This document shows, piece by piece, positions 1 to 64,000 of a stretch of DNA of 64,000 nucleotides. Within the stretch, counting starts at the first letter, position 1, and every line of letters starts with the position of its first letter. The DNA lies in contig CAWJTV010000041.1 of assembly GCA_963845755.1 (NCBI GenBank), positions 544,001 through 608,000 of the forward strand, given 5' to 3'. The translations under genes and the position numbers were made by a program. The notes beneath the pieces are model-generated. The model saw nothing but the letters and a program-made list of their open reading frames with translations. It did no database searches and had not been told where the DNA came from. This stretch comes from an uncultured Planctomycetota bacterium. Lineage in GTDB: Bacteria; Planctomycetota; Planctomycetia; Isosphaerales; Isosphaeraceae.

Positions 1-1264
1 GCCCGTGCGCGGGGCGGGAAGAAGATCGCCGATCCACCGCGGCGGAGGAACGCCGCGATCGGCTCGCCCGCGGAGCCTTCCGGCAGCGGCGCCTGCCACA
101 GGACCAGGGCGATCTGGTCCCAGTCCACGCCCGCGAGTTGCTCGGGCGCGAGCACCTCCGCCGTGCACGGGACGGCCGGGTCCGGCGCGATGGCCGCGGC
201 CAGTTGGAGTGGTCGCGCCGCCGCCGGGTCCTCGGTCACCACGATCGCCTTCCGCGCCACCGGCTGCTCGAAGACGAACCAGAAGTCGTTATCCGACGGG
301 TTGGCGTCCGCCGGGATCGACACCCGGCCCCAGCCCCGATCCTTGCCTTTTTCCAGCGGGATGCGGTGGTCCTCCAGCTTGCTCTCGGTGCCGGTCAGGT
401 CGACGGCCACCTCGGAGCGGGCGCCGTCGATCTCGAACTGGACCGGCACCGTCTCCTTCGGCGCGTCCTCCGCCCCCTCGTGCGCAGCCGCAAAGAGACG
501 AGCAGCTCGGCGCCGTCGGTCGTCTTCCGGCGGCGGATGTCGGTCACCCGCACCGACAGGTTGCGCGACGGAGCCTGGGGATAAGCCAGCAGGTGGAAGC
601 GCACGCCCTGGGGAAACTCCTGGAAGGCGTCCCGCAGCGCCTGCCATCGGCCGCTTTCGGGGTTCCAGTCGTTGGCCCGGGTATCGGAGCAGATCCAGAT
701 CTCGGTCCGACCGGACTTATTCGCTTTGATGTAGTCCCGCGCCGCCTGCAACATCCCCGGGATATCGGCCGAGGCGCTGACCGGACCGGTGCTCGGCAGC
801 CGCGGCAGATCGGCGATCGACTCCAGCTCGCGCGGCTTGCTCGAGGCACTGTCGATCAGCACCCACCGCGCCGAGCCGAGGGTCGCGAGCGTCCGCGACA
901 ATTGCGACAAGCCCGTTACGAGCTTGGATCCGCCCGTGCCGGCGCCAGTCTGCTGCATGCTGGGCGACCGGTTGACCAGCAGGATCGTCGTGTCAGCCTG
1001 GCCGCCGCCGGCCAGGCCCAGCCAGCCGCCGGCCAGCGGCCGGCTGATCGCGAAGATCATCCCGGCGATCGCCAGCATCCGGACCGCCATGATCAACCAT
1101 TGCCGGATCCGGGCATAGCCGCGCGACATCCGGTTGGCCGCCAGCAGGAACATCATCGCCGCCCATCGGACCGTCTGGTACCGCCGTTGATTGATCAGGT
1201 GGATGATGATCGGCAGCGCCACCAGCGGCAGCGCCAGCAGCAGCATCGGCTGGAGGAAGCTCAT
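1..1264 (-). CDS. BatA N-terminal double-TM / vWA-domain protein (runs off window; frameshift near 470)
   Basis: ORF 395..1264 starts MSFLQPMLLLALPLVALPIIIHLINQRRYQTVRWAAMMFL, the BatA N-terminal motif; follows DUF58 and MoxR. Confidence 0.85.
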
Positions 1265-2172
1265 CGGACCCCCTTCGGACGCGTCCGCCCCACCAGGAAC
1301 CGGATCAGGAGCTGCTCATAAGACTCGTCGATGGAAACCCGGTGGTAATCGACGGCCGACTCGAGCACGACCTGATGCAACGCCTCGAAATAACCCCCCA
1401 GCGCCTTGTGATAGCGCTCGGCAATCTCGTTGGGCTCGGCGAAGATCGCCGGGCCTCCCTCCATGTCGAGGAACCGCATGGGCCGGCGGAACTCGAATTT
1501 CACTTCCTGCGGGTCGAGGAGATGGAACACGGCCGTGTCGTGCTTGCGGAACCGCAGGTGCTGGAAGCACGAACGCAACGGCTCGGGCTCGACGAACATA
1601 TCCGAGAGGATGATGATCAGCGCGCGCTGACGCACGGTCTCGGCCAGCTCGTGCAGTACCGAGACGAGCTGGGTCTCGCCGTGCGGCTTCGCCTGCTCCA
1701 GCACGTCGAAGACGGCCATCAAGTGCGAGGGATTCCGCCGTGGGAGGATGTTGCGCACGATCCCATTGGCGACGCAGGTCAAGCCGACCGCGTCCCCCTG
1801 TTGCAGCGCCAGGTGACCGATGGCTCCGGCGATCCGCCGGGCGTAATCCATCTTCGTAATGCCCACCGTGCCGAAGTCCATCGAGCCGCTGGTATCCAGC
1901 ACCAGGCAGCATCGCAGGTTCGTGTCGGCCTCGAACTCCTTGATGAAGAACCGGTCCGACCGCCCGTAGGCCCGCCAGTCCAGCCGGCGCAGATCGTCGC
2001 CCGGTACGTACTTGCGGTACTCGGCGAACTCCACGCTCGAGCCGCGGTGCGGGCTGGGGTGCCGGCCCGAGACCGACCCCATCATCGGGCGCCGCGCGAA
2101 CAGCGGAAAGTTCGACAGGCGCGCCAGCACCGCCGTATCCAGAAAGCTTCGTGTCTGTCGCTCGGGAAACAT
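1261..2172 (-). CDS. DUF58 domain protein
   Basis: GSSVEFAEYRKYVPGDDLRRLDWRAYGR and vWA-like LDTSGSM; ATG of MFPERQ at 2172. Confidence 0.92.
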   Translation of the reverse strand: MFPERQTRSFLDTAVLARLSNFPLFARRPMMGSVSGRHPSPHRGSSVEFAEYRKYVPGDDLRRLDWRAYGRSDRFFIKEFEADTNLRCCLVLDTSGSMDFGTVGITKMDYARRIAGAIGHLALQQGDAVGLTCVANGIVRNILPRRNPSHLMAVFDVLEQAKPHGETQLVSVLHELAETVRQRALIIILSDMFVEPEPLRSCFQHLRFRKHDTAVFHLLDPQEVKFEFRRPMRFLDMEGGPAIFAEPNEIAERYHKALGGYFEALHQVVLESAVDYHRVSIDESYEQLLIRFLVGRTRPKGVR

Positions 2173-2176
2173 CTTG

Positions 2177-2275
2177 AGTGTTGAGTGGCAAGTGACAAGT
2201 GGCAAGTGACATGCGACAATTGGTTAGCGGCGGAATGGCCGGATTACGTTCTTGCCACTAACCACTTGCCACTAC
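2177..2275. repeat. Inverted heptamer tandem repeats (AAGTGGC/AAGTGAC ... GCCACTA/GCCACTT)
   Basis: gagtggcaagtgacaagtggcaagtgac on the left, gccactaaccacttgccact on the right. Confidence 0.7.
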
Positions 2276-3291
2276 TCCGTCTCCTCCACCAGGCGCCGGA
2301 CGATCTTCTTGGCGTCGATGCCCTCGGCCTGGGCGGCGAAGGTCGTGATGATGCGGTGCGTGAGCACGGGTGCGGCGGCCTCCTGGACGTCCTCGAGCCG
2401 CGCCATGTAGCTGCCGAGCAGCGCCGCGCGGGCCTTGGCGCCCAGGATGAGGTACTGCACGGCGCGCGGGCCTGCCCCCCAGGAGACCAGGGGCTTGAGC
2501 CACGCCGGGGCCGAGGACCCTTGCGGGCGGGTCTTGCGCACCAGGCGGGCCGCGAAGGAGTAAATGTGGTCCGGCACCGGGACCCGGCGCACCAGGCTCT
2601 GATGCCGGAGGATCACCTCCGGAGTCATCAGGTGGTCCAGGGTCGGCAGCGCCTCGCCGGTTGTGGTGCGCGCGATCTGGATCTCCTCGGCTTCCGAGGG
2701 ATAATCCAGCTCGACCAGGAACATGAACCGGTCGAGCTGGGCCTCGGGGAGCGGATAGGTCCCTTCCTGCTCGATCGGGTTCTGGGTCGCCAGCACCAGG
2801 AACGGGGCTTCCAGGTGGAAGACCTTCCCCATCACGGTCACGTTGTATTCCTGCATGGCCTCCAGCAAGGCCGCCTGGGTCTTCGGCGGGGCGCGATTGA
2901 TCTCGTCGGCCAGGACGATGTTGGCGAAGACCGGCCCGTGCACGAACTCGAATTCCCGACGGCCCTGGGCCGAATCCTGGAGGATATCGGTCCCGGTGAT
3001 GTCCATCGGCATCAGGTCCGGCGTGAACGAGATGCGGCTGAACTTCAGCGACATGGTCTCGGCCAGCTTGTTGACCATCAAGGTCTTGGCCAGGCCCGGC
3101 ACACCCATCAGGAGCGCATGACCGCGCGCAAAGAGGCAGATGGCCAGCCGCTCGATGGTGTCCTTCTGGCCCACGATCACCCGTCCCAGCTCCTTCTTGA
3201 GCTGGGCGTAGGAATCCCGCAAATGGTCGATCGCCTGCACGTCGTTTTCGCTGAGCCGATCCTGGGCCGGCACGTCCTCGCGCTGCGACAT
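2272..3291 (-). CDS. moxR: MoxR family AAA+ ATPase
   Basis: GVPGLAKT Walker A, FTPDLMPMDITG, LADEINRAPPKTQAALLEAM, ATQNPIEQEGTYPLPEAQLDRF. Confidence 0.95.
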   Translation of the reverse strand: MSQREDVPAQDRLSENDVQAIDHLRDSYAQLKKELGRVIVGQKDTIERLAICLFARGHALLMGVPGLAKTLMVNKLAETMSLKFSRISFTPDLMPMDITGTDILQDSAQGRREFEFVHGPVFANIVLADEINRAPPKTQAALLEAMQEYNVTVMGKVFHLEAPFLVLATQNPIEQEGTYPLPEAQLDRFMFLVELDYPSEAEEIQIARTTTGEALPTLDHLMTPEVILRHQSLVRRVPVPDHIYSFAARLVRKTRPQGSSAPAWLKPLVSWGAGPRAVQYLILGAKARAALLGSYMARLEDVQEAAAPVLTHRIITTFAAQAEGIDAKKIVRRLVEETE

Positions 3292-3626
3292 GAAAGAATT
3301 CCAGTAGGGATGAGACGGTGGATCAACGCCCGATCGGTGCAACGAGTCCCCACGTCCTGGGTGGGTGTTCTCCGCCAGAGATTCCTGGGCGGCGGATCGA
3401 CGCCCTGGAGGCGAAACGCCCAGGCTCTGACGTTCGTCAATCTTAGCCGTGCCTGGCCGCCAGAGGAAGAGGCTTGAACGAAATCTCTCGGTGAGTCCGC
3501 GCTTGATCGGCGGTGTCGGGTCGGGCCACAATGGCCAGCCATGGGACCAGGTCGAATCCAATGGGAAACCAGGGCCACGGCGTCTCCGGCGGCGGAATGC
3601 CCCGGATTCGCGCCGTGACGATTGCC

Positions 3627-4253
3627 ATGAAAGTGCTGGTCATCGGGGCAACGGGAGGCACCGGCCGCCATGCCGTGCGCATGCTCCTGGAGCGCGGCCA
3701 TGACGTGACCGTCTGGGTGCGCAAGCCGTCGGCGGTCGCTACGGCGAGCGATCGGCTGAGGGTCCTCCCCGGCGAGGCGCGCGATGTCGCGTCGATCGAA
3801 CGGGCCGTGGACGGTCAGGACGCGGTACTGGTCGCCTTCGGTGCGCGATCGCTCAAGAAGGACGATGTGCAAGAAGTGTTCATGCGGCACCTGCTCGCGG
3901 CGATGAAGAAGCACGGAGTCCGGCGGCTCGTCAACCTCTCGGCGTGGGGGTTGAACAATGACCGGGCCGTCACCTCCTCGCGGTTCTTCGAGTATTTCTT
4001 CCGTCCCGTCGTCCTCCGCCATGTCTGGGCCGACAAGCAGCGCGCCGAGGCGCTCTTGACGGCCAGCGGCCTCGATTATGTCAACGTGCAGCCGGGCCGC
4101 CTGCTGAACGCCCCCGCTCGTGGAGGTCTCCGCACATCGCTCGACGGCCGCGGCCTCCGACCGTCGATGACGCGGGAAGACCTCGCGGCCTTCATGGTCG
4201 ATCAGCTCGAGAACGATCAGTGGCTGCGGCAATCCGTCATAGTGGGTTATTGA
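3627..4253 (+). CDS. NAD(P)H-binding oxidoreductase (flavin reductase / BVR-B-like)
   Basis: MKVLVIGATGGTG Rossmann motif, SGLDYVNVQPGRL, MTREDLAAFMV. Confidence 0.88.
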   Translation: MKVLVIGATGGTGRHAVRMLLERGHDVTVWVRKPSAVATASDRLRVLPGEARDVASIERAVDGQDAVLVAFGARSLKKDDVQEVFMRHLLAAMKKHGVRRLVNLSAWGLNNDRAVTSSRFFEYFFRPVVLRHVWADKQRAEALLTASGLDYVNVQPGRLLNAPARGGLRTSLDGRGLRPSMTREDLAAFMVDQLENDQWLRQSVIVGY

Positions 4254-4427
4254 TCGCGGCTGTGATCGGAGGATGTGAATTTCCGGGCTGGCAAGCCGAG
4301 ACCCATCCTCGAACTCATCCGGGATCCCGCCAACCGTCCAGCGCTCCTGGACTCACGCTCTGGTTGACCACCACCAGACAATCCGTGCGGGACCATTGTG
4401 TCCTGGCGAGTCGCATCATTCTCGCAC

Positions 4428-4459
4428 TCCGGGAATCGTCGCCTCCGACGAGGGCACCT
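4428..4459 (+). promoter_or_regulatory. Putative ECF-type autoregulatory promoter, copy 1
   Basis: TCCGGGAATCG-N14-GGCACCT; same motif and spacing at 7492-7523. Confidence 0.6.
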
Positions 4460-4509
4460 CCTTTACAATAGCGGTGCGTTCGGATTCCCGATTCGGAGGG
4501 GCTCTCGCG

Positions 4510-7437
4510 ATGACTCGCACACGATCTACCGACGGTTGGTCCGGTCAGCTAGGCAGGCTCTACAGTCTGGGCAGGGTCGGCGAGTTGACCGATGGACAAC
4601 TTCTGACGCGATTTCTGGGCCGCGACGATCCCGCGGCGTCCGAAGCGGCGTTCGCTGTCCTGGTCGAGCGCCATGGAGCGATGGTATTACGCGTCTGCCA
4701 GGGGATCCTCGGCAACCCGCACGACGCCCAGGACGCGTTCCAGGCCACCTTCCTGTTGCTGGTCCGTAAAGCGGGATCGATTCGAAGCCGTGAGTCGGTC
4801 GCGGAATGGCTATTCAGTATCGCGCGGCGGGTCGCCAATCGGGCGCGCGGTGAGGCCATTCGACGACGTCATCGCTTCGAGGACTTTCAAGCGGAAAGAC
4901 GTGGCTTGCAGGAAGGCGAGGCGGCAGTGATACCTGAGCGTCAGCCGGACTACGGCCCGTTGATGGCCGAGGTCGACCGTTTACCCGAGCGGTTCCGTGC
5001 CCCGGTCGTGTTGCACTACTTCGGGGGTCTGAGCGCGGAAGCCACGGCGCAACGGCTGGGCTGTGCTCGTGGCACCGTACTGTCACGCCTTTCCCGGGCT
5101 CGAAAGCGGATCAAGGCGCGGCTTGAGCAGCACGGGGTGACGTTCACGCCGCTGATCCCCGCTGTGGACGGACTGACCGGCTGGATTCCGCCCGCTCCGG
5201 TGCCGGCCTGGCTGGCACAGACGACCGTCCGCGCCGCCAGCTCGCTGGCCCTGGCCGGCGCGGCGATCGAGAGCGTTGTTCCGGCGACGGTCGTCGCGCT
5301 GTCGCGCGGCGTCGCACGGACGCTGATGCTCGCGAGAGTCCGCGCGATGGCCGCCCTGATGCTCATGGTCGTGGCTGGGGTGTCGATCGGGTTGGCCGCG
5401 ACCTACACGCCCACCGACGAGCCCCGGCGTGCCGCCACGGGACCCAGCACAGCCAACCCGTCTCGCGGCACGATCGCCAGGAGCCAGGCCGTTCAGGCTG
5501 AGGACAAAGTCCAGGGTACTCGGCTCGTCTTCCGCGGCCGGGTGCTCGATCCCGACGGCAAGCCGGTTGCCGGGGCGCCGTTGCTGCTGGGTCTTCCAGT
5601 CGCGGGCCCAGGTGTGTTGCAACCTCCTCAGCAATTGGGAACCAGCGGCGCGGACGGCCATTTCCAGGTCTCGATTGCTCGCGAGAAGATTTACCGAGTG
5701 GGCAGTGAGGCTCTCTATGTCCCCGTGATCGCCGCACTCGCCCCGGGCTTTGGGCCGGATTGGGCCGCGATCGCCCCCAAGACGGCCGGCGCCGAGATCA
5801 CCTTACGACTCCGCCGCGACGACGTGCCGATCGAGGGCCGCGTCATCGGCCTGGAGGGCCAGCCCGTTCGTGACCTGACCGTAACAGTCGGCTCCATCGC
5901 TCAGTTTCCCCCTAAACTGCTGGAGAAGCTGCGAGAGAACGCGGGCAAGATAAATCCCGAGCTCTGGGGCGAGATGCGCGATGGCATCATGCTGGGGAAG
6001 GATGGGCCCATTCCCTCCGTGCGGACCGGACCGGACGGCCGCTTTCGCCTGGCGGGGGTCGGTCGAGACCGGGCGGTGACCCTGTTGATCGAGGGTCCTT
6101 CGATCGAGCAATCGTTTGCGATGGTGCTCACCTCAGCCGACCCCGCGTATCGGCCGCTCCTCCTGCCCGCCGGCGGCGCGGGCGAGCAGCGATTGGAGCG
6201 GCCCCGCTTCGATCTGAGCGTCGCCCCGGGCCGCAGCATCCAGGGTGTGGTCATCGACTTCGACACCCGCAAGCCCATCGCCGGGGCCAAGATCCACTCC
6301 TGGGTCGTCGGCTCGACCACAACCGACGCTCAGGGCAAGTTCCGCATCGGAGGACAGCCGATAGGCCGCGAGAATCGCCTGTCGGTCGAGGTCGTCGGCC
6401 AGCCTTACATCAAGGTCGTCAAGTCGGTCTCGGATCCTTCCGGGGTGGGACCGATCGCTGTCGAGATCACCCTCAAGCGCGGGAGGTGGGTCGAGGGGAA
6501 GGTGAAGAATCGGGCGAACGGAAGCCCGGTCAAAGCGGTCGTCCGGTATTACCCCTTTCGCGACAATCCGCATGTCCAGGAATGCACCGACGGCTCGTTC
6601 CTGAATAACAATGTCTCGGACGAAGTGGACTTCCCCACCGACGCCACAGGCCGCTTCCGCGCCGTGGCCTTGCCCGGTCGCGGTGCGCTCATCGTCTGGG
6701 CCTCCGAGCCTGGCTACGTGTCCGGACGGAAGAGCGACCCCGCCTTGACGGGAAAGGTCTTGAATTATGTTGGGAGATTCCAGTCCCCGATGCATCAGTA
6801 CCAGGCGGCACTCGTCCCGATCGACGTTCCCGCTGATGGCAACCTGACCGTACCCGACGTCGCCCTCGCGCCCGCACGCCCGCAGCATCTCCGGATGATC
6901 GGCCCCGACGGTCAGCCGGTCCCGGGGACGAAGGTCGTTTGTCACCAGCGCCAACCCTTCGCCGATGAGTCGCTGCCCGGCTCCGAGTGCACCTTCATCC
7001 ACCAGGATCCCGGAGAGCCCGAGACCCTCGTGGTCCTCCAGGCCGACCGATCGCTTGGGGCGACACTCGAACTCAAGGGCGACGAGGCCGACCCGTTGCG
7101 CGTGGTGCTCGTTCCTACTGGTCGGATCAGCGGGCGGCTCGTCGACACCGAGGGCCGGCCCCGGTCCAACGTCGGGCTCTCGCTCTCCCATCACCTGAAA
7201 ACACGTGGTGGTTCGATCTCCGCCGATCGGTTCGACCCGGTTTCCACCGGACCCGACGGCCGGTTCCAGTTCCAGAACCTCGTGCCGGGCGTCAAGTACA
7301 ACGTGGAAGTCCTCAAGAAGTACGAGCCGAACTTCTCATTCCGCGCCGAAGGGTACTTGCACAAGAACCAGTGGACCGTCAAATCCGGCGAGACTGAGGA
7401 TTGGGGCGATGTACAGGTCCAGGGCTATCGGCCGTGA
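4510..7437 (+). CDS. ECF sigma-70 factor with TM helix and large carboxypeptidase-regulatory-like C-terminal extension (ECF57-like)
   Basis: LTDGQLLTRF, DAQDAFQATFLLLVRKA, GTVLSRLSRAR, hydrophobic helix, repeated GRVLDPDGKPVAGA and TGPDGRF motifs. Confidence 0.9.
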   Translation: MTRTRSTDGWSGQLGRLYSLGRVGELTDGQLLTRFLGRDDPAASEAAFAVLVERHGAMVLRVCQGILGNPHDAQDAFQATFLLLVRKAGSIRSRESVAEWLFSIARRVANRARGEAIRRRHRFEDFQAERRGLQEGEAAVIPERQPDYGPLMAEVDRLPERFRAPVVLHYFGGLSAEATAQRLGCARGTVLSRLSRARKRIKARLEQHGVTFTPLIPAVDGLTGWIPPAPVPAWLAQTTVRAASSLALAGAAIESVVPATVVALSRGVARTLMLARVRAMAALMLMVVAGVSIGLAATYTPTDEPRRAATGPSTANPSRGTIARSQAVQAEDKVQGTRLVFRGRVLDPDGKPVAGAPLLLGLPVAGPGVLQPPQQLGTSGADGHFQVSIAREKIYRVGSEALYVPVIAALAPGFGPDWAAIAPKTAGAEITLRLRRDDVPIEGRVIGLEGQPVRDLTVTVGSIAQFPPKLLEKLRENAGKINPELWGEMRDGIMLGKDGPIPSVRTGPDGRFRLAGVGRDRAVTLLIEGPSIEQSFAMVLTSADPAYRPLLLPAGGAGEQRLERPRFDLSVAPGRSIQGVVIDFDTRKPIAGAKIHSWVVGSTTTDAQGKFRIGGQPIGRENRLSVEVVGQPYIKVVKSVSDPSGVGPIAVEITLKRGRWVEGKVKNRANGSPVKAVVRYYPFRDNPHVQECTDGSFLNNNVSDEVDFPTDATGRFRAVALPGRGALIVWASEPGYVSGRKSDPALTGKVLNYVGRFQSPMHQYQAALVPIDVPADGNLTVPDVALAPARPQHLRMIGPDGQPVPGTKVVCHQRQPFADESLPGSECTFIHQDPGEPETLVVLQADRSLGATLELKGDEADPLRVVLVPTGRISGRLVDTEGRPRSNVGLSLSHHLKTRGGSISADRFDPVSTGPDGRFQFQNLVPGVKYNVEVLKKYEPNFSFRAEGYLHKNQWTVKSGETEDWGDVQVQGYRP

Positions 7438-7491
7438 CGAGCGGGCCGGTAGCCAGGCGGCGAGATCGCCAGCGCATTCGATTCTTCCGAA

Positions 7492-7523
7492 TCCGTGAAT
7501 CGCCAAGGGGTGTCGCGGCACTT
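7492..7523 (+). promoter_or_regulatory. Putative ECF-type autoregulatory promoter, copy 2
   Basis: TCCGTGAATCG-N14-GGCACTT upstream of the paralogous ECF gene. Confidence 0.6.
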
Positions 7524-7574
7524 TATCATGGCGTTTGACGAGAGTCTCCCCGATCCTGACGCAGGACTCGCGCT

Positions 7575-10480
7575 ATGGAAAATGCCCGATCGAGCCCCGA
7601 CCTGGGCAGTCAGCTCGCGGCGATCTACAAGCTGGGTGCGGCCGGGACCTTGACCGATGGCCAGCTCCTGGAACGGTTTCTGGCTCGGACGGATGCGGCG
7701 GCGTCCGAGGCCGCCTTCACCGCTCTGGTCGACCGTCACGGTGCGATGGTCCTGGGCGTCTGCCGGCAGCTCCTGAGCGACCCGAACGACGCCCACGACG
7801 CCTTCCAGGCCACGTTCCTCATTCTGGTGAGCAAGGCCGGCTCGATCCGACGTCGCGAGGCGGTTGGGGGCTGGCTGTTCGGCATCGCGCGGCGGGTTGC
7901 GGCGCGGCGCAGGTCGAGGCCGCGCGGCGCCGCCGTCAGCTTCGGGAACTCTCCGAAAACTCGCCCGTCTCGCGCGTCGATGTCGAGGTCGGGACGGCCT
8001 TCTCCGCCGAGCCCGACTATGGCCCCCTGATCGCCGAGGTCGACCGTCTTCCCGAGCAGCTTCGCTCGCCGGTCGTGCTGCACTACTTCGAGGGCCTGAG
8101 TACCGAGGCCACCGCACAGCGACTGGGCTGCCCACGCGGCACGGTGTTATCGCGGCTCTCGCGGGCACGCAGCCGGATCAAGTCGCGGCTGGAGCGGCAA
8201 GGCGTGTCGTTCTCGGCGTTGATTCCCGCGGGCGAGGGACTGATCCGCTGGATTCCGCCCGCGTCGGTGCCGGCCTGGCTGTTGCAGACCACCGTCCGGT
8301 CCGCCAGGCGCTGGCCCTGGCCAGCGCGGCGATCGAGAACGTGGTCCCCGCGGCAGTCGCCACGCTCTCGCGCGGCGTCGTCCGCACCCTGCTGCTTTCC
8401 AGGATCCGCGCGGCGGCAGCCGTGATCGTTCTGACCGTGGCGGGCGTGTCGATCGGGCTCGCAGCGACGTTCCGCTCCAGCCGACGAGCCCCGACAGGCC
8501 GCCAGGGGACCGGAAATGCCGCGCCCTCAGCGCAGCCAGGCCGCGAAGAACGAGACATCCCGATCTGAGGAGAAAGCCATGGGCGAACGGTTCGAATATG
8601 CGGGACTCGTCCTCGATCCCGAGGGAAAGCCCGTCGCCGGAGCGAACCTGCACCTGACCTATTACGGCGATCGAGAGCAAGCCACACCGATCCGGGCAAC
8701 GAGCGACGTCCAGGGCCGGTTCCGTTTCACGGTGACGAAGCGCGATTTCAACGATACGGACGCGAAAGAGCCGTGGACCTGGTCCAAGGTGGTCGCGAGC
8801 GCCCCGGGATTCGGGCCTGGCTGGGCCGCCCCCGTCAACGAGAACGGGAAGAGGGTTGGCCCGCACGAGTTGTCGATCCGGCTGGCGAGAGACGATGTAC
8901 CCATCGAGGGCCGCATCGTCAACCTGGAGGGCCGCGCGGTTTCCGGCGCGTCGATTCGTCCACGACGCATCCTCGAGCCGGAACGCGGCGACCTCTCGGC
9001 CTGGGCCCTTGCGGCGAAGAACGGCAAGGAGGGTGCCATCAAGTCGGAACAAACCTACCTGACCCACACGATTTCGGCCGAAGGCTCGGGCCTTACCGCG
9101 ACATTCACGTCGGACGCCGAGGGACGGTTCTCGATCCGGGGTATCGGAAGGGAGCGCGTGATCGAGCTGGAGATCGCCGGACCAACGGTCCAGACGAAGC
9201 AGATCTGCGTCCTGACCCGAACCGTCAACCCGTTCCAGGTCAATGCCGGACCAGGCAGCCCGGACTGGGGCATCACCCTTTATTACGGCGCACGCTTTAC
9301 CCACGCCGCGGCACCGACCAAGCCGGTGATCGGCCTCGTCAAGGACAGGGACACGGGCAGGCCCCTGGCTGGCGTGCGAATCGCCTGCAACCGGACGGCC
9401 GAGTTCCCCAACCTCGGTATCCATGGCAGCGAGGCGACCACCGACCGGGATGGACGCTATCGGCTGGTCGGCCTCCCCAAAGGGCATGGCAACCATGTCC
9501 TCGCCATCCCGGCCAAGGGGCAGTTCTATCTCGCCTCGTGGATGGAGGTCCCGGACACGCCAGGTCTCGATCCCGTCGTGCTCGACATCGGACTCAAGCG
9601 CGGGGTCGTGATCGAGGGACGGGTCACGGACAAGGACACCGGCGCACCGCTCAAGGCATTTGTCGAATACAACGCCTTCCGGGACAATCCTCACCTGGCC
9701 GAGGCGCCGGGCTTCGAACGGGCGTTGGTCCATGGTCGATATCAAACCGAGCCCGACGGGAGTTTCCGCATCGTCGGCCTGCCCGGCCGCGGCCTGGTCT
9801 CCGCGGTCTTCCTCGGCAGGAGCGATCAGTACCTGGAGTGGATCGGTTTGGGGGGAATTCCCAGGGAGGTCCCCTTGGTCCCAAATGGCTTGCCGTTGGG
9901 GTTCAACACTTTTTCGGAGATCGAACCGTCGACGTATGCGATGACCGTCCATTGCGATCTCCGGCTCGAACGCGGAATCGCACAAAACCTCCGCGTCGTG
10001 GACCCACAAGGCCAGCCGACTGCGGGCGCACGGATTCACGGCCATATCCACACCAGCGACTGGAGCCAACCTCAAGCGACGGCCGAGTTTCGCGTCGAGG
10101 GCCTGCGCCGCGGCGAGACGCGCCGGCTGCTCGCCCTTCTCGAGGACCGACGGCTCGCGGGCTGGGTCGAGTTTCGCGCCGATGGACAGGAAACCGTCGA
10201 GCTGAAGCTCCAGCCGTGGGCGACGGTCGTCGGCCGTCTGGTGGACGCGGACGGCGACCCACAGCCCCACGTCGATCTCGTTCCGCGTCCACGCTACGAG
10301 GACACCTTCACGACCGATTCCATGGGGCGGTTTCGCATCGAGGGACTCGCACCCGGAGAACCGATCGAGATCTGGGTTTCTCCCATGGTCGGTTTCTTGT
10401 CGGGTAAGATCGTCGAAGGGCGAGTGCTTGCAGTGGGCGAGATCAAAGACCTGGGTGACGTGAAGGAGGCAAGACCCTGA
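7575..10480 (+). CDS. Paralogous extended ECF sigma factor (several frameshifts)
   Basis: Pieces in ORFs 7575..8030, 7535..8425, 7864..8568 and 8516..10480 align collinearly with 4510..7437 (PDYGPL.AEVDRLPE, RDDVPIEGR, FRDNPH). Confidence 0.85.
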
Positions 10481-10615
10481 TCTGGGACAAACCAAACCGA
10501 GGCCCTGACCTCTCGTCGGAACGACCGGCTCTGCCGGGCCGCCGGACATATTTTTTTCGGAAAGTTGAGAGAAAACACGTCGAAGCACCCTCTTAATATC
10601 TGGAGGGGAAGACTG

Positions 10616-12019
10616 ATGAGCGGAGAACAAACACGATCGGCCGATTACTGGGGGCGCTACGAACCGACGGCCGACGCGCCGTGGGACCTCCGGCGGGCTG
10701 TCCATCTGCACCGCAGGGCCGGGTTCGCCGCGACCTGGAGTGAACTCCAGCGCGACCTGACCGAGGGTCCCGAGGCGAGCATCGGACGGCTCCTGGACGG
10801 CAAGTCCCGGCCGCCCGGGGCGCCGGCGCCCGAGGAGTTCGAGCGGATCGCGGGCGTCCTGGGCGAGGCCGCGGTCGCCTCGAGCGATTCCGGTCGGCTC
10901 AAGGCGTGGTGGTTCTACCGCCTGCTCTACTCGCCCGATCCGTTGGGCGAGCGGCTGACCCTGATGTGGCACAACCACTTCGCTACCAGCATTCAAAAAG
11001 TCAGCGACCCGACGGCCATGCGCCGGCAGAACGACACGCTCCGCCGCCTGGCACGGAAGCCGTTTGGCGAGCTGCTCTCGGCGATGGTCCACGATCCCGC
11101 CCTGTTGATCTGGCTCGATGCGCCGGCCAATCGCAAGGGGCATCCCAACGAGAACCTGGCCCGCGAGTTGATGGAGCTGTTCACGCTCGGCGTCGGCCAT
11201 TTCAAAGAGTCCGACGTCCAGGAGACCGCCCGGGCCTTGACCGGCTGGAGCGTCGGCGACGGCGAGTTCCGCGAGGCCCCCTCTCGCCACGATGACGACG
11301 CCAAGACAATCCTGGGCCGATCCGGAAAATTCGGCGGCCCGGACGTGGTCAAGATCCTGCTGGCCAACCCGGCGACGGCCGACCGACTGGCCTGGCGGCT
11401 CTGCGACCTGTTCATGGGCGAAGGGACCGTGGGTAAACCCGAGCGCACGGCGCTGGCGGACGGGCTGCGGTCGCACGACCTCGATATCGGCTGGGCGGTC
11501 GCCACGATCCTCCGCTCTCGCGCACTTCTTCGCCGCGTCGAACATCCGGAACCGGGTCCTGAGTCCCGTCGAGTTCGTCGTCGGCGCCGTGCGCGGACTG
11601 GAATTGATCGAGATGCCCCCCAGCACGCTCGTCCTGGCGGACTGGTCGGGCCGCCTGGGCCAGGACCTGTTCAACCCGCCGAACGTCGGTGGCTGGCCGG
11701 GCGGCCGGACCTGGCTGTCGGCTCGTTCGCTGATCGGCCGCGCGCGCATTTCGCCACGGCGCTCGTCGAGGGACGCGGCGTGGGCCGCGACACGCCGCTC
11801 GACCCGATCGCGCTGGCCCGCCATCACGGCCGAGGACATGACGGCGCCGAGGCGCTCCGCTTCTGCGCCGAACTGCTGCTGGGCATCGTGCCGGACGCCC
11901 GATGGATCGATCGCCTGGGCGCGTCGCTCGGCGTCAAATCGAAGGCGGACTGGAACGAGGACACGGCTCGGCGCGCGGTTGCCCAACTCCTCGGTTCGGC
12001 GGAGGCCCAGATCGGTTGA
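10616..12019 (+). CDS. DUF1800 domain protein (frameshifted segment near 11530-11750)
   Basis: HLHRRAGF, ERLTLMWHNHFATS, PNENLARELMELFTLG; LGQDLFNPPNVGGW in the alternate frame. Confidence 0.9.
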   Translation: MSGEQTRSADYWGRYEPTADAPWDLRRAVHLHRRAGFAATWSELQRDLTEGPEASIGRLLDGKSRPPGAPAPEEFERIAGVLGEAAVASSDSGRLKAWWFYRLLYSPDPLGERLTLMWHNHFATSIQKVSDPTAMRRQNDTLRRLARKPFGELLSAMVHDPALLIWLDAPANRKGHPNENLARELMELFTLGVGHFKESDVQETARALTGWSVGDGEFREAPSRHDDDAKTILGRSGKFGGPDVVKILLANPATADRLAWRLCDLFMGEGTVGKPERTALADGLRSHDLDIGWAVATILRSRALLRRVEHPEPGPESRRVRRRRRARTGIDRDAPQHARPGGLVGPPGPGPVQPAERRWLAGRPDLAVGSFADRPRAHFATALVEGRGVGRDTPLDPIALARHHGRGHDGAEALRFCAELLLGIVPDARWIDRLGASLGVKSKADWNEDTARRAVAQLLGSAEAQIG

Positions 12020-12074
12020 TCGGAATCGTTGACTACAGAGACCGCAAATCGACGAAGACGAGGATCCAGAGGAT

Positions 12075-12223
12075 TCACCACAGAGTCACAGAGCACACAG
12101 AGAATACAAATGATCGAAATATTCATGTGAGAAAACTTTGAGACTCGCAGGACAAGTCAAACGGAATAATATTGATAGAGAATAATATTTGAATTCTCTG
12201 TGTTCTCTGTGTCTCTGTGGTGA
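12075..12223. repeat. Inverted 9-mer repeat element (CACAGAGAA-type) with AT-rich core
   Basis: tcaccacagagtcacagagcacacagagaa ... ttctctgtgttctctgtgtctctgtggtga. Confidence 0.75.
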
Positions 12224-12280
12224 GAAATCCGGATGATTCTCGAATTTCCGGTCCGACTATCAGACAACGGAGAAGTCTCG

Positions 12281-13516
12281 ATGCTCACGCGACGCGATCT
12301 TCTGAAATCGACCCTGAACGGGGCGGCCTTGGTGGCCTTGAGCCCGACCGTGCCGACCTTCCTGGCGAATACCGCGCGGGCGGCTGAGCCCCGGCGCGAC
12401 GGCCGAGTGCTGGTCGTGATCCAGCTTGATGGGGGCAACGACGCGATCAACACCCTGGTCCCCTTCCGCGACGAGGGCTATGCGAAGCACCGCAACGCGT
12501 TGCGAATTCCCGAGAAGAACCTGGTGAAGGTCAACGATCAGGTGGGCTTGCACCCGGGCCTGCGCGATCTCGGCGCGCTGCTCCAGCGGGGCCAGCTCGG
12601 GCTCGTGCCGGGTGTGGGCTATCCCAACCCGAACCGTTCGCACTTCGAGAGCATGGCGATCTGGCAGACGGCGCGACTCGATCCCGAGGACCACTCCGGC
12701 CCGGGCTGGATCGGTCGGAGCTTCGACGAACCGGCCGAGGCGTGGTCTCCCCGCGCTTCCGGCGCACCGGCCCTCCTGATTGGCGACGGGACCCCACCCA
12801 CCGCCTTGCGCGGCCGGCGTGCCGCGGCCTCGGCACTGGACCGGATCGAGGACCTCACTCTCCCCGAGGGATCGGCCCGATCGGTCATCACCACGCCCCT
12901 GAATTCCGCCGCCGATGATGATCTCGAGGCCTACGTGCGACGAAGCGTGCTCGACGCCTATTCCGCCTCGGAGCGCGTGACCGAGCTCACGCGTCGCCGC
13001 ATCGATTCGGATGTCCGTTATCCCGACACGGCCCTGGCCGGCAAGCTCCGCACGGTGGCCCAGCTCCTCAAGGCCGACCTCGGAGCCCGAGTCTTCTATA
13101 CGATCCAGTCGGGATACGACACCCATGCCGGCCAGTCGAACACGCATTACAGCCTGTTCTTCGAGCTGGGTGGTGCGATCAAGGCGTTCCTGGACGACCT
13201 GACCGCGGCCAAGCTGGCCGATCGGGTAACCGTGCTGGGCTTCAGCGAGTTCGGCCGCCGGGTGGCCGAGAACGGCTCGGCCGGCACCGACCACGGCACC
13301 GCCGGGCTGGTGTTCCTCGCCGGACCGGGAGTCCTCCCCGGGGTGCACGGCAAGGTCCCCAGCCTGACCGACCTCGTCAACGGGGATCCCAAGATCTCCA
13401 CCGATTTCCGCCGCGTCTATGCCGCCGTCCTGGAGAACTGGCTCGAATTACCCAGCCGTACGGCGCTCGGCGCAGCGTTCGAGCCGATCCCGCTCTTTCG
13501 GCTAACGCGGTCGTGA
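12281..13516 (+). CDS. DUF1501 domain protein with Tat signal
   Basis: MLTRRDLLK, LVVIQLDGGND, NRSHFESMAIW, GYDTH, SEFGRRVAENGSAGTDHG. Confidence 0.92.
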   Translation: MLTRRDLLKSTLNGAALVALSPTVPTFLANTARAAEPRRDGRVLVVIQLDGGNDAINTLVPFRDEGYAKHRNALRIPEKNLVKVNDQVGLHPGLRDLGALLQRGQLGLVPGVGYPNPNRSHFESMAIWQTARLDPEDHSGPGWIGRSFDEPAEAWSPRASGAPALLIGDGTPPTALRGRRAAASALDRIEDLTLPEGSARSVITTPLNSAADDDLEAYVRRSVLDAYSASERVTELTRRRIDSDVRYPDTALAGKLRTVAQLLKADLGARVFYTIQSGYDTHAGQSNTHYSLFFELGGAIKAFLDDLTAAKLADRVTVLGFSEFGRRVAENGSAGTDHGTAGLVFLAGPGVLPGVHGKVPSLTDLVNGDPKISTDFRRVYAAVLENWLELPSRTALGAAFEPIPLFRLTRS

Positions 13517-13556
13517 ACGATCGCGGTACAATCGAGTCGGATTGCGGAGGCCCAAC

Positions 13557-13799
13557 ATGAAAACGATCACGGTTCAAGCCGAGGTGTCCGCCGACGGGAT
13601 CCTCAAACTCGAGGTCCCGTGTGATCTGACACCCGGCCGCGTGGAGGTTGTCCTCACGGTTCAGCCTCATCAACCCAATCCATCTCAGAATCGAATCGAT
13701 TGGGGGCAATTGTCCGGACTGGGGCGTGAAGTCTGGCAAGGGATCGATGCCGAAAGTTACGTCACTGATCTGCGTGCGGATCGAGATTTCGGGTCATGA
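13557..13799 (+). CDS. Putative antitoxin
   Basis: 80 aa, GGAGG RBS, C-terminal GLGREVWQGIDAESYV, ATGA overlap with the PIN toxin. Confidence 0.75.
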   Translation: MKTITVQAEVSADGILKLEVPCDLTPGRVEVVLTVQPHQPNPSQNRIDWGQLSGLGREVWQGIDAESYVTDLRADRDFGS

Positions 13800-14272
13800 C
13801 AATCCTCGACGCGATCCCGGCGGGGAGCCTGGCGGCTCTCGATACCGTCGTCTGGATCTACGAGTTCGAGACGCATCCTGTCTTCGGTCAGGTCACAAAC
13901 TTGCTATTCCGCGAGGGGTTCGGCACCGGACGTTGCCGAGCGGCTTGCAGCTTACTTGCCCTGGGAGAGCTCCTGGTGCAGCCGCTTGCCCAGGGCCGGC
14001 CTGACCTCGTGGACCGGTACCGGCAGATCATCACCCCAAGCCCGGAGCTGACCGTCTGGGAAATGACTCGCGATGTCATTGAAGCCGCCGCAGCTCTTCG
14101 CGCGAGATATCGAGTCCGATTGCTCGACGCCATTCACTTGGCTTCGGCCGCGATCCATCGCGCCGATTTTTTTATCACCAACGACGAAGGTCTTCGGAGG
14201 GTCCGAGAAGTTCAGGTCCTGATCTTGGCCGATTATCTCCCTACGGTCCCCGGAGAGCAGGCTTCATCCTAA
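13796..14272 (+). CDS. vapC: PIN-domain (VapC-like) toxin
   Basis: ALDTVVWIY, LGELLVQP, LLDAIHLASA, FITNDEGL. Confidence 0.88.
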   Translation: MTILDAIPAGSLAALDTVVWIYEFETHPVFGQVTNLLFREGFGTGRCRAACSLLALGELLVQPLAQGRPDLVDRYRQIITPSPELTVWEMTRDVIEAAAALRARYRVRLLDAIHLASAAIHRADFFITNDEGLRRVREVQVLILADYLPTVPGEQASS

Positions 14273-14292
14273 CGCGGCCTTCGGCCGCAACC

Positions 14293-14380
14293 CAATCGGG
14301 ATTCCCGATTCGCGATTCCGGATTCCCGAAGGGGAATGATCCGGGAATCGGGAATCTCGAATCCGGAATTCGGAATCCCC
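14293..14380. repeat. Inverted heptamer repeats (CGATTCC / GGAATCG)
   Basis: gggattcccgattcgcgattccggattccc ... gggaatcgggaatctcgaatccggaattcggaatccc. Confidence 0.7.
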
Positions 14381-14422
14381 AGAGGCGCGGAGGGCGCAGG
14401 GAGCCTACGGAGGACGACTCTA

Positions 14423-14610
14423 GAGCGCTTCACATTTGGGTTGCACACACGCGAATCCGGTTCCCAAAGAACCCCCCGGAACCCCCCCTTCGCAAGGGGG
14501 GGAGAATTGAGGAGGAGTGGCCCATTTCCTGTCCCCCCCTTGCGAAGGGGGGGTTCCGGGGGGTGGATTCGCATCGCTCTGGGCGTGCGCAACGCAATTG
14601 ATAAGCGCTC
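14423..14610. mobile_element. MITE-like element with ~26-bp imperfect TIRs and an internal GC-rich palindrome
   Basis: GAGCGCTTcacatttgGGTTGCACAC vs rc end GAGCGCTTatcaattgCGTTGCGCAC; TA flanks; internal ccccccggaacccccccttcgcaagggggg inverted pair. Confidence 0.6.
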
Positions 14611-14821
14611 TAACAACTCGGCTGAACATCCTTAATCGGCTAAAACGCACTCATCATCACAGCCCGTAAAATCGTTGTGATCGCGATTCGACCCCGTAAG
14701 ACGGGAGACTGTCAGTCGAAACCCGCGCGAGCCCTGCCGCGGCACGAGGACTGAACCTCCCTGGGTTCCGCGTCCATTCGCCCGCCCGCGACATCCCGGA
14801 CGGATCGCGTGCCTTCGCGCA

Positions 14822-15961
14822 CTATCCTTTAACTTCAGCATTCGCGCGATTCAAGAGGGCCCTCATGTAAGCGAATCCGTACGCGGTCTGCGCGAACTGG
14901 CCGCCCACCAGGCTCGGGCTGTGATCGAGGATCACGATGCCGTCGTATTTGACGTCGCGCAGAGCCTTCATAATCTTGTACATATCATAATAACCATTGT
15001 CCATGAACGTTTCCACGAAATGCGGGAGGGGCGCGCTGACGTTGCGGAAGTGGATTTTCCAGATCTTGTCCGCGCCGAAGGTGCGGATCATCTCTTCCGG
15101 GTCCTTACCCGTGAGCTGGCGGCCGCCCTCGAGCCAGGTACCGCAGCACAGGCAGATCCCGACGTTCGGGCTGTTGGCGATCTCCAGGGCGCGCTTGTAG
15201 CCTTCGTAGTTGCTGAAGATGCAACGGGGGACACCGGCCAGGACGGGCACCGGTGGATCATCCGGATGGATCCCGATCCGGACACCAACCTCTTCCGCGA
15301 CCGGGACCACTTGCTTGATGAAATGGGTGTAATTCTCCCAGATCTCGTCCTTCGTGAACACGCGGCCGTGAGAGAGGGGTTCCTTCCAGCTCCGGCCGCC
15401 CCACGTACCGCGTTTATTCGGACTCGACAGATCGAACTCCCGGGCGGACGCTCCGCGGCTCTTCGCTCGGCCGCTGCTCCAGATCCCGTTCCCCATGTGA
15501 GCGTACGTCGTATAGAAGATGCCGGCCTTCCCGAGGCTGCGGAGGTACTGCTTGTACTGCTCGATCTTCTCATCCCGGCCGGGGAGGTTGAGTGTGACTT
15601 CCGGCATGTTATGCACATCCGTGTTGCCGATGTTCCATACCGTGATCCCGGCGTCTCCATACCGCTTCTTGATCTGCATGAAGCCCTCGGTGGTCCGCAG
15701 ATCCGGCGAGGACCCGACGCTGACGTATTCGGCGCCGATCTGTTGGAGAAAGAGCAACTGCTCATCGGTCGGTTTGGCGGAAGACTGGGCACACAGCTTG
15801 ATCCCGGGCTTGTTGGGGTGCACCACGGCCGAGCTCTTGACCCCCGATCCGAGGAAGGTCACGGCGCCCAACGTACCGGTCAGCGCCAACTTTCCAAATT
15901 CCCTGCGGTCGGGACCGGACGGCATGCCACTCGTCGTCTTGTTCGCCTCGTGAGGGTTCAT
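14822..15961 (-). CDS. uxuA: Mannonate dehydratase (UxuA)-family protein with Tat-like signal
   Basis: EIWENYTHFIKQVVPVAEEVGVRIGIHPDDPP, IHFRNV, ILDHSP; N-terminal DRREFGK. Confidence 0.8.
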   Translation of the reverse strand: MNPHEANKTTSGMPSGPDRREFGKLALTGTLGAVTFLGSGVKSSAVVHPNKPGIKLCAQSSAKPTDEQLLFLQQIGAEYVSVGSSPDLRTTEGFMQIKKRYGDAGITVWNIGNTDVHNMPEVTLNLPGRDEKIEQYKQYLRSLGKAGIFYTTYAHMGNGIWSSGRAKSRGASAREFDLSSPNKRGTWGGRSWKEPLSHGRVFTKDEIWENYTHFIKQVVPVAEEVGVRIGIHPDDPPVPVLAGVPRCIFSNYEGYKRALEIANSPNVGICLCCGTWLEGGRQLTGKDPEEMIRTFGADKIWKIHFRNVSAPLPHFVETFMDNGYYDMYKIMKALRDVKYDGIVILDHSPSLVGGQFAQTAYGFAYMRALLNRANAEVKG

Positions 15962-16027
15962 GGCTTTCCGCTCCGTGAGGGGTGTATGGGTCGGAAACTG
16001 GCAGGAACGGCCGTCATCAGGACTCGA

Positions 16028-17480
16028 TCAAAAAAGTTCCCGGATCGGCTCGCCTTGCTCCACGATGAAACGAGGGCGACCGGTGCCGTCGGTGTAAGTG
16101 GCATCCAGCGGCACGCCCATGTGGCGATAGATCGTCGCCGCCAGGTCACCGGGCGTGACGGGCCGTTCCTGGATATGGCCGCCGTCGGCTTCGGTCGAAC
16201 CGATGACCTGACCGTGTCGCAGGCCGCCGCCGGCCATGGCCATCGACATCACGACCGCCCAGTGATTCCGGCCGTCGGTGCTCCCCTGCGTGCCCATCAT
16301 CGGGGTGCGGCCGAACTCGCCCATGGCGAGGACCAGCACGTCGTCGAGCAGGCCGTGGTCGTCCAGGTCGGAGACCAGGGTTGTCACCAGGTTGTCGAAG
16401 ATGCGGCAGCAGCGGCTTGAGCCCCTTGCTGATCCCACCATAGGGAGGGATGTTATCCCCGTGCGTATCCCAGGTCCCCGACGCGGCGTGATAACTCAAA
16501 TCGAGGGTGACGAACGCGACCCCCGCCTCGACCAGTCGCCGGGCCAGGAGAGCCTGCTGACACCAGAGGTGCTTGCCGTATCGGTCGCGGACCTGTGCCG
16601 GTTCCCTCGACAGATCGAAGGTTTGCTGGGCTTTCGGACCGGTCAACATGTCCACGGCGGCCTGGGCATGACGGTCCATCACGTCAATCGCGGCGGAATG
16701 ATCGAGTCGGGCTCGCAACACGTCGAGGTCCCGGAGCAACGAACGGCGGTCCATCAGCCGCTTGTGAGTCAGCCCGCGCGGGAGCCGGAAGAATTCGCCC
16801 TCGGTCTGGCGACCGGTGTCGACACCGACGTCCGTGTAGATCGGCAGCTTCGCGGCGCGGTTGGCGATGAATGGGTCGAATTGCTGGCCCAGGTCACCCC
16901 CTCGGGCGATGTGGTCCCGCGAGGTCTGGAACGCGACATAGGGCGGCAGACTCGTTTGGTTCGCCCCGCGCCACTTCGCGACCACCGACCCGATGGCCGG
17001 GAGATTCTCCCCGGCCGGATTGATCCTGGGGGCGGCATCGAGGTGGCCGGTCTGGAACACCTGGTTCGGCTCGTGGTTGCTGTGTTGCGCGTCCACGGAC
17101 CGGATGATGGTGAACCGATCCAGCATCGCCGCCATCCTGGGCAGATGCTCGCAGAATGAGACGCCCGGCAGCTTGGTCGAGATCGCGCCGAACGGCCCGC
17201 GATTCTGAAGTGGCCGGTCGGGCTTGGGGTCCCAGGTATCGATCTGACTGGGGCCGCCGGTCATCCAGAGCAGGATCACCGACTTGCCGGTCGGCAGGGC
17301 GCGACCCGTCTCGGCGGCCGCGGCCCTGAGGCGCAAGACGTCGGCGAAGCTCAGCCCGCACACCCCGGCCAGGCTGGCCTTGAGCATGTTCCTCCGGCTG
17401 GCGACGACCAGCCCTTCCCGCTCGAGCGGGTTGAGTGCGGCGAACGCGTGCGAATGACCATGCGGTTTGACTGCGCTCAT
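16028..17480 (-). CDS. DUF1501 domain protein (frameshift near 16405)
   Basis: SVILLWMTGGPSQIDTWDPKP, LLARRLVEAGV, WDTH, GEFGRTP. Confidence 0.9.
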
Positions 17481-17557
17481 ACGACGACCCACCAGCCATC
17501 AGGATCGCTCCCGAGAAAACGATACGCTCTTCGATCATAACCGGGAGCTGCGGCTAA

Positions 17558-17736
17558 GAGCGTTCGGACAAAATGACGAGCACGTCGAGGCCGGCACCTG
17601 GGGGCTGCGCCGGCCAGCCGCGCTTGACCCCAGCCACCCCCCCTCCGCCCTGGCAGCCCCGGGGTGGCTGGGGTCGAGCCCGAAGGGCGATGCCCCCAGG
17701 AGACCAGAGCCCCACGTTCTTTCTTTCCGAACGCCC
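17558..17736. mobile_element. MITE with IS5-like ends and TAA target duplication
   Basis: GAGCGTTCGGACAAAATGA vs rc end GGGCGTTCGGAAAGAAAGA; TAA at 17555-57 and 17737-39; resembles the TIR of the IS5 at 18698. Confidence 0.65.
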
Positions 17737-17796
17737 TAAGAGTGCCTAAAACGACCCGGACCCTCACAGCTCTTGACCCTTCTCCCTTGAAGAGTT

Positions 17797-17903
17797 CAAC
17801 CACGAAATACACGAAATTCGCGAAAAATCCGGAGGGTGAAGGAAATGGATAGCCGATTCTCGAATTTTTCATATTTCGTGTATTTCGTGTATTTCGTGGT
17901 TAA
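17797..17903. repeat. Inverted 9-mer repeat element (CACGAAATA-type)
   Basis: aaccacgaaatacacgaaattcgcgaaa ... tttcgtgtatttcgtgtatttcgtggtt. Confidence 0.75.
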
Positions 17904-17931
17904 ATTAGGAGTTCTAAGGCATCACTCTTGC

Positions 17932-18469
17932 TCATGAGCAATCCCAACCTAGCAAGACAAGCTTGCAGTGCCGGCAAACGAACTTGTAGAAAGCAGGATC
18001 CCCTCCCGCCTGATAGCCCTTCGTGATCTGCGACCAGGCTTGCTGAGACAAGCTGTATTCGCGCATCCACTCCGCCTTTGTTTTGGGCGTGGCGTTCGCC
18101 ACATCGCTGGCCGAGGCATCGCCATGGAACTCACACGCATTCACCGCAATGAGCAAGCCAAGATTCTTGCTGCCATGACGTGTAGGCAGGCGTTCTGAGA
18201 TGGACTTCTTCCACGATGGTTGCCGACAAGCCGGCCTGAACCAAGGGATGTGAATCTGCGAAGGACGCCCCGAGCTTGGTGGCCGCCGACCCATCTGCGA
18301 TGCACCAAGGGCAAAGGCGCGCATGAAGGTTGTCGACCGAGTAAACCGGACCAATGTACACGAATCCGCGTGCCTGGCCGCAGCAGACGCACACACTGTC
18401 GCCTGGCTTGACCACGCCGGTCGCAATCGGATCGGGGTGATAGCGGAATCCGGGCAGGATATCAGTCAT
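17932..18469 (-). CDS. cbrC: CbrC / UPF0167 family protein (frameshift near 18145)
   Basis: FRYHPDPIATG, CVCCGQARG.VY.GPVY, LCPWCIADGSAA, RTPAYTSWQQESWLAHC, FYKFVCRHC. Confidence 0.85.
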
Positions 18470-18697
18470 AGGAGCTAACACCAAAGCCCAGCGGTCCGGC
18501 CCATCGAGCGTACCACTCATACTGCCAGAAACCGCCACGGCGGACCGGGCCGGCGGAGGCCAGAGGAAAGTCGCGCGATCCAGCGATCGTATGGAGGTCG
18601 CATTCCTTTCGCAAGGTTCTTCCCCCCCGACATGATTTCCCGCAACACTTATCATCTCAGGAGAGGCCACTATGACGTAACTTCGATCTCAGGATAA

Positions 18698-19603
18698 GAG
18701 CGCTCGGAAAAAATGAGTTCACTGGCCCAGGAGCCTCAAACAGATCAAGGAACATGCTAACTTGAGGAACGCGTCTTGAATCTCGGTGAGCCGATCCAAA
18801 CGGCGGCGCAGCCGGCCGAAGGAGTGCAGCCACGCGATGGTCCGCTCTACGTACCAGCGGGACTTGCCCAAACCGCTGCCGTGCTCCGTATTGCGGGCCG
18901 CCAGCACCGGCGTGGTCCCCCGGCCGCGCAAACCCTGCCGCACCGGTTCCGAGTCGTAGCCCCGATCCCCCTGCAAGCGGTCGGGCTTCTGCCGCTTCGG
19001 CCCCGGCTTGCCGCCCACCGGCGGCATGTCGTCGAGCGTCGTGAAGACCTGGGTGATCTCGGGGACGTTGGCGGCGGTCACCGTCGCCGCCAGCGGCACG
19101 CCTTGGGCGTCGGTCATCACGTGGTGCTTGCTGCCGGATTTGCTCCGGTCCGTCGGATTCGGGCCGGTATCCTCGCCCCCTTCCGGGGCCTTGGCGAAGG
19201 AGGCGTCGATCAGCGCCCGCTCCCAGTCGATCGCGTCAGCGCCGTTGAGCTCGGCCAGCAAGACGGCGTGCAACTGGCGCCAGACACCGGCCTGCTGCCA
19301 CGCCTGCAGGTAGGACCGGCAGGTCTTGCCGCAGCCGCAGCCGAGGTCGGCGGGCAAGTCGTCCCAGGCGATGCCGGTCTTGAGCACGAACAAGATGCCG
19401 GTGAGGATCTTGCGGTAGTCGAGGGGTTTGCGTCCCGGGAAGCGGAAGCGGCGCGGAGGCGGGGGTGGCAGCAAGGGCTCCAGGCGCTTCCACAGTGCAT
19501 CGGAGACAAGGGGTTTCATGGTGGTCCTCCTTCGGTTCGGGAGATCACTCTCCGAAGGACTCAAGAGCAGACAGCGTGCCAGTGGATTCATTTTTTCCGA
19601 GCC
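18698..19603 (-). mobile_element. IS5-family insertion sequence
   Basis: 25-bp TIRs GCTCGGAAAAAATGAgTtCACTGGC (18702-26) and GCTCGGAAAAAATGAaTcCACTGGC (rc 19578-602); TAA flanks. Confidence 0.88.
18719..19519 (-). CDS. IS5-family DDE transposase, intact
   Basis: VSDALWKRLEPLLP, GILFVLKTGIAWDDLP, LIDAS, GDRGYDS, RWYVERTIAWL. Confidence 0.95.
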   Translation of the reverse strand: MKPLVSDALWKRLEPLLPPPPPRRFRFPGRKPLDYRKILTGILFVLKTGIAWDDLPADLGCGCGKTCRSYLQAWQQAGVWRQLHAVLLAELNGADAIDWERALIDASFAKAPEGGEDTGPNPTDRSKSGSKHHVMTDAQGVPLAATVTAANVPEITQVFTTLDDMPPVGGKPGPKRQKPDRLQGDRGYDSEPVRQGLRGRGTTPVLAARNTEHGSGLGKSRWYVERTIAWLHSFGRLRRRLDRLTEIQDAFLKLACSLICLRLLGQ

Positions 19604-19616
19604 TAAGGAGTCTTCG

Positions 19617-20985
19617 ATGAGCGACCACGTTCTCCCTCGTTGCAATCGGCGGCAGATGCTCGGTGCGGCTGGTGCGTGGTCGCTGGGCGCCGCGTTCATC
19701 GGGACGCGCAACGGCCGGGTCGGATCGGGATTCGCATCCCGTTCCGGTCACGAACCCGCGGCGATGTCCGGCGATCGCATCGAGCCGGCGTGGGACGAGC
19801 GGCTGACGATCACCGTCGGCGGCAAGGACGGCGATCTGGTCGGGACGACCGACAAGGCCATTCAGGCCGCCGTCGATTACGTCGCCCAGCGCGGGGGCGG
19901 GACGGTCCACATCCAGCCGGGTACCTATCGGTTCCGCAATGCCGTCTACCTGGCGCCGCGAATCCGATTGATCGGCAGTGGTCCCGAGACCGTGCTGATC
20001 AAGGAGCCGTTCGACCTCGACCAAACTCGCCGCCGATTCCGACTGGTATGACCAGGAGGTCACACTGGCCGACGCCCGTGGCTTCCGGCTCGGCGACGGG
20101 GTCTGCTTCCAGGCCAGGGACCCCGATCACGGCGGAAACCTCGTCCTCAAGCGGACGCTCGTCGCCCGGTCGGGAAACCGCTTCAAACTCGACCGCGCCT
20201 TGCGTGACAACCTCTGGCTCAAGGGCGAACCGACCGCGTTCGACCCTCTTCCCGATTCTCTCCGGCGAGAACCTATCGGGCGTCGTCATCGAGAACCTCG
20301 CCATCGACGGCAACAAGGCCGGGAACGATCTGCTCGACGGCAACTATGCCGGATGCATCTGGCTCCAGGATTGTTCGGACGTGACGATCCGCAAGGTCAT
20401 CGCGCGGAACTACCATGGCGACGGCATCAGTTGGCAGGTCTGTCACGACGTCCGCGTCGAGGATTGCCACAGCCACGACCATACCGGACTGGGCTTCCAT
20501 CCCGGCTCGGGCTCGCAACGGTCGATCATCCGCGCGAATCGCTCCGAACACAACCAGATCGGCATCTTCTTCTGCTGGGGCGTCCGGTTCGGCCTGGCCG
20601 AGAACAACACGATCGTCTGCGGTGCGCGAGTCGGGGATCTCGATCGGCCATCGCGATACCGACAACCTGATCCGCGACAACACGATCACGGGCAGCGGCA
20701 AGGTCGGCATCCTGTTTCGCGACGAGACGGCCGCGTTCGGCCCGCATCGCAATCGCTGCGAGCAGAATCGCATCATAGACAGCGGGCCAGGCGATGGGAT
20801 TGGCATCGACGTCCGCGGCCGTGACCGAGTCGGTCACGCTGTCGCATAACGAGATCCGCGAGACCCGCAAGCCGATGTCGCGGGTCGGCATCCGGGTCGG
20901 CGCCAAGACCCGCGACATCACCCTCGCCGAGAACCGGATCGCCGGCTACGCCGTGGATGTCTCGGATTTGCGGAGTCGAGGATAG
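19617..20985 (+). CDS. Tat-exported right-handed parallel beta-helix protein (frameshifts)
   Basis: NRRQMLG, AIQAAVDYV.GGGTVHIQPGTY, PbH1-like repeats spread over several frames. Confidence 0.8.
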
Positions 20986-21030
20986 ATCCGGGTCACGACC
21001 TATCACGTTCCGAACGAGGGCGAGAGCCGC

Positions 21031-21570
21031 TCAGCGGCCGAAGAACCAGAATCGCCGCGGCGTGCGCAGCCAGACGCGGCGATGTTCGCAGTCTACGGTA
21101 AGATGGAGCTTCGACCATTGCAGGCCCCGCAGACCCAGCAGCGGGAGGCGTGGAACCGCATGCATCCCTCGGGGATAGATCACAATCCCCTCTTCCAGTT
21201 GCAGCCGGAACGGTGGCCGATTCGCGAGCCGGTCCCGCTCGCCGAGCCGGTTGGGATGCAGCCACACCTCGGCTTCGTGGAGAGGGACGTTGTTGTTTCC
21301 GATGGTGACGTCGCGCAGCTTCCTCAGGTAGCGGCGGTCGAGCCCCGCCCACCGGTTCAGGTGCTCCTCTTGGATCGCGAAGTTGTGTGAGAGCCCGGTG
21401 TCCAGGACGACGGGAAAACGCGGAATGGCGAGATCGAGCTCGCGCTGGTGGAGGCTGGATATGCTCATCCAGATGATGATCTGGGTTGGCTTGACTTTTT
21501 CCTCCCTTCCTCGAACAAGGACCGTCGTTTGCCGGTTGAAGTAGGGAAGTCCGTGTAGGATGGTTGACAC
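21031..21570 (-). CDS. Retropepsin-like aspartic protease homolog
   Basis: FPVVLDTG catalytic motif and C-terminal LPLLGLRGL. Confidence 0.65.
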   Translation of the reverse strand: MSTILHGLPYFNRQTTVLVRGREEKVKPTQIIIWMSISSLHQRELDLAIPRFPVVLDTGLSHNFAIQEEHLNRWAGLDRRYLRKLRDVTIGNNNVPLHEAEVWLHPNRLGERDRLANRPPFRLQLEEGIVIYPRGMHAVPRLPLLGLRGLQWSKLHLTVDCEHRRVWLRTPRRFWFFGR

Positions 21571-21600
21571 ATCAGGCGTCCTGTCCTGGGAAATCGGCCC

Positions 21601-22563
21601 TCAGAAGTCGTACAGTTCTTCTTCGTCGATCACATCCTCAATAGGCGGCCCGATACCGAGGACCACTAATTCATCAAGACTCAGCCCGCGGTCGAGATAC
21701 TTGTGATAGAGCCCATGCTTTGTCTTGCCAATCTCCAGCCGTTCATCCCCGCGATACGCAGCCCACTGATACGGATACCGCTCCATCAGCGACTCCCACT
21801 CGCGATGATGCTTCTCGACCGCCTTACGAATCATCGGCGGAACTTCGATCGGATCCGGCGGTGGTGGTTCCTGGGGCGGCGGACTCGGCTGTTCGTCGAT
21901 CTCATCCTCCTCCGGCGGCCCGATGCCCAGGACCACCAATTCGTCTCGGCTCACTCCGCGGTCCAGGTACTTGCGATAAAGACCATATTTCGTCTTGCCG
22001 ATCTCCAGTCGCTCATCCCCGCGATAGGCGGCCCACTGGTACGGATACCGCTTCATCAGCTCTTCCCATTCGCGATGATGCTTCTCGACCGCCTTGCGGA
22101 TCATTGGCTTCACTTCGATATCAAGCAGCGATGACGGCCCCTCCTCCTGGAATTCGCAGAGAGGGTGATCGAGCGCGTCATGGTCCTCGGTGAGCGGTTC
22201 AATCTTTCCGGAGTAGTAGTCTTCGTTTTGCAGCCCGAGCTTCTCGACTTTTCGGAACAGCCTTTCCGGACTCCTCCAGATCCCGACCTGACGGTCACCG
22301 TGATAGAGCGCAAACCGGCCGTGCAGCCGCTTCCGAGCCAGTAGCCCGGGAAGGTCTCGCAAGAAGGCTTCTCGGGATCGTCGATTGCCTTCGGGAATGG
22401 AACCGGACTCAAAATGATCCGTAGCCGGCGCCGGCTTGATCCGTGCGTAGACCTCGGCCTTGAGCAAGACGTAGCTCGCGTGGGTTTCGGGGTCTTCGAG
22501 CCGGACCGGTTCGTCGCCGGCCTTCTCGATCTCCTGGCGTTGCTCGGCGGTGAGCGTGGTCAT
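21601..22563 (-). CDS. Protein with three DUF5678-like repeats, two from a recent 270-bp duplication
   Basis: YPYQWAAYRGDERLEIGKTK twice, plus GRFALYHGDRQVGI; DNA duplication at offset 270. Confidence 0.65.
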   Translation of the reverse strand: MTTLTAEQRQEIEKAGDEPVRLEDPETHASYVLLKAEVYARIKPAPATDHFESGSIPEGNRRSREAFLRDLPGLLARKRLHGRFALYHGDRQVGIWRSPERLFRKVEKLGLQNEDYYSGKIEPLTEDHDALDHPLCEFQEEGPSSLLDIEVKPMIRKAVEKHHREWEELMKRYPYQWAAYRGDERLEIGKTKYGLYRKYLDRGVSRDELVVLGIGPPEEDEIDEQPSPPPQEPPPPDPIEVPPMIRKAVEKHHREWESLMERYPYQWAAYRGDERLEIGKTKHGLYHKYLDRGLSLDELVVLGIGPPIEDVIDEEELYDF

Positions 22564-22682
22564 GACAGCCTCCCTCATGGCCAGTTTGGCAGCCTTCAGA
22601 GGATCAATACCAGGTTATCACGAGGGACGATCTCGTCAAAGCGGGCCGAGCTACGGGAGGTGTCGCGATGCATCGCCCCGCT

Positions 22683-23726
22683 TCAACGAGGCCGCCGCCT
22701 CTGGCCTCCGTTCGCGGGTTCGATGACCTCGAAGTCCTTCCCCTTGACCCGCCGGAGGTCATCGAGGCCCTGGATCCGGCGGTCGGGGGCGACGGAGAGC
22801 CGCCAGTCGCCTCCGTTGTCCGCGACGAACATCCCGTATAACTTGAGGCCCTTGAGGATCGCCTGAGCATGGGGAGAGAAGCCCGAGATGTCGAAGTCCT
22901 GGCGGAGTCGGAAGCGTTCGCCCATCCTCGGGAGGTTCACGTCGGTCTTGCGGCTGGCATGATGGGTTGCCGGGTAGACGTAGGCCCGCCGCGAGTTTCG
23001 GATCGTGAACCGCATGGCATGCTCGACCATGCCGCGCTCCAGCTCCTCGTAACGAATCACGGCCGGGAAGATGGGCAGACCGGCGGCGTCGGTTGACGTC
23101 CAGCCGTCGGGGCGGAGCTTGTTCGCGTTCAGGTCGAAGATCGAGGCCTGGGTCGCGACCCAGCCGGAGTTCGTCTTGCGCCCCTGGTAGAACTCGAAGA
23201 GTATCCCCTTGACCGGATCGACGACCAGCATGTGCCGGTCGCCCTCGCCTTGACGCTGGTGGACATCCAGTGGCTTTCCGTTGAGCGGCCAACCTTCGAT
23301 CGGCGCGTCGTCAGGGACCGGATAGGGCCCTGGGTCCGACTCATCGGGATAACCGTTGATCTTGACCGGCACCCGCTTCTGATCCGGCGGCACGAGGATG
23401 AACGCCATGTCCAGGTTGTAGGCGAGCGGCTTCTCCAGGCCGACGGAGGCGACCAGGTTCTTCGAGTTGGGATGAAGTGACCGCTTCGAGATATCCTCGT
23501 TCCATGGGTTGTCGGGAGGGAAGACTTGAAGGGCCGAGAGGATCTGATCCGCCGCCGGTGTGTTGAACATCACCGGCTGAGTGATCTGCGGCATCTGAGG
23601 ACGCTCGCGGCCGCTGGATTGGGTGCGCACCGCACCCGCCCCGATCAACTCCCGATCTCCGCAAATGAGGACGAGAGCCAGCATCGCGCAGAGGACGAAT
23701 GCGGTCTCCCTGGACAAGGGCCTCAT
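22683..23726 (-). CDS. Conserved secreted hypothetical protein
   Basis: Signal-like N-terminus; PWNEDIS, GDRHMLVVD, TSTDAAGLP, LKLYGMFVADNG. Confidence 0.75.
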   Translation of the reverse strand: MRPLSRETAFVLCAMLALVLICGDRELIGAGAVRTQSSGRERPQMPQITQPVMFNTPAADQILSALQVFPPDNPWNEDISKRSLHPNSKNLVASVGLEKPLAYNLDMAFILVPPDQKRVPVKINGYPDESDPGPYPVPDDAPIEGWPLNGKPLDVHQRQGEGDRHMLVVDPVKGILFEFYQGRKTNSGWVATQASIFDLNANKLRPDGWTSTDAAGLPIFPAVIRYEELERGMVEHAMRFTIRNSRRAYVYPATHHASRKTDVNLPRMGERFRLRQDFDISGFSPHAQAILKGLKLYGMFVADNGGDWRLSVAPDRRIQGLDDLRRVKGKDFEVIEPANGGQRRRPR

Positions 23727-23848
23727 GTTCCTCTCCTTTCCAGACCTCTCCGCGCCGTCAAGGTCGAGTCCCAGAGTGGCGAGCGGAGAAGTTGGGATTT
23801 GTTCTTTTCGTTCAACGGAAGAAATGCCGACTTCAAACCAGGGTTCGA

Positions 23849-24189
23849 TCAGGGCCGTAAGTGGTCAGCGAGTCTGGTGAGAAGGCGATTGAGTCGACTT
23901 CGGTCGATCTCTCCGATGACACCCGCGATCTCAGTGGGGTCGGTGGCATAGAGATAGCTCAGCCGGATGATCGAGGCCCTGTGCAGTCCACTCTGAGGAA
24001 AGTCATTGTCGCCTGGTTGGATCAGTTCGTCCCAGCCTGGCTGCTGATGTTGGAGTTGGGTGCTGATTCCACAAACAAGATGCGTTTGATAAGGGACCTG
24101 GCAGCGTGGACAACAGCAGCGCCGGTCTGAGCTTGGGTGCGCCCTGCGAACTGCGAGAGCGGAATCAGAACGACATCGCCGGCTTTCAT
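23849..24189 (-). CDS. PemK/MazF-like toxin (frameshifted)
   Basis: MKAGDVVLIPL at the ATGA overlap, PKLRPALLL and LVCGISTQ...SGLHRASIIRL...IGEI in shifted frames. Confidence 0.72.
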
Positions 24190-24392
24190 GGCTCGCGGCT
24201 CGGCTTGAGATCGGATTCGGTGTAATCCGGCTCATCGGGGCCGTAGGCTCGCGCAAGTTGGCCCTCTCCGAAGCGTCTCCATTCCTCGCGCTCATCCTCC
24301 GCGGCGAGGAAACGAGCAAAGTCAAGCAACTGGTGCAGTCGTTCCTCGGAGAGATCCTCCAACAGAGACTCGAGACCGGCACGTGCATTCAT
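24186..24392 (-). CDS. Putative antitoxin (DUF2281-like)
   Basis: 68 aa, LHQLLDFARFL and LARAYGPDEPDYT; coupled to the toxin. Confidence 0.7.
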   Translation of the reverse strand: MNARAGLESLLEDLSEERLHQLLDFARFLAAEDEREEWRRFGEGQLARAYGPDEPDYTESDLKPSREP

Positions 24393-24497
24393 GGGATTGT
24401 CTCCGGCGAGTTATGGTGAGTCCATGAGAATCCAAAGGTTCGATCGAGCCGCGGAAAGGCGTCTGACCCTCTTGGTCGCCGATCGCCTTCGACGCGT

Positions 24498-24950
24498 TCA
24501 ATAGGCTTCACTCTCTATCGTTGCTTTCGAGCCGTCGATCTCGGCATCCCAGAGGGGCGAGCTGGCCGCGGCGGCTCGACTCTTCCAACGCTCAGCGGCG
24601 TGAAAAACAGCCCGATGATGCAGAAAGACCGTGCCCAAAGTGAGGCGACTTGAAGACAGCGGAGCAACCCAAGATTGCCAGGAGCCTCGACAAGTGGGCA
24701 CAGGGAAACCATCGCGATCACAAAAAACCATTCGTCGCTTCCGCGGAGCGAATAAAAGGCCACCCCAGCAATGACGCCGATGAGAGACGAGACCAAGGCA
24801 AGTTGAGCAGCCTGGATGAGCGTCTCGCCGACGAAAAGCGCAAGAAAGATCGTCGCGACGATCCAACACATGGGCGCGTACAGTGGCAATCGCCCTGGCG
24901 AGATCGGCCCGCGTGAGGAGTTTGACCGCTGGTTGATTCTTGGTATCCAT
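24498..24950 (-). CDS. Hypothetical small membrane protein (frameshifted)
   Basis: Hydrophobic helices in the alternate frame; ends SPLWDAEID. Confidence 0.45.
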   Translation of the reverse strand: MDTKNQPAVKLLTRADLARAIATVRAHVLDRRDDLSCAFRRRDAHPGCSTCLGLVSHRRHCWGGLLFAPRKRRMVFCDRDGFPVPTCRGSWQSWVAPLSSSRLTLGTVFLHHRAVFHAAERWKSRAAAASSPLWDAEIDGSKATIESEAY

Positions 24951-25145
24951 CGTCGGTACTCACATGCGCCCTGGCCGACCGTCAGGCCAACCACATTTGA
25001 TCTTACCCGGTCCCTCGCCGAGGTTCCACCAGCCGCGAAAGATCCCCGGCAGAACCGCAGATTTGCCTCGATCGCTCGTGTTATGATGACGCGCGAGGTT
25101 GAAGCGATCGACCCGGTCAATGCCTTCCTCGAGGAGCAACCCGCT

Positions 25146-27150
25146 ATGCCCCCCGTTTCTCGACGTCACTTCCTCGATCTGGCCCTGGCGGCGCCGGCCG
25201 GCCTGGCGTTGGCATCGGCCGCACCAGTTTCCACCGGCGCGAACGCAGCGGACGTCCACCAGCAGCTCCTCGACCTGGCCGTGCGCCAGGAAGAACGGCG
25301 CCGCGCCCGGTTTGCGGCCGTCGCGTCGAAGGACGACCTGCATGCGCTTCAGGCCTCGCTCCGCGAGACGTTCCTCCGCCTGCTCGATGGCTTCCCCGAG
25401 AAGACCGGCACTCCACCACCGGTGCAGAAGACCGGGACCATCGAGGCCGATGACTACGTCATCGAAAAGCTGGCCTATGAGAGCTTCCCCGGCTATTTCG
25501 TGTCGGCATTGCTCTACAAACCCAGGACGGTCGCGTCGCCGAGGCCGGGCGTCCTCAGCCCCTGCGGCCATTCGACCAACGGCAAGGCCGCGGGGCCTTA
25601 CCAGACCTTGCACATCAACCTGGCGAGGCGGGGCTATGTCGTCCTGACGTACGACCCAGTCGGTCAAGGGGAGCGGAGCCAGTTCTGGGATGCCGCAAGA
25701 GGCCGCTCGCGGTTCAACCTGACCTGCGGCGAGCACGCCGTGCTCGGCAATCCGCTCTATCTCCTCGGCACCAGCCTGGCGCGCTACCGGATCTGGGACG
25801 GGATGCGCGGCATCGATTACCTCACGTCCTTGCCCGAGGTCGATCCAACCCGCATCGGTTGCGTGGGCAACTCGGGCGGCGGCACCCTGACCGCCTACAT
25901 TGCCGCCCTCGACTCGCGCGTGACGGTTGCCGCGATTGGCTGCTACATCACGACACTCCGGCGCCGGATGGGCAACCGGACTCAAGCGGACCCGTCCGCC
26001 GACCCCGAGCAGGACATCTTCGGCTTTGTCCGTGAGGGGATCGACCACGCGGGGCTCCTCGCCCTCCGTGTGCCCCGACCCACCCTGGTGGCCTCGGCGC
26101 AATTGGATTTCTTCCCCATCGAGGGGGCTCGCGAATCGTTCGCCGAGGCGAAGCGGCTTTATGAAGTCGCCGGTGCCGGCGATCGCGTCGCGATGGCCGA
26201 GTCCGCCGCGCGACACGGGCTCACCCTCCCACTCCGAACCGCGGTGTACGATTGGTTCGACCGCTGGCTCAACGGCCGGGAGGGCGAGCCTAAGGCATCC
26301 GAGGTCGCCGTCAAACCTCGGCCCGACAAGGAGTTGCTCGTCTGCCCCGACGGTCAGGTCAACGTCTCGCTCCGATCGCGACCGATGCTCCCTCTGGTCT
26401 GGGAGGAATTCGAACGAAAATCGAAGCGCGCCCCGAACCGCCCTCCGAGACCTGCTCGGCCTCGACCGCGATCAGGCAAGCCCCCTGGTCACGGAGATCG
26501 CGCGTGCTCCGAAGGTGGATCAAACCGTCGTCGTCTTGATCAACGGCAACGAGTCGCGCGGCTGGAACGAGGAGACCGAGTTGCTCAAAGCGCTCGAAGG
26601 CCGCGGCCATGTGGTCGTCGTGGTCGACCCGCGCGGAGTGGGCCAAAACCGTCCCAAGGTCTTCGCGCAGGCGCCCCACTACGCCGACCCGCTCAGTGGC
26701 GCGGAGGAGAACATCGCCTACAACGCGTTCCTCGTCGGCAAGTCTCTGCTGGGCATGCGCGTGGCGGACGTGCTGAAGGCGCTGGAAACGCTGATGGCCG
26801 GAAGGAAGCCGGGCCGGGTGGTCGTCTGCGGCCGTCACGACGCCGCGATCGTGGCCTGCCTGGCCTCGGCCGTCGATCCCCGGATCGATCAGGTCGCGTG
26901 CGAGGACATGCTGCTAAGCTTCCGCCCGCTCTTCGCGGCCGACGGTTTCCCGATCAACGCCGCCAGCATCCTGCCGGGCCTATTGCAGAAGTTCGGCGAC
27001 GTTGCGGACATCCTGGCGCAGATCGCGCCGAGGAAAGTCCTGGTCGCAGCAGGAATCGGTCAGGCGTCGCGGCTCTCGACGAACGTCCAGATCAACCCGG
27101 CTCGATTGAGCCAGGAGCCGCGACATCTGATCGATTGGATGGGAAGCTGA
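25146..27150 (+). CDS. Tat-exported acetylxylan-esterase-like alpha/beta hydrolase (frameshift near 26440)
   Basis: SRRHFL, LSPCGHS, YDPVGQGER, GCVGNSGGG; second hydrolase-like domain in ORF 25927..27150. Confidence 0.85.
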
Positions 27151-27322
27151 GGTTCGCGTCGCGAGCGGGTTACTTCGACACTTCTCGCCGAACACCACTC
27201 GGTTCATGAACCGACGAGCGGGATTCCGCGGCAACCCTTACGCCAAGGACCGCTGACGAAACAACTTCCCGAAAACCCGCTGGTAAGTACGAGTCTGTCC
27301 TGGAAGCCTCAATGGCCGTCTC

Positions 27323-27388
27323 GTAGGGTGCTCTGTGAGCACCGAATTCGGCAAAGTACACCGGATCGGTGCTCACAGAGCACCCTAC
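27323..27388. repeat. GTAG-type REP doublet (REPIN-like)
   Basis: Perfect 23-bp inverted repeat GTAGGGTGCTCTGTGAGCACCGA, each copy with an internal GGTGCTC/GAGCACC hairpin. Confidence 0.8.
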
Positions 27389-27463
27389 AAAGACCTTCCG
27401 AGATAGTCACTAAGTACCTCCGGAATCCGGGAAGTTATTTCGTCGGCATTCCAAGGCGTTAAG

Positions 27464-27635
27464 AGCAAAGCCCAGGGTCGCCGCAGGCGCACCCTGGGTC
27501 GGGAACTTCCTCCCCAGGCGAACCGGAGCGTCGGGCTGGGGAAACCCCGTTGGGGTGCGCCGGAGGAGAGGGAAACCGGAACTCGGTGGCGACTCGACGT
27601 TCCCAGGGTGCGCCTGCGGCGACCCTGGGCTTTGC
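27464..27635. repeat. Long palindromic REP-like element
   Basis: agcaaagcccagggtcgccgcaggcgcaccctggg vs cccagggtgcgcctgcggcgaccctgggctttgct. Confidence 0.8.
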
Positions 27636-27698
27636 TGTGCAACGCCGTTGGCGTAGAGAACTCTGTCGAACCGAGGTGGTGATGAGCGAGGAGTGTCG

Positions 27699-29024
27699 TT
27701 ACTTCGCGCACTTCCAGACCTGACTCCATGGGTTGTCGATCCCGATTTGAGTATAGGTATCACCCTCCACCTTGATCTTGAATTTGTGGCTCTTCTTGAT
27801 GTGGTCGGCCATATTCGCGGTTGCATAATCGACGGTCTCCGTGTACTGGTCGCCATCGAGTTTATAGGTGCCCCCATGATGTTCGACGACGTCGCCCGTT
27901 TTCGGGTCGGTCTGAGTGACCGCCCAATGTCTGCCGGTGAAGAACTTGAGGACGTTGACGGTCGGCGGTAATTGGCCGATCTTCTCCGGCGTTCCGACAA
28001 GAACCCAGGTACCGATGCACTCTCTGGCGAGCGGCGTGGGTTTCACCTGGCCGTCAGTAACGGGCGCGGTGCCCGCCTTGCCGGAGACCGCCGCGATTCC
28101 ACCGCTCGGCTCCTCGCCGGATTGCTGCCGCGACGCGAAGAGCCCGCCGGTCAACGCGACCAGAAAGATGGCCGAGATTACTATCGTGATCTGACTGTAT
28201 CTGGCACCGATCATCGTGAAAAGGACTCCTTCTGCATGGCGGACGACCGCTTCCGGGATGGCCTCGGCCGCCGCGGTTCCCCCGGCGGCGAACTGAGCCG
28301 CGGGTCGAATCGTGGACTCGATCAGGGTCGGCGGCACGACCGCCCGCGCCGACCTCAAATGTCCGTCAAGAACCAGCAGCACGGATGCCGGAGCCAGCCC
28401 GCGGCGGATCAATCGACCCCGCAGGCACTCCCGGCCCCTGGCCAGCCGGCTCTTGACGGTACCGACGGGACATCGCAACGAGCGGGCCGCCTCCTCATAG
28501 GTCCGGCCCTCCAGATCGCAGAGCACCACCGGGATTCGGTAGCGTTCTTGCAGACGGTTGACCTCCTCGTGCACGACCGAGGCCATGTCATCCCATCCGC
28601 TCTCGCTCCTCGCCTCCGACCCACGCTCGGCCGCCTCGCGCTCGGCCCGTCTACGGCGCTCGGAATCGCGACGGGCGTGGACCGCAACGCGGTAGGCGAC
28701 GCGATGGAGCCAGGGTCCCAACGAGTCCCGCACCCAGATCGAGTTGGCCTTGCGCAGCAGCACGAGGAACGTGGCCTGGAACGCATCGTGCGCCTCATGA
28801 TCGTCGCGGAGGATGGTCCGGCACGTGCTCAAGACGATCCCGCCATGTCGCTCGACCAGGAGGGCGAAGGCCGTTTCGGCAGAGTCCCCTTTGCGCTCCG
28901 CGAACCGCTCCAGCAACTCGCCGTCGGTCAGACCGGCGAACGTGCCAGCGTGGAAGAGCGTGCGGAGCGAGTCGTGAACCGTGCCGGTACGATGCCCTCT
29001 CATGATTCGAGTCCAGTCGGCCAT
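27699..29024 (-). CDS. ECF sigma-70 factor with TM helix and small C-terminal beta domain
   Basis: GLTDGELLERF, AHDAFQATFLVLLRKA, GTVKSRLARGR; start uncertain (29024 or 29003). Confidence 0.9.
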   Translation of the reverse strand: MADWTRIMRGHRTGTVHDSLRTLFHAGTFAGLTDGELLERFAERKGDSAETAFALLVERHGGIVLSTCRTILRDDHEAHDAFQATFLVLLRKANSIWVRDSLGPWLHRVAYRVAVHARRDSERRRRAEREAAERGSEARSESGWDDMASVVHEEVNRLQERYRIPVVLCDLEGRTYEEAARSLRCPVGTVKSRLARGRECLRGRLIRRGLAPASVLLVLDGHLRSARAVVPPTLIESTIRPAAQFAAGGTAAAEAIPEAVVRHAEGVLFTMIGARYSQITIVISAIFLVALTGGLFASRQQSGEEPSGGIAAVSGKAGTAPVTDGQVKPTPLARECIGTWVLVGTPEKIGQLPPTVNVLKFFTGRHWAVTQTDPKTGDVVEHHGGTYKLDGDQYTETVDYATANMADHIKKSHKFKIKVEGDTYTQIGIDNPWSQVWKCAK

Positions 29025-29191
29025 GATCGAAACGTCTATTCTATCAAAGCCACCGTGGGAGCCGTGTGTTCCATTTTTTCCAGAACTCGCGCATTTTGAA
29101 GTACGGGGATCGACGGAGACGGTCGAAAGCAAACTCTCCGGAGAAGTGGGAGCTACTTGTTCCGCGATCAATGGATGTCGGAGGCCGACCG

Positions 29192-31447
29192 ATGAATGAG
29201 CGCAGCTTCTTGCAAGCCGCGGCGCCGGGGCACTGGGTTCCGCGGCCGCTCGGACGCCGGCGCCGGGCGTTACTGATCCTGCTGGCGACCCTCGTCCTGG
29301 CCACGTCCGGATCGGAGCGGCTGATCGGCTTCGCGGGCCGCGTCCAGGCGGCGGAGCCGGCGGACGCCCCGCTGCCTCCCATCACGCCCAGGGACCTCGC
29401 CGCCAGGATCCGCGAGGCGATGAAGCGCTATGATGGCAAGGGAGTATTCCGGGTCCTGTTCACCGAGACGAGGGATACGAACTGGAAGCCGGACGGGAAG
29501 CCAATCCTGGTCACGTTCCACGGCCGGGCCCGATACGAGAGCGACGGTCGGTTCTGGCGCGCGGAAATCGACTCGATGTCAACGGTTTCCCTCTCGACCC
29601 GTCTGAATCCCGACCGATGGTCCACGGGATTCGACGGCGTTCAGCTTTATGACCGGCAGATCTCCCGCAACGAACTCATCCTCGGCGAGGCGCATTTCTC
29701 CGCCGAACAGTGGACGCCACGAAGCCTGTTCTGGAACCGGAGCGAGGAGTTGATCCAGCTCCTGGAAGAGACCAATCGGGACAAATCCTCGCTGGCGATC
29801 GAGCAACGGGTGGTCGATGGCCTGACATGTTACGTGGTCAAGGCCAGTAATCCGACTGTCGGTTGGGGAGGCGAAACCGTCGTCTCACCGAGGCAGGGAT
29901 ACCTTCTCATCCGCCGAATTCAGACCTGGAAGGGCAGGCCGACCACCACCTACGATCTTCACGACCTCCACGAGACCGTCCCCGGCCTCTGGGCGCCGGG
30001 TCGAATCGATTACGAGTCGCTCAAGTACGGCAAGGATGGAGCCGCGGGGATCGGCGATCGCCGTCGGATTCGCGTGGCGGCGTATCAGCCCGGCGCGGTC
30101 GTCCCGCCGACTGCGTTTGCTCTCGACATGCCATACGATGTGGATGTCGTGGATCGCCGGTCCGGCATCGCGTACCACAATGATCCCTGGTGGCCGGAAA
30201 TCGGGGGCATGCTCCGCGAGAAATACGACTGGCCGAAATGCGACCTCTCGCCACTCAGGAACCTGAGCAGTCCGTCCGACAAGAAGCTCGAAAACCGGCC
30301 GGCTCCTCCGCTCCACGTCGCCCGTTGGTTGAATTCCCAGCCCCGAGATCTCGCAGCCCTGCGAGGGAGGGTCGTCCTGCTCGAGTTCTGGAACACGGCG
30401 GATTCGTTCCGTCGCCCACTCATCGCCGCCTTGAAGAAACTCTATGTGACCTATCATCCCTCCGGGCTGGAGATGATCGCCATCCACGCGCCGACCGATG
30501 ACCCGGAAGTGATCCAGCGTTTCATCCAGGAGTACGGTATCGCCTATCCCGTGGCCATCGACTCGCCGGGGACCAGCTTCACGGGCGCAACGGCCGAGTC
30601 CTACGGTACCCGAGATGCGACGTATGCGTTTCTGATCGATCGCGAGGGGAAGGTCCATTCCCTCGGCACCGCGATGATCAACGGCGGCCAGATCATCGAG
30701 ACGCTGATCCCGCTCATGAAAGAGGCGGGGGCCGGAGACGTGCAACCGATCTCCCGCGAACCTTTTCTCATATCCCACCTCCCAGACGAGGCGTATGGAT
30801 CCTGCGACCGTCTCTTTAACCAGAAGGCCAGGGAGGCGCTCGAGGCCAATCCCACCGGGCAGATCCGCTGCCGGATTGTCGACGGGCAAGGCCATCCCAT
30901 CGACGGCACGAAGGTCCAGGCGACCCTCCACCTTACGATTCTGGCGATTTCGACCCCGGGGTCCTATTATTCCGCCCACTATCGCCAGCCGCTCGACCGG
31001 TTTGGTGGCACGAGCGGCCCGGATGGTCAGCTCGTGCTCCAGGGTCTTTGCAAGGGCGTCTACAAACTCAAGGCCGAAGCACCCGGTAAGTCGTGGGTTG
31101 AGCGAAAAGCAATCCTGACGCCGGCCCTCGATCCGGTCGAAGTCGAGTTTGTCCTGGATCAGGGTGGCACGATCGCCGGCCAGGTCCGAGATGATAACGG
31201 TCGCCCCATCGCGGGTGCGAGCGTCCATCGCGAGCAACGTCATCACTACGAACGCGGTGAGTTTCGGTACAGCACCGGCCCGCGATTGGACTCGGTGAAG
31301 ACCGACGCGGAAGGACGCTTCGAATTCTCGGGTGTGCAGGAAGGACGCTACACCTTCAAGATCGAGGCACCCGGGTTCGAGTCCGTCGAGACGGAGCACA
31401 TCCCCGCCGGGACCAAGGATGTTACGATCAGGCTCAAACCGCGCTGA
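29192..31447 (+). CDS. Exported protein with TlpA/redoxin-like and carboxypeptidase-regulatory-like domains
   Basis: LRGRVVLLEFWNT, YGIAYPVAIDS, FLIDREGKV, GQVRDDNGRPIAGA, TDAEGRFEF. Confidence 0.8.
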   Translation: MNERSFLQAAAPGHWVPRPLGRRRRALLILLATLVLATSGSERLIGFAGRVQAAEPADAPLPPITPRDLAARIREAMKRYDGKGVFRVLFTETRDTNWKPDGKPILVTFHGRARYESDGRFWRAEIDSMSTVSLSTRLNPDRWSTGFDGVQLYDRQISRNELILGEAHFSAEQWTPRSLFWNRSEELIQLLEETNRDKSSLAIEQRVVDGLTCYVVKASNPTVGWGGETVVSPRQGYLLIRRIQTWKGRPTTTYDLHDLHETVPGLWAPGRIDYESLKYGKDGAAGIGDRRRIRVAAYQPGAVVPPTAFALDMPYDVDVVDRRSGIAYHNDPWWPEIGGMLREKYDWPKCDLSPLRNLSSPSDKKLENRPAPPLHVARWLNSQPRDLAALRGRVVLLEFWNTADSFRRPLIAALKKLYVTYHPSGLEMIAIHAPTDDPEVIQRFIQEYGIAYPVAIDSPGTSFTGATAESYGTRDATYAFLIDREGKVHSLGTAMINGGQIIETLIPLMKEAGAGDVQPISREPFLISHLPDEAYGSCDRLFNQKAREALEANPTGQIRCRIVDGQGHPIDGTKVQATLHLTILAISTPGSYYSAHYRQPLDRFGGTSGPDGQLVLQGLCKGVYKLKAEAPGKSWVERKAILTPALDPVEVEFVLDQGGTIAGQVRDDNGRPIAGASVHREQRHHYERGEFRYSTGPRLDSVKTDAEGRFEFSGVQEGRYTFKIEAPGFESVETEHIPAGTKDVTIRLKPR

Positions 31448-32319
31448 GCCGCATCGAGGCCGGACCCGGTGCGCGATCGAGCAAGGCTCCAATCCTCCAC
31501 GTCATAGCGCTTAACAGTTGCGTAGCGCATCGGCAAGGCGTCGCGAAGCCCCCCTAAACACGGCCTGGTTCAAACCCGGGTAACACTTGGCAGCGCAAAG
31601 GCCGCAGACCTCTCGCCGTAAAAACTTGCTCTGAAATGGCTTGTAGCGGGTAAACCCGGCCGCACTTCGCAAAAAGTGTTACCCTGGAGCCGAGCGATCT
31701 GAACCAGGTCCTAAACACCAGGCTAAAATTTTTTTGGGATTTTTTATCTGCCGCTGGTGCTGAGAGTTGGGTCGGCTCTTGGCCGAAATCCGCGCTAGGT
31801 GCATTAACGGTTTCCCAAAGTTGCGGCATCCTGAGAGTATGGCCCATGTGCGATCACACCGAAGATTGGCGCCGGACCGCGACTCCCGATTCGAGTGGTC
31901 GTCGCAATCCGCTTTCAGCAAAAGAGATCGGGGATGTCGATCCTGAAAATAGATGTCCCATTGTGCCACATTGTGACACCCTCATCGGTCGGTGATGTCC
32001 CGGAGCAAAGTCGTCGAGTCTCCGGCGCGGACAAAGGTGGTCATTTCGAGGAACGCCCGGCGCTCAACGGCCGGAGACGCCATCGCGCGGATCCTCCGGG
32101 GGTCACGGCCATGGAGAACTCTCCGAAAAGGGGTTGGCCTGGATCGGGCTTCCCAACTACGCGACCGATCGTGTCAGGCTGGAAAGCCTGGCCTGCGGAA
32201 TCCCTCCAGTTTGACTTTCCGCCGAGATTGACGGCGCCGTTTGTGATCGTTACCCTGTAACTTTACGCCACCAAGTGACCAGAATGGTCGCTCTGAGCAA
32301 TGACGGGAGAGCATGAACT

Positions 32320-33606
32320 GTGGGTTCGACCTGCGTGGTGGGGCTTCAATGGGGAGATGAGGCCAAGGGGAAGATTGTCGACCTGTTGTGCGATCAGCAC
32401 GACGTGGTCGTACGATACCAGGGGGGGGCCAACGCCGGTCACACGGTCGTCATGGAGGGCGTAACCTACAAGCTCTCCCTGGTTCCCACGGGGATCCTCC
32501 GGCCGGGGATCCATTGCGTCATCGGCAACGGCGTGGTGATCCATCCCCCTGCCCTGCTCAGGGAGCTCGAAACCCTGACGGCACAAGGCGTTGATGTGGG
32601 TCAACGGTTGCATATCAGCGACCGGGCACATGTCATCCTCCCGTACCACCTGGCCGAGGAACGGTTGACCGAGGAATCCGCCTCCTCGGCCGACCATCTG
32701 GGCACCACCCGGCGAGGGATCGGCCCCTGCTATCGCGACAAGGTGGGCCGGGTGCACGGCGTCCGGGTGGCCGATCTCTATCATCCCGGACCGTTCCGCG
32801 AACGGTTAGGCCGGATCGTCGATTTCAAGAACCGGCTGCTGGGTGCCCTGCTTCCGGACTTCGTCACTATCGAGGTCGAGGCCGTCGCCGCGGAATACCT
32901 GGGTTACGCCGACCGACTGGCACCGTTCGTTCGCGACACAACCTCCTGGCTACATCAGGCTTTGGATCAAAGTCGCCGGCTACTCTTCGAAGGGGCGCAA
33001 GGGTCGCTCCTGGATATCGACCACGGCAGCTATCCCTATGTGACCAGCTCGAACAGCAGCTCTGCGGGGATCGCGGCCGGTTCGGGGGTGCCGACGCGTC
33101 ACATCGATCGCTGGATCGGCGTCGTCAAGGCATACACCACCCGCGTGGGCGGAGGGCCGTTCCCCACAGAGCAGGAGAATGCGACCGGCGAGCGGATCCG
33201 GCGCGTGGGCAAGGAGTTCGGGACGGTCACCGGCCGGCCGCGCCGTTGCGGCTGGTTCGACGCCGTCGTGGTCCGTCATGCCGCGCGGGTTAGCGGCTCG
33301 ACCGAGCTGGCCGTCATGCTGCTCGATGTGCTCAGCGGGATCCCCGAGTTGAACGTCGCGGTCGCCTACGAATTTGACGGCCGCCGGATCACCGAGTTGC
33401 CCGCTGCGCTGCCGGACTTCGAGCGTTGTCAACCGATCTATGAGACCCTCCCCGGCTGGACTGAGGACATTAGCACTGTCCGGCAATGGACCGATCTGCC
33501 TCTGGAGGCCAGGAATTACGTCGAATTCCTGGCCAAGACGGTGGGCACTCCGGCGCGGATCGTCTCGGTGGGACCCGATCGACGGCAGACGCTCATCCGG
33601 CAGTAG
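32320..33606 (+). CDS. purA: Adenylosuccinate synthetase
   Basis: GLQWGDEAKGK, RYQGGANAGHT, EGAQG, YPYVTSS, GTVTGRPRRCGW. Confidence 0.98.
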   Translation: MGSTCVVGLQWGDEAKGKIVDLLCDQHDVVVRYQGGANAGHTVVMEGVTYKLSLVPTGILRPGIHCVIGNGVVIHPPALLRELETLTAQGVDVGQRLHISDRAHVILPYHLAEERLTEESASSADHLGTTRRGIGPCYRDKVGRVHGVRVADLYHPGPFRERLGRIVDFKNRLLGALLPDFVTIEVEAVAAEYLGYADRLAPFVRDTTSWLHQALDQSRRLLFEGAQGSLLDIDHGSYPYVTSSNSSSAGIAAGSGVPTRHIDRWIGVVKAYTTRVGGGPFPTEQENATGERIRRVGKEFGTVTGRPRRCGWFDAVVVRHAARVSGSTELAVMLLDVLSGIPELNVAVAYEFDGRRITELPAALPDFERCQPIYETLPGWTEDISTVRQWTDLPLEARNYVEFLAKTVGTPARIVSVGPDRRQTLIRQ

Positions 33607-33765
33607 ACCGTAGATCATAGGCAGAAGGCAGTGCGTCTCAGTGCAAGCTCTTCCTGGCGCACCGTCGTATGTTATTCCTGTCCGCGATAACCGACGACCG
33701 GTTCCCCGGCGTTGTGAATGGTTTTCACTGCCTACTCCCTATTGCCTCCTGCGTGAGGACGAGCC

Positions 33766-34548
33766 ATGGCGATCACCGAAGAAGGTCTGGAGCGGATCGC
33801 GGCGGTAGGACTGAAGCCCGATCAGCTTCCCCGGCATGTCGCGATCATCATGGACGGCAACGGACGATGGGCGCAGCGGCGGGGCCTGCCGCGGATCGTG
33901 GGACACCGCCGGGGTATCCAGAGCGTGCGTGCGGTGGTTGAAGAAGGCTGCCGACTGGGACTTGACCAGTTGACGCTGTACTGCCTCTCGGTGGAGAACT
34001 GGAAGCGACCTCCTCGAGAGCTGACGTTCCTCATGCGGCTGCTCCGCCATTTCCTGATCGCCGAGCGCAACGAGTTGATGGAGCAGAACGTGCGCGTGAC
34101 GATGATCGGCCGGCGCGACGGCCTCCCGGCCGACGTGCTCAACGAATACGAGCGCACGGCCGAGCAGACCGCCTTGAATGGGGGAATGACACTGTGTCTG
34201 GCAGTCAACTATGGCGGCCGGACGGAGATCAGCGACGCTGCGCGACGGCTGGCCGAAGATGTGCAGGCGGGCCGCCTCGAACCCGACCAGATTGACGAGA
34301 ACCTGTTCGCCTCGTATCTCTGTACGGCCGGGATGAACGACCCCGACCTACTGATCCGCACCGCCGGTGAGATGCGGATCAGCAACTTCCTCCTCTGGCA
34401 GATCTCCTACGCCGAGCTCTGGATCACGCCGACGCTCTGGCCCGATTTCCGCGGCGATGACTTGCTCCAGGCCTGCAACGCCTTCGCTGCCCGCGAACGC
34501 CGGTTCGGCGGCCTCCCCGCCTTCGCCGCCGGAAACGCCGCGCGCTGA
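33766..34548 (+). CDS. uppS: Undecaprenyl diphosphate synthase
   Basis: HVAIIMDGNGRWA, SVENWKRP, PDLLIRTAGEMRISNFLLWQ. Confidence 0.97.
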   Translation: MAITEEGLERIAAVGLKPDQLPRHVAIIMDGNGRWAQRRGLPRIVGHRRGIQSVRAVVEEGCRLGLDQLTLYCLSVENWKRPPRELTFLMRLLRHFLIAERNELMEQNVRVTMIGRRDGLPADVLNEYERTAEQTALNGGMTLCLAVNYGGRTEISDAARRLAEDVQAGRLEPDQIDENLFASYLCTAGMNDPDLLIRTAGEMRISNFLLWQISYAELWITPTLWPDFRGDDLLQACNAFAARERRFGGLPAFAAGNAAR

Positions 34549-34833
34549 GCGGCTGTGAATGAATCGGATGCAAGATTCCCGATTCAAGGTTCAAGAACCG
34601 TAATGCCCTACGAAATTGGAGCTTGCGTCGTTTTCTCGTTGTGGATTCCTGATCCGGGATCAGGTCTTTCATGGATTCCGAGCCGAGATCGACCACGGTC
34701 GCGCCGCGCGACCCGGCATTGCGATCTTGCGACCGTCCCGGTAGCGTGTCTGAGGTTCCCCTGAGGAGGCTCACGCGGACTCCTCCGTTTTCGTAAACCT
34801 TTGGCAGCCAAACCATCGGCTGATCCCTCGAAC

Positions 34834-35745
34834 ATGCTTTCCACTCGCTTGTTGTTCGGTCTGCTGATGGTTGCCGGGCTGTTGCTGGCACTCTGGGTGG
34901 ATGAATGGTTCGCGCCCTGGTTCCCGTTCTGGTTCTTGCTGACGGCCACGACCTGGATCGCCGCGGCGGTCGAGCTGAACGGACTGCTCGGGGCTACCAG
35001 TGCGCGGCCGTCGGGCAACTCGGTGATCGGAGGGGTGCTGGCGCTGCTGATCGCCAATTGGGTCCCGCATCTGGCCGAGAATCACGCCTCGGCGGATCGG
35101 GTCGTCGCCCTGTTCTACGACCCCGTCGGTCCGCTCAACGTGCTGGCCTGGCCGTTCCTTGTCTTCATCGCGGTGCTCATGACCAGCTTCGTGGTCCAGG
35201 GCATCCAGTTCGCCAAGCCCGGTCGGACCTTGGCCAAGATTTCGGGGACTGTGCTGGCCGTCGCCTACATCGGCTTGCTGGGCAGCTTCACGGTCCAGAT
35301 GCGATGGTTCGAGGGGCATCTTCAAGGCATCCTGGCGCTGGTGTTCCTCATCGCCACGGCCAAGGGTACCGATACGGGGGCTTACACGTTCGGACGGCTT
35401 GCTGGCCGGCACAAGCTCTGGCCGCGGCTCAGTCCGCACAAGACGATCGAAGGGGCTCTGGGCGGCCTGGCCTTTGGCGTGGGGGCCTCGCTGCTGGTCG
35501 CGGCGATCGCCCGCTACTGGCTTCATGTCCCGACGCTGGAGTGGTCTTACGCCGTCGTCTACGGTGTGGTCGTCGCCACGGTCGCACAACTCGGCGACTT
35601 GATGGAATCGATGATCAAGCGCGACTGCGAGCGCAAGGACGCATCGCAGGCCGTACCCGGCTTCGGCGGCGTCCTCGACGTCATCGATTCCCTGATCTTC
35701 GCCGGGCCCGTCGCTTATGGACTCTGGCTCTGGTTTGGTCCTTGA
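34834..35745 (+). CDS. cdsA: Phosphatidate cytidylyltransferase
   Basis: DTGAYTFGR, SPHKTIEG, GDLMESMIKR, KD..PGFGGVLDVIDS. Confidence 0.95.
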   Translation: MLSTRLLFGLLMVAGLLLALWVDEWFAPWFPFWFLLTATTWIAAAVELNGLLGATSARPSGNSVIGGVLALLIANWVPHLAENHASADRVVALFYDPVGPLNVLAWPFLVFIAVLMTSFVVQGIQFAKPGRTLAKISGTVLAVAYIGLLGSFTVQMRWFEGHLQGILALVFLIATAKGTDTGAYTFGRLAGRHKLWPRLSPHKTIEGALGGLAFGVGASLLVAAIARYWLHVPTLEWSYAVVYGVVVATVAQLGDLMESMIKRDCERKDASQAVPGFGGVLDVIDSLIFAGPVAYGLWLWFGP

Positions 35746-35917
35746 TTCGTTCAGGAAGGTGTTGGGGGAAGGACGGATCGGGGATGTTGCATTTTCTGAG
35801 GGTCGGGTTCCATAATATCTATTGTACGAGCCGGCCTCATCCTGATGGGGGACTTCACGGGCGGCCGCGGCGATGTCGCGGACTTGTCCTACCACGGAGG
35901 CCGGCGAAAGGGGAGGC

Positions 35918-37003
35918 ATGCCGGAAGTTACCATCAGTCTGGAGGGGCATGCCGAGGAACTAGCCGTCTTCGGCAGTCGCGATCAGTACCTCAGGCAGAT
36001 CCGGGACGCCCTGGGAGTGAAGGTCCTGGCCAGGCATGGAGAGGTCCGCATCGAGGGCGACTCCGATCGGATCGAGCAGGCTCGACGGATCTTCGAGGGG
36101 CTGCGTTCGTTATATCGCGTGCGCAAGGCCGTGTCGTCCAACGACGTCAGTGAGCTGATCGACCTGACGCTCCAGGCCCAAGATACCGATCAGCCCGGCG
36201 CCATCGAGATCCGGGAAGGGAGCCGTTCGGTCCGGCCGCGTTCCGATGGGCAGGCGCGGTATATCCGGGCCCTCATCCAGAACGAGCTGGTCTTCTGCAT
36301 CGGTCCGGCCGGTACGGGCAAGACCTACCTGGCCGTCGCCATGGCCGTCTCGCTCCTCCGCCGCGGCCGGATCAAGAAGATCGTCCTGGTCCGGCCGGCG
36401 GTCGAGGCCGGCGAGCATCTCGGATTCCTGCCGGGCGACCTCGAGGCCAAGATCAATCCCTACCTCCGCCCCTTGCTTGACGCCCTCCACGACCTGATGG
36501 ATTACGACCAGATCCGAAGATACATGGATAACGACCTCATCGAGATCGCCCCGCTGGCCTATATGCGCGGGCGGACGCTCAACGATGCGGTGGTCATCCT
36601 CGATGAGGGGCAGAACGCGACCGTGCCTCAGATGAAGATGTTCCTGACGCGCATGGGCCAAAACGCGCGCATCGTCGTCACGGGCGATATCACGCAGGTC
36701 GACCTGCCCACCGGCACCCGGAGCGGGTTGGCCGATGCGGTGGATCGGCTCGGGCGGATTCCCGGAGTCTCGGCGGTCATGCTCGACCGGTCCGATATTG
36801 TCCGCCACCCGTTGGTGCAGGCGATCGTCAACGCGTACGAGGCGAGCGAGATCGGCTCTGATCGCGACGGTCGCGAGGCCGCGTCAGGGCACAACGAGTC
36901 GTCCCACGGGCCGGCCCCCGATCTATCCTCGGGGGAGCCGGCGCATCCTTTCCCGGCCGATCTCTCGGTCGAGATTCCTACGGATTCAACCGCCCCGGAG
37001 TGA
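35918..37003 (+). CDS. phoH: PhoH family ATPase
   Basis: GPAGTGKTYLA, RPAVEAGEHLGFLPGD, APLAYMRGRTL, GDITQVDLP. Confidence 0.96.
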   Translation: MPEVTISLEGHAEELAVFGSRDQYLRQIRDALGVKVLARHGEVRIEGDSDRIEQARRIFEGLRSLYRVRKAVSSNDVSELIDLTLQAQDTDQPGAIEIREGSRSVRPRSDGQARYIRALIQNELVFCIGPAGTGKTYLAVAMAVSLLRRGRIKKIVLVRPAVEAGEHLGFLPGDLEAKINPYLRPLLDALHDLMDYDQIRRYMDNDLIEIAPLAYMRGRTLNDAVVILDEGQNATVPQMKMFLTRMGQNARIVVTGDITQVDLPTGTRSGLADAVDRLGRIPGVSAVMLDRSDIVRHPLVQAIVNAYEASEIGSDRDGREAASGHNESSHGPAPDLSSGEPAHPFPADLSVEIPTDSTAPE

Positions 37004-37169
37004 GGCGGCGCGATGCGGTTCAGCTCCCACGCTCGAGGTCGTCCTCGATCATGAGATCATCACGATCACGAATGGTTGCGCAACATCGCCAAGCCGGGGC
37101 TGTGTCGTCCCGGCACGCTCTTGCGTGGTACGGGGCTCGTGCCCGGCCATGCCGCTCCGAGACGAGGCT

Positions 37170-39413
37170 ATGAGTATAGGTAAGCGGCGTCCCAAGCTCT
37201 CCCGGGCCAATCTGCGGCCCTCTGCGGCCACGGTCTCTCTGAGGCAGGATCGGCTGGCCCGCCAGCGCAGCCGCGCCGCAGTACTAGGGCTGGTCGCCGC
37301 CTCCCTGGTTGCGACCGCGGCCATCGTCCACGGCTCCGGCCCTCCATTCACATACCGGATTGGCGAGCGGCCGGATCGAGAGCTGCGGGTCAACGTCAAG
37401 GAATTCCGGATCCGCAACCAGACCAAGAGCAGCAACGAGCGGCAGGCCGCCGCCGATCAAGTGGCGCCGGTGATGGTCAATGATCCGACGCCGATCGCCG
37501 AGCTGTCCAAGCGGCTCGACGACCTCACCGTGACCATCGCCAAGGCGTCGCGATTCGAAGACATCCCCGAGAATGTCCGTGCCGCCTGGGGTCTGCTGCC
37601 CGAGTCCTTCCTCGAGCTGAAGTCGGCCACGGACACGCCCGAGCGGCGGGACACCTTGCAGGCGCAGATCGCCGAGGCGTTCCAGCCGCTGATTCGCGAC
37701 GGCATACTCGGCACTGGGACTTTGCCCCCCAATGAGGATGCCAGCGTGAACCTGTCCATCCGCCAACCGAAGGAGTCCCGTCCGGTCACGCGGCTGGTCC
37801 CGCGCGACCGAGTCGTCCCCGAGCGGATGATCAAGCCGGATGGCCCGGTGTACAAGGAATTCTGTAACACCTTCACCTCACCGCGGATCGGCCAGATCCT
37901 CTTCGGCCTGATCGCCAATCGCCTCGACGGCACCCCGACCCTTACCTACGAGGCCCAGGCCACCGCTGCGCTCCGTGAGGAGGCGCGGGCCCGTGTCCCC
38001 GATCATTTCGACACATTCAGCCGCGGCGATGTCCTCGTCGAGCAGGGCGAGACCATCGGCGAAGAGCAGCTCATCTTGCTGCGTCTCGAGCACGACGCTT
38101 TCGTGGAGAGCCTCGGGTTTGGCGACCGCGTGCGACGAGCCGGCGGCATCCTGGCCCTGGTCGCCGCGCTCTATGTGCTGACCGGATACTACATTTCGCG
38201 GCACGAGGCACGCTTCGTTCGCGAGACCGGGCGGATCGCCATGATTTGCGGCCTGGTCGTGCTGGCATTGGGCGCCGTGCGCAGGCCTGGGCATGCAGAC
38301 CTGGGACGCCGAGTTGGTTCCCGTCGCCATCGCCTCCATGATCATCGCGATCGCCTACAATCCGAACTTCGCGATGATGGTCACGTTCGCCCTCTCGGTG
38401 TTGACCAGCATCGCCCTGGGGACCGACATTCCCCACTTCCTGATCGTGATGGGGGGGACCGCCGCAGGGGTGCTCACCCTCACCGAGGTCCGCACTCGAA
38501 CCAAGCTGATCAAGGTCGGCGCCACCGCCTCGATCACCTACTTCCTCATGACGTGGGCCACCGGTTTCTGGCAGGATCGGCCGATCGAGCTGATCCGCGG
38601 CGACAGTTTCTGCGCGCGGGATGGGGATTGATGACCGGCTTCTTCCTGGGCGGGAGCCTGCCGTTCCTCGAAGGCGCCCTGGGGATCGTCACCGGCATCA
38701 GCCTGCTCGAGCTGGGGGACAACACCCACCCCCTGCTCCAGGAGCTGGTCCGGCGCGCCCCGGGGACCCACAACCATTCGATCACGGTCGGGGCGATCGC
38801 CGAAGCGGCGGCCGAGCGCGTCGGCGCCGATTCCCTGCTGGTTCGCATTGGCGCCTATTTCCACGACATCGGCAAGATGCTCAAGCCCCACTACTTCGTG
38901 GAGAACCAGGTCGGCTCGATCAATCGCCACGCCAAGCTCGCCCCGGCGATGAGTACGCTCATCATCATCGGCCACGTCAAGGACGGCGTGGACCTGGGCC
39001 GGCAACACCATCTGCCCGAACCGATCATCGACCTGATCGAGCAGCACCATGGGACGACCCTGGTCGAATACTTCTACTACGAGGCAAACCGCCGGAACGG
39101 CAACAACCCCGACGCCTCATCGGTACCCGAGAGCGCCTTCCGCTACCCTGGGCCCAGGCCCCAGACCAAGGAGGCGGCCATCCTGATGGTCGCCGACGCC
39201 GTCGAGAGCGCCAGCCGCACTCTCTCCGACCCCGCCCCTGCCCGGCTCGAGGGACTCGTCAGCGACCTGATCGACAAGCGGCTCCGCGACGGCCAGTTCG
39301 ACGAGTGCGGCCTGACCCTCCGCGAAATCGCCGAGATCCGCGACAGCCTGATCAAGTCGCTGATCGGCATCTACCACGGCCGGGTCAAGTACCCCGAGCA
39401 TCGGACGGCATGA
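37170..39413 (+). CDS. 7TM HD-domain phosphohydrolase (PgpH-like), compensating frameshifts around 38280-38615
   Basis: APGTHNHS, FHDIGK, IIIGHVKDG, QHHGTT, FRYPGPRPQTKEAAILMVAD; TM helices in ORF 38293..38631. Confidence 0.9.
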   Translation: MSIGKRRPKLSRANLRPSAATVSLRQDRLARQRSRAAVLGLVAASLVATAAIVHGSGPPFTYRIGERPDRELRVNVKEFRIRNQTKSSNERQAAADQVAPVMVNDPTPIAELSKRLDDLTVTIAKASRFEDIPENVRAAWGLLPESFLELKSATDTPERRDTLQAQIAEAFQPLIRDGILGTGTLPPNEDASVNLSIRQPKESRPVTRLVPRDRVVPERMIKPDGPVYKEFCNTFTSPRIGQILFGLIANRLDGTPTLTYEAQATAALREEARARVPDHFDTFSRGDVLVEQGETIGEEQLILLRLEHDAFVESLGFGDRVRRAGGILALVAALYVLTGYYISRHEARFVRETGRIAMICGLVVLALGAVRRPGHADLGRRVGSRRHRLHDHRDRLQSELRDDGHVRPLGVDQHRPGDRHSPLPDRDGGDRRRGAHPHRGPHSNQADQGRRHRLDHLLPHDVGHRFLAGSADRADPRRQFLRAGWGLMTGFFLGGSLPFLEGALGIVTGISLLELGDNTHPLLQELVRRAPGTHNHSITVGAIAEAAAERVGADSLLVRIGAYFHDIGKMLKPHYFVENQVGSINRHAKLAPAMSTLIIIGHVKDGVDLGRQHHLPEPIIDLIEQHHGTTLVEYFYYEANRRNGNNPDASSVPESAFRYPGPRPQTKEAAILMVADAVESASRTLSDPAPARLEGLVSDLIDKRLRDGQFDECGLTLREIAEIRDSLIKSLIGIYHGRVKYPEHRTA

Positions 39414-39424
39414 GTCGTGCTCAT

Positions 39425-39502
39425 CTGGAAGGCCGATGGCTGATGGCTGAAGGATGAGTCAGAACTGGGCCGGTCTTGATTCATCCTTCATCCTTCATCC
39501 TT
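39425..39502. repeat. Inverted heptamer repeats (GATGGCT/GAAGGAT ... TTCATCC)
   Basis: gatggctgatggctgaaggatgag ... ttcatccttcatccttcatcct. Confidence 0.65.
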
Positions 39503-39540
39503 TCCCGAAGCCTTCCCCGAGGCCCTTCCCCGGAGCGGAC

Positions 39541-40122
39541 ATGATCGAAGTGGAGATCAGCGATACGCAGAGGCATTTACGCGTCGACCCGGCCGAGGTC
39601 GTCGACCTGGTCCGCCACGTACTCCTCCGCGAAGGCCGGCGGGAGGCATCGATCTCCATCGCCCTGGTCGATCAAGCGGCGATCCACGCCCTCAACCGCG
39701 TTCACCTCGGTCACGACTGGCCCACCGATGTGATCAGCTTCCCGCTCTCGACTCCCGATGACCCGACCCTGGCCGGCGAACTGGTCGTCTCCGGAGAGCT
39801 GGCGCTGGCGACGGCCTCGGAAGTCGGGGCGGAGCCCCGGGACGAGCTGGCGCTCTACATCATCCACGGCCTCCTGCACCTTTGCGGTTATGACGATCAC
39901 ACGGAGTCGGATACCGCGGCGATCCGACGCCGGGAAAACGAACTCCTGGCCGATCTCGGCTACTCCAACCCGTTCCACTTCCCCCGGGAGGGCGAGACTC
40001 CTGGGTCGGATTCGCGATTGTCCATCCTCGATTCTGGATTGTCGGAAAGCGCCTCGTGTTCGAATCCAGATTCCAAGATCCTAGATCCAACAACGGAGGA
40101 GTCCCGCCCGTGGTCCGGTTGA
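39541..40122 (+). CDS. ybeY: rRNA maturation endoribonuclease YbeY
   Basis: PTDVISFP, IHGLLHLCGYDD. Confidence 0.93.
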   Translation: MIEVEISDTQRHLRVDPAEVVDLVRHVLLREGRREASISIALVDQAAIHALNRVHLGHDWPTDVISFPLSTPDDPTLAGELVVSGELALATASEVGAEPRDELALYIIHGLLHLCGYDDHTESDTAAIRRRENELLADLGYSNPFHFPREGETPGSDSRLSILDSGLSESASCSNPDSKILDPTTEESRPWSG

Positions 40123-41408
40123 GCGTGACCGCGCTGTTCGTGGCGAGTCTGCCCGTCCTGGCGTTGCATCTTTTCGCGATTGCCTTGACGAAAGCACTCC
40201 GATCCTATTCGCCGAGCCTGCTGGATGAACGTTGCACGGCGCGGGGCAGCCCGGAGCGCGCCCAGGCGGTCGCCCATCTCGATCAACGGACGGAGCGCAG
40301 TGCCGAGACCATAGCGGTCCTGACGGGCCTGCTCCTTGTGGCCGTGGTCGGAGTGATGGTCAACCGACTGGGGCCCTCATCCCGGGCGGAATGGATGATC
40401 GGGTTCGTGCTGGGGATCGAGTTGCTGGGCTATGTCCTGGCGGGTGTCCTCGGCAAGGTCTTCGCGGAGGCGATCCTCGATGCGACGTGGCCGGCCACAG
40501 GTGCCGTCCGCGCCGCGGCGTTTCCTCTCACGTTCGGCCTCCGCCAGGTCGAACGGCTGGTGGAATGGTCGGCGGGGATCTCCGAGGCGCCGCAGCGGCC
40601 GGCGAGCGTCGAGGTGGAGATCCCCATCGAAGAGGAGGCCCAGGAGGATCTCGAGCCCGAGCTCTCCGAGCCAGTCCGTGAGTTGTTACAGCGCGTCATC
40701 GAACTGACCCGGACCGACGTTTCCAAGATCATGACTCCGCGCCCGCTCATGGTCTCGCTGCCCGCGACCATCACCGCCGAGTCGGCCGCGGCGACCTTCC
40801 ACCTCAGCGGACTGAGCCGCGTGCCGATCTTCGGCGACAATCACGACGACATCCTGGGCATCCTCTACGCCAAGGACCTGTTCGCTCGCATGACCGAGGT
40901 CAAGGACCTGACCAAGATCCAACCGCACAAGCTGGTGCGTCCGGTCCATTTGGTGCCCGAGACCAAGAACGCGTTCGAGCTTCTGGAGGAGCTGCGGATC
41001 CAGCGCCGTCAAATTGCGATCGTGCTCGACGAGTACGGCGGCGTCGCGGGCCTGGTGACGCTGGAGGACTTGCTCGAGCAGTTGGTCGGCCCGATCAGCG
41101 ACGAGCACGACATCCCCGGCATGGCCGAGCCGATCCGCGAGCTGGGCGAGTCGCGTTACGAGGTCGACGCGACCCTGCCGGTCGAAGTCTTGAACGAGCG
41201 ATTGGGCCTCCACCTCCACACCAACGGCGACTACCTCACCGTCGGCGGCCTGGCGTTGCACGCCCTGGGCCGCGTCCCCGAGCAGGGCGAATCGTTCCAG
41301 GCCGACGGCGTTGCGTTCCAGGTCGTCGACGTCGCGGATCACCGCATCCGTCGGCTGGTCCTCGACATCCAGGGGGCCGAGCGGCTGCGTACAGCATCGC
41401 TCTCATGA
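40110..41408 (+). CDS. Hemolysin/CorC family CBS-domain protein
   Basis: IMTPR, SRVPIF, IAIVLDEYGGVAGLVTLEDLLEQLVGPISDEHD. Confidence 0.92.
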   Translation: MVRLSVTALFVASLPVLALHLFAIALTKALRSYSPSLLDERCTARGSPERAQAVAHLDQRTERSAETIAVLTGLLLVAVVGVMVNRLGPSSRAEWMIGFVLGIELLGYVLAGVLGKVFAEAILDATWPATGAVRAAAFPLTFGLRQVERLVEWSAGISEAPQRPASVEVEIPIEEEAQEDLEPELSEPVRELLQRVIELTRTDVSKIMTPRPLMVSLPATITAESAAATFHLSGLSRVPIFGDNHDDILGILYAKDLFARMTEVKDLTKIQPHKLVRPVHLVPETKNAFELLEELRIQRRQIAIVLDEYGGVAGLVTLEDLLEQLVGPISDEHDIPGMAEPIRELGESRYEVDATLPVEVLNERLGLHLHTNGDYLTVGGLALHALGRVPEQGESFQADGVAFQVVDVADHRIRRLVLDIQGAERLRTASLS

Positions 41409-41564
41409 GAGGGCCTCGGCCGACGACAATGGCAAGCGGATGCTCTACGAACCCATGAGATTCGACCGAACTCCTCGATCCATGCCGAGCATGTGGGGGG
41501 CAGACGCAACATGGCACCAACCTCCGGCGCCACGGTGGCATTCGTACCGATGTCTGCCCCGACG

Positions 41565-43508
41565 TTACCGATAGAATGGCTGCCCCTTGAGCCACCTTGG
41601 GCCGTACCGCGGCTCTGGCTTTCCGAATTCCAGCGCGCCCAGGTCCGGCGCGTGGCCTATAAAGCCGTCGTTCACGGTCGGAATCCTCTCGCCCGCATCC
41701 ACCGCCTTGCTTGCCGGTTTGAGCCGAAAGTTCAGGTCAACGGCGTGATAGACCGCATGGCGATTGGCCGGATCCGGGGGAGCCAATCCCTCGAAATCGT
41801 CGAAATCGACCTCGACTCCGTGCGCCTCCTGCATCGTCGCTGCGCGGAGGTCGGCCAGAGTGGCGAAGCTCTTCCAGTCTCCGGGCTTTGGCTCGTGCAG
41901 TCGCTGCCCGCTCTTTGGTGCCAGCCAGGTGTACTGCTCGGTCACACCCTTGTTTGGGCGAAACCCATTGTAATCCGAACTGAACGCATCGGTCGAGTTC
42001 GCCCAGCTCATGATGCCGCGGCCAGGTGTGTCCCTGCCCAGGAACAGGTTGTTCCGGAAGTGCATGTTGGACGATGGCTCCCGCACGACCTGTTCCCCGA
42101 TGATTGTATTGTGGTAAACGAAAAGGCCGGCCGGCTTGGCCGAGAACTTGAAGGCCACGCCCGAGGGCACGTGATACAGAAGGTTGCCAATGAAGTAGAC
42201 CGGCCCGCCGAACACCGGCTGGGAACTGTATCCCCCCTGTGCAGCGTTGACTCCGCGATTGTTCATCACCCGCACGTTGTGAACGCCGCCGTCGGTCTCC
42301 ACGAAGTCGTCATTGAGTAGGTGCAGATCGTTGTTGGTGATGTCGATCGACGAGGCCCGCTGGTCGGGATCCTGCGGTGGCGTTCCGTAGGTCGAGATGC
42401 CGATCCCGTCGTGGAAATAGGCGACCGCATTGTGGTCGATCACATGCCCCGTCCCGTAAACCTTGACCGCATAGTAGCTCGTGAGCGGGTGCGAGCCGTA
42501 AGCCCCCGCGCTGGCCCACATTGGTCCGGTCCACCCGATCAGCCGGAAGCGATCATCGCGGCCCAGGAACAGGTTGTCCGCGATGTAGAAGTCACTGGAG
42601 CCGGCGTACTCGGTCCAGACTCCGAACCCGACTCCTTCGAAGCGGCAGTTCTTGACCGTCAGCCCGACCGCGCCGAGCACTTCCTTCTGCCCGGCGAAGA
42701 TGCCCACGTCGGTGTTGCGAATCGTCAGCCCATCGAAGATGTGGTACCGCGAAGCCATGACGTCGAACAGCCTGTGATTGCCGGCCCCGTCGAAGATCAC
42801 TTCTCCATCGCCGGCCGACTTGATCGTGATCGGCTTCTCTGGCGTCCCTTTCAACGTCAGCGACATCGTGCCATCGAAAGGTGTCATCAGCGGGTCCACG
42901 TAGTTCAGCCGCTGGGGCTTGTAGAGTCCGGCATGCATCTGGATCGTATCGCCCGGCTGGGCCCGCCGTTCCCAGACGACGCTCCAGTCGCCCAGGCCCG
43001 CGCCGTAGTAGGCATGCAAAAGGCTCGTGAAACTGGGCTCCTGGCGCGGGCCCTGATAGTCCGGGGGGTACACATGAAGCGTACGCCCTCCCTTGAAGGG
43101 TTGGGGCTCGCTGCGAGTCCTCACCCGCACGGTGTGCTCGGTCTGGCCACTCGCGTCGTCCGGATCGGTCAACCGGAACCGGCACTCATATTCCGTGCCG
43201 GGCTGGAGGTTCAGGATGCTGCCGGCAAAGCCATCGGGAACCGTGTAGTCGAGATTCTCGCGTCGCCGGTAGACGTTCTCGCCGCCGATTCGCACCAGGG
43301 GCAGCGCCGGTCGCCAAGTGGTTTCACCGGCCGCCCGGAACTCCACCGCGACCGTCGCATTCCGATTCGCATCGCCGCGGATTTCCCACTCGAATCCCAA
43401 GTTGAGGAGGGTGGGGTGCTCCACGACAAATCGTCCCGGCAGGGTGCTGTTCTCGGGGCCAGCCCCCATGGCAACCAGGAAGAGAGCGAAGAGACCCGGG
43501 TAGTTCAT
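41565..43508 (-). CDS. Secreted parallel beta-helix (pectin-lyase-fold) protein
   Basis: Signal peptide MNYPGLFALFLVAM, GSILNLQPGTEYE, DDFVETDGG, APDLGALE. Confidence 0.8.
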   Translation of the reverse strand: MNYPGLFALFLVAMGAGPENSTLPGRFVVEHPTLLNLGFEWEIRGDANRNATVAVEFRAAGETTWRPALPLVRIGGENVYRRRENLDYTVPDGFAGSILNLQPGTEYECRFRLTDPDDASGQTEHTVRVRTRSEPQPFKGGRTLHVYPPDYQGPRQEPSFTSLLHAYYGAGLGDWSVVWERRAQPGDTIQMHAGLYKPQRLNYVDPLMTPFDGTMSLTLKGTPEKPITIKSAGDGEVIFDGAGNHRLFDVMASRYHIFDGLTIRNTDVGIFAGQKEVLGAVGLTVKNCRFEGVGFGVWTEYAGSSDFYIADNLFLGRDDRFRLIGWTGPMWASAGAYGSHPLTSYYAVKVYGTGHVIDHNAVAYFHDGIGISTYGTPPQDPDQRASSIDITNNDLHLLNDDFVETDGGVHNVRVMNNRGVNAAQGGYSSQPVFGGPVYFIGNLLYHVPSGVAFKFSAKPAGLFVYHNTIIGEQVVREPSSNMHFRNNLFLGRDTPGRGIMSWANSTDAFSSDYNGFRPNKGVTEQYTWLAPKSGQRLHEPKPGDWKSFATLADLRAATMQEAHGVEVDFDDFEGLAPPDPANRHAVYHAVDLNFRLKPASKAVDAGERIPTVNDGFIGHAPDLGALEFGKPEPRYGPRWLKGQPFYR

Positions 43509-43956
43509 GGCTGGAGCTCCATACACGACATGACGGCTTCGAGAATCAGAATCCAGTCGCGAAGTGGGCAGCTTAATCTGGGCGTGGACAGCGATACAAG
43601 TGCCAGCGTCGGCCCGGACTCGTGGCAAGGACGTCGTCCAGGAAAAACTCGAGGACGAGCGAGGGCCTGTCGTGGCGAGTGCGTAGGAGTACCAGGAACT
43701 CACAGTGACCGAGCACGATAGCCACATGTTCGTCTTCGGTCGGGGCGGATGAACCGTGAGGGGAGGGGTCGGGGAGAGGAGACTCGTCTCTCCCGAGTTT
43801 CACGAGCGCGGGCGAAACCCGGCACCGCTTTCTTGACGAAACGTCATCGCCTCTAATGTATAGGCTCGTATATAGTTCAGGCAATGCAACATTCCCGGAG
43901 GGTCCACTTTGTCGGCCGTCAATGGTGTAGAGCCCGCAGAGCCGTTCTCCCTCGTG

Positions 43957-44727
43957 TTAGTAACGATCGTCGTGGTACCAGAGTTCACCTCCGTCGATCG
44001 TCAACATGCAGCGGAGCATCGGACCCCCTCCGCGGCCGAACAGCCACCACGCCTCGACCTCGATCGGGGAGAAGAGGAAGTTGATGCCGTGCGGGTGGAG
44101 CGGCTCGTCGGCGAGCCCCTGGCGGTGCAGGTCGTCGATGTCGTCCTCCGCGGCTTTCTTCAGCTCGTCCCAGCCCCCGAGGATCGCCGGTCGCGTCGGC
44201 AGATTCAGGTCGCGCGGCTCGAGCCAGGGGATGCCGGCGCCGCCCAGCTCGACGACCAGGCTGGCCCTGGGGTCCTTGATCTGCGATGCCGACACGCAGG
44301 ACCAGCCCGGGAAGACCGTCCCGGGCCCGACGACGACGGCGTAGCTGGAACGGCCGCGATGGGGGTGTGCGGGGCACTCATAGACCGCGGGCATCCGCCC
44401 GGACAGCCGGGCGTTGTTCGGCCCGTCCCAGGGTTCGTCGAGACGATACGAATTGTACAAGGCATGCTCACCCGCGTACGGGAGGATGAGGGCTCTCCAG
44501 CTATGCATTGGCCTGCCGGACACATTGGTCGTATACGCGGGTGGGAAGCAACCATAGTCCGCGTGATAGCTCCGCAACGCCAGTCCAATCGCTCGCAGGT
44601 TCGCCTTGCAGCCCCTATCCAAGGCTGATACGCTTATTGGTGTGAGCACCAGATACATCAAAGCAGCAACCGAGGCTGTGCCGAATAACAATTGCCATTT
44701 TGAGAATCGAATATGTGGCAGCCACAT
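43957..44727 (-). CDS. DUF1559 domain protein
   Basis: CKANLRAIGLALRSYHADYGCFPP, HSWRALILPY, DEPWDGPNN, HPHGINFLF. Confidence 0.85.
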   Translation of the reverse strand: MWLPHIRFSKWQLLFGTASVAALMYLVLTPISVSALDRGCKANLRAIGLALRSYHADYGCFPPAYTTNVSGRPMHSWRALILPYAGEHALYNSYRLDEPWDGPNNARLSGRMPAVYECPAHPHRGRSSYAVVVGPGTVFPGWSCVSASQIKDPRASLVVELGGAGIPWLEPRDLNLPTRPAILGGWDELKKAAEDDIDDLHRQGLADEPLHPHGINFLFSPIEVEAWWLFGRGGGPMLRCMLTIDGGELWYHDDRY

Positions 44728-44879
44728 CGCAGGATTCCCTGGAAAGTCTGATCTCTGGATCGCCTGTTACACGTCCCGCCATCGTCCCTCGCCAGGATGT
44801 CCGCGCCAACCATGATCGAGACTTTACAGCCAGAGGGGCTCATTCGGCATCGATTCGCCTCATCGCTTCGGTGGCAACC

Positions 44880-45198
44880 TGACGTAAGCGAGGGTCCGGA
44901 TCTTGGCGAGTCATCGCGGCCAGGCGCGGCTTGCGGCGAGCCGGTATTTCTCTCCCAACATTCGGTGCCACTCGAATTTCTGTGGCGATCAGTGTCTCAC
45001 GTTCTCGCCGAGGGCATTGGTCTTGCTAGCCCAGCCTGGTCCGTGAGCATAAACCACCAAACAACTGGCTTCATGATGAGCAGCCATGGCCAGAAATCGA
45101 TCACGGCGGCGCTGCAACTCGACGGCTACACCGAATACTGTCCCGATTGTTGCAACCACAGCCATCCACCACCGAGTCGTCATCCGGGGCAGTCGCAT
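44880..45198 (-). CDS. Small membrane-anchored hypothetical protein (MRLPRMTTR type, frameshifted)
   Basis: GGAGG RBS, MRLPRMTTRWWMAVVA; continues WHRMLGEKYRLAASRAWP in another frame; 3' end approximate. Confidence 0.6.
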
Positions 45199-45236
45199 GA
45201 CCCGAACCTCCGGGCTGACAGACTGGCCAGTCTGAT

Positions 45237-45320
45237 CTCTAGTCCAGGATTTATACCGCAGACTTGACGTAAGTCCTTTCTCGACGTCTCAGATTCCGTT
45301 GATGGGAGGGGGATATTCAC
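45237..45320. repeat. 84-bp direct repeat, copy 1
   Basis: ctctagtccagg...cttgacgtaagtcctttctcgacgtc...ggatattcac; matches 45940-46023. Confidence 0.85.
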
Positions 45321-45470
45321 CGGAGGGGTAGGAAGGGGCATTGCTAATCCCCCAGGCAAAATACATAGGATGACGAAGGCGTTGTTTCCCATATTGCCCA
45401 TCCTGCGTTAATGTTAAGCAATCCCCTTTGGCAGGCTTTGTTACTGCTTCAGCGGAGACGGCACGACAAA

Positions 45471-45782
45471 TTAGTCGAGGAGGTGATCACGCATCTGAAC
45501 CTTCCCGCTTGGCTTCGGGATAGGACCTCTTGCACGGCTTCGCTGGGATCTGGTGCCCATGGCCACAAGATACATACCCCCCAGCCAAAAACCGAGAAAG
45601 CTGCCGGCCGCCCCGCCCAAGAACACGAATACGGCAGCAATGAACGCCAGAATAAATAGGGACCCTACGTGATCGATATCATTTGGGTTGTTACTCGGCA
45701 AGAGGAGGATCACCAGGAAACAGATAAGGCCGGCTATAGCCCCGATCACCAAGCCATAGACCGTCGGTCGAAGTAGTCGCAT
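45471..45782 (-). CDS. Small hypothetical membrane protein
   Basis: MRLLRPTVYGLVIGAIAGLICFLVILLL with further hydrophobic helices; start uncertain. Confidence 0.55.
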   Translation of the reverse strand: MRLLRPTVYGLVIGAIAGLICFLVILLLPSNNPNDIDHVGSLFILAFIAAVFVFLGGAAGSFLGFWLGGMYLVAMGTRSQRSRARGPIPKPSGKVQMRDHLLD

Positions 45783-45939
45783 GATGATGCGGTCCTGTTT
45801 TCTCGAATGCTTCCGGACGACCCGATTTCGATGTGCATGGACTCCGAAGGGATTGACGAGGATGCGCATGGCCACGACCTCGACCGCTTCCATCGTCCGC
45901 CGTGAGGAGGTCGCATGCCCCCTTCCTGTGAAGGCTCGA

Positions 45940-46023
45940 CTCTAGTCCAGGCATTGCACCGCAGCCTTGACGTAAGTCCTTTCTCGACGTCCCTGATTTC
46001 GTCGATAGGAGGGGGATATTCAC
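45940..46023. repeat. 84-bp direct repeat, copy 2
   Basis: Same length and core as 45237-45320. Confidence 0.85.
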
Positions 46024-46256
46024 TGTTTACACATCGGACACTTGTTAGCCATTCCTCTATCGAGGTTGTCAGACGTTCACAGCACGGCCCAGGGCCTTTC
46101 TCAAGGATACCGCGGCGCAGGTTCGTTGCACCAGCGTCAAACCCTCGCGAGGTGTGAGGAATGGAGAATCCGCACTCTTCACAACACTCGGACCAGGATA
46201 GAAGACCAACTGGTCATGATGAATCGACAAGGGGAACGTCGGGGACAGGCGATGAG

Positions 46257-46327
46257 AGGCGCCGGCGGGAGTCGAACCCGCTTCCGCGGTTTTGCAGACC
46301 GCTGCCCGGCCGTCAGGCTCCGGCGCC
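46257..46327 (-). tRNA. tRNA-Cys(GCA)
   Basis: plus gcggt-tttgcag-accgc; U73. Confidence 0.92.
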
Positions 46328-46357
46328 CTGAGTGCTTCGACCCTCCCTCGGAGGGCA

Positions 46358-46430
46358 TGTCCTCGCCAGGAATCGAACCTGGTCTCCGACCTTCGCAAAG
46401 TCGTGTGCGCGTCCGTCACACTCCGAGGAC
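46358..46430 (-). tRNA. tRNA-Arg(GCG)
   Basis: plus cgacc-ttcgcaa-agtcg. Confidence 0.88.
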
Positions 46431-46457
46431 AACGATCGGAACAGGACCGTTGACGAG

Positions 46458-46528
46458 TCCCCCACCCGGGAATCGAACCCGGCCTTGCGGCTTCGAAGAC
46501 CGCCGTGCGTCCGCCACACCCGCAGGGA
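46458..46528 (-). tRNA. tRNA-Arg(TCG)
   Basis: plus gcggc-ttcgaag-accgc. Confidence 0.85.
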
Positions 46529-46538
46529 AACAGCCGAG

Positions 46539-46610
46539 TGCCCTTGCCAGGAGTCGAACCTGGTCTTCGACCTTCGGAGGGTCGCGTGCCGTCCGTCACA
46601 CGCCAAGGGC
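46539..46610 (-). tRNA. tRNA-Arg(CCG)
   Basis: plus cgacc-ttcggag-ggtcg. Confidence 0.9.
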
Positions 46611-46618
46611 GCAATCGA

Positions 46619-46690
46619 AGCCGACGGCCGGGCTCGAACCGGCATGAACCTGCTTACAAGGCAGGGGCCTCACCGTTCGGCCACGTCGGC
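46619..46690 (-). tRNA. tRNA-Thr(TGT)
   Basis: plus cctgc-ttacaag-gcagg. Confidence 0.92.
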
Positions 46691-46699
46691 AGATAAGAG

Positions 46700-46769
46700 C
46701 AGGGGCGCAAGGATTTGAACCCTGTCCGCGAGCTTTGGAAACTCGCTGCTCTCCCAGGAGCACACCCCT
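46700..46769 (-). tRNA. tRNA-Trp(CCA)
   Basis: plus cgagc-tttggaa-actcg; G73. Confidence 0.88.
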
Positions 46770-46791
46770 ATCATTCGATCGATTGAGCGAG

Positions 46792-46864
46792 GGTATTCGG
46801 CGGGAGTTGAACCCGGCGCCTCGAGATTCACAGTCTCGCATGCTTCCGCTACACCACGAACACC
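46792..46864 (-). tRNA. tRNA-His(GTG)
   Basis: plus cgaga-ttcacag-tctcg; G-1:C73. Confidence 0.9.
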
Positions 46865-46901
46865 ATCAGCAAGTCCGGCCCGAGGTTCACCCGGGCCGAG
46901 G

Positions 46902-46985
46902 CGGAAGGGGCGGGAGTCGAACCCGCAAGGCTCATCGCTCGTCCGCTTTCCAAGCGGGTCCCGTCGCCGGTCGGGTGGCCCTTCC
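46902..46985 (-). tRNA. tRNA-Ser(GGA)
   Basis: plus tccgc-tttccaa-gcggg; long variable arm; G73. Confidence 0.88.
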
Positions 46986-47002
46986 GTATCAATCAGTTTC
47001 AG

Positions 47003-47076
47003 TGGGCGATGCAGGGGTCGAACCTGCGGCCTCCAGCGTGTCATGCTGGCGCTCTGGCCGGCTGAGCTAACCGCCC
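47003..47076 (-). tRNA. tRNA-Val(GAC)
   Basis: plus ccagc-gtgtcat-gctgg. Confidence 0.92.
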
Positions 47077-47087
47077 GGATGATCCAT

Positions 47088-47160
47088 TACCCCGACCAGG
47101 ACTCGAACCCGAAACTCCTCGTTAGGACCGAGGCGTGATCCTCCCTTTCACCATCGGGGC
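47088..47160 (-). tRNA. tRNA-Arg(CCT)
   Basis: plus cctcg-ttaggac-cgagg. Confidence 0.85.
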
Positions 47161-47170
47161 CAGGAACAAG

Positions 47171-47256
47171 CGGAAGGCAAGGGATTCGAACCCTCATCCC
47201 CTCTCGAGGAACCGTTTTAGCAGGACGGCTCGGCAAACCGTATCCGACTACCTTCC
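47171..47256 (-). tRNA. tRNA-Ser(GCT)
   Basis: plus ccgtt-ttagcag-gacgg; long variable arm. Confidence 0.88.
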
Positions 47257-47263
47257 GTTCGAG

Positions 47264-47334
47264 TGGACCCACCGGGAGTCGAACCCGGGTCTCCGGCCTG
47301 CCGAGCCGGTGTCGTTCCGCTGGACGATGGGCCC
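47264..47334 (-). tRNA. tRNA-Ala(GGC)
   Basis: plus ccggc-ctgccga-gccgg; G3:U70; C33. Confidence 0.88.
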
Positions 47335-47364
47335 TTCAAACTTCCCAACCTGCGTTCAACCGAG

Positions 47365-47435
47365 TGGACCGCCGGGGAGTCGAACCCCGATTCCCGGCGT
47401 GCGATACCGGTGTCGTCCCGTTGGACCAGCAGCCC
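47365..47435 (-). tRNA. tRNA-Ala(CGC)
   Basis: plus ccggc-gtgcgat-accgg; G3:U70. Confidence 0.88.
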
Positions 47436-47445
47436 GTTTGCGAGA

Positions 47446-47516
47446 AGGTCCGCCCGAGAATCGAACTCGGTCCCCCTCCTTACCATGGAGGTGTGCTGCC
47501 GGAACACCTGCAGACC
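47446..47516 (-). tRNA. tRNA-Thr(GGT)
   Basis: plus cctcc-ttaccat-ggagg. Confidence 0.88.
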
Positions 47517-47529
47517 GGACGGCGGAGAG

Positions 47530-47602
47530 TCGTCCCGGCAGGACTCGAACCTGCGCTAACCTGTGTGTAAGACAGGCGTCTTGGCCGCTAGACGACGGGA
47601 CG
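47530..47602 (-). tRNA. tRNA-Val(TAC)
   Basis: plus cctgt-gtgtaag-acagg. Confidence 0.92.
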
Positions 47603-47614
47603 AATTGCGGTCAG

Positions 47615-47688
47615 TAGCACGGGTGGGATTCGAACCCACAGACACCAGGCCCTCGACCTGGTCGCGATGCCAGTTAGCGTACCGTGCC
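47615..47688 (-). tRNA. tRNA-Leu(GAG), short variable loop
   Basis: plus ccagg-ccctcga-cctgg; 5-nt variable loop; C33. Confidence 0.82.
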
Positions 47689-47702
47689 AGGAACACCGAC
47701 AG

Positions 47703-47771
47703 TTGCGGGTCGGGGAGTCGAACCTCCGTCTCCGAGCGTATGAAACTCGGCCGAGCACCGGCCCACCCGCA
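47703..47771 (-). tRNA. tRNA(CAT), fMet-like acceptor stem, reduced D arm
   Basis: plus cgagc-gtatgaa-actcg; TGCGGGT/ACCCGCA acceptor. Confidence 0.7.
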
Positions 47772-47772
47772 G

Positions 47773-47842
47773 TCCCAGGCCCCGGTATCGAGCCGGGCGG
47801 ATCGGCCTCATGAAAGCCAACCGGGCACCTGCCTCGCCTGGG
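47773..47842 (-). tRNA. tRNA(CAT), Met or Ile2, reduced D arm
   Basis: plus cggcc-tcatgaa-agcca; T loop CUCGAUA. Confidence 0.65.
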
Positions 47843-47875
47843 AAACTCGCAGTATCAGTCCAACCGATCAATCAG

Positions 47876-47958
47876 TCGCCAGGGGGAGATTCGAACTCCC
47901 ACGCCTCGAGGGCACGTGCTTCTGAGGCCCGCGCGTCTACCAGTTCCGCCACCCGGCG
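47876..47958 (-). tRNA. tRNA-Leu(CAG)
   Basis: plus cgtgc-ttctgag-gcccg; long variable arm. Confidence 0.88.
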
Positions 47959-47973
47959 CGTCGTCCAGTACAG

Positions 47974-48046
47974 TAGTCCGTGCGGGAATCGAACCCGCCT
48001 CTTCAGCTTGAGGGGCTGATATCCTGAGCCGATAGACGAACGGACC
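47974..48046 (-). tRNA. tRNA-Glu(CTC)
   Basis: plus tcagc-ttgaggg-gctga; C33. Confidence 0.88.
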
Positions 48047-48064
48047 TTGAATAAGAACCTCCAG

Positions 48065-48150
48065 TGGGTAGTGAAGGAGTTGAACCTTCCGCCTTCCGCC
48101 TCACAACTTGAGGGCAACGGTTTTACAGACCGCCGTGAGGAACACCACCC
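48065..48150 (-). tRNA. tRNA-Tyr(GTA), D-armless, very long variable region
   Basis: plus acggt-tttacag-accgc; only 10 nt between acceptor and anticodon stems. Confidence 0.75.
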
Positions 48151-48169
48151 GAGAAAAACCATCCGCGAG

Positions 48170-48244
48170 TAGCACGGGTGGGAGTCGAACCCACAGAATC
48201 CCCGGGTTTGAGCCGGGTCGCTTTGCCGGTTTGCGTACCGTGCC
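48170..48244 (-). tRNA. tRNA-Leu(CAA), short variable loop
   Basis: plus cccgg-gtttgag-ccggg; 6-nt variable loop. Confidence 0.85.
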
Positions 48245-48260
48245 ATCTCTCCTACTCCAG

Positions 48261-48335
48261 CGCCCCCGGCGGGATTCGAACCCGCGACCTCCACTGTGAC
48301 AGAGTGGCGAGCTCTCCAGGCTGCTCCACGAAGGC
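48261..48335 (-). tRNA. tRNA-Asp(GTC)
   Basis: plus ccact-gtgacag-agtgg; G73. Confidence 0.9.
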
Positions 48336-48344
48336 GTGATCGAA

Positions 48345-48418
48345 TGGCTCAGGAGGGAGTCGAACCCTCAGCATCCCTCGTTCTAAGCGAGAGTGGTCTG
48401 CCGATTGCCTACCGAGCC
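48345..48418 (-). tRNA. tRNA-Leu(TAG), short variable loop
   Basis: plus cctcg-ttctaag-cgaga. Confidence 0.83.
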
Positions 48419-48443
48419 GAGAACTCTTGCACCGAGAACCCAT

Positions 48444-48516
48444 TACCCAGGGTGGGAGTCGAACCCACAGGCGCCCGGGTTTAAGCCGGGCCGCTCAGCC
48501 GTTGGCGTACCTGGGT
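48444..48516 (-). tRNA. tRNA-Leu(TAA), short variable loop
   Basis: plus cccgg-gtttaag-ccggg; 5-nt variable loop. Confidence 0.85.
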
Positions 48517-48529
48517 CCTCTCTCCGAGG

Positions 48530-48614
48530 CGGAAGCCGTGGGACTCGAACCCACAAGCGGCCTGCGCCGCCACCTGCTTTCAAGACAGGCCCCTGATCCA
48601 GCCGGTTGGCTTCC
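48530..48614 (-). tRNA. tRNA-Ser(TGA)
   Basis: plus cctgc-tttcaag-acagg; long variable arm. Confidence 0.85.
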
Positions 48615-48634
48615 GTGAGGGCATTCCACGCGAG

Positions 48635-48709
48635 TTCCGGGGGCTGGAATCGAACCAGCGGCCTCCGCGTTCAGAGCGCGGCGTCACTACCACCAGCAAC
48701 TGCCCCGGA
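48635..48709 (-). tRNA. tRNA-Gln(CTG)
   Basis: plus ccgcg-ttcagag-cgcgg; U1-A72. Confidence 0.9.
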
Positions 48710-48782
48710 TTCGGGAAGGAGGAATTCGAACCCCCACCGCCTGATTCAAAGTCAGGGAGCCTACCACTTAGCCGATTCCCGA
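48710..48782 (-). tRNA. tRNA-Gln(TTG)
   Basis: plus cctga-ttcaaag-tcagg; abuts the previous gene. Confidence 0.87.
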
Positions 48783-48783
48783 G

Positions 48784-48853
48784 AGCGCCCCGCGGGAGTC
48801 GAACCCGCCTTTCGGACCTGGGAAGCCCGCCCTGACCGCTCGGCCAGGGACGC
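48784..48853 (-). tRNA. tRNA-Gly(CCC)
   Basis: plus cggac-ctgggaa-gcccg. Confidence 0.83.
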
Positions 48854-48871
48854 ATCAACCGTCGCTTCGAG

Positions 48872-48942
48872 TGCGGGATCGGGGAGTCGAACCCCGATCG
48901 CCTGGTTGGAAGCCAGGAATCTTGCCATTGGACCAATCCCGC
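48872..48942 (-). tRNA. tRNA-Gly(TCC)
   Basis: plus cctgg-ttggaag-ccagg; A73. Confidence 0.9.
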
Positions 48943-48952
48943 GGCCTGCCAG

Positions 48953-49036
48953 CGGAAGGAGAGGGAGTCGAACCCTCAAGGCTCATCGCTCGTCCGGATT
49001 CGAGCCGGGTGCCGTCGCCAATCGGCTTGCCCTTCC
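48953..49036 (-). tRNA. tRNA-Ser(CGA)
   Basis: plus tccgg-attcgag-ccggg; long variable arm. Confidence 0.88.
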
Positions 49037-49046
49037 CCAGGAACAG

Positions 49047-49121
49047 CTCCGGCGGCAGGAATCGAACCTGCGTCCCCCCGGTTAACAGCCGGGCGCTCGT
49101 ACCAGCACGAACTCCACCGGA
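49047..49121 (-). tRNA. tRNA-Asn(GTT)
   Basis: plus cccgg-ttaacag-ccggg; G73. Confidence 0.9.
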
Positions 49122-49138
49122 ATCATCGCGTCAGACAG

Positions 49139-49213
49139 TCGGGATGGCCGGATTTGAACCGGCGATTTCCTGCTCCCAAGGCAGGCGGATTAGCCAGGCT
49201 TTCCTACATCCCG
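49139..49213 (-). tRNA. tRNA-Pro(TGG)
   Basis: plus cctgc-tcccaag-gcagg; C1-G72, A73. Confidence 0.92.
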
Positions 49214-49233
49214 AGTCGCCTCGTTTTCCGACA

Positions 49234-49304
49234 AGTGCCCAGCGGGAGTCGAACCCGCACGTCCGCCTTGGCAAAGCGGTAGGCTTCCGCTACATCATGG
49301 GCAC
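49234..49304 (-). tRNA. tRNA-Gly(GCC)
   Basis: plus ccgcc-ttggcaa-agcgg; U73. Confidence 0.9.
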
Positions 49305-49336
49305 GATCGCCGTCCCCGAATTGTCAAGGAACCGAG

Positions 49337-49408
49337 AGCACCGGGTGGGACTCGAACCCACGTCGCCGCCTTACGAGAGCGGAGTCTTCGCCGCTGGACG
49401 ACCAGTGC
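49337..49408 (-). tRNA. tRNA-Thr(CGT)
   Basis: plus ccgcc-ttacgag-agcgg. Confidence 0.9.
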
Positions 49409-49419
49409 CTGCATCACGA

Positions 49420-49492
49420 TGGGACCGGAGGGGCTCGAACCCTCACCGAACCGGTTAAGAGCCGGACGTTCTGCCGCTAGAACTTCAGTCCC
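49420..49492 (-). tRNA. tRNA-Lys(CTT)
   Basis: plus accgg-ttaagag-ccgga. Confidence 0.9.
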
Positions 49493-49506
49493 GACTGGTA
49501 GATGAG

Positions 49507-49579
49507 TAGCCCGTGTGGGAATCGAACCCACCTCTCCGCCTTGAAAGGGCGGTATCCTGCGCCGATAGACGAACGAGCC
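49507..49579 (-). tRNA. tRNA-Glu(TTC)
   Basis: plus ccgcc-ttgaaag-ggcgg. Confidence 0.92.
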
Positions 49580-49590
49580 ATCTTCACGAG

Positions 49591-49662
49591 TGGGCCGGGG
49601 GGCGCTCGAATCCCCGTCTGCCGGGCTTCAACCGGCCGCTAGACCGTCTCAGCTACCGACCC
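49591..49662 (-). tRNA. tRNA-Phe(GAA), first gene of the array
   Basis: plus gccgg-gcttcaa-ccggc; G37. Confidence 0.85.
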
Positions 49663-49675
49663 ATTCCGCGATCCC

Positions 49676-49711
49676 AACAAAAAGGCCCGGTGTCTTCGTC
49701 ACACCGGGCCT
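49676..49711 (-). terminator. Intrinsic terminator (attenuator) directly upstream of the tRNA array
   Basis: minus AGGCCCGGTGT-gacgaag-ACACCGGGCCT-TTTTGTT: perfect 11-bp stem plus U tract, oriented with the array. Confidence 0.85.
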
Positions 49712-49745
49712 GAGACTCCACGCGAGGGATGTCCGAGACCGGGTG

Positions 49746-49847
49746 TCACGTCTGCAAGGGATAGAACCGGAGCGGGTTCGCCGACAGGTCGGCGGATCGC
49801 TTCGTTTCTTGACAACCCAGGGTGTAACGCGGACTCCCGGCGAACAT
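49746..49847 (-). CDS. Putative leader peptide, 33 aa, MFAGSPRYTLGCQETKRSADLSANPLRFYPLQT
   Basis: GAGGT SD at 49853-57, ATG at 49847, TGA at 49746-48 inside the antiterminator; too short for the ORF track. Confidence 0.72.
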   Translation of the reverse strand: MFAGSPRYTLGCQETKRSADLSANPLRFYPLQT

Positions 49848-49930
49848 GGACAACCTCGATGTTACGGGTGTCTCAGGCCGACTGGACTCGGGGCCAACCT
49901 CACGGCTCGCCCGTCGTCTTGTACCCTTAC

Positions 49931-49956
49931 AGACGCATCACCCCGGGAGGATGTTC
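49931..49956 (-). promoter_or_regulatory. Putative ECF-type promoter of the leader/tRNA array
   Basis: minus GAAC-N17-CGTCT, about 85 nt upstream of the leader ATG. Confidence 0.5.
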
Positions 49957-49994
49957 GCGCGATTTCGAAGAGATTATTGGTGGAGCCATTTCCG

Positions 49995-50080
49995 ATCCCG
50001 ATTCGCTGCATTACGGCCCGCCATCGAGCGTTCGCCGGGACCATGAACGATACGATCTCTTCGAGGCCGAGCACCAGGGG
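49995..50080 (-). pseudogene. Fragment of a RimJ/RimL-type GNAT acetyltransferase
   Basis: LGLEEIVSFMVPANARWRAVMQRIG resembles a GNAT C-terminal motif; no complete gene. Confidence 0.5.
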
Positions 50081-50259
50081 CGTATCCGTTCTCTCGCCGC
50101 AAGTCCAAATCGCTCAAGCCCTCGGGAGATGTCGAGATGGGCGAGGGGCCTCGAAAATCATTGGACCTGACGTGTTCCGTGCCGGTACGTCGCATAGAGG
50201 GGAGATGGGTGACTGAGCGGGACAGGCAAGCCGTCTGCCACACTTTACAGGAGAAGCTC

Positions 50260-51324
50260 ATGCAGACCATGACCACGGAACTCGAGCGGTTGATCGGCAA
50301 GGTCATTGGGGACCTGGGCGGCACGGCCAACGCGGCCCTCGTTATCGTCGGCGACCGGCTCGGGTTATATCGGACCCTCGCCGAGATCGGCCCCACTACC
50401 TCGCACGAACTGGCCCAGCAGACTGGCACGCACGAGCGATATATCCGCGAGTGGCTTGCCGCCCAGGCGGCTTCCGACTATGTCGACTACGACCCGGCCA
50501 CCAAGCGGTTCAGCATGTCCCGCGAGCAAGCCATGCTCTTTGCCGATGAGAACAGTCCGGTGTACATGGCCGGAGGCTTCTTCGCCGCGGCGGCGGCCAT
50601 CAACGACGAACGACACCTGGCGGAGGCGTTCCGGTCGGGACGTGGGATCGCATGGAGCGATCACCACGACTGCCTGTTCTGCGGCACGGAGAAGTTCTTC
50701 CGCCCGTCCTATGCCGGAAACCTCCTCCAGTCGTGGATCCCGTCGCTGGGGGACATGCACGCGAGGCTCCAGGCCGGGGGAACCGTGGCCGATCTCGGCT
50801 GTGGGCACGGTTGCTCCACCGTCCTCATGGCGAAGGCCTATCCGGCCTCCACGTTCGTCGGCTTCGATAGCCACATGCCGTCGATCGAGCGCGCCCGCGA
50901 GACGGCGGCCGCGCAGGAACTCCCCAACGCACGCTTCGAGGTCGCGACGGCGCAAAACTTCACACGGATTGATGGAGACGGCTACGACCTGGTCGCGATC
51001 TTCGACGCCCTGCATGACATGGGCGACCCGCACGGCGCGGCCCGTCGAGTGCGAGAGATGTTGAAAGCCGATGGAACCTGGATGATCGTCGAACCGGCCG
51101 CGGGCGATCGGCTGGAGGAGAACCTCAACCCGGTGGGCCGCGTGTTCTATGCCCTCTCCACGGCCGTCTGCGTCCCCTCGGCCTTGAGCCAGAAAGGGGG
51201 CGAATCGCTTGGGGCTCAGGCCGGACCTGCCGTGTTGGAGAACGTGGTCACCAGCAGCGGCTTCTCCAGATTCCGGATCGCCACAAAGTCCCCGTTCAAT
51301 CTGGTGATCGAGGCCAAGCGATAA
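50260..51324 (+). CDS. Class I SAM-dependent methyltransferase with N-terminal winged helix (Rv2258c-like)
   Basis: GDRLGLY, ERYIREWL, VADLGCGHG, FDALHDMGDP, LGAQAG. Confidence 0.92.
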   Translation: MQTMTTELERLIGKVIGDLGGTANAALVIVGDRLGLYRTLAEIGPTTSHELAQQTGTHERYIREWLAAQAASDYVDYDPATKRFSMSREQAMLFADENSPVYMAGGFFAAAAAINDERHLAEAFRSGRGIAWSDHHDCLFCGTEKFFRPSYAGNLLQSWIPSLGDMHARLQAGGTVADLGCGHGCSTVLMAKAYPASTFVGFDSHMPSIERARETAAAQELPNARFEVATAQNFTRIDGDGYDLVAIFDALHDMGDPHGAARRVREMLKADGTWMIVEPAAGDRLEENLNPVGRVFYALSTAVCVPSALSQKGGESLGAQAGPAVLENVVTSSGFSRFRIATKSPFNLVIEAKR

Positions 51325-51340
51325 CCCCAGATTTGTCGAT

Positions 51341-52204
51341 CTACTCCAGCCCCGGGATCTTCGCCGGGCCGCCGGACTTGCCGTCGCCCTCGGTGTTTTT
51401 CTTCTCCCGGATCCGTTTCGCGAGGAATCTGGCCGACTCGTCGCCGATCACGTGGTAACCAGCCGGGTTGGGATGGCGATCGCCGAACCAGCCGGGCAGC
51501 TCGCGGAAATGGGCGTCGAGCCGGTTGTCCATCACCACGACCCGGCCGTCCCTGACGAACGGCTTGACCCAATCGCGGTCCTTCTCCGGGATCTTCTCCA
51601 GCGGGTAGCGGCGGTAGTTGAGCATGTGCGATCCGTGCTTCAGCTCAGCCCGGTAGCGGGTATACACGTCGAACAAGACCAGGCGCTCCGACTCGGCCAC
51701 CTTCCGGATGAGACGGTTCACCGTCTCGTCGCGCTCCGGAGTCATGTAGGGGATGATCGTCATTGGGACGATGGTCGCGCACGGGAAGTGCCGGCGCAGG
51801 CGCCCGATCAGGTCGGAGTAGTCCTTCGGGAAGTTGACCTCGAACCCCTCGCGCCTGACGATGTCATTCAGGCCGTAGCGGATGAGGACGTAATCGATGC
51901 CTTCGAGAGTGGCGATGTCCTTGTCGAACCGACCGGAGGCGAGCAGGCCCTGGATGAACTCGCCGTCTCGCCCCTGATTGATGACCTCGGCCGGCGGCAG
52001 GTCCTTCTCCGCCGCGAGCAGCAGCCGGATCACGTCTTCGAGGTGGGGACCATCGGGATCGACCTGGCGGCAGACGCTGCCGATGGTTGTGCTGTCGCCC
52101 AGAAGGAGGATCCTGAGTTTTCCCGCCTCCTCACCCGAGGCCGCAGCCGGTACGGTCATGAGCCCGACGATGCACCACGACCGCAAAGAGTTCATCAGAC
52201 GCAT
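51341..52204 (-). CDS. Secreted SGNH/GDSL hydrolase
   Basis: LLLGDSTT, INQGRDG, YGLND, DRHPNPAGY. Confidence 0.88.
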   Translation of the reverse strand: MRLMNSLRSWCIVGLMTVPAAASGEEAGKLRILLLGDSTTIGSVCRQVDPDGPHLEDVIRLLLAAEKDLPPAEVINQGRDGEFIQGLLASGRFDKDIATLEGIDYVLIRYGLNDIVRREGFEVNFPKDYSDLIGRLRRHFPCATIVPMTIIPYMTPERDETVNRLIRKVAESERLVLFDVYTRYRAELKHGSHMLNYRRYPLEKIPEKDRDWVKPFVRDGRVVVMDNRLDAHFRELPGWFGDRHPNPAGYHVIGDESARFLAKRIREKKNTEGDGKSGGPAKIPGLE

Positions 52205-52451
52205 CGGACCGGTTCTCCTGGGATGTGGGCTGCCGCTTGTTCCGGGCCGATCTCGGTTCCGCTCGCCCGCGAATCGCTCATCGGGGAGTGTCCCACCGCC
52301 ACACCTACCAGGTCGCGGGCTGGGGACAGGTCCATTCAGAATAATCGCCCAGTATGCCAGGGAGTAGACCACGCCGGATTCACCGGGCCATGCGTTAACA
52401 ACGGGACCGGCGTCAAGAGCGCGGCGTGAGGCGGTCGCGCCGGGGAACGGG

Positions 52452-53525
52452 CTATTTCCCCGAGAGTGAGGCGAGTCTCGAGAGCGTCTCCTCTCCGAGC
52501 CGCCTCGTGAGCTCGCCCGCCGGTAACTCGCGGCAGAGGTGCGCCGCCTGCCCCGACCAGAGCGGCGAGAAGTCCCCCGAGCCTTCCGCCTCGGACTTCG
52601 ACCGAAGGGGCGCCACTGCACCCGCCGCGAGCGGGAACCTCGGTGCGATCTCGGACAGGGGACCGACTTCGCGAACAAGACGGTTCATGATCCCCCGCGC
52701 GGGGCGGCCCGTGAAGACGTTTGTGATTGTCGTCTCGCCGGCACCTTTCAGCGCCGTCCGGTGGACCTCGCTCGTCGTCGCCTCCGGGCAGAGGAGATAG
52801 GCCGTGCCGATCTGGACGGCCGAGGCCCCGAGCGCGAGGGCCGCGACGACGCCTCGCGCGTCGGCGATGCCGCCCGCGGCGATAACCGGCACGCGCACAG
52901 CGTCGGCCACCTGTGGGACGAGCGCCATCGTCCCGACCTGGGTCGAGACGTCCTCCGACAGGAACATCCCCCGATGCCCCCCCGCCTCGGCGCCCTGAGC
53001 GATGATCGCGTCGCAGCCCCTGGCCTCGAGCCAGCGTGCCTCCTCGACCGAGGTCGCAGACGAGATGACCTTCGCGCCCGATGACTTGACCCGGGCCAGG
53101 AGCTCCCCATCCGGGAGACCGAAATGAAAACTCACGACCTCGGCCTTGAGCTCGCAGACGACCTCGCACATCGCCTTGTCGAACGGTAGGCGGCTCGTCA
53201 CCGCGGTCGGGGCCGTCGGGTCGAGCCCGAGCTCGACGTAGTATCGCTCGAGGCGATTCTTCCACACGGAGACGCGGTCGGGATCTGGGCCGGGAGGCGT
53301 GTGACAGAAGAAATTCAGGTTGATAGGTTTCGAGGATTGCCGACGAATAGACTTCACCTCGCTTCGAACCTGATCCGACCCGAGCAGTGCGCAGGGAAGT
53401 GATCCCAGTCCCCCGGCCTCAGAGACGGCGATCGCAAGCCCGGAGCCATTCGACCCCGCCATGGGGGCCTGGATGATCGGAAGTTCAATCCCGAAGAGGT
53501 CGAGGATCCGACGGTCCGGCCACAT
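52452..53525 (-). CDS. Nitronate monooxygenase family flavoprotein
   Basis: PIIQAPMAG, QGAEAGGHRG, VIAAGGIAD, VQIGTAYL. Confidence 0.93.
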   Translation of the reverse strand: MWPDRRILDLFGIELPIIQAPMAGSNGSGLAIAVSEAGGLGSLPCALLGSDQVRSEVKSIRRQSSKPINLNFFCHTPPGPDPDRVSVWKNRLERYYVELGLDPTAPTAVTSRLPFDKAMCEVVCELKAEVVSFHFGLPDGELLARVKSSGAKVISSATSVEEARWLEARGCDAIIAQGAEAGGHRGMFLSEDVSTQVGTMALVPQVADAVRVPVIAAGGIADARGVVAALALGASAVQIGTAYLLCPEATTSEVHRTALKGAGETTITNVFTGRPARGIMNRLVREVGPLSEIAPRFPLAAGAVAPLRSKSEAEGSGDFSPLWSGQAAHLCRELPAGELTRRLGEETLSRLASLSGK

Positions 53526-54693
53526 ATCGATTCTCCTCACCAACCGGCGCAACGACCGCAGACTTCGCGCCCATGCGCCTCAGATAGTCCACGATCCTTT
53601 TTTTATCGTTCTTGATCGCCATGTCGAGAGCCGTCTCTCCGTTGTTGTTCACCGCGATCGGGCTTGCGCCGCGTTCCAGCAGCAATTCGACGACCTTGAG
53701 CGTAGAGTTTCTCTCGCAGGCTTTATGCAAAGGCGTGTTGCTTCCATGATCCGTTACGTTGATCATGGCGCCATGATCGACCAACCACCTTGTACCGACG
53801 ATATCGCCCTGGTGTGCGAATGCGTGCAATAACGTGCGACTACCGAGTTTTTCGTCGATATCGACGCCCGATTCCAGACATAGGGCCGCAACCTCGTAAT
53901 TCCCTCGACCGTGACGCTGGCCATGCCCCAAGGCCGCGAACACCGTTCCAATGCCTGGCTGCCATCCATGCGCCATGAGAAGTTGAGCGATCTTCACGTT
54001 TCCTCCGCGCGACGCACACAGATCGAGAGGACTCACGTCACGATCCACGCGCATCGGCCCCTGGTCCAGTAACCGTTCAGCACAAAGGACGAGTTGCTTC
54101 GCATAGGCTGGATCCGATTTTCCCAGCTCGGACCTGCAGGCGTAGTCCAGCGCGGTCATGCCCTTCTCGCCCAGCAAATCATAATCTGTCGTTCTACCGG
54201 CCAGCGCCGGGTCCGCGAGAAGCCAGTCGCGAACACGATCCATGTCGCCGATCGCAGCGGCTGTGTACAGGTTTTGTTCTGCCCCCGCGTCGATCAATAT
54301 ATGCATGATGTCAATGTGAGGCCCTACTGTCGCGGCACACACGAGATGGTAATCCGGCCTCGCGCCAATCTGGATCAAGAACCTGACCAGCTCCAGGTGG
54401 CTTGGCTTCTTGGGCGCCGACTTGAAATCCATGACGGCCAGGGCGAGTAGCCTGTCCCGATTGGCGGCGGTGATCAGGCTCCGATTCTGCTTGAGGGCAG
54501 CATAGTCCCCCTTTTTTGCGAGCGTCCCGAGGTGAGCAGGTTTTCGATCACCTCTCCCGCTCGCGTGAAGTTCACGCCTCCGCCTGTTAACACAAGCGGA
54601 ACACTTTTTCGCCAGCCCATCCGGCTCCTTGCGACTTCCGGAAAAGGAGGAAGAATCCAAGACGCGCTTGCACTCCTGGCATTGCTTCTTCAT
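53485..54693 (-). CDS. Ankyrin-repeat protein with N-terminal C4 zinc-finger-like segment
   Basis: MKKQCQECK...KKCSAC; TALDYAC, TLLH, TPLHKAC, GETALDMA. Confidence 0.85.
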   Translation of the reverse strand: MKKQCQECKRVLDSSSFSGSRKEPDGLAKKCSACVNRRRRELHASGRGDRKPAHLGTLAKKGDYAALKQNRSLITAANRDRLLALAVMDFKSAPKKPSHLELVRFLIQIGARPDYHLVCAATVGPHIDIMHILIDAGAEQNLYTAAAIGDMDRVRDWLLADPALAGRTTDYDLLGEKGMTALDYACRSELGKSDPAYAKQLVLCAERLLDQGPMRVDRDVSPLDLCASRGGNVKIAQLLMAHGWQPGIGTVFAALGHGQRHGRGNYEVAALCLESGVDIDEKLGSRTLLHAFAHQGDIVGTRWLVDHGAMINVTDHGSNTPLHKACERNSTLKVVELLLERGASPIAVNNNGETALDMAIKNDKKRIVDYLRRMGAKSAVVAPVGEENRYVAGPSDPRPLRD

Positions 54694-54934
54694 GGTCTGA
54701 ACCCGAGGAAGGGGCTCAATCTCTCGAGAGAGCTGAACGCTTGAGTCGAGCATACCCCAGGGCGGATAGGAATCCACCCCCCCTGCCCCTCTTCGTAAGA
54801 GCGTTCGGGAAGAATGAGCGTGCAGGCCAATAGACCGACCCTCCAAGCTGGGATTCCACACAGGGTTCGCGCCGGAGACAATCGCGTGAAAGGTTCTCGC
54901 TCTGGCTGTGTGTATCCTTGTGGAAGGAGGACTG

Positions 54935-55579
54935 ATGGACGACGAGCCGCCCGCACCGGCCACGCGACACACGTTGATCGTCAAGTTACGCGATCCGGCC
55001 GATGCCGGCGCCTGGCGCGAGTTCGTGGCGCTGTATGAGCCGTTGGTCTACCGGCTGGCGCGGCGCAAGGGGCTCCAGGACGCCGATGCGCGGGACCTCT
55101 GCCAGGAGGTGTTTCGCGCGGTGTCTCAGGCCATTGATCGCTGGGACATCGACCCGACGCGCGGGAGCTTCCGCGGCTGGCTCTCCCGCATCGCACGCAA
55201 CCTCCTGGTGAACTTCCTGACCCGACGGCCCTATCGGGTCCGCGGCAGCGGATCCACCAGCGTCCAGGAATTACTCGAGGCTCAACCGGCCGGCGATCCG
55301 TCGGCCACGGCCCTGTTCGAGGCCGAGTACCGCCGCCGGTTGTTCCGTTGGGCTGCTGATGAGGTGAAGAGCGAGTTCGCCGCGACGACCTGGGACGCGT
55401 TCTGGCAGACGGCCGTCGAAGGCCGCACGCCGGCAGACGTGGCGGCCGAGCTGAGTCTGTCCGTCGGCGCGGTTTACATTGCTCGGAGCCGGGTGCTGGC
55501 CCGCTTGCGGAAGCGGATCGGAGAACTGGGTGAAGAGGCATCGGCGATCATTCGCGAGGTCGATCATGGTAGCTCGTAG
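54935..55579 (+). CDS. ECF sigma factor, Ser/Thr-kinase-associated planctomycete type
   Basis: TRHTLIVKLRD, AWREFVALYEPLVY, GSFRGWL, AVYIARSRVLARL; GGAGG RBS. Confidence 0.92.
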   Translation: MDDEPPAPATRHTLIVKLRDPADAGAWREFVALYEPLVYRLARRKGLQDADARDLCQEVFRAVSQAIDRWDIDPTRGSFRGWLSRIARNLLVNFLTRRPYRVRGSGSTSVQELLEAQPAGDPSATALFEAEYRRRLFRWAADEVKSEFAATTWDAFWQTAVEGRTPADVAAELSLSVGAVYIARSRVLARLRKRIGELGEEASAIIREVDHGSS

Positions 55580-57101
55580 GACATCGTGTGATCCCCAACG
55601 GCTCCGGTTGCTGGCCGAGGACCGCTTGCCGGCCAATGAGCTGGAGCGACTCGAAGGCCATTTGCAACAGTGCGCGGGATGCCGCGAAGAGCTGGACAGC
55701 CTGGCCGGCGGCGAGCCCTGGCGCGAGGCCGTCCGTCATTACCTCGGCGACGCCGCGACGGATCTCTACGAGGCAAGCCCGCTCGCGGATATCGACGAGC
55801 CGCTCGGCTTCCTGGCACCCTCGGACTGGCCCGACTCGCTTGGTCGGCTCGGGACCTACGAGGTCAAGGGCGTGATCGGCCGCGGGGGGATGGGCGTGGT
55901 GCTCAAGGCGTTCGACCCGGCCCTGAGCCGGAACGTCGCGATCAAGGTGCTGTCGGCGTCGCTCGCCACCTGTGGGGCGGCGCGGCGGCGGTTCCTCCGC
56001 GAGGCCAAGGCCGCGGCGGCGGTTGCTCATGAGCATGTCGTCTCGGTCTTTGCCGTCGAAGAGAAGGCGGGGTTGCCGTTCCTGGTCATGGAATACATCG
56101 CCGGACATTCGCTCCAGGACCGGCTCGATTCGCAGGGATCGCTGGCCCTGCCCGAGATCCTGCGCATCGGCATGCAGACGGCCGCCGGCCTGGCGGCGGC
56201 CCATGCCCAGGGGCTGGTCCACCGCGACGTCAAGCCGGCCAACATCCTGATGGAGAACGGTATCGAGCGGGTCAAGCTGACCGACTTCGGCCTCGCCCGG
56301 GCAGCCGCCGACGCCAGCATGACCCAGAGCGGGCTGATCTCCGGTACGCCCCACTATATGGCACCCGAGCAGGCGCGCGGCGAGTTGACCGACCATCGCG
56401 CCGACCTCTTCAGCCTGGGGAGCACGCTTTACGCGATGTGCGCCGGCCATCCGCCGTTCCGCGCCGAGTCGCCGCTGGCCGTGCTGCGCAGGGTTTCCGA
56501 CGACGAACCAAGGCCACTCCGCCAGATCAATCCTGAGATCCCGCAATGGCTCGAGGCGGTCATCGAGCGGCTCCATTCCAAGGACCCGGCCCGGCGCTTT
56601 TCCTCCGCGTCCGAATTGGCCGGATTGCTGGGCCACTGCCTGGCTCACGTCCAGGCGCCGCTTGCGGTCTCGTTGCCCGCCGAGCTGGTCCCGTCCATCA
56701 GGGAGATGCGCCCGAAACGACGTTGGTCCGCAGCGGCCCTGCTGGGATTCGCCGCCATCGTGGGCGGAGCCCTCTTCCTCTGGCCGGTTCGTCCACCGAG
56801 ACCTCGTGCGTCGATCCCAGCCAGCCAGGAGATCCCGTACGTCGCACGAACGTCCAGCCTTTCGAAGATCGCCCCGGATGAGATCGATCAATCGGCCCGG
56901 GAGGCCTGGGATCAGGCCGGGGCGATCGAGGCCGAACTTCATCGGCGAGCCGATGCGGGCGGTCCCGATCCGATCTCTGAACTCGCCCGGCACCTGGCCA
57001 ATCGAGCCGGCTCTCTTGAGCGAGAGCTCGGCTCCGGCCGCGTCGCGGCCCCAGGTGCCTCGACCGATTCCCCGTTTCCCAACCCCGATGACAGGAGATG
57101 A
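55566..57101 (+). CDS. Ser/Thr protein kinase with N-terminal HxxxCxxC motif and TM helix
   Basis: HLQQCAGC, GRGGMG, VAIK, HRDVKPANI, DFGLA, GTPHYMAPE. Confidence 0.95.
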   Translation: MVARRTSCDPQRLRLLAEDRLPANELERLEGHLQQCAGCREELDSLAGGEPWREAVRHYLGDAATDLYEASPLADIDEPLGFLAPSDWPDSLGRLGTYEVKGVIGRGGMGVVLKAFDPALSRNVAIKVLSASLATCGAARRRFLREAKAAAAVAHEHVVSVFAVEEKAGLPFLVMEYIAGHSLQDRLDSQGSLALPEILRIGMQTAAGLAAAHAQGLVHRDVKPANILMENGIERVKLTDFGLARAAADASMTQSGLISGTPHYMAPEQARGELTDHRADLFSLGSTLYAMCAGHPPFRAESPLAVLRRVSDDEPRPLRQINPEIPQWLEAVIERLHSKDPARRFSSASELAGLLGHCLAHVQAPLAVSLPAELVPSIREMRPKRRWSAAALLGFAAIVGGALFLWPVRPPRPRASIPASQEIPYVARTSSLSKIAPDEIDQSAREAWDQAGAIEAELHRRADAGGPDPISELARHLANRAGSLERELGSGRVAAPGASTDSPFPNPDDRR

Positions 57102-57104
57102 CCC

Positions 57105-57632
57105 ATGATGTGGAAGCTCGCATCGATCGCAATGGTCTTGGTGGGTACCAGCGCCTTCGTCGCGCCCTCGCCGGCGCAGCAACTGTTGCCCGATAACCCG
57201 ACCGTGTTCCCTGTGACAGCCCCTGCGCAGCCCATTCCACCGCCCCCGGCCCCGCCAATTCCGTTGACCTTCACGACCGTGAATTCGAACGGGTTTTTCC
57301 AGGTGGATCGTGACGGATCGACACCCTTCGTAGCGAGGTGGAACGCTGCGCCCGAGGAGGCCAGTCTCGCCCATGAAACCGACCGGTTGGCTCGACAACT
57401 CGTCGAGGCCAAGTCCGATACCGATCGGGACAAGCTCAAGACCAGGCTAGGCGAACTCCTCGAGAAGCAATTCGACCAGCGACAAAAGCGGCACGAGCGC
57501 GAGCTCGAGTCGCTCGAGACCCAGGTCAAGAAGCTCAGGGACCTGGTCGCAAAGCGGCAGGAGAATCGCCGTGAGATCATCGGCCGGCGACTCGAGCAGA
57601 TCCAACGCGAATCGCAGGGGCTGGGCTGGTAG
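57105..57632 (+). CDS. Secreted coiled-coil hypothetical protein
   Basis: Signal peptide, Pro-rich linker, helical C-terminus; AGGAG RBS. Confidence 0.75.
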   Translation: MMWKLASIAMVLVGTSAFVAPSPAQQLLPDNPTVFPVTAPAQPIPPPPAPPIPLTFTTVNSNGFFQVDRDGSTPFVARWNAAPEEASLAHETDRLARQLVEAKSDTDRDKLKTRLGELLEKQFDQRQKRHERELESLETQVKKLRDLVAKRQENRREIIGRRLEQIQRESQGLGW

Positions 57633-57923
57633 TCGAGCGGAGTACACATCACTTCCCCTGCCGCGATCCATGGGCAGCCGAAGCCCGAAGACGAATGCAA
57701 TCGCGATCCTCGACTCGCCCTCGCTCGGCCGTCCCTCGGTCCGGGCGAGGGCGACGAGTCGTTACTTGAAACTTGCGTCTGCCGATGCATTTCAACCTCT
57801 CGCCCCTCCCCACGCGATGATCCAGGCCTCCCGATCCCGAGCCCTCGGATTCGACCGAGCCACGAGCCCGAAATGGTCCCTCTCAATATTCTCCCACCTC
57901 CTGCGAATCATCTCTTGTGGTCT

Positions 57924-57960
57924 TCTACAGATTGTAGTAGAACCTACTACATCTTGTAGA
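57924..57960. promoter_or_regulatory. AT-rich inverted repeat containing an NrdR-box-like site
   Basis: tctacagattgtagtag-aac-ctactacatcttgtaga. Confidence 0.4.
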
Positions 57961-58279
57961 AATCCCTCCTTGACAGGCGTACGCGCCGAGCGGTGCCCGT
58001 GGTCGGATTCTGCGCTGCCCAATCGAACGACCCAGGGGTTTGACAAATGTCGTTTGAAGTCCTAAAATCTTAGTTGATCCCTGGAGCGGCTGTCCGTCGG
58101 TGACCTCAAGGGGTGAAGAGCTACATCACGAATCGATCGGCCCGAAGTCTCAAAGAGATAGGGGCCTCGCGTCACCGGCTCGTGTTGGGGCTCCGAGGGG
58201 ATCGGCTCCAGCTTGGCGGGTATGGGCGATATGAGTGACTCTCCTTGCAAAGCTCAGATCGGGGCTCCAAGAATCCAAT

Positions 58280-59552
58280 ATAATAAGGACTTGCATCAGG
58301 AATTCTTCGTTCCAGCCGCAACTGCGGCGTTTCATGGCGACGCTCGTGCGGTCGGGATGCTGCTTCAGGAGCGACAAGCGTGAAGCGATTGCAGCCAGGC
58401 GAAGTTCTCCCGCAGCGTCTTCTCCCGGATCCGCGACTCGTCCTCGCGATAGGTCAAATCGAGGACTCCAATGGCAGCTATTCTCGATACCCCAATGGCT
58501 GCGGACCGCCTGCGCAAAACGCTTCACGCCCATGCCCAAGCTGCTGATGTAATAGCGGACCTCGACGGTCTCTTTCCCGTCGCGGATGCACATCGAGGTC
58601 ACCACGCCGATCGTCTTCAGCCCCTTCCACAGCCCGAACCCCGGCAGGCCCTCGGGGGCCGGCATCTGGAGATACGTGCGCGTCTCCTCGCGGCCGTGCC
58701 CCTTCTCGGTCGTCACCCTGCTCACTGCGCCCCGGCAAAATCGTTCTCCCACTGTTCGCCGATGTAGTCGATGACCGCCTGATGCAGCGTCTCCTGATTG
58801 CCTTTCAGGGCCAGGACGTAGTCGGCCTTCGCCATCGATGATCTCCGCGGCAATCGCCTTCTGCGCCCCCATCGCGTCGATGGTGATGATCGCCCCCTTG
58901 ATGTCCACCAGCCGCAGGAGTTCGGGGATCGCCGTGATCTCGTTGGATTTCTCGGCGCAGGCCACCTGCCCCAGCGACAGCCCGAACTCGCTGGCCCAGA
59001 CGCTGACCGAATGCAAGGCGCCCAGGCCGTTCTTGCGGTCATGGCTCCGCCGCGCCGTCTTGCCGTCCACCGCGAGGACCGGCTGCTCCACGCCGGTCGC
59101 CGCGGCCGCCGTCGGCGCGCAACGACTCCAGCCAGCTCGGCGAAACAGGCTTGGAAGGCCGCCCGGCTGCAAGGCCATCAGGACGCGGCGAAAGACATCC
59201 TTGCCGCGGGACCCCATCGGGCAAGTCCAGCGCCTGCCACGAGGAACTCCTCCTTGAGGGCGGCCCATTTGGCGATCGCGGTGGGCCCGCCGGCACCGGC
59301 CAGGACCGCCATCAGGGCGATGACGACCACGCTGACCAGCGGATGCTTGCGATTGACCGTGGAGCGCGGGTCCTCCAACTCTTCGAAGTGCCGTGCGACC
59401 TCGTCCAGACCGATCCGCCGAACTTCCGCCATGCCCCATCCTCCGTGGGTAGTCGCAAAGGGATGCGCATGGAGAATGATAGACAAAGGATCACAAAAAG
59501 GAAACGTGGCCCAGTTTGCCCAGTCTAACCAGGGGTTACCGCGCTAGCCCTG
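58280..59552 (-). mobile_element. ISAs1-family element; transposase frameshifted, far end not evident
   Basis: HFEELEDPR, LAVDGKTARRS, EKSNEITAIPELL, ITIDAMG, YVLALKGNQ, VRSHWGIENSCHW; end CAGGGCTAGCGC (rc 59541-52). Confidence 0.88.
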
Positions 59553-59696
59553 AAGGGAATCCGCTCCAGTCGCAGCATCCTACGACTCCGGAGGAGTATG
59601 ATGTCCAGAGATTCCCACGGCGTGGGTGACTCAACGCGGCGTCGCGACGACCACCTAGCGGAGACCAAGGTCGGCAAGGCTGTCCCGTTTCGGCTT

Positions 59697-60672
59697 ATGA
59701 CCCGGACACATGCCGTCCTCCTTGCCTTGTTTCTGCTCGCCCCGTTGATTCCCATGGGCGGGTCAGGTCCAGACCCCACCTTGGAGCTCCACACGGGGCA
59801 CTCGGCCCTGGTTGAGGCGGTGGCGATTACAGAGACGGTGGGCAGATCGCGGCGGCGGCAGAGGATGGCGGCGTGTTCCTTTGGGAAGAAGGCCGAGGCG
59901 GCCAGACGGATCCCTTGGTATGGCCTTCTTGCAGGGTTCTAGCCTGGCCTTTTCAGGGGACGGTGCCATCCTCGCCGCTGGTTGTCGCAATGGCGAGGTC
60001 TGTGCTCTGGGATATCGTCGCGGAGCGGATGCGCGCGACGCTCCGCGATCATGCCGACACCATACGTCTCGCCTCGATTTCTCGCCCGATGGGTCACTCC
60101 TGGCCACCGGGGAGTGCGGACGCGAGCGTCCGACTCTGGAACGTCGCGACGGGAAAGGTAACCTCCGTCGTGCGCGGTCGACGGCCACCCGGTCTGTGAA
60201 GTCGGCTTCTCGCCCGCGGGCGCGTCCTCGCCACGGGGACTTCAGATGGTCAGATGAACGCTCTGGGATGTCGGGATCGGCGAACTCCGAGAACGACATC
60301 AAGTCCGGGCCCACCGCACGGCTGTACTCGCCATGGCGTTCTCACCTGATGGATCGACCCTTGCGTCCGGGGGTTACACGGACGGGGTGAAGCTCTGGGA
60401 CGTGGCGACCGGTCGTGAACGATCCACGCCGCTGGAGGCTGGCGGCTGCATCCGGGCAGTCGGATTCTCAGGCGACGGAGGGATGCTCTAACGTTCTGAA
60501 TGGGTCGGGGAGTCTGCAGCGGTGGGAGGTTGCCGCGGGACATGGGTGAGTCATGTTGCAGGACTCGGGCGGCGTCTGTTCCGCGGCGCTTTCCACCGAC
60601 GCGAGCCGTGTGGTTCTGGGAGGAGTCCACGCGGTTGCGAGGGTTTGGGACCTTGATTCTAAGGCCCCGTAA
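59697..60672 (+). CDS. WD40-repeat protein (many frameshifts)
   Basis: TGHSALVEAVA, LAFSGDGAILAAG, FSPDGSLLATG, SADASVRLWN across frames. Confidence 0.7.
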
Positions 60673-60778
60673 GGCACGACTTCGAAGAGTGCATGCGCAT
60701 TAGCGCAGAAGCCCTTCCAGGTCAAGACGCCAAGAACACGTGGGTCAAAGGGGAAGCCAAGTTCGGATCACGCGACAG

Positions 60779-62201
60779 TCAGGTCAGCAGCTCCGGTACG
60801 ATCTTGGCCTTGGTGACCTCGGCGTCGGTGAGGCTGTCGAGCCGTCCTTCGTGGGGGTAGGTGAGCTTGCGGTGATCGAGTCCCAGGGCGTGCAGCAGCG
60901 TAGCCTGGAGGTCGTAGACCGTGACGACCTTCTCGACAGACTTGTAGCCGAACTCGTCCGTCGCGCCGTGAGTATACCCAGGCTTGAACCCGCCGCCGGC
61001 CAGCCACAGCGAGAAGCCGTGGCGATTGTGGTCGCGGCCGTCAGTTCCTTGGGAGACTGGCAGTCGGCCGAATTCGCCCGTCCAGAGCACGATCGTCTCG
61101 TCCAGCAGGCCGCGCTGCTTGAGGTCGCGGACCAAGGCGGCGCTTGGTTGGTCCGTCTGCGCACAAAGAGATTCGAGCGTCTTGGCGTTATTGCTGTGCG
61201 TGTCCCATGGCTGGCCGCTGAGGAAAAGTTGAACGAACCGTACACCCCGCTCGACCAGGCGCCGGGCCATCAGGCAGCGGGTGCCGTACTCGCGCGTGGC
61301 CGGGCGGTCCAGCCCGTACATCCGCCGGGTGGCCTCGGTTTCTTGTGACAGGTCCAGAGCCTCGGGGACGGCGGTCTGCATCGCGGCGGCGACCTCGAAG
61401 TTGGCGATCCGCGCTTCCAGCTCGCCGTTGCCGGGGTGCCGCTTCAGGTGGATGCGGTTCAGTTCGTCGAGGAATTCCAGCCGCCCCGCGCGGGCCTCGG
61501 GCGTGACGCCCGGCGGCGTCTTCAGGTGGAGTACCGGCGCATCGCCCGATCGGAACGGTGTCCCCTGGTAAACCGCCGGCAGCCAGCCGCTCGACCAGTT
61601 CCGAATGCCGTCGACTGGCAGCCCGCCCGGGTCCGACAGCACGACGTAAGCCGGCAGATTGCGGTTCTCCGTCCCTAGGCCGTAGACAACCCATGAGCCC
61701 CAAACCGGCCGGCCCGCCGCGAACTTCCCGCTGTGGATCAACCGCAAGGCCGACTCGTGATCCACGGAATCGGTTGAACATCGAACGAATCATCGTCAGG
61801 TCGTCGACGATCCCTGAAAGATGCGGCATCAGATCGCTGAGCACCATGCCCGATCCGCCGTGCGGCCGGAACCGGAACGGCGAGGCCAGGAGCTTCCCCG
61901 CCTGCGTGTTGAAGTGGATCTCGAGCTGGCCGGGATACGGCTTGCCGTGATGCTTCGAGAGCATGGGCTTGGGGTCGAAGAGATCCATCTGGCTCGGTCC
62001 GCCGTGCTGGAACAGGCAGATGACCGAGCGGGCGCGAGCGCGCGGTTTCGCGATTGGCTCGCCGTCGGACGCACGCGATTCGCCCTCCAGCAGGCTCGCC
62101 AGGGCCAGCGTCCCGATCGCCCCGGCATAACGGGCCAGGAACGCCCGGCGCGGGATCGCGAACGGAGAGGTATCGTCGGGTCGGATCAGTTTTGTGCTCA
62201 T
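60779..62201 (-). CDS. DUF1501 domain protein (frameshift near 61775)
   Basis: RRAFL, SVICLFQHGGPSQMDLFDPKP, CLMARRLVERGVRFVQ, WDTH, GEFGRLP. Confidence 0.92.
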
Positions 62202-62207
62202 TATAAT

Positions 62208-64000
62208 TTACTCGACATACAAAAATGCGTCGCTGGCCAGCAGCATCTGGCAGAGGTCGGCCCAGGCGCGACGGCGGGCATCGAGGTCGGCCAGGCCGGG
62301 ATACCGGGCCGGCTGCGCCTGGAGGAACCGCCGACTGGCCTCGCGTTCGTCCCGGCTCGGTCCGCGGCCGGTGACGAGTTCGAACGCCCGCGTGATGCGG
62401 GCGTCGGTCTCGTCGGAGACGTGGCGGCCTGAACCGCAGTCTTGCTCCAGCCGCTCGGCGAGCTTCCGGGCGCGGGCCACGACGAACTCGGAGTTGAGCA
62501 GGCTGAGCGATTGTAGGGGGATGGTCGAGGGGAGCCGGCGGGTGCAGGTCGTGACGATGGAGGGCGCGTCGAAGACGTCGAGCATGCTGGCGATCTGGGT
62601 GCGCCGCTGCTGGAGATAGACCGAGCGCCGGGTCGCGCCGGGGGTCGACTCCGGCACGACGACCTCGCCGGAATGCGCCCGATCGGTCGGGACGTACGGA
62701 CCGCCGAGTCGGTCGTCCAGCTCGCCGGAGGCGGCGAGCATCGCGTCGCGGATGGCCTCGGCGTCGAGCCTCCTGAGGGGGTAATTCGCGAGCAGATGGT
62801 TGTCGGGATCGACACGCGAGGCTACGGGTTCCGGGCGCGGGCGCTCGACTGGCGATAGACTGTCGATGACACGATCAGGCGGTGCAGCGCCTTGGCGCTC
62901 CAGCCCGATCGCGCCAGCTCGTCGGCGAGGAAATCGAGTAATTCGGGGTGAGTCGGCGGCGAACCGGAGTAACCCAGGTTGTCGGATGTGGCGACCAGGC
63001 CGTCGCCAAAGTGATGCTGCCAGATCCGATTGACCAGCACCCGCGCGAGCAACGCCGATGGGCGGGACCCCGGCTTCGTCAGCCAGCGTGCAAAGGCCAG
63101 CCGCCGGCCGGTCGAGATCGAGCCCGTCGTGGGCGGCTTGGCGTAGTAGCGGTTGTCGGGATCGGTCAAGAAGGCTGGGACATCGGGGCCGACCTTGGGA
63201 CCGGGCGTGGCGGGGTTGCCCCGGATCAGGATCGGGGCGCCGTCGGGATTGCTCGACACATCGCCGACCCAGGCGATCCGGGCGGGATTCGGGCGCCGAC
63301 GGCCTTCCAGGGTCTCGATCAATGGCTTGAGCGCCTCCCTCTTTTTCTTCCGCGTCTCCTTCGTACCGTCGGCGAACGATCGCTTCAGTGAGGCGATCTC
63401 GGCGGAGATTCTCTTGTCGTCGACCTCCCAGCGCGACAGCTCCTCGCGCGGGCCGGCGATCGCCATGCGATCGTTCGGCTTGACCCAGTGCTCGATGTTG
63501 AGCGCCGGGTAGAGGATCGCCTGGAGCTGGTAGTACTCCTTCTGGGTGACCAGCTCGAACTTGTGATCGTGGCACTTGGTACACTGGAGTGTCAGTCCCA
63601 GCATCGACGAGCCGATGATCTGGACCGTGCCCTCGAGAACGGCGTACTTGTCGACGCGGACCTCGTCCGGGTTGCCGTCGCTCTCGCCGGTGCCGTCCTG
63701 GGAATTGCGCAAGAAGTGGGTGGCGACCAGTTGATCGACCACTTCGGGTGGAGTGCCCGGGCCACGACGATCTCCGGCCAGCTCATCTCCGGCCAGTTGC
63801 TCGCGGACGATCTGGTCGAGCGGTCGATCGGCGTGGAACGCGCGAATGATGTAATCGCGATAGCGGTAGGCGAGCGGCCGGTCGGAATCGGCGCTAAAGT
63901 ACCCGTTGGAATCGGCGTATCCCGAGGCATCCAGCCAGTGTTTGCCCCAGCGCTCGGCATATCGGGGCGATGCCAGCAGGCGATCGACTGATCGTTCATA
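62208..64000 (-). CDS. PSD1/PSCyt2 (DUF1553/DUF1549) protein, partial, frameshifted
   Basis: YAERWGKHWLDASGYADS, GLTLQCTKCHDHKF, ARVLVNRIWQHHFG, PTHPELLDFLA, RRLDAEAIRDAML. Confidence 0.92.

Follow-up and report, generated by a model that had tools for sequence, protein, structure and literature searches.

A probable leader-peptide attenuator in front of a planctomycete tRNA array

A long array of tRNA genes on the minus strand of a planctomycete contig is preceded by a short open reading frame and, right before the first tRNA, by an intrinsic terminator. What decides whether RNA polymerase gets past this terminator? The array is likely to be under the control of a ribosome-mediated (leader-peptide) transcription attenuator. 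This was also the original prediction, made from the window, by which is meant the whole stretch of 64,000 nucleotides that was analysed. The Shine-Dalgarno (SD) sequence, the 33-codon ORF, the terminator and the pairing segments that it listed are all where it put them.

The array and its promoter

ARAGORN finds 36 minus-strand tRNAs within 46256-49662, all in a single orientation. The first is tRNA-Phe(GAA), at 49662-49590. Two extra tRNAs turn up at a relaxed ARAGORN threshold and fill the array's two large gaps. One, at about 48064-48150 on the minus strand, is Tyr-like, with CUGUAAA as its anticodon loop by eye; the Rfam tRNA-Sec model gives this stretch 29.7 bits, which is below cut-off. 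The other, at about 47772-47842 on the same strand, would be a second Met(CAU). This means that the array, predicted to hold 38 tRNAs, holds 36 firm ones and two marginal ones. Relatives share a homologous array, with the gene order Phe-Glu-....

The array had also been described as a backup that stays off. Most of its anticodons do have duplicates elsewhere in the genome, as a backup would, but an off-state is too strong a claim. The assembly has no intact tRNA-Phe apart from the array copy, since the canonical gene, on contig C40, is truncated. In addition, tRNA-Lys(UUU) is confined to arrays led by this type of leader, in this genome and in one 99%-complete relative. Because the array holds unique tRNAs, some read-through must be normal, and with the sole intact tRNA-Phe in it, the array cannot be simply 'off'.

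The ECF-like promoter that had been predicted is found at 49957-49931 on the minus strand (CGAACATCCTCCCGGGGTGATGCGTCT), with GAAC as its -35 element (49956-49953), a 17-nt spacer and GCGTCT as its -10 element (49936-49931). By its consensus AAC / CGT this is presumably a promoter of the ECF-sigma type. Alignment A2 consists of 32 leaders, the first set, and 31 of these have GAAC-N16-18-[CG]GTC[TCA] 67-113 nt 5' of the SD, with the strict GCGTCT form of the -10 in 25. Ordinary tRNAs of the same genome have TTGACA-N17-TAnAAT-type promoters instead. Of 102 ARAGORN tRNA calls, only 3 have the loose form of the ECF-like motif upstream, where the background rate is 2.5%. The 5' untranslated leader would run over 49858-49924 (minus strand), where the start is approximate, as it was derived from the -10 and the promoter/SD spacing.

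In line with the original prediction, there is no sign of an array promoter between the terminator and tRNA-Phe: the gap of 13 nt is too short for a separate promoter, and 0 sigma-70-like sites were found within 45500-50500. One observation counts against the attenuator reading, which is that array-type tRNA-Phe genes in 12 relatives have the same promoter type without the leader.

A conserved reading frame and two conserved helices

Every part of the leader, its reading frame and both alternative helices are conserved. The geometry had been likened to trp/his-type attenuation, and each element is conserved across genera as that reading predicts. Alignment of relatives, which had been proposed as a check, shows the ORF in frame in 32/32 leaders, the stop inside the antiterminator strand and compensatory changes in the stems.

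In the window, the SD sequence GAGG (49854-49857, minus strand) lies 6 nt 5' of the ATG. The leader ORF at 49746-49847 on this strand (MFAGSPRYTLGCQETKRSADLSANPLRFYPLQT, then a stop) begins with ATG at 49847 and ends with TGA at 49748-49746, so that it has 33 codons plus UGA. In A2, GAGG followed by 5-6 nt and ATG is conserved, with the ATG columns at least 90% invariant. The distance from ATG to stop is a multiple of 3 in all 32 divergent leaders, and length variants differ by whole codons. Frame 0 is open in 32/32, but only 14 leaders are free of stops in frame +1 and only 17 in frame +2. A clean ORF with an ATG or GTG start is present in 31/32 aligned leaders, and it has exactly 33 codons in 25/32. 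In a second leader set, a clean ORF was found in 30 of 40; the 10 without one are mostly low-scoring. Judging by its sequence, the leader ORF is probably translated.

The peptide sequence itself is poorly conserved among aligned leaders. Entropy is about equal at codon positions 1, 2 and 3 (1.18, 1.28 and 1.26), and therefore the peptide is mostly not under protein-level selection.

The terminator (segments 3 and 4) is at 49676-49711 on the minus strand, with arms AGGCCCGGTGT and ACACCGGGCCT and the U-rich tail TTTTTGTT. It has 11 pairs, of which 8 are G-C, and a loop of 7, it ends 13 nt before tRNA-Phe, and in the window its hairpin folds at -22.7 kcal/mol. The antiterminator strand (segment 2), CGUGACACCCGGUCU at 49750-49736 on the same strand, includes the UGA stop (49748-49746). 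It can pair with AGGCCCGGUGUGACG (49711-49697) at 13 of 15 positions, as predicted, at -19.4 kcal/mol. Among the 32 aligned leaders the T-[G/A]-A stop is invariant and lies within this strand.

Might the switch be real but answer to a trans-acting factor, such as a protein, an uncharged tRNA or a small molecule that binds the leader RNA, with the ORF incidental or encoding a small protein with another role? The leader does contain structure beyond what a ribosome-only model needs. A hairpin inside the ORF, CCGCCGA-cctg-TCGGCGA at 49778-49795 (minus strand), is conserved, with 74% of cells paired versus 13-45% when slid and at least one compensatory change at each of its 7 pairs. None of 500 shuffles reaches its covariation score, where it should be noted that the aligned leaders are related to each other, so that this and the other shuffle controls overstate significance. 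The hairpin may serve as a pause site for RNA polymerase, which is not strictly needed by a ribosome-only model. The same goes for a possible anti-SD, CCUCG, at 49723-49727 (minus strand), in the spacer that separates the antiterminator strand from the terminator. When this spacer is paired with the SD region, the best duplex scores a mean z of -1.40 relative to shuffled spacers, with 12/32 below -1.64, so SD/anti-SD pairing is suggestive only. The codon-position entropy, which lacks a protein-like periodicity, also fits an incidental ORF. Against this, an Rfam search of the leader at E <= 1 gave no family, neither a T-box nor a riboswitch. The reading frame and its length, the SD, the ATG and the stop are kept in 32/32 or 31/32 divergent leaders, which is unneeded if the ORF is not translated, and the stop codon falls exactly within the antiterminator strand. 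A trans-acting factor is therefore unlikely to set the switch.

There could also be no switch: a gene for a 33-residue peptide with an ordinary terminator, and tRNAs supplied by constant leak-through. The terminator is indeed strong. Its helix is paired in 91.5% of cells over 32 leaders and is in the minimum free energy fold of 29/32 full leaders; compensatory changes are present but few, as the sequence is nearly invariant. An array with unique tRNAs must in any case be expressed at some level. And the antiterminator of a single sequence is not beyond chance: in the window, the pairing with the terminator arm is equalled by 97 of 1000 dinucleotide-shuffled leaders. The whole-leader fold of the window has z = -1.83, with 10 of 200 shuffles equally stable. 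Only the comparative data, and not the window sequence by itself, go beyond chance.

Across the alignment, the stop-region strand is paired with the terminator 5' arm and loop in 83.8% of 432 cells, compared to 24-43% when slid, and 0/500 shuffles reach the covariation score. Columns 137 and 194 of A2, where the nucleotide just before the stop would pair with one in the terminator loop, read GC in 12 leaders, UA in 8 and GU in 2. This loop position is not constrained by the terminator itself, so that its covariation speaks against an ordinary terminator, as does the poorly conserved peptide sequence.

The spread of the leader argues in the same direction. R1, a leader-only model, was used to retrieve copies independently of tRNAs, and gave 83 matches in 59/121 family genomes and 33/53 genera. 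On an even sample of the phylum, R1 has matches in 4/151 genomes, the window genome among them. That genome has exactly 3 copies by nhmmer and R1, each preceding a tRNA block: the window array, C20:431618 (Pro-Lys-Ile-Ile) and C20:450077 (Ala-Arg-Val-His-Trp). A same-strand tRNA follows 4-233 nt past the T-tract in 32/32 aligned leaders. Another 40 leader-only copies have a tRNA within 300 nt in 35 cases, and at least 12 kinds of tRNA come first. Repetition before separate tRNA blocks, with up to 4 copies in a single genome, is not what a peptide gene with leak-through would suggest, and this reading is improbable.

The end of the peptide is its best-kept part, with Tyr29 in 13/24, Pro30 in 18/24 and Arg32 in 20/24, and most of the variation in Arg codons 17 and 32 falls on the third position; 31/32 A2 leaders stop with UGA and one with UAA, with C next in nearly all. 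Regulated arrest at a stop codon is known from TnaC and SpeFL, but a version of the attenuator with opposite or more specific logic, where a C-terminal Y-P-x-R-x-UGA arrest happens and a metabolite or release-factor 2 activity sets the masking time, is the least likely of all, since the residue preceding the stop varies (C, L, T, W) and the same nucleotides are in or adjoining the antiterminator strand, where RNA-level selection explains much of the conservation.

How the attenuator would work

In the leader-peptide attenuator favoured here, transcription would start at the specialised ECF-sigma-like promoter GAAC-N17-GCGTCT. A ribosome would load at the SD and translate the 33-codon leader as RNA polymerase proceeds. 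By toeprinting, a ribosome footprint reaches some 12-13 nt downstream of the A site. A ribosome that keeps pace would be on the UGA stop while the terminator is made, and its footprint would mask the antiterminator strand at 49750-49736. The 11-bp terminator could then form, and transcription would stop 13 nt before tRNA-Phe. With a ribosome that falls behind or stalls anywhere before the stop, the antiterminator strand would be free to pair with the emerging 5' arm and loop of the terminator. No terminator would form, and the polymerase would read into the array.

This direction of the switch, with termination for a ribosome at the stop and read-through upon stalling, is suggested by geometry and folding models only. 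Co-transcriptional folding, another proposed check, gave a divided result: when naked leaders were folded as nascent RNA, 20/32 had the antiterminator at P > 0.5, but the other 12 do not favour it, the window included (P = 0.19). Modelled masking by a ribosome at the stop is a consequence of the imposed footprint, and not evidence. A candidate segment 1 at 49833-49840 (minus strand) can pair with the antiterminator strand in the minimum free energy fold of the window leader. The A2 columns 18-31 and 140-147 are paired in 69.2% of cells versus 33-44% slid, with 9/500 shuffles as high, which makes for a moderate case only that this is an anti-antiterminator. Metatranscriptome contigs of relatives (88-95% alike) span the terminator into tRNA-Phe in 4/4 runs, a weak hint of read-through that is not proof of transcription.

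What would be sensed? The window leader peptide draws on 16 different amino acids, and no run of a single codon, as regulatory codons would form, was found in the leader. Its codons are of unremarkable rarity, with a CAI at the 33rd percentile of gene pieces. No match was found between leader codons and downstream tRNAs; by manual count, the leaders' own downstream tRNAs read 3/33 codons for the C20a leader and 5-7/33 for the C20b leader. Given the lack of both a codon run and such a match, the signal is most likely general decoding speed. This speed would fall with a decoding shortage, with damage to tRNAs or with inhibitors of the ribosome.

If true, translation would feed back on how much of a second, divergent set of tRNAs the cell has, with tRNAs probably made in proportion to how slowly ribosomes read. 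The original prediction knew of no attenuator control for a tRNA array, and literature searches likewise found no such leader-attenuator control of tRNA genes.

Comparison with known systems

Leader-peptide attenuators are known from the amino-acid operons of E. coli and Salmonella (trp, his, leu, thr, ilv, pheA). Like the trp/his type, the planctomycete leader has a short ORF with an SD, a stop placed so that a terminating ribosome would cover segment 2, and a 2:3 antiterminator and a 3:4 intrinsic terminator that are mutually exclusive. A 1:2 pairing is possible as well, and a hairpin in mid-leader could act as a pause site. Unlike these attenuators, it would control tRNAs and not biosynthetic enzymes, it lacks a run of one amino acid's codons, and its ORF is longer and free to vary in sequence. 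The promoter is an alternative, ECF-like one, and a single genome can carry the element in front of several tRNA blocks.

The leaders of vmlR, bmrCD, lmo0919, msrD and topAI are ribosome-stalling attenuators that respond to translation inhibitors generally. As in the proposed mechanism, the translation rate of the uORF picks terminator or antiterminator, and not one amino acid, and the output aids translation under stress. Such leaders precede resistance or toxin genes, mostly in Firmicutes, Actinobacteria or E. coli, whereas the planctomycete output would be a tRNA set.

T-box leaders are tRNA-sensing terminator/antiterminator RNAs before aminoacyl-tRNA synthetase genes. Here too there is a leader RNA with a competing terminator and antiterminator, linked to tRNA status. 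In contrast to a T-box, which is without an ORF, the planctomycete leader has a conserved one, no Rfam T-box match at E <= 1, and tRNAs as its downstream genes.

The trn operon of Anabaena sp. PCC 7120 is a long tRNA array ('L-array') induced by translational stress (PMC8421152). Going by that paper, both arrays are long, have one orientation, contain mostly redundant divergent tRNAs and are under special control tied to impaired translation. The Anabaena control is described there as acting on initiation: direct repeats overlie the -10 box and the start of the transcript, and a repressor is presumed to be involved; 'terminator', 'attenuat' and 'leader' have 0 occurrences in the main text of PMC8421152. 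Unlike the trn operon as portrayed in that text, the planctomycete array would be controlled by a leader ORF and a terminator.

The leader and array in the window

The tRNA array runs on the minus strand from 49662 down to 46256, starting with tRNA-Phe(GAA). The original prediction counted 38 tRNAs here, which is reproduced as 36 firm ARAGORN calls and two marginal ones. One of these is a Tyr-like sequence at ~48064-48150, scored by the Rfam tRNA-Sec model at 29.7 bits, under its cut-off, with an anticodon loop that by eye reads CUGUAAA. The other is a second Met(CAU) tRNA at ~47772-47842, called only at a relaxed ARAGORN threshold. Both tRNA-like sequences occupy the two large gaps in the array. 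This makes for 36-38 tRNAs packed in 3.4 kb, all in one orientation. The neighbouring genes are unrelated: a winged-HTH methyltransferase (divergent), a GDSL lipase, a nitronate monooxygenase and a DUF1559 protein. ARAGORN also reports a second tRNA-Phe at 52543-52634 (minus strand, 92 nt). This is a false call with a mismatched acceptor stem, inside the nitronate monooxygenase gene (52452-53552, Pfam PF03060).

Upstream of the array, the promoter, Shine-Dalgarno sequence (SD), ORF, terminator and antiterminator pairing that had been claimed are all borne out. On the minus strand, the promoter-like CGAACATCCTCCCGGGGTGATGCGTCT (49957-49931) is followed by the SD GAGG (49857-49854) and a leader ORF of 33 codons, from the ATG at 49847 to the TGA at 49748-49746. 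Then comes a terminator hairpin of 11 bp, 8 of them G-C, at 49711-49676 (-22.7 kcal/mol, tail TTTTTGTT). The gap between its tail and tRNA-Phe is 13 nt.

The strand that contains the stop codon (49750-49736) can pair with the 5' arm and loop of the terminator at 13 of 15 positions (-19.4 kcal/mol). This antiterminator strand ends 12 nt past the U of UGA, which falls within the footprint of a ribosome. Geometrically, a stop codon in this place would let the position of the ribosome choose which helix forms; from this geometry we infer the functional effect.

The leader matches no known RNA family, T-box included: an Rfam scan of 45800-50400 at E <= 1 returned only tRNA-related models, and zero matches in 49663-50400. 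The TTGACG/GTGACA sequence in the antiterminator strand was considered as part of a sigma-70 promoter, and was rejected since by eye the leaders inspected have no -10-like hexamer 17 nt further on. A promoter for the array between terminator and tRNA-Phe would be at odds with the original prediction; a consensus scan of 45500-50500 found 0 sigma-70-like sites.

On its own, the window sequence is not beyond chance. Its pairing with the terminator arm is equalled by 97 of 1000 dinucleotide shuffles, and the fold of the whole leader has a z of -1.83, with 10 of 200 shuffles folding equally well. The case rests on the comparison with relatives.

Leaders in related genomes

A DNA query consisting of the leader and tRNA-Phe matched 26 of 61 relatives and 61 of 121 family genomes. 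The loci in the matched relatives are homologous arrays that open with Phe-Glu. Within the genome under study, a leader-only nhmmer profile finds exactly 3 copies, the one in the window and two on contig C20. Both C20 copies have the same promoter, 33-codon ORF, stop within the antiterminator strand and terminator, and it looks as if they are pieces of an array that were relocated along with their own leader. The first (C20:431618-432244) heads Pro(GGG)-Lys(UUU)-Ile(UAU)-Ile(GAU), the second (C20:450077-451106) heads Ala(UGC)-Arg(UCU)-Val(GAC)-His-Trp. The two units are ~18 kb apart, and the order of their blocks of 4-5 tRNAs equals that of parts of the long arrays of relatives.

For comparison, 32 non-redundant leaders were aligned using MAFFT without structural guidance. 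Duplicate loci were excluded, as were nhmmer hits starting past model position 40 (loci L036, L053, L040 and L056). A covariance model built from this alignment, in which tRNA sequence is absent, gives 83 matches. They are spread over 59 of the family's 121 genomes, at 1-4 per genome, and over 33 of its 53 genera. In an even sample of the phylum it matches 4 of 151 genomes. These are the genome under study, two of the six from one sister family, and one weak match. From genome counts alone, the distribution of the leader looks lineage-bound.

All 32 aligned leaders have a tRNA on the same strand 4-233 nt past the T-tract, and at least 3 tRNAs follow. Most of these leaders were retrieved with a query that includes tRNA-Phe, so the alignment is biased in this respect. 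For this reason, 40 of the 83 covariance model matches, all absent from the earlier set, were fetched as a second set. A few weak ones (for example in genome G139) were left unfetched, and antisense matches were kept out of the second set (11 short ones on the palindromic terminator, and a single weak one). A tRNA is found within 300 nt in 35 of the 40, and many kinds take the first position: Pro, Gln, Leu, Arg, Asp, Lys, Val, Glu, Ile, Gly, Ser and Cys all occur.

Four of the five leaders without a tRNA are weak or partial matches. The fifth, L122 (G105:C19:3434633-3436508), is strong at 96.9 bits. No tRNA lies behind it, and a transposase-like ORF follows on the opposite strand, so its array was probably severed by an insertion sequence.

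Leaders are also found in other places than the head of a Phe-Glu array. Two genomes (G008 and G081) have extra leaders within the array, before later tRNA blocks, and in a third (G035) the leader heads an array opening with tRNA-Lys. A CxxC...H motif in the G008 array had by eye suggested an HNH endonuclease, which was dropped, as Pfam gave no family for it.

When the relatives' homologous arrays were checked, ORF, stop position and stem covariation were all found to be conserved across the 32 aligned leaders. The sequence GAGG-N5-6-ATG is kept, and the stop reads T-[G/A]-A throughout. The distance from start to stop is a whole number of codons in all 32. An uninterrupted ORF from ATG or GTG is present in 31, and is exactly 33 codons long in 25. 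The other ORF lengths are 90, 96, 99, 105, 108 and 117 nt, all of which differ by whole codons. Frame 0 is free of stops in all 32 leaders, compared to 14 and 17 for the other two frames. The second set has a clean ORF in 30 of 40, the failures being mostly low-scoring matches for which the alignment is uncertain.

The entropies of the three codon positions are roughly equal (1.18, 1.28 and 1.26), which argues against selection at the protein level, and many residues of the leader peptide change from one close relative to the next. At Arg17 and Arg32 the variation is mainly in the third position, and many leaders keep a C-terminal Y-P-x-R-x-stop. A leader that has to be translated, but whose peptide is mostly of no consequence, would be expected to show such a pattern.

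The helices of the switch can be assessed by sliding one partner along the other. For the terminator, 91.5% of cells in the alignment are paired, versus 28-56% when slid. Its stem is nearly invariant, with compensatory changes in four pairs. The antiterminator (alignment columns 136-150 with 181-195) has 83.8% of 432 cells paired, versus 24-43% when slid, and 0 of 500 shuffles do as well in pairing or in covariation score. Most informative is the pair between the base before the stop and a base in the terminator loop, since this loop base is free of the terminator's own constraint. The pair is GC in 12 leaders, UA in 8 and GU in 2.

A hairpin internal to the ORF (49795-49778 in the window) is 74% paired, with compensatory changes in 7 of 7 pairs. 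The candidate anti-antiterminator (segment 1, codons 3-5) would pair with the antiterminator strand (segment 2). Here 69% of cells are paired, sliding lowers this to 33-44%, and 9 of 500 shuffles reach the observed value, so support for this pairing is moderate. A CCUCG that lies past segment 2, ahead of the terminator, may also pair with the SD (mean z = -1.40, 12 of 32 leaders below -1.64). Because the leaders are related to each other, comparison with shuffles makes the pairings look more significant than they are. Sliding and the covariation in the loop give firmer evidence.

In folding calculations, the terminator is part of the minimum free energy structure of 29 of 32 full leaders. If the naked RNA is cut ahead of the 3' arm, the antiterminator forms with P > 0.5 in 20 of 32. 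For the window leader and the leaders nearest to it, segment 1 takes the antiterminator strand, which leaves the antiterminator at P = 0.19, 0.00, 0.02 and 0.70, and a modelled ribosome on codons 3-16 frees that strand (P ~0.8). If the modelled ribosome covers the final 4-5 codons, the antiterminator is blocked, an outcome that the footprint imposes and that is a consistency check only. Taken together, there is strong comparative evidence for every structural element of the attenuator interpretation.

Promoter and tRNA content of the arrays

In 31 of the 32 leaders, GAAC-N16-18-[CG]GTC[TCA] is found 67-113 nt 5' of the SD, with a strict GCGTCT in 25. Often there is an A-rich tract (such as caaaaaaa) just 5' of the -35 GAAC, at ~49958-49975 in the window and likewise in relatives, which resembles an UP element. 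AAC at -35 and CGT at -10, at a spacing of ~16-17 nt, are the hallmark of ECF-sigma promoters. By this consensus, the array promoter would be ECF-sigma-like.

That GAAC/GCGTCT is simply the general promoter of the organism was rejected, since its ordinary tRNA genes have promoters of the TTGACA-N17-TAnAAT type. The loose motif occurs 5' of 3 of the 102 ARAGORN tRNA calls in the genome, on a background of 2.5%. The strict motif has 28 matches there, versus roughly 20 expected (a rough estimate). Three of these matches are the array leaders. Four more are near-identical copies of one repeated element that matches the strict motif by chance (C1:148787, C5:789539, C34:62845 and C41:486279). A fourth GCGCGAACATCC...GCGTCT site (L064, C20:720408-720434, minus strand) is uninformative: it has no leader and faces an IS66-like transposase on the opposite strand. 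It may be a remnant.

Another 25 loci with an array-type tRNA-Phe were compared, and 23 of them have the motif. Its distance 5' of the tRNA is 44-104 nt in 12 loci, where a leader is absent, and 235-316 nt in the other 11, which is the spacing expected with an intervening leader. Array-type tRNA-Phe loci that have a GAAC-N17-GCGTCT promoter and neither ORF nor terminator are L013, L014, L017, L020, L028, L031, L042, L047, L050, L052, L054 and L058. This means that the attenuator is an optional module between promoter and array, and that the leaderless loci are natural controls.

Of the 102 tRNA calls, 45 are in the three attenuator-led arrays. Several of the calls outside the arrays have an odd length of 84-99 nt and are probably false. 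The original prediction saw the window array as a backup that stays off when a ribosome reaches the leader stop, and the backup role holds up for the most part, though not purely. In its favour, most array anticodons also occur elsewhere in the genome. Against it, the arrays hold the only intact tRNA-Phe and the only Lys(UUU) and Arg(GCG) genes, where "only" is limited by an assembly of 49 contigs with an estimated completeness of 88%.

In this assembly, Phe(GAA), Lys(UUU), Ile(UAU), Leu(CAA), Arg(GCG) and Val(GAC) are restricted to the attenuator-led arrays. For tRNA-Lys(UUU) and tRNA-Arg(GCG) the same is true in a relative's 99%-complete genome (G034). With tRNA-Lys(UUU) confined to the arrays, the decoding of AAA would depend on array expression.

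The relative G034 also has a lone tRNA-Phe with a sigma-70-type promoter, identical to its array copy at just 33 of 73 positions. A canonical tRNA-Phe of this kind is present in the genome under study on contig C40 (~38379-38419, minus strand), with a TTGACA-type promoter upstream and 97.6% identity to the lone G034 copy over positions 1-41. It stops after position 41, beside an integrase-like ORF, and the 3' half is absent from the assembly. Given that the C40 copy is broken off, the array tRNA-Phe is the only intact one in the assembly. This points to array tRNAs being able to stand in for housekeeping ones.

The array tRNAs differ from other copies in more ways. The tRNA-Leu genes at 47614-48516 in the window (CAA, GAG, UAA and UAG) are 73-76 nt long and have no long variable arm, and other copies measure 83-87 nt. 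Position 37 is an A in the array tRNAs for Gln, His, Leu(CAG), Leu(UAG) and Arg(CCG), and a G in the other copies.

As the arrays supply some indispensable tRNAs, read-through must be above zero in normal growth. Graded feedback fits this better than an on/off emergency switch does. The metatranscriptome runs that were matched contain only 0.12-0.17 of sampled words. In 4 of 4 metatranscriptomes examined, contigs from relatives, 88-95% alike, span the leader and terminator into tRNA-Phe (examples are 49504-49800, 49504-49818 and 49641-49800). Such contigs are compatible with read-through; they are blind to transcript ends, strand and level, and DNA carry-over is possible.

The signal, and comparison with known systems

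A codon-matched leader, or one rich in rare codons, was considered and rejected. The consensus of the 32 leaders has no run of one codon, and the window peptide uses 16 amino acids. For the two small arrays on C20, a manual count gives 3 of 33 and 5-7 of 33 leader codons that match a tRNA of the array behind the leader. The mean GC3 of the 32 leaders is low at 0.63, versus 0.82 in genes. The third position in the other frames is equally low at 0.59, however, which makes this a matter of composition and not of codon choice. The codon adaptation index (CAI) of the window leader is unremarkable, at the 33rd percentile. With neither codon run nor codon match, the element is read as a sensor of general decoding speed. 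A UGA followed by C is a weak termination context, and the conserved Y-P-x-R-x-UGA-C may serve to prolong the stay of the terminating ribosome.

Graded, translation-coupled control of the second tRNA set is supported by these sequence comparisons. A fuller reading, to which we would give even odds, is that this divergent second set forms a self-regulating emergency translation module. It would be transcribed from an alternative-sigma promoter, and ahead of each block a sentinel ORF would gauge decoding speed, with slowdown leading to more transcription of tRNA.

If true, this would be a direct feedback from translation to tRNA supply by way of attenuation, a control principle undescribed for tRNA genes. 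Leader-peptide attenuation would thereby be extended from amino-acid synthesis to the decoding machinery, and the puzzling long tRNA arrays would gain a testable function. It could also explain why long arrays are tolerated, and why they might be important under tRNA-damaging attack or ribosome-targeting antibiotics. The element suits experiment: it is short and modular, genomes hold up to four diverged copies, and leaderless relatives provide the controls.

The mechanism class itself, leader-peptide attenuation, is known. What appears to be new is that this attenuator acts on tRNA genes, lacks regulatory codons, has an alternative-sigma-type promoter and is repeated before several tRNA blocks. 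Genes for tRNA are usually seen as controlled at transcription initiation, through growth-rate and stringent control. In openly available full texts, a literature search on tRNA arrays or operons combined with attenuation or leader peptides found no such control described. To our knowledge, the Anabaena array is the one long tRNA array to have been studied.

That array is induced by translational stress, via direct repeats over the -10 box and transcript start, and the main text of the paper uses "terminator", "attenuat" and "leader" 0 times (PMC8421152). A 2015 survey of tRNA arrays, in its available text, names Planctomycetes once and "terminator" 0 times (PMC4758250). Like the L-arrays described with the Anabaena array (PMC8421152), the window array is long, in one orientation, supernumerary and mostly made of duplicated anticodons. 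Those L-arrays have a sprinkled distribution that points to horizontal transfer (PMC8421152). For the leader, the counts are 59 of 121 genomes in the family and 4 of 151 in the phylum sample.

Among RNA-based controls, the T-box is set apart by the window leader having no match to its Rfam covariance model at E <= 1. The structural traits of a leader-peptide attenuator are present, namely an SD, start and ORF, an intrinsic terminator, an antiterminator that excludes it, and the placement of the stop. Unlike the trp and his attenuators of amino-acid operons, the window leader lacks regulatory codons for an end product. Attenuators with a uORF that respond to antibiotics are nearer to it in logic than these two.

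Follow-up and report, generated by a model that had tools for sequence, protein, structure and literature searches.

A short leader ORF with the anatomy of a transcription attenuator precedes a planctomycete tRNA array

Features of the locus

The window analysed here is a stretch of 64,000 nucleotides from an uncultured bacterium of the Isosphaeraceae (Planctomycetota). On its reverse strand, a short ORF lies between a promoter-like box and an intrinsic terminator, followed by a dense array of tRNA genes (Table 1). A sequence-only reading had proposed a leader ORF upstream of the array. This is borne out, and the leader additionally has the anatomy of an attenuator. The start codon of the ORF is at position 49847 and a GAGG motif is found 6 nt 5' of it.

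Table 1. Coordinates of the features in the window
Feature	Position	Strand	Description
Promoter-like box	49931..49960	-	GCGCGAACATC 49960-49950, 13-nt gap, GCGTCT 49936-49931
Long helix, 5' strand	49854..49880	-	TGAGAC 49875-49870; SD-like GAGG 49857-49854
Leader ORF	49746..49847	-	ATG...TGA, 33 sense codons + TGA; peptide MFAGSPRYTLGCQETKRSADLSANPLRFYPLQT
Segment 1		-	codons 3-7 of the leader ORF; near-copy of the terminator 5' arm
Hairpin P1 (apical, within the ORF)	49779..49794	-	CGCCGAC CTG TCGGCG, codons 18-23
Segment 2 (strand A)	49736..49748	-	TGACACCCGGTCT; stop codon + putative antiterminator strand; near-copy of the terminator 3' arm
Long helix, basal 3' strand	49711..49728	-	anti-SD CCCTCG 49728-49723; GTCTCA 49716-49711
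Intrinsic terminator	49675..49711	-	5' arm B 49711-49701, loop, 3' arm C 49693-49683, T-run
tRNA array	46256..49662	-	36 genes by ARAGORN; first gene tRNA-Phe(GAA) 49590-49662
tRNA-Tyr(GTA), probable	~48064-48150	-	anticodon loop read by eye; Rfam 29.7 bits
Second CAT tRNA	~47772-47842	-	

With 36 ARAGORN genes within 3.4 kb, the array falls under the definition of an L-array as excerpted from the source (20 or more tRNA genes, with a density of 2 per kb or higher; PMC4758250). The sequence-only reading counted 37 array anticodons. ARAGORN lists the 36 genes plus a 92-nt 'tRNA-Phe' (52543-52634), which has no Rfam support, and it misses the tRNA-Tyr(GTA).

Outside the array, ARAGORN predicts 66 further tRNA genes in the source genome. 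The sole normal tRNA-Phe gene belongs to the array, and Arg-GCG and Leu-CAA likewise occur nowhere else; the genome is 87.9% complete, and an additional tRNA-Phe copy elsewhere is possible. The housekeeping set outside the array is thus incomplete by detection, and the array is not purely supernumerary. One tRNA-Phe match per genome is present in five of five genomes, and the array holds the only detected tRNA-Phe gene in G000 (the source genome), G117, G024 and G070. Since the sole detected tRNA-Phe lies there, the array cannot stay silent, and RNA polymerase must leak through the terminator or override it most of the time. tRNA-Phe heads the array at 43 of 44 scanned related loci, and at one locus another tRNA precedes it. 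The source genome contains three such leaders, each of 33 codons, ahead of three tRNA clusters.

Conservation of the leader ORF

The comparison set consists of 64 distinct leaders in leader orientation from Isosphaeraceae, Pirellulales and Planctomycetaceae. The frame is open in 63 of these and exactly 33 codons long in 43. Among 14 control matches in reverse orientation, an ORF of 25-45 codons is present in five, and in no case is it 33 codons long. A complete genome of Singulisphaera, a culturable genus of the Isosphaeraceae, also carries the leader (L095, the same locus as in G117). A GAGG-like motif 5' of the start is found in 56 of the 68 rows having an ORF, and the stop context TGAC likewise in 56 of 68. 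One leader, L064, is frameshifted, and L012 has no start codon at the usual place.

Filtering for ORFs with an SD regular expression and a stop codon at most 60 nt from the hairpin skips 17 of 55 pattern matches. Most of the 17 are Pirellulales leaders with a weak SD motif or an additional hairpin between strands A and B. Two pattern matches, in Streptomyces and Kitasatospora, were rejected as chance. The leader match in a Burkholderiaceae MAG (L054) is doubtful.

In 28 homologs, two stops are present in frame 0 and 24 and 18 in the other frames; both frame-0 stops are the natural ends of shorter ORFs. Insertions of 15 and 24 nt in the leader preserve the frame. The three codon positions hardly vary in their differences per site (0.54, 0.54 and 0.57), on which ground a micropeptide gene was rejected, and close pairs of leaders differ chiefly non-synonymously (e.g. 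2 synonymous vs 8). As judged from these alignments, the leader ORF is real and conserved and its peptide is not.

Structure of the leader RNA

The minimum-free-energy fold has GAGG paired to CCCTCG and TGAGAC to GTCTCA. The fold of the source leader that contains the pairing of segment 2 with codons 3-7 has -88.8 kcal/mol (z -4.16), and none of 200 shuffles is equally stable. In an alignment of 24 sequences, tested with a structure derived from the source genome itself, 69.4% of the cells of the long helix are paired (36-46% in slid controls) and double changes occur in 128 cells vs 73±7. Helix 5 is paired in 69.5% of cells. Helices 1-3 of the long helix are 46-69% paired; the alignment is gappy there and the support weaker. 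In the duplex measure of this helix (1:2), z is below -2 in just 17 of 42 leaders. A constant helix geometry would by itself also fix the distance from ATG to TGA.

The terminator stem has 11 bp, eight of them G-C, and is followed by TTTTTGTT. The terminator lies 20 nt 5' of tRNA-Phe and 35 nt behind the end of the ORF. Its pairing holds in 92.8% of cells (24 sequences) and it is kept in at least 26 of 121 family genomes. The stop codon sits within strand A, which can pair with either codons 3-7 or the terminator 5' arm (B). The putative antiterminator duplex A:B has -15.4 kcal/mol in the source leader and on average -16.7 kcal/mol in the family (mean z -2.56; 25 of 42 below z -2). A:B pairing is found in 78.4% of cells of the 24 sequences, compared with 28-39% for the whole structure in slid controls, and 21 of the 24 retain a C-C mismatch at the centre. 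Covariation is scant (a double change at 1 of 11 pairs). The antiterminator is therefore suggested by pairing potential and not by covariation, because the strands are too conserved for double changes. Hairpin P1 is paired in 77.8% of cells, with changes on both sides at four of six pairs (24 sequences); it is possibly a pause hairpin for RNA polymerase.

The alignments show a conserved terminator with potential alternative pairings next to the conserved ORF. By its anatomy, the leader is a putative trp-like four-segment attenuator. Contigs of RNA reads from relatives in four soil libraries span tRNA-Phe, terminator and ORF (e.g. 49611-49734 and 49641-49764). These are a weak hint, as DNA can be present and transcript ends and levels are not readable from them; uncovered stretches of 49400-50000 carry no meaning. 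A search for sequencing runs gave matches with shares of up to 0.25 and none from the source organism itself.

The same leader could be a switch or processing element that works independently of ribosomes, via a protein, a small molecule or an RNase, with the frame kept for another reason or as a side effect of helix geometry. The leader is indeed largely one long, conserved and irregular helix, its peptide is unconstrained, and the 'codons' it conserves best belong to paired RNA motifs. Evidence against such an element is stop avoidance confined to frame 0, insertions that stay in frame, and a start codon, SD-like motif and UGA stop kept across orders. Furthermore, an Rfam search (E ≤ 1) over 45000-53000 returned tRNAs alone and no family in 49663-50137. 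We consider this explanation unlikely. The same search had no covariance-model match to a T-box riboswitch in 49663-50137, and this candidate was rejected.

Codon content of the leader ORF

The leader ORF contains 28 distinct codons among 33, encodes 16 amino acids and has no run of any codon. The earliest repeat is GCC at codon 19. A recount of the codons, of the distinct ones, of the first 18 without a repeat and of the amino acids agrees with the sequence-only reading, which had taken this variety to mean that the leader would sense the loss of nearly any tRNA species. It had also pointed to codons ending in A or T despite the high GC content. This is ordinary, as the GC3 of the leader (0.76) is close to the median of ORFs of at least 500 aa (0.78).

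The significance of the codon variety varies with the null chosen. At least 28 distinct codons are found with P = 0.004 in 20,620 33-codon windows drawn from 2,062 long high-GC3 ORFs and with P = 0.027 among 1,566 genome-wide 33-codon ATG ORFs; in the latter set, a first run of at least 18 codons without repeat has P = 0.019. Shuffles of the leader's own bases give 25.3±1.85 distinct codons (P = 0.116; first run P = 0.054). In 27 homologous leaders, the number of distinct codons (range 16-30) is that expected from composition, with a mean z of 0.07. The codon variety is roughly at chance level and weakly unusual.

A rare-codon design was rejected, since the GC3 of the leader is gene-like and the family mean (0.62) looks unbiased. 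A Phe-specific attenuator, conceivable with tRNA-Phe as the first and unique gene, was rejected as well: leaders have on average 1.5 Phe codons, never in runs. Phe is enriched 1.9-fold in leaders, mainly at codon 18 inside hairpin P1. Clustered regulatory codons for one amino acid, as in classical leaders, are absent from the ORF, and a search across the leaders yielded no convincing enriched sensor codon. Because no single amino acid has a run of codons in the leader, ribosomes halted at any of many different codons could plausibly set it off.

Leader codons and array anticodons

The sequence-only reading described the leader as a mirror of the array anticodons. Such a leader would be a designed sensor of all tRNAs, attenuator included, with codons selected to sample those of its own array. 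With standard wobble, the ORF touches 31 of the 37 array anticodons and not 26, as had been counted; position-preserving shuffles touch 25.0 (P = 0.011). Codons readable by the own array exceed those of shuffles with a mean z of +1.28 in 29 leader-array pairs (+1.36 in 23 clusters), and this excess is confined to frame 0 (1.55 vs 0.20 and 0.33 in the other frames). Own arrays also score better than permuted arrays (0.605 vs 0.558±0.011, 0 of 5,000 permutations; 26 pairs, with 3 arrays touching a region end left out). Ile codons are found in 14 of 19 leaders with Ile-GAT in the array and in none of seven without it. One mini-array with Lys-TTT and Ile tRNAs has a leader with AAA and ATC, and the leader of an Arg-TCT mini-array has AGA. 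The five-tRNA array of L121 is matched by 9 of 32 leader codons (2.7 expected).

Other findings argue against selection for the own array. The strong permutation signal fell to P = 0.056 once each array faced unrelated leaders: the own leader has a mean percentile of 0.62 on its array, and the source leader 0.52. The source array reads unrelated leaders as well as its own (0.90 vs 0.91). It reads 53 of 61 codons, corresponding to 91.5% of the codon usage of genes in the source genome, and most of the excess is therefore explained by a codon choice like that of genes. Val-TAC has the opposite trend, with the codon present in 0 of 12 leaders with this tRNA in the array and in 7 of 14 without it. 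The most enriched leader codons (AAT, GAA, GCG, and TTC at codon 18) fall in conserved RNA motifs. Additionally, the t-values overstate the support, as the genomes are related.

The proposed match between absent codons and absent tRNAs did not survive comparison with G045. Its leader is 95% identical to the source leader and likewise has no Ile, AAA, AGA or GCA codons, but its array carries Ile, Lys-TTT, Arg-TCT and Ala-TGC tRNAs. GTG, listed as the codon of a missing tRNA, is read by the array's Val-TAC through ordinary U34 wobble. Neither the codon diversity of the homologs nor the unspecific fit to the array indicates selection, and a leader designed to sense its own array is quite unlikely. 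The mirror of the array anticodons is not specific; a weak family-wide trend remains.

Promoter-like box and linkage to the array

GAAC and CGTC in the promoter-like box are 17 nt apart, a spacing like that of ECF-sigma promoters. An alignment of 26 upstream regions retains GCGCGAACATC..GGGT..GCGTCT..GGT, with an invariant spacing of 17 nt from CGAACA to CGTC in the 26 leaders. CGTC is presumably the CGTC-type -10 element of ECF-sigma promoters. GGAACA is given as the -35 element of a Mycobacterium tuberculosis sigma-H promoter in the part of the source cited (10.1101/534826). We infer that the box is an ECF-sigma-like promoter, and the predicted transcription start is probably located about 75-80 nt 5' of the leader ATG. 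With all three search patterns, the box is found at four places in the 14.3-Mb genome, three of them ahead of tRNA arrays. The fourth copy leads into an IS66 transposase on the opposite strand and is thus uninformative as a sign of a wider regulon.

ORF and hairpin might also be a small gene or small RNA in their own right, with its own terminator and with the array transcribed by unregulated read-through or from another start. The strong terminator is compatible with this, as are the need for expression of an array with the sole tRNA-Phe gene inside and the distance of about 230 nt between terminator and first tRNA in mini-array B of the source genome. This is nevertheless very unlikely. The approximately 20 nt between T-run and tRNA-Phe leave no space for a promoter, and a scan of 45500-53000 found no sigma-70-like site. 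Furthermore, dozens of genomes have promoter box, ORF, terminator and tRNA-Phe linked in this way, and the stop codon is placed exactly within the terminator's competing strand. That the ORF arose by chance in GC-rich intergenic DNA, to which near-random codon statistics and the frequency of open frames at 64% G+C might point, is effectively refuted by the recurrence of the 33-codon frame in three planctomycete lineages.

Proposed mechanism

The leader ORF is rather likely to be a ribosome-mediated transcription attenuator that gates the tRNA operon and acts as a general sensor of translation speed. tRNA output is then probably tied to the speed at which ribosomes translate. Which way the switch works, the type of promoter and the sensed signal are inferred.

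Segment 1 would comprise codons 3-7 and the ribosome-binding region, segment 2 the UGA and the next 12 nt, and segments 3 and 4 the 5' and 3' arms of the terminator. Segment 2 may pair with segment 1, in the long helix, which would mask the ribosome site as well, or with segment 3 to form the antiterminator. Without a ribosome, 1:2 would form, followed by 3:4, and transcription would end 20 nt 5' of tRNA-Phe. A fast ribosome would reach the slow UGA-C stop and cover segment 2, and 3:4 formation would again lead to termination. A delayed ribosome or a queue in the ORF would occupy segment 1 and leave segment 2 free, and with 2:3 formed RNA polymerase would enter the array.

The sensed signal would be the general elongation speed, and any scarce charged tRNA or a translation inhibitor could affect it. 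A general readout is suggested because the ORF has no run of one codon. The codon variety would be a by-product of the lack of codon bias and of a conserved peptide, not tuned to the array anticodons. The wider proposal has nearly an even chance: 33-codon ORF, switch and ECF-type promoter would set the operon with the sole tRNA-Phe gene in a homeostatic loop of tRNA supply in planctomycetes.

To our knowledge, the matching of tRNA supply to demand in bacteria beyond growth-rate control of promoters is poorly understood. If the model is correct, direct gating of tRNA transcription by a leader ORF that responds to elongation speed would be a simple feedback. Such a leader would also help to explain mechanistically why long tRNA arrays are reportedly induced when translation is under stress. 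If the homeostatic loop exists, attenuation sensed by translation would be a general and so far undescribed regulation of tRNA genes. Promoter box, 33-codon ORF, UGA-C and terminator make up a compact, conserved motif, so that a search for it could reveal more cases.

Comparison with known systems

In the literature searched, no description of a leader-peptide attenuator before tRNA genes was found. Attenuators of the trpL, hisL, pheL and pheM type consist of a short ORF, 1:2, 2:3 and 3:4 pairings and a terminator before the first structural gene. Leader-peptide attenuators of amino-acid operons and of pheST are described in the part of PMC3082878 cited. The planctomycete leader resembles this type in its short, putatively translated ORF, four proposed segments, a stop codon adjoining segment 2 and an intrinsic terminator directly ahead of the first gene. 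It differs in that it has no codon run for a single amino acid, its target is tRNAs instead of enzymes or a synthetase, and its segment 1 would sequester the ribosome-binding site too.

According to the excerpts cited (PMC10274678), stalling in the mycobacterial whiB7 uORF causes antitermination and is triggered by inhibition of many amino-acid, tRNA and synthetase genes. This uORF is a broad sensor of translation stress and its sequence varies between species (PMC10274678). It is, like bmrB, a parallel for a general stall sensor, drawn for the planctomycete leader from its anatomy. As excerpted, the whiB7 uORF is enriched in Ala and controls a transcription factor, whereas the planctomycete leaders show no convincing enriched sensor codon and the output is tRNA. 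The two are not related in sequence.

In bmrB-bmrCD of Bacillus subtilis, read-through needs translation of bmrB and is induced by antibiotics against protein synthesis, as stated in the part cited of PMC4191407. Compared by anatomy, both systems have a small ORF with alternative stem-loops and a terminator. In the excerpted account, bmrB controls an ABC transporter and the terminator is located inside the coding region, whereas the planctomycete ORF ends upstream of its terminator.

Planctomycetes are among the phyla listed with long tRNA arrays. The Anabaena array is induced under impaired translation, and repeats that cover the -10 box and the transcription start were found to control it; none of the words leader, attenuat and terminator appears in that paper. 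Like the Anabaena array, the planctomycete array has dozens of dense tRNA genes that duplicate most of the dispersed set. Unlike it, the planctomycete array holds the only detected tRNA-Phe gene.

Conservation of the leader reading frame

The ORF upstream of the tRNA array (coordinates of all features are listed in the table) is the conserved leader of what looks like an attenuator that senses translation and controls a tRNA operon, a design common across Planctomycetota. BLAST with the leader against 121 family genomes gave a match in 61; in 26 genomes, counted from the BLAST table, the match reaches into the terminator hairpin. At 43 of 44 related loci scanned the array opens with tRNA-Phe, and at one locus another tRNA lies upstream of it. 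A pattern of hairpin and tRNA-Phe, searched in 185,579 species with a single genome per species, was found in 55 stretches. The titles of nearly all of them name Isosphaeraceae, Singulisphaera, Pirellulales, Pirellulaceae, Planctomycetaceae, Blastopirellula or Rubripirellula. Two (Streptomyces and Kitasatospora) are chance matches, and two more, from MAGs of Burkholderiaceae and Rokubacteria, may stem from faulty binning.

The pooled fetched loci comprise 78 distinct hairpin-bearing stretches. By our reading, 64 have the orientation of a leader, whereas the other 14 show this palindromic hairpin from its reverse strand. An open frame ends shortly 5' of the hairpin in 63 of the 64 leaders. Its length is 33 codons in 43 leaders, 32 in five, 30, 34 and 38 in three each, 31 and 41 in two each and 25 and 36 in one each; the leader of locus L064 carries a 1-nt shift. 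Among the reverse-strand controls, any ORF of 25–45 codons is present in 5/14 and one of 33 codons in 0/14. Over the 99 nt after the start, 28 family sequences hold two stops in frame 0, both natural ends of shorter ORFs; the two alternative frames contain 24 and 18. Insertions are in frame (15 nt in L047, 24 nt in L069 and L090). The 68 rows with an ORF start with ATG (58) or GTG (10), and an SD-like motif and the end TGAC are each found in 56 of them.

The pairwise differences per site are flat over codon positions 1, 2 and 3 (0.54, 0.54 and 0.57). Close leader pairs differ mostly by amino-acid changes, with two synonymous and eight non-synonymous differences between the genome under study (G000) and genome G045. 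Conservation thus applies to a frame that can be translated and whose length and position are fixed, rather than to a protein.

The leaders closest to that of G000 are those of G045 (95% identity) and G050 (90%), both labelled as another genus, and the same-genus genome G001 (locus L014) has a tRNA-Phe without such a leader. This distribution suggests that whole arrays are transferred or lost between genomes.

Structure of the leader RNA

The predicted fold of the G000 leader has a free energy of -88.8 kcal/mol (z -4.16) and 0/200 shuffles are equally stable. It consists of a single long irregular helix followed by the terminator, whose T-run ends about 20 nt 5' of tRNA-Phe. In the long helix the SD sequence GAGG pairs with CCCTCG, TGAGAC pairs with GTCTCA, and the stop codon and downstream bases (segment A) pair with codons 3–7; the P1 hairpin (codons 18–23) forms its tip. 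The sequence of segment A (TGACACCCGGTCT) almost repeats that of the terminator's 3' arm (C), and A can base-pair with the 5' arm (B). This A:B pairing amounts to -15.4 kcal/mol in G000. Its mean over 42 leaders is -16.7 kcal/mol (z -2.56 versus shuffled A) and it lies below z -2 in 25 of these.

In an alignment of 24 sequences, the paired cells make up 92.8% in the terminator (B:C), 77.8% in P1, with double changes in four of six pairs, and 78.4% in the antiterminator (A:B; slid controls 28–39%, whole structure tested). The antiterminator has a double change in one pair and a central mismatch kept in 21 of the 24 sequences. For the whole G000 fold 69.4% of cells are paired (slid controls 36–46%). 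Its 128 double-change cells versus 73±7 are matched by 0/500 shuffles, in a test tilted in favour of this fold, since its structure comes from one of the aligned sequences. The predicted 1:2 helix, between the ribosome-binding region with codons 3–7 and segment A, is well supported in the clade of G000 and less so elsewhere, since by a cruder duplex measure the pairing of the 5' half with the 3' half falls below z -2 in just 17 of 42 leaders.

Six loci from Pirellulales MAGs (L060, L065, L066, L068, L070 and L071) have an extra G+C-rich hairpin between the post-stop strand and the terminator, which places the stop 65–68 nt from the terminator arm.

Proposed switch

The predicted anatomy of the leader is that of a four-segment attenuator, in which A is segment 2 and the terminator arms B and C are segments 3 and 4. 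In the absence of a ribosome, 1:2 would pair and the terminator would form. A ribosome at the stop codon would cover segment A and the terminator would likewise form; UGA followed by C is a slow termination context. Ribosomes delayed in the ORF would hold segment 1, and the emerging segment B could then pair with the unoccupied A. The A:B pairing would block the terminator and RNA polymerase would enter the array. Because the leader has no run of any codon, such a sensor would answer to a general slowing of elongation.

A search for sequencing runs of the organism itself found none; the best-matching runs contain up to 0.25 of the sampled words. In four soil RNA libraries, contigs of relatives bridge tRNA-Phe, terminator and ORF (for example 49611–49734, 49641–49764, 49611–49756 and 49705–49848). 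Being contigs, from libraries that may contain DNA, they give no more than a weak hint that leader and tRNA-Phe can share one RNA.

The tRNA array

Features of the leader, the tRNA array and related cassettes
Feature	Position	Strand	Remarks
Leader ORF	49847..49746	-	ATG TTC GCC ... ACG TGA
Intrinsic terminator, strong	49711-49683	-	11-bp stem, then TTTTTGTT; between ORF and tRNA-Phe
tRNA array	49662 down to 46256	-	36 tRNA genes by ARAGORN, tRNA-Phe first
tRNA-Phe, array head	49590-49662	-	
Probable tRNA-Tyr(GTA), long variable arm	about 48064-48150	-	Array gap; missed by default ARAGORN; Rfam 29.7 bits; anticodon loop read by eye
Second CAT-anticodon tRNA	47772-47842	-	Array gap; seen only at lowered ARAGORN threshold
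Methyltransferase with HTH domain	50137-51324	+	Next gene upstream, divergent
Cassettes L133/L134 (promoter box, 33-codon leader, terminator)	contig C20: 431501-432244 and 449962-451106		Precede mini-arrays of 4 and 5 tRNAs

The sequence-only reading counted 37 array anticodons. The 36 ARAGORN genes plus tRNA-Tyr give the same number; the count as made omits tRNA-Tyr and includes an unsupported 37th ARAGORN call, a 92-nt 'tRNA-Phe' at 52543–52634 (-). This call lies inside protein-coding ORFs and, with no tRNA hit from Rfam at E≤1, is probably false. The window also encodes a DUF1559 protein, which helps to place the organism among Planctomycetota.

The G000 genome (14.27 Mb, 49 contigs, 87.9% complete) contains 102 tRNAs by ARAGORN, of which the 66 outside the array are a nearly full dispersed set. 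Its sole normal tRNA-Phe is the first array gene. BLAST with this gene gives exactly one match each in G000, G117 (99% complete), G024 (one contig), G070 and G065, and in the first four genomes the match heads a leader-controlled array. Thus, the array is not purely supernumerary, as its head is the only tRNA-Phe detected in G000 and three further leader-bearing genomes. With the sole tRNA-Phe inside the array, the proposed switch must permit substantial basal read-through, and the term rheostat describes it better than on/off gate.

Codon diversity and array anticodons

A script reproduced the codon counts reported earlier: 33 sense codons, 28 of them distinct, 16 amino acids and a first repeat at codon 19. 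Windows of 33 codons from likely genes (20,620 windows from 2,062 ORFs of ≥500 aa with GC3 >0.72) have 21.3±2.5 distinct codons (P(≥28)=0.004), and all 1,566 ATG ORFs of the genome with exactly 33 codons have 22.8±2.4 (P=0.027; P=0.019 for a first run of ≥18 different codons). The leader exceeds genes in diversity because their codon usage is biased. Shuffles of its own bases without an in-frame stop reach 25.3±1.85 distinct codons (P=0.116; run P=0.054), so that its diversity is only mildly high for its composition. The case for an excess over chance is weak. Nor is such an excess conserved: 27 homologous leaders have 16–30 distinct codons with a mean z of 0.07 versus own-composition shuffles. 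The A/T-ending codons, previously taken as unusual at high GC content, are ordinary, since GC3 is 0.76 in the leader and 0.78 in the median long ORF.

The leader codons had further been proposed to mirror the array anticodons. With Tyr added, the 37 anticodons read 53/61 codons by standard wobble and 91.5% of the codon usage of long G000 ORFs. One leader codon (CCC) is unread, whereas shuffles leave 3.9 unread (P=0.077) and gene usage predicts 2.7 (P=0.23). The share of leader codons read by the array is 0.91 for its own leader and 0.90 for unrelated ones, and a designed mirror is for the most part unsupported. Also against specificity, the G045 leader (95% identical over the 186-nt query) lacks ATH, AAA, AGA and GCA, although its array includes Pro-GGG, Lys-TTT, two Ile tRNAs, Ala-TGC and Arg-TCT.

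A weak trend remains. The leader touches 31/37 anticodons versus 25.0 in position-preserving shuffles (P=0.011), with a family mean shift of +0.61 SD over 46 leaders. Arrays were fetched for 31 loci and the leader ORF was recovered at 26, which with the three arrays of G000 gives 29 leader-array pairs. Codons readable by the own array exceed shuffles by a mean z of +1.28 (+1.36 for 23 sequence clusters). By frame, this excess is 1.55 in frame 0, 0.20 and 0.33 in frames +1 and +2 and 0.51 on the reverse strand. Against unrelated leaders on each array, the own leader has a mean percentile of 0.62 (Wilcoxon P=0.056). Among 26 pairs (three dropped), Ile codons occur in 14/19 leaders with Ile-GAT in the array and 0/7 without; Val-TAC behaves oppositely (codon in 0/12 leaders with the tRNA, 7/14 without). 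We conclude that most of the mirror effect reflects gene-like codon choice and arrays serving common codons; a small specific component may exist.

The strongest single case of codon matching is L121 (genome G099), a short array of five tRNAs (Phe, Glu, Lys, Ile, Lys) that read 9/32 leader codons versus 2.7 expected.

Further cassettes and the putative promoter box

Two more leaders of the same design, 33 codons each, are present on G000 contig C20. Their downstream tRNAs are Pro-GGG, Lys-TTT, Ile-TAT and Ile-GAT in one case and Ala-TGC, Arg-TCT, Val-GAC, His and Trp in the other; in relatives, these tRNAs sit within the main array. The terminator of the second cassette is about 230 nt from its first tRNA. 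The 7.5-kb array regions of L108 (G008) and L118 (G062) contain an additional leader ORF followed by a separate terminator, so some arrays are divided into more than one leader-controlled unit.

A putative promoter box (GCGCGAACATC, then GGGT, GCGTCT and GGT) is common to 26/26 aligned upstream regions, about 85–115 nt 5' of the ATG. All three box patterns match at four places in G000, namely the three leaders and one remnant beside an IS66 transposase. The latter (L131, C20 near 720437 (-)) has neither leader nor tRNAs and is followed by the IS66-family transposase gene on the other strand, whose insertion probably severed this remnant. A looser match (L132, contig C12 near 109466 (-); GAGCGAAC..17 nt..GCGTCT) is situated some 70 nt upstream of an ORF for 201 aa that has no Pfam family.

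The distance from GAAC to CGTC in the box is 17 nt, and CGTC is presumably a -10 element type of ECF-sigma promoters. One study describes a GGAACA -35 element and a rigid spacer for such promoters (10.1101/534826). The resemblance makes the box a candidate ECF-sigma promoter and a lead.

Comparison with known systems

Searches of the literature on Planctomycetes tRNA arrays, leader peptides and attenuation of tRNA operons, ribosome stalling or transcription attenuation at tRNA arrays, and L-arrays under translational stress turned up no leader-peptide attenuator described upstream of tRNA genes. The Anabaena L-array is reported to be induced on impaired translation via promoter repeats, and the words leader, attenuat and terminator are absent from that paper (PMC8421152). 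The nearest functional analogues are the whiB7 uORF (PMC10274678) and bmrB (PMC4191407).
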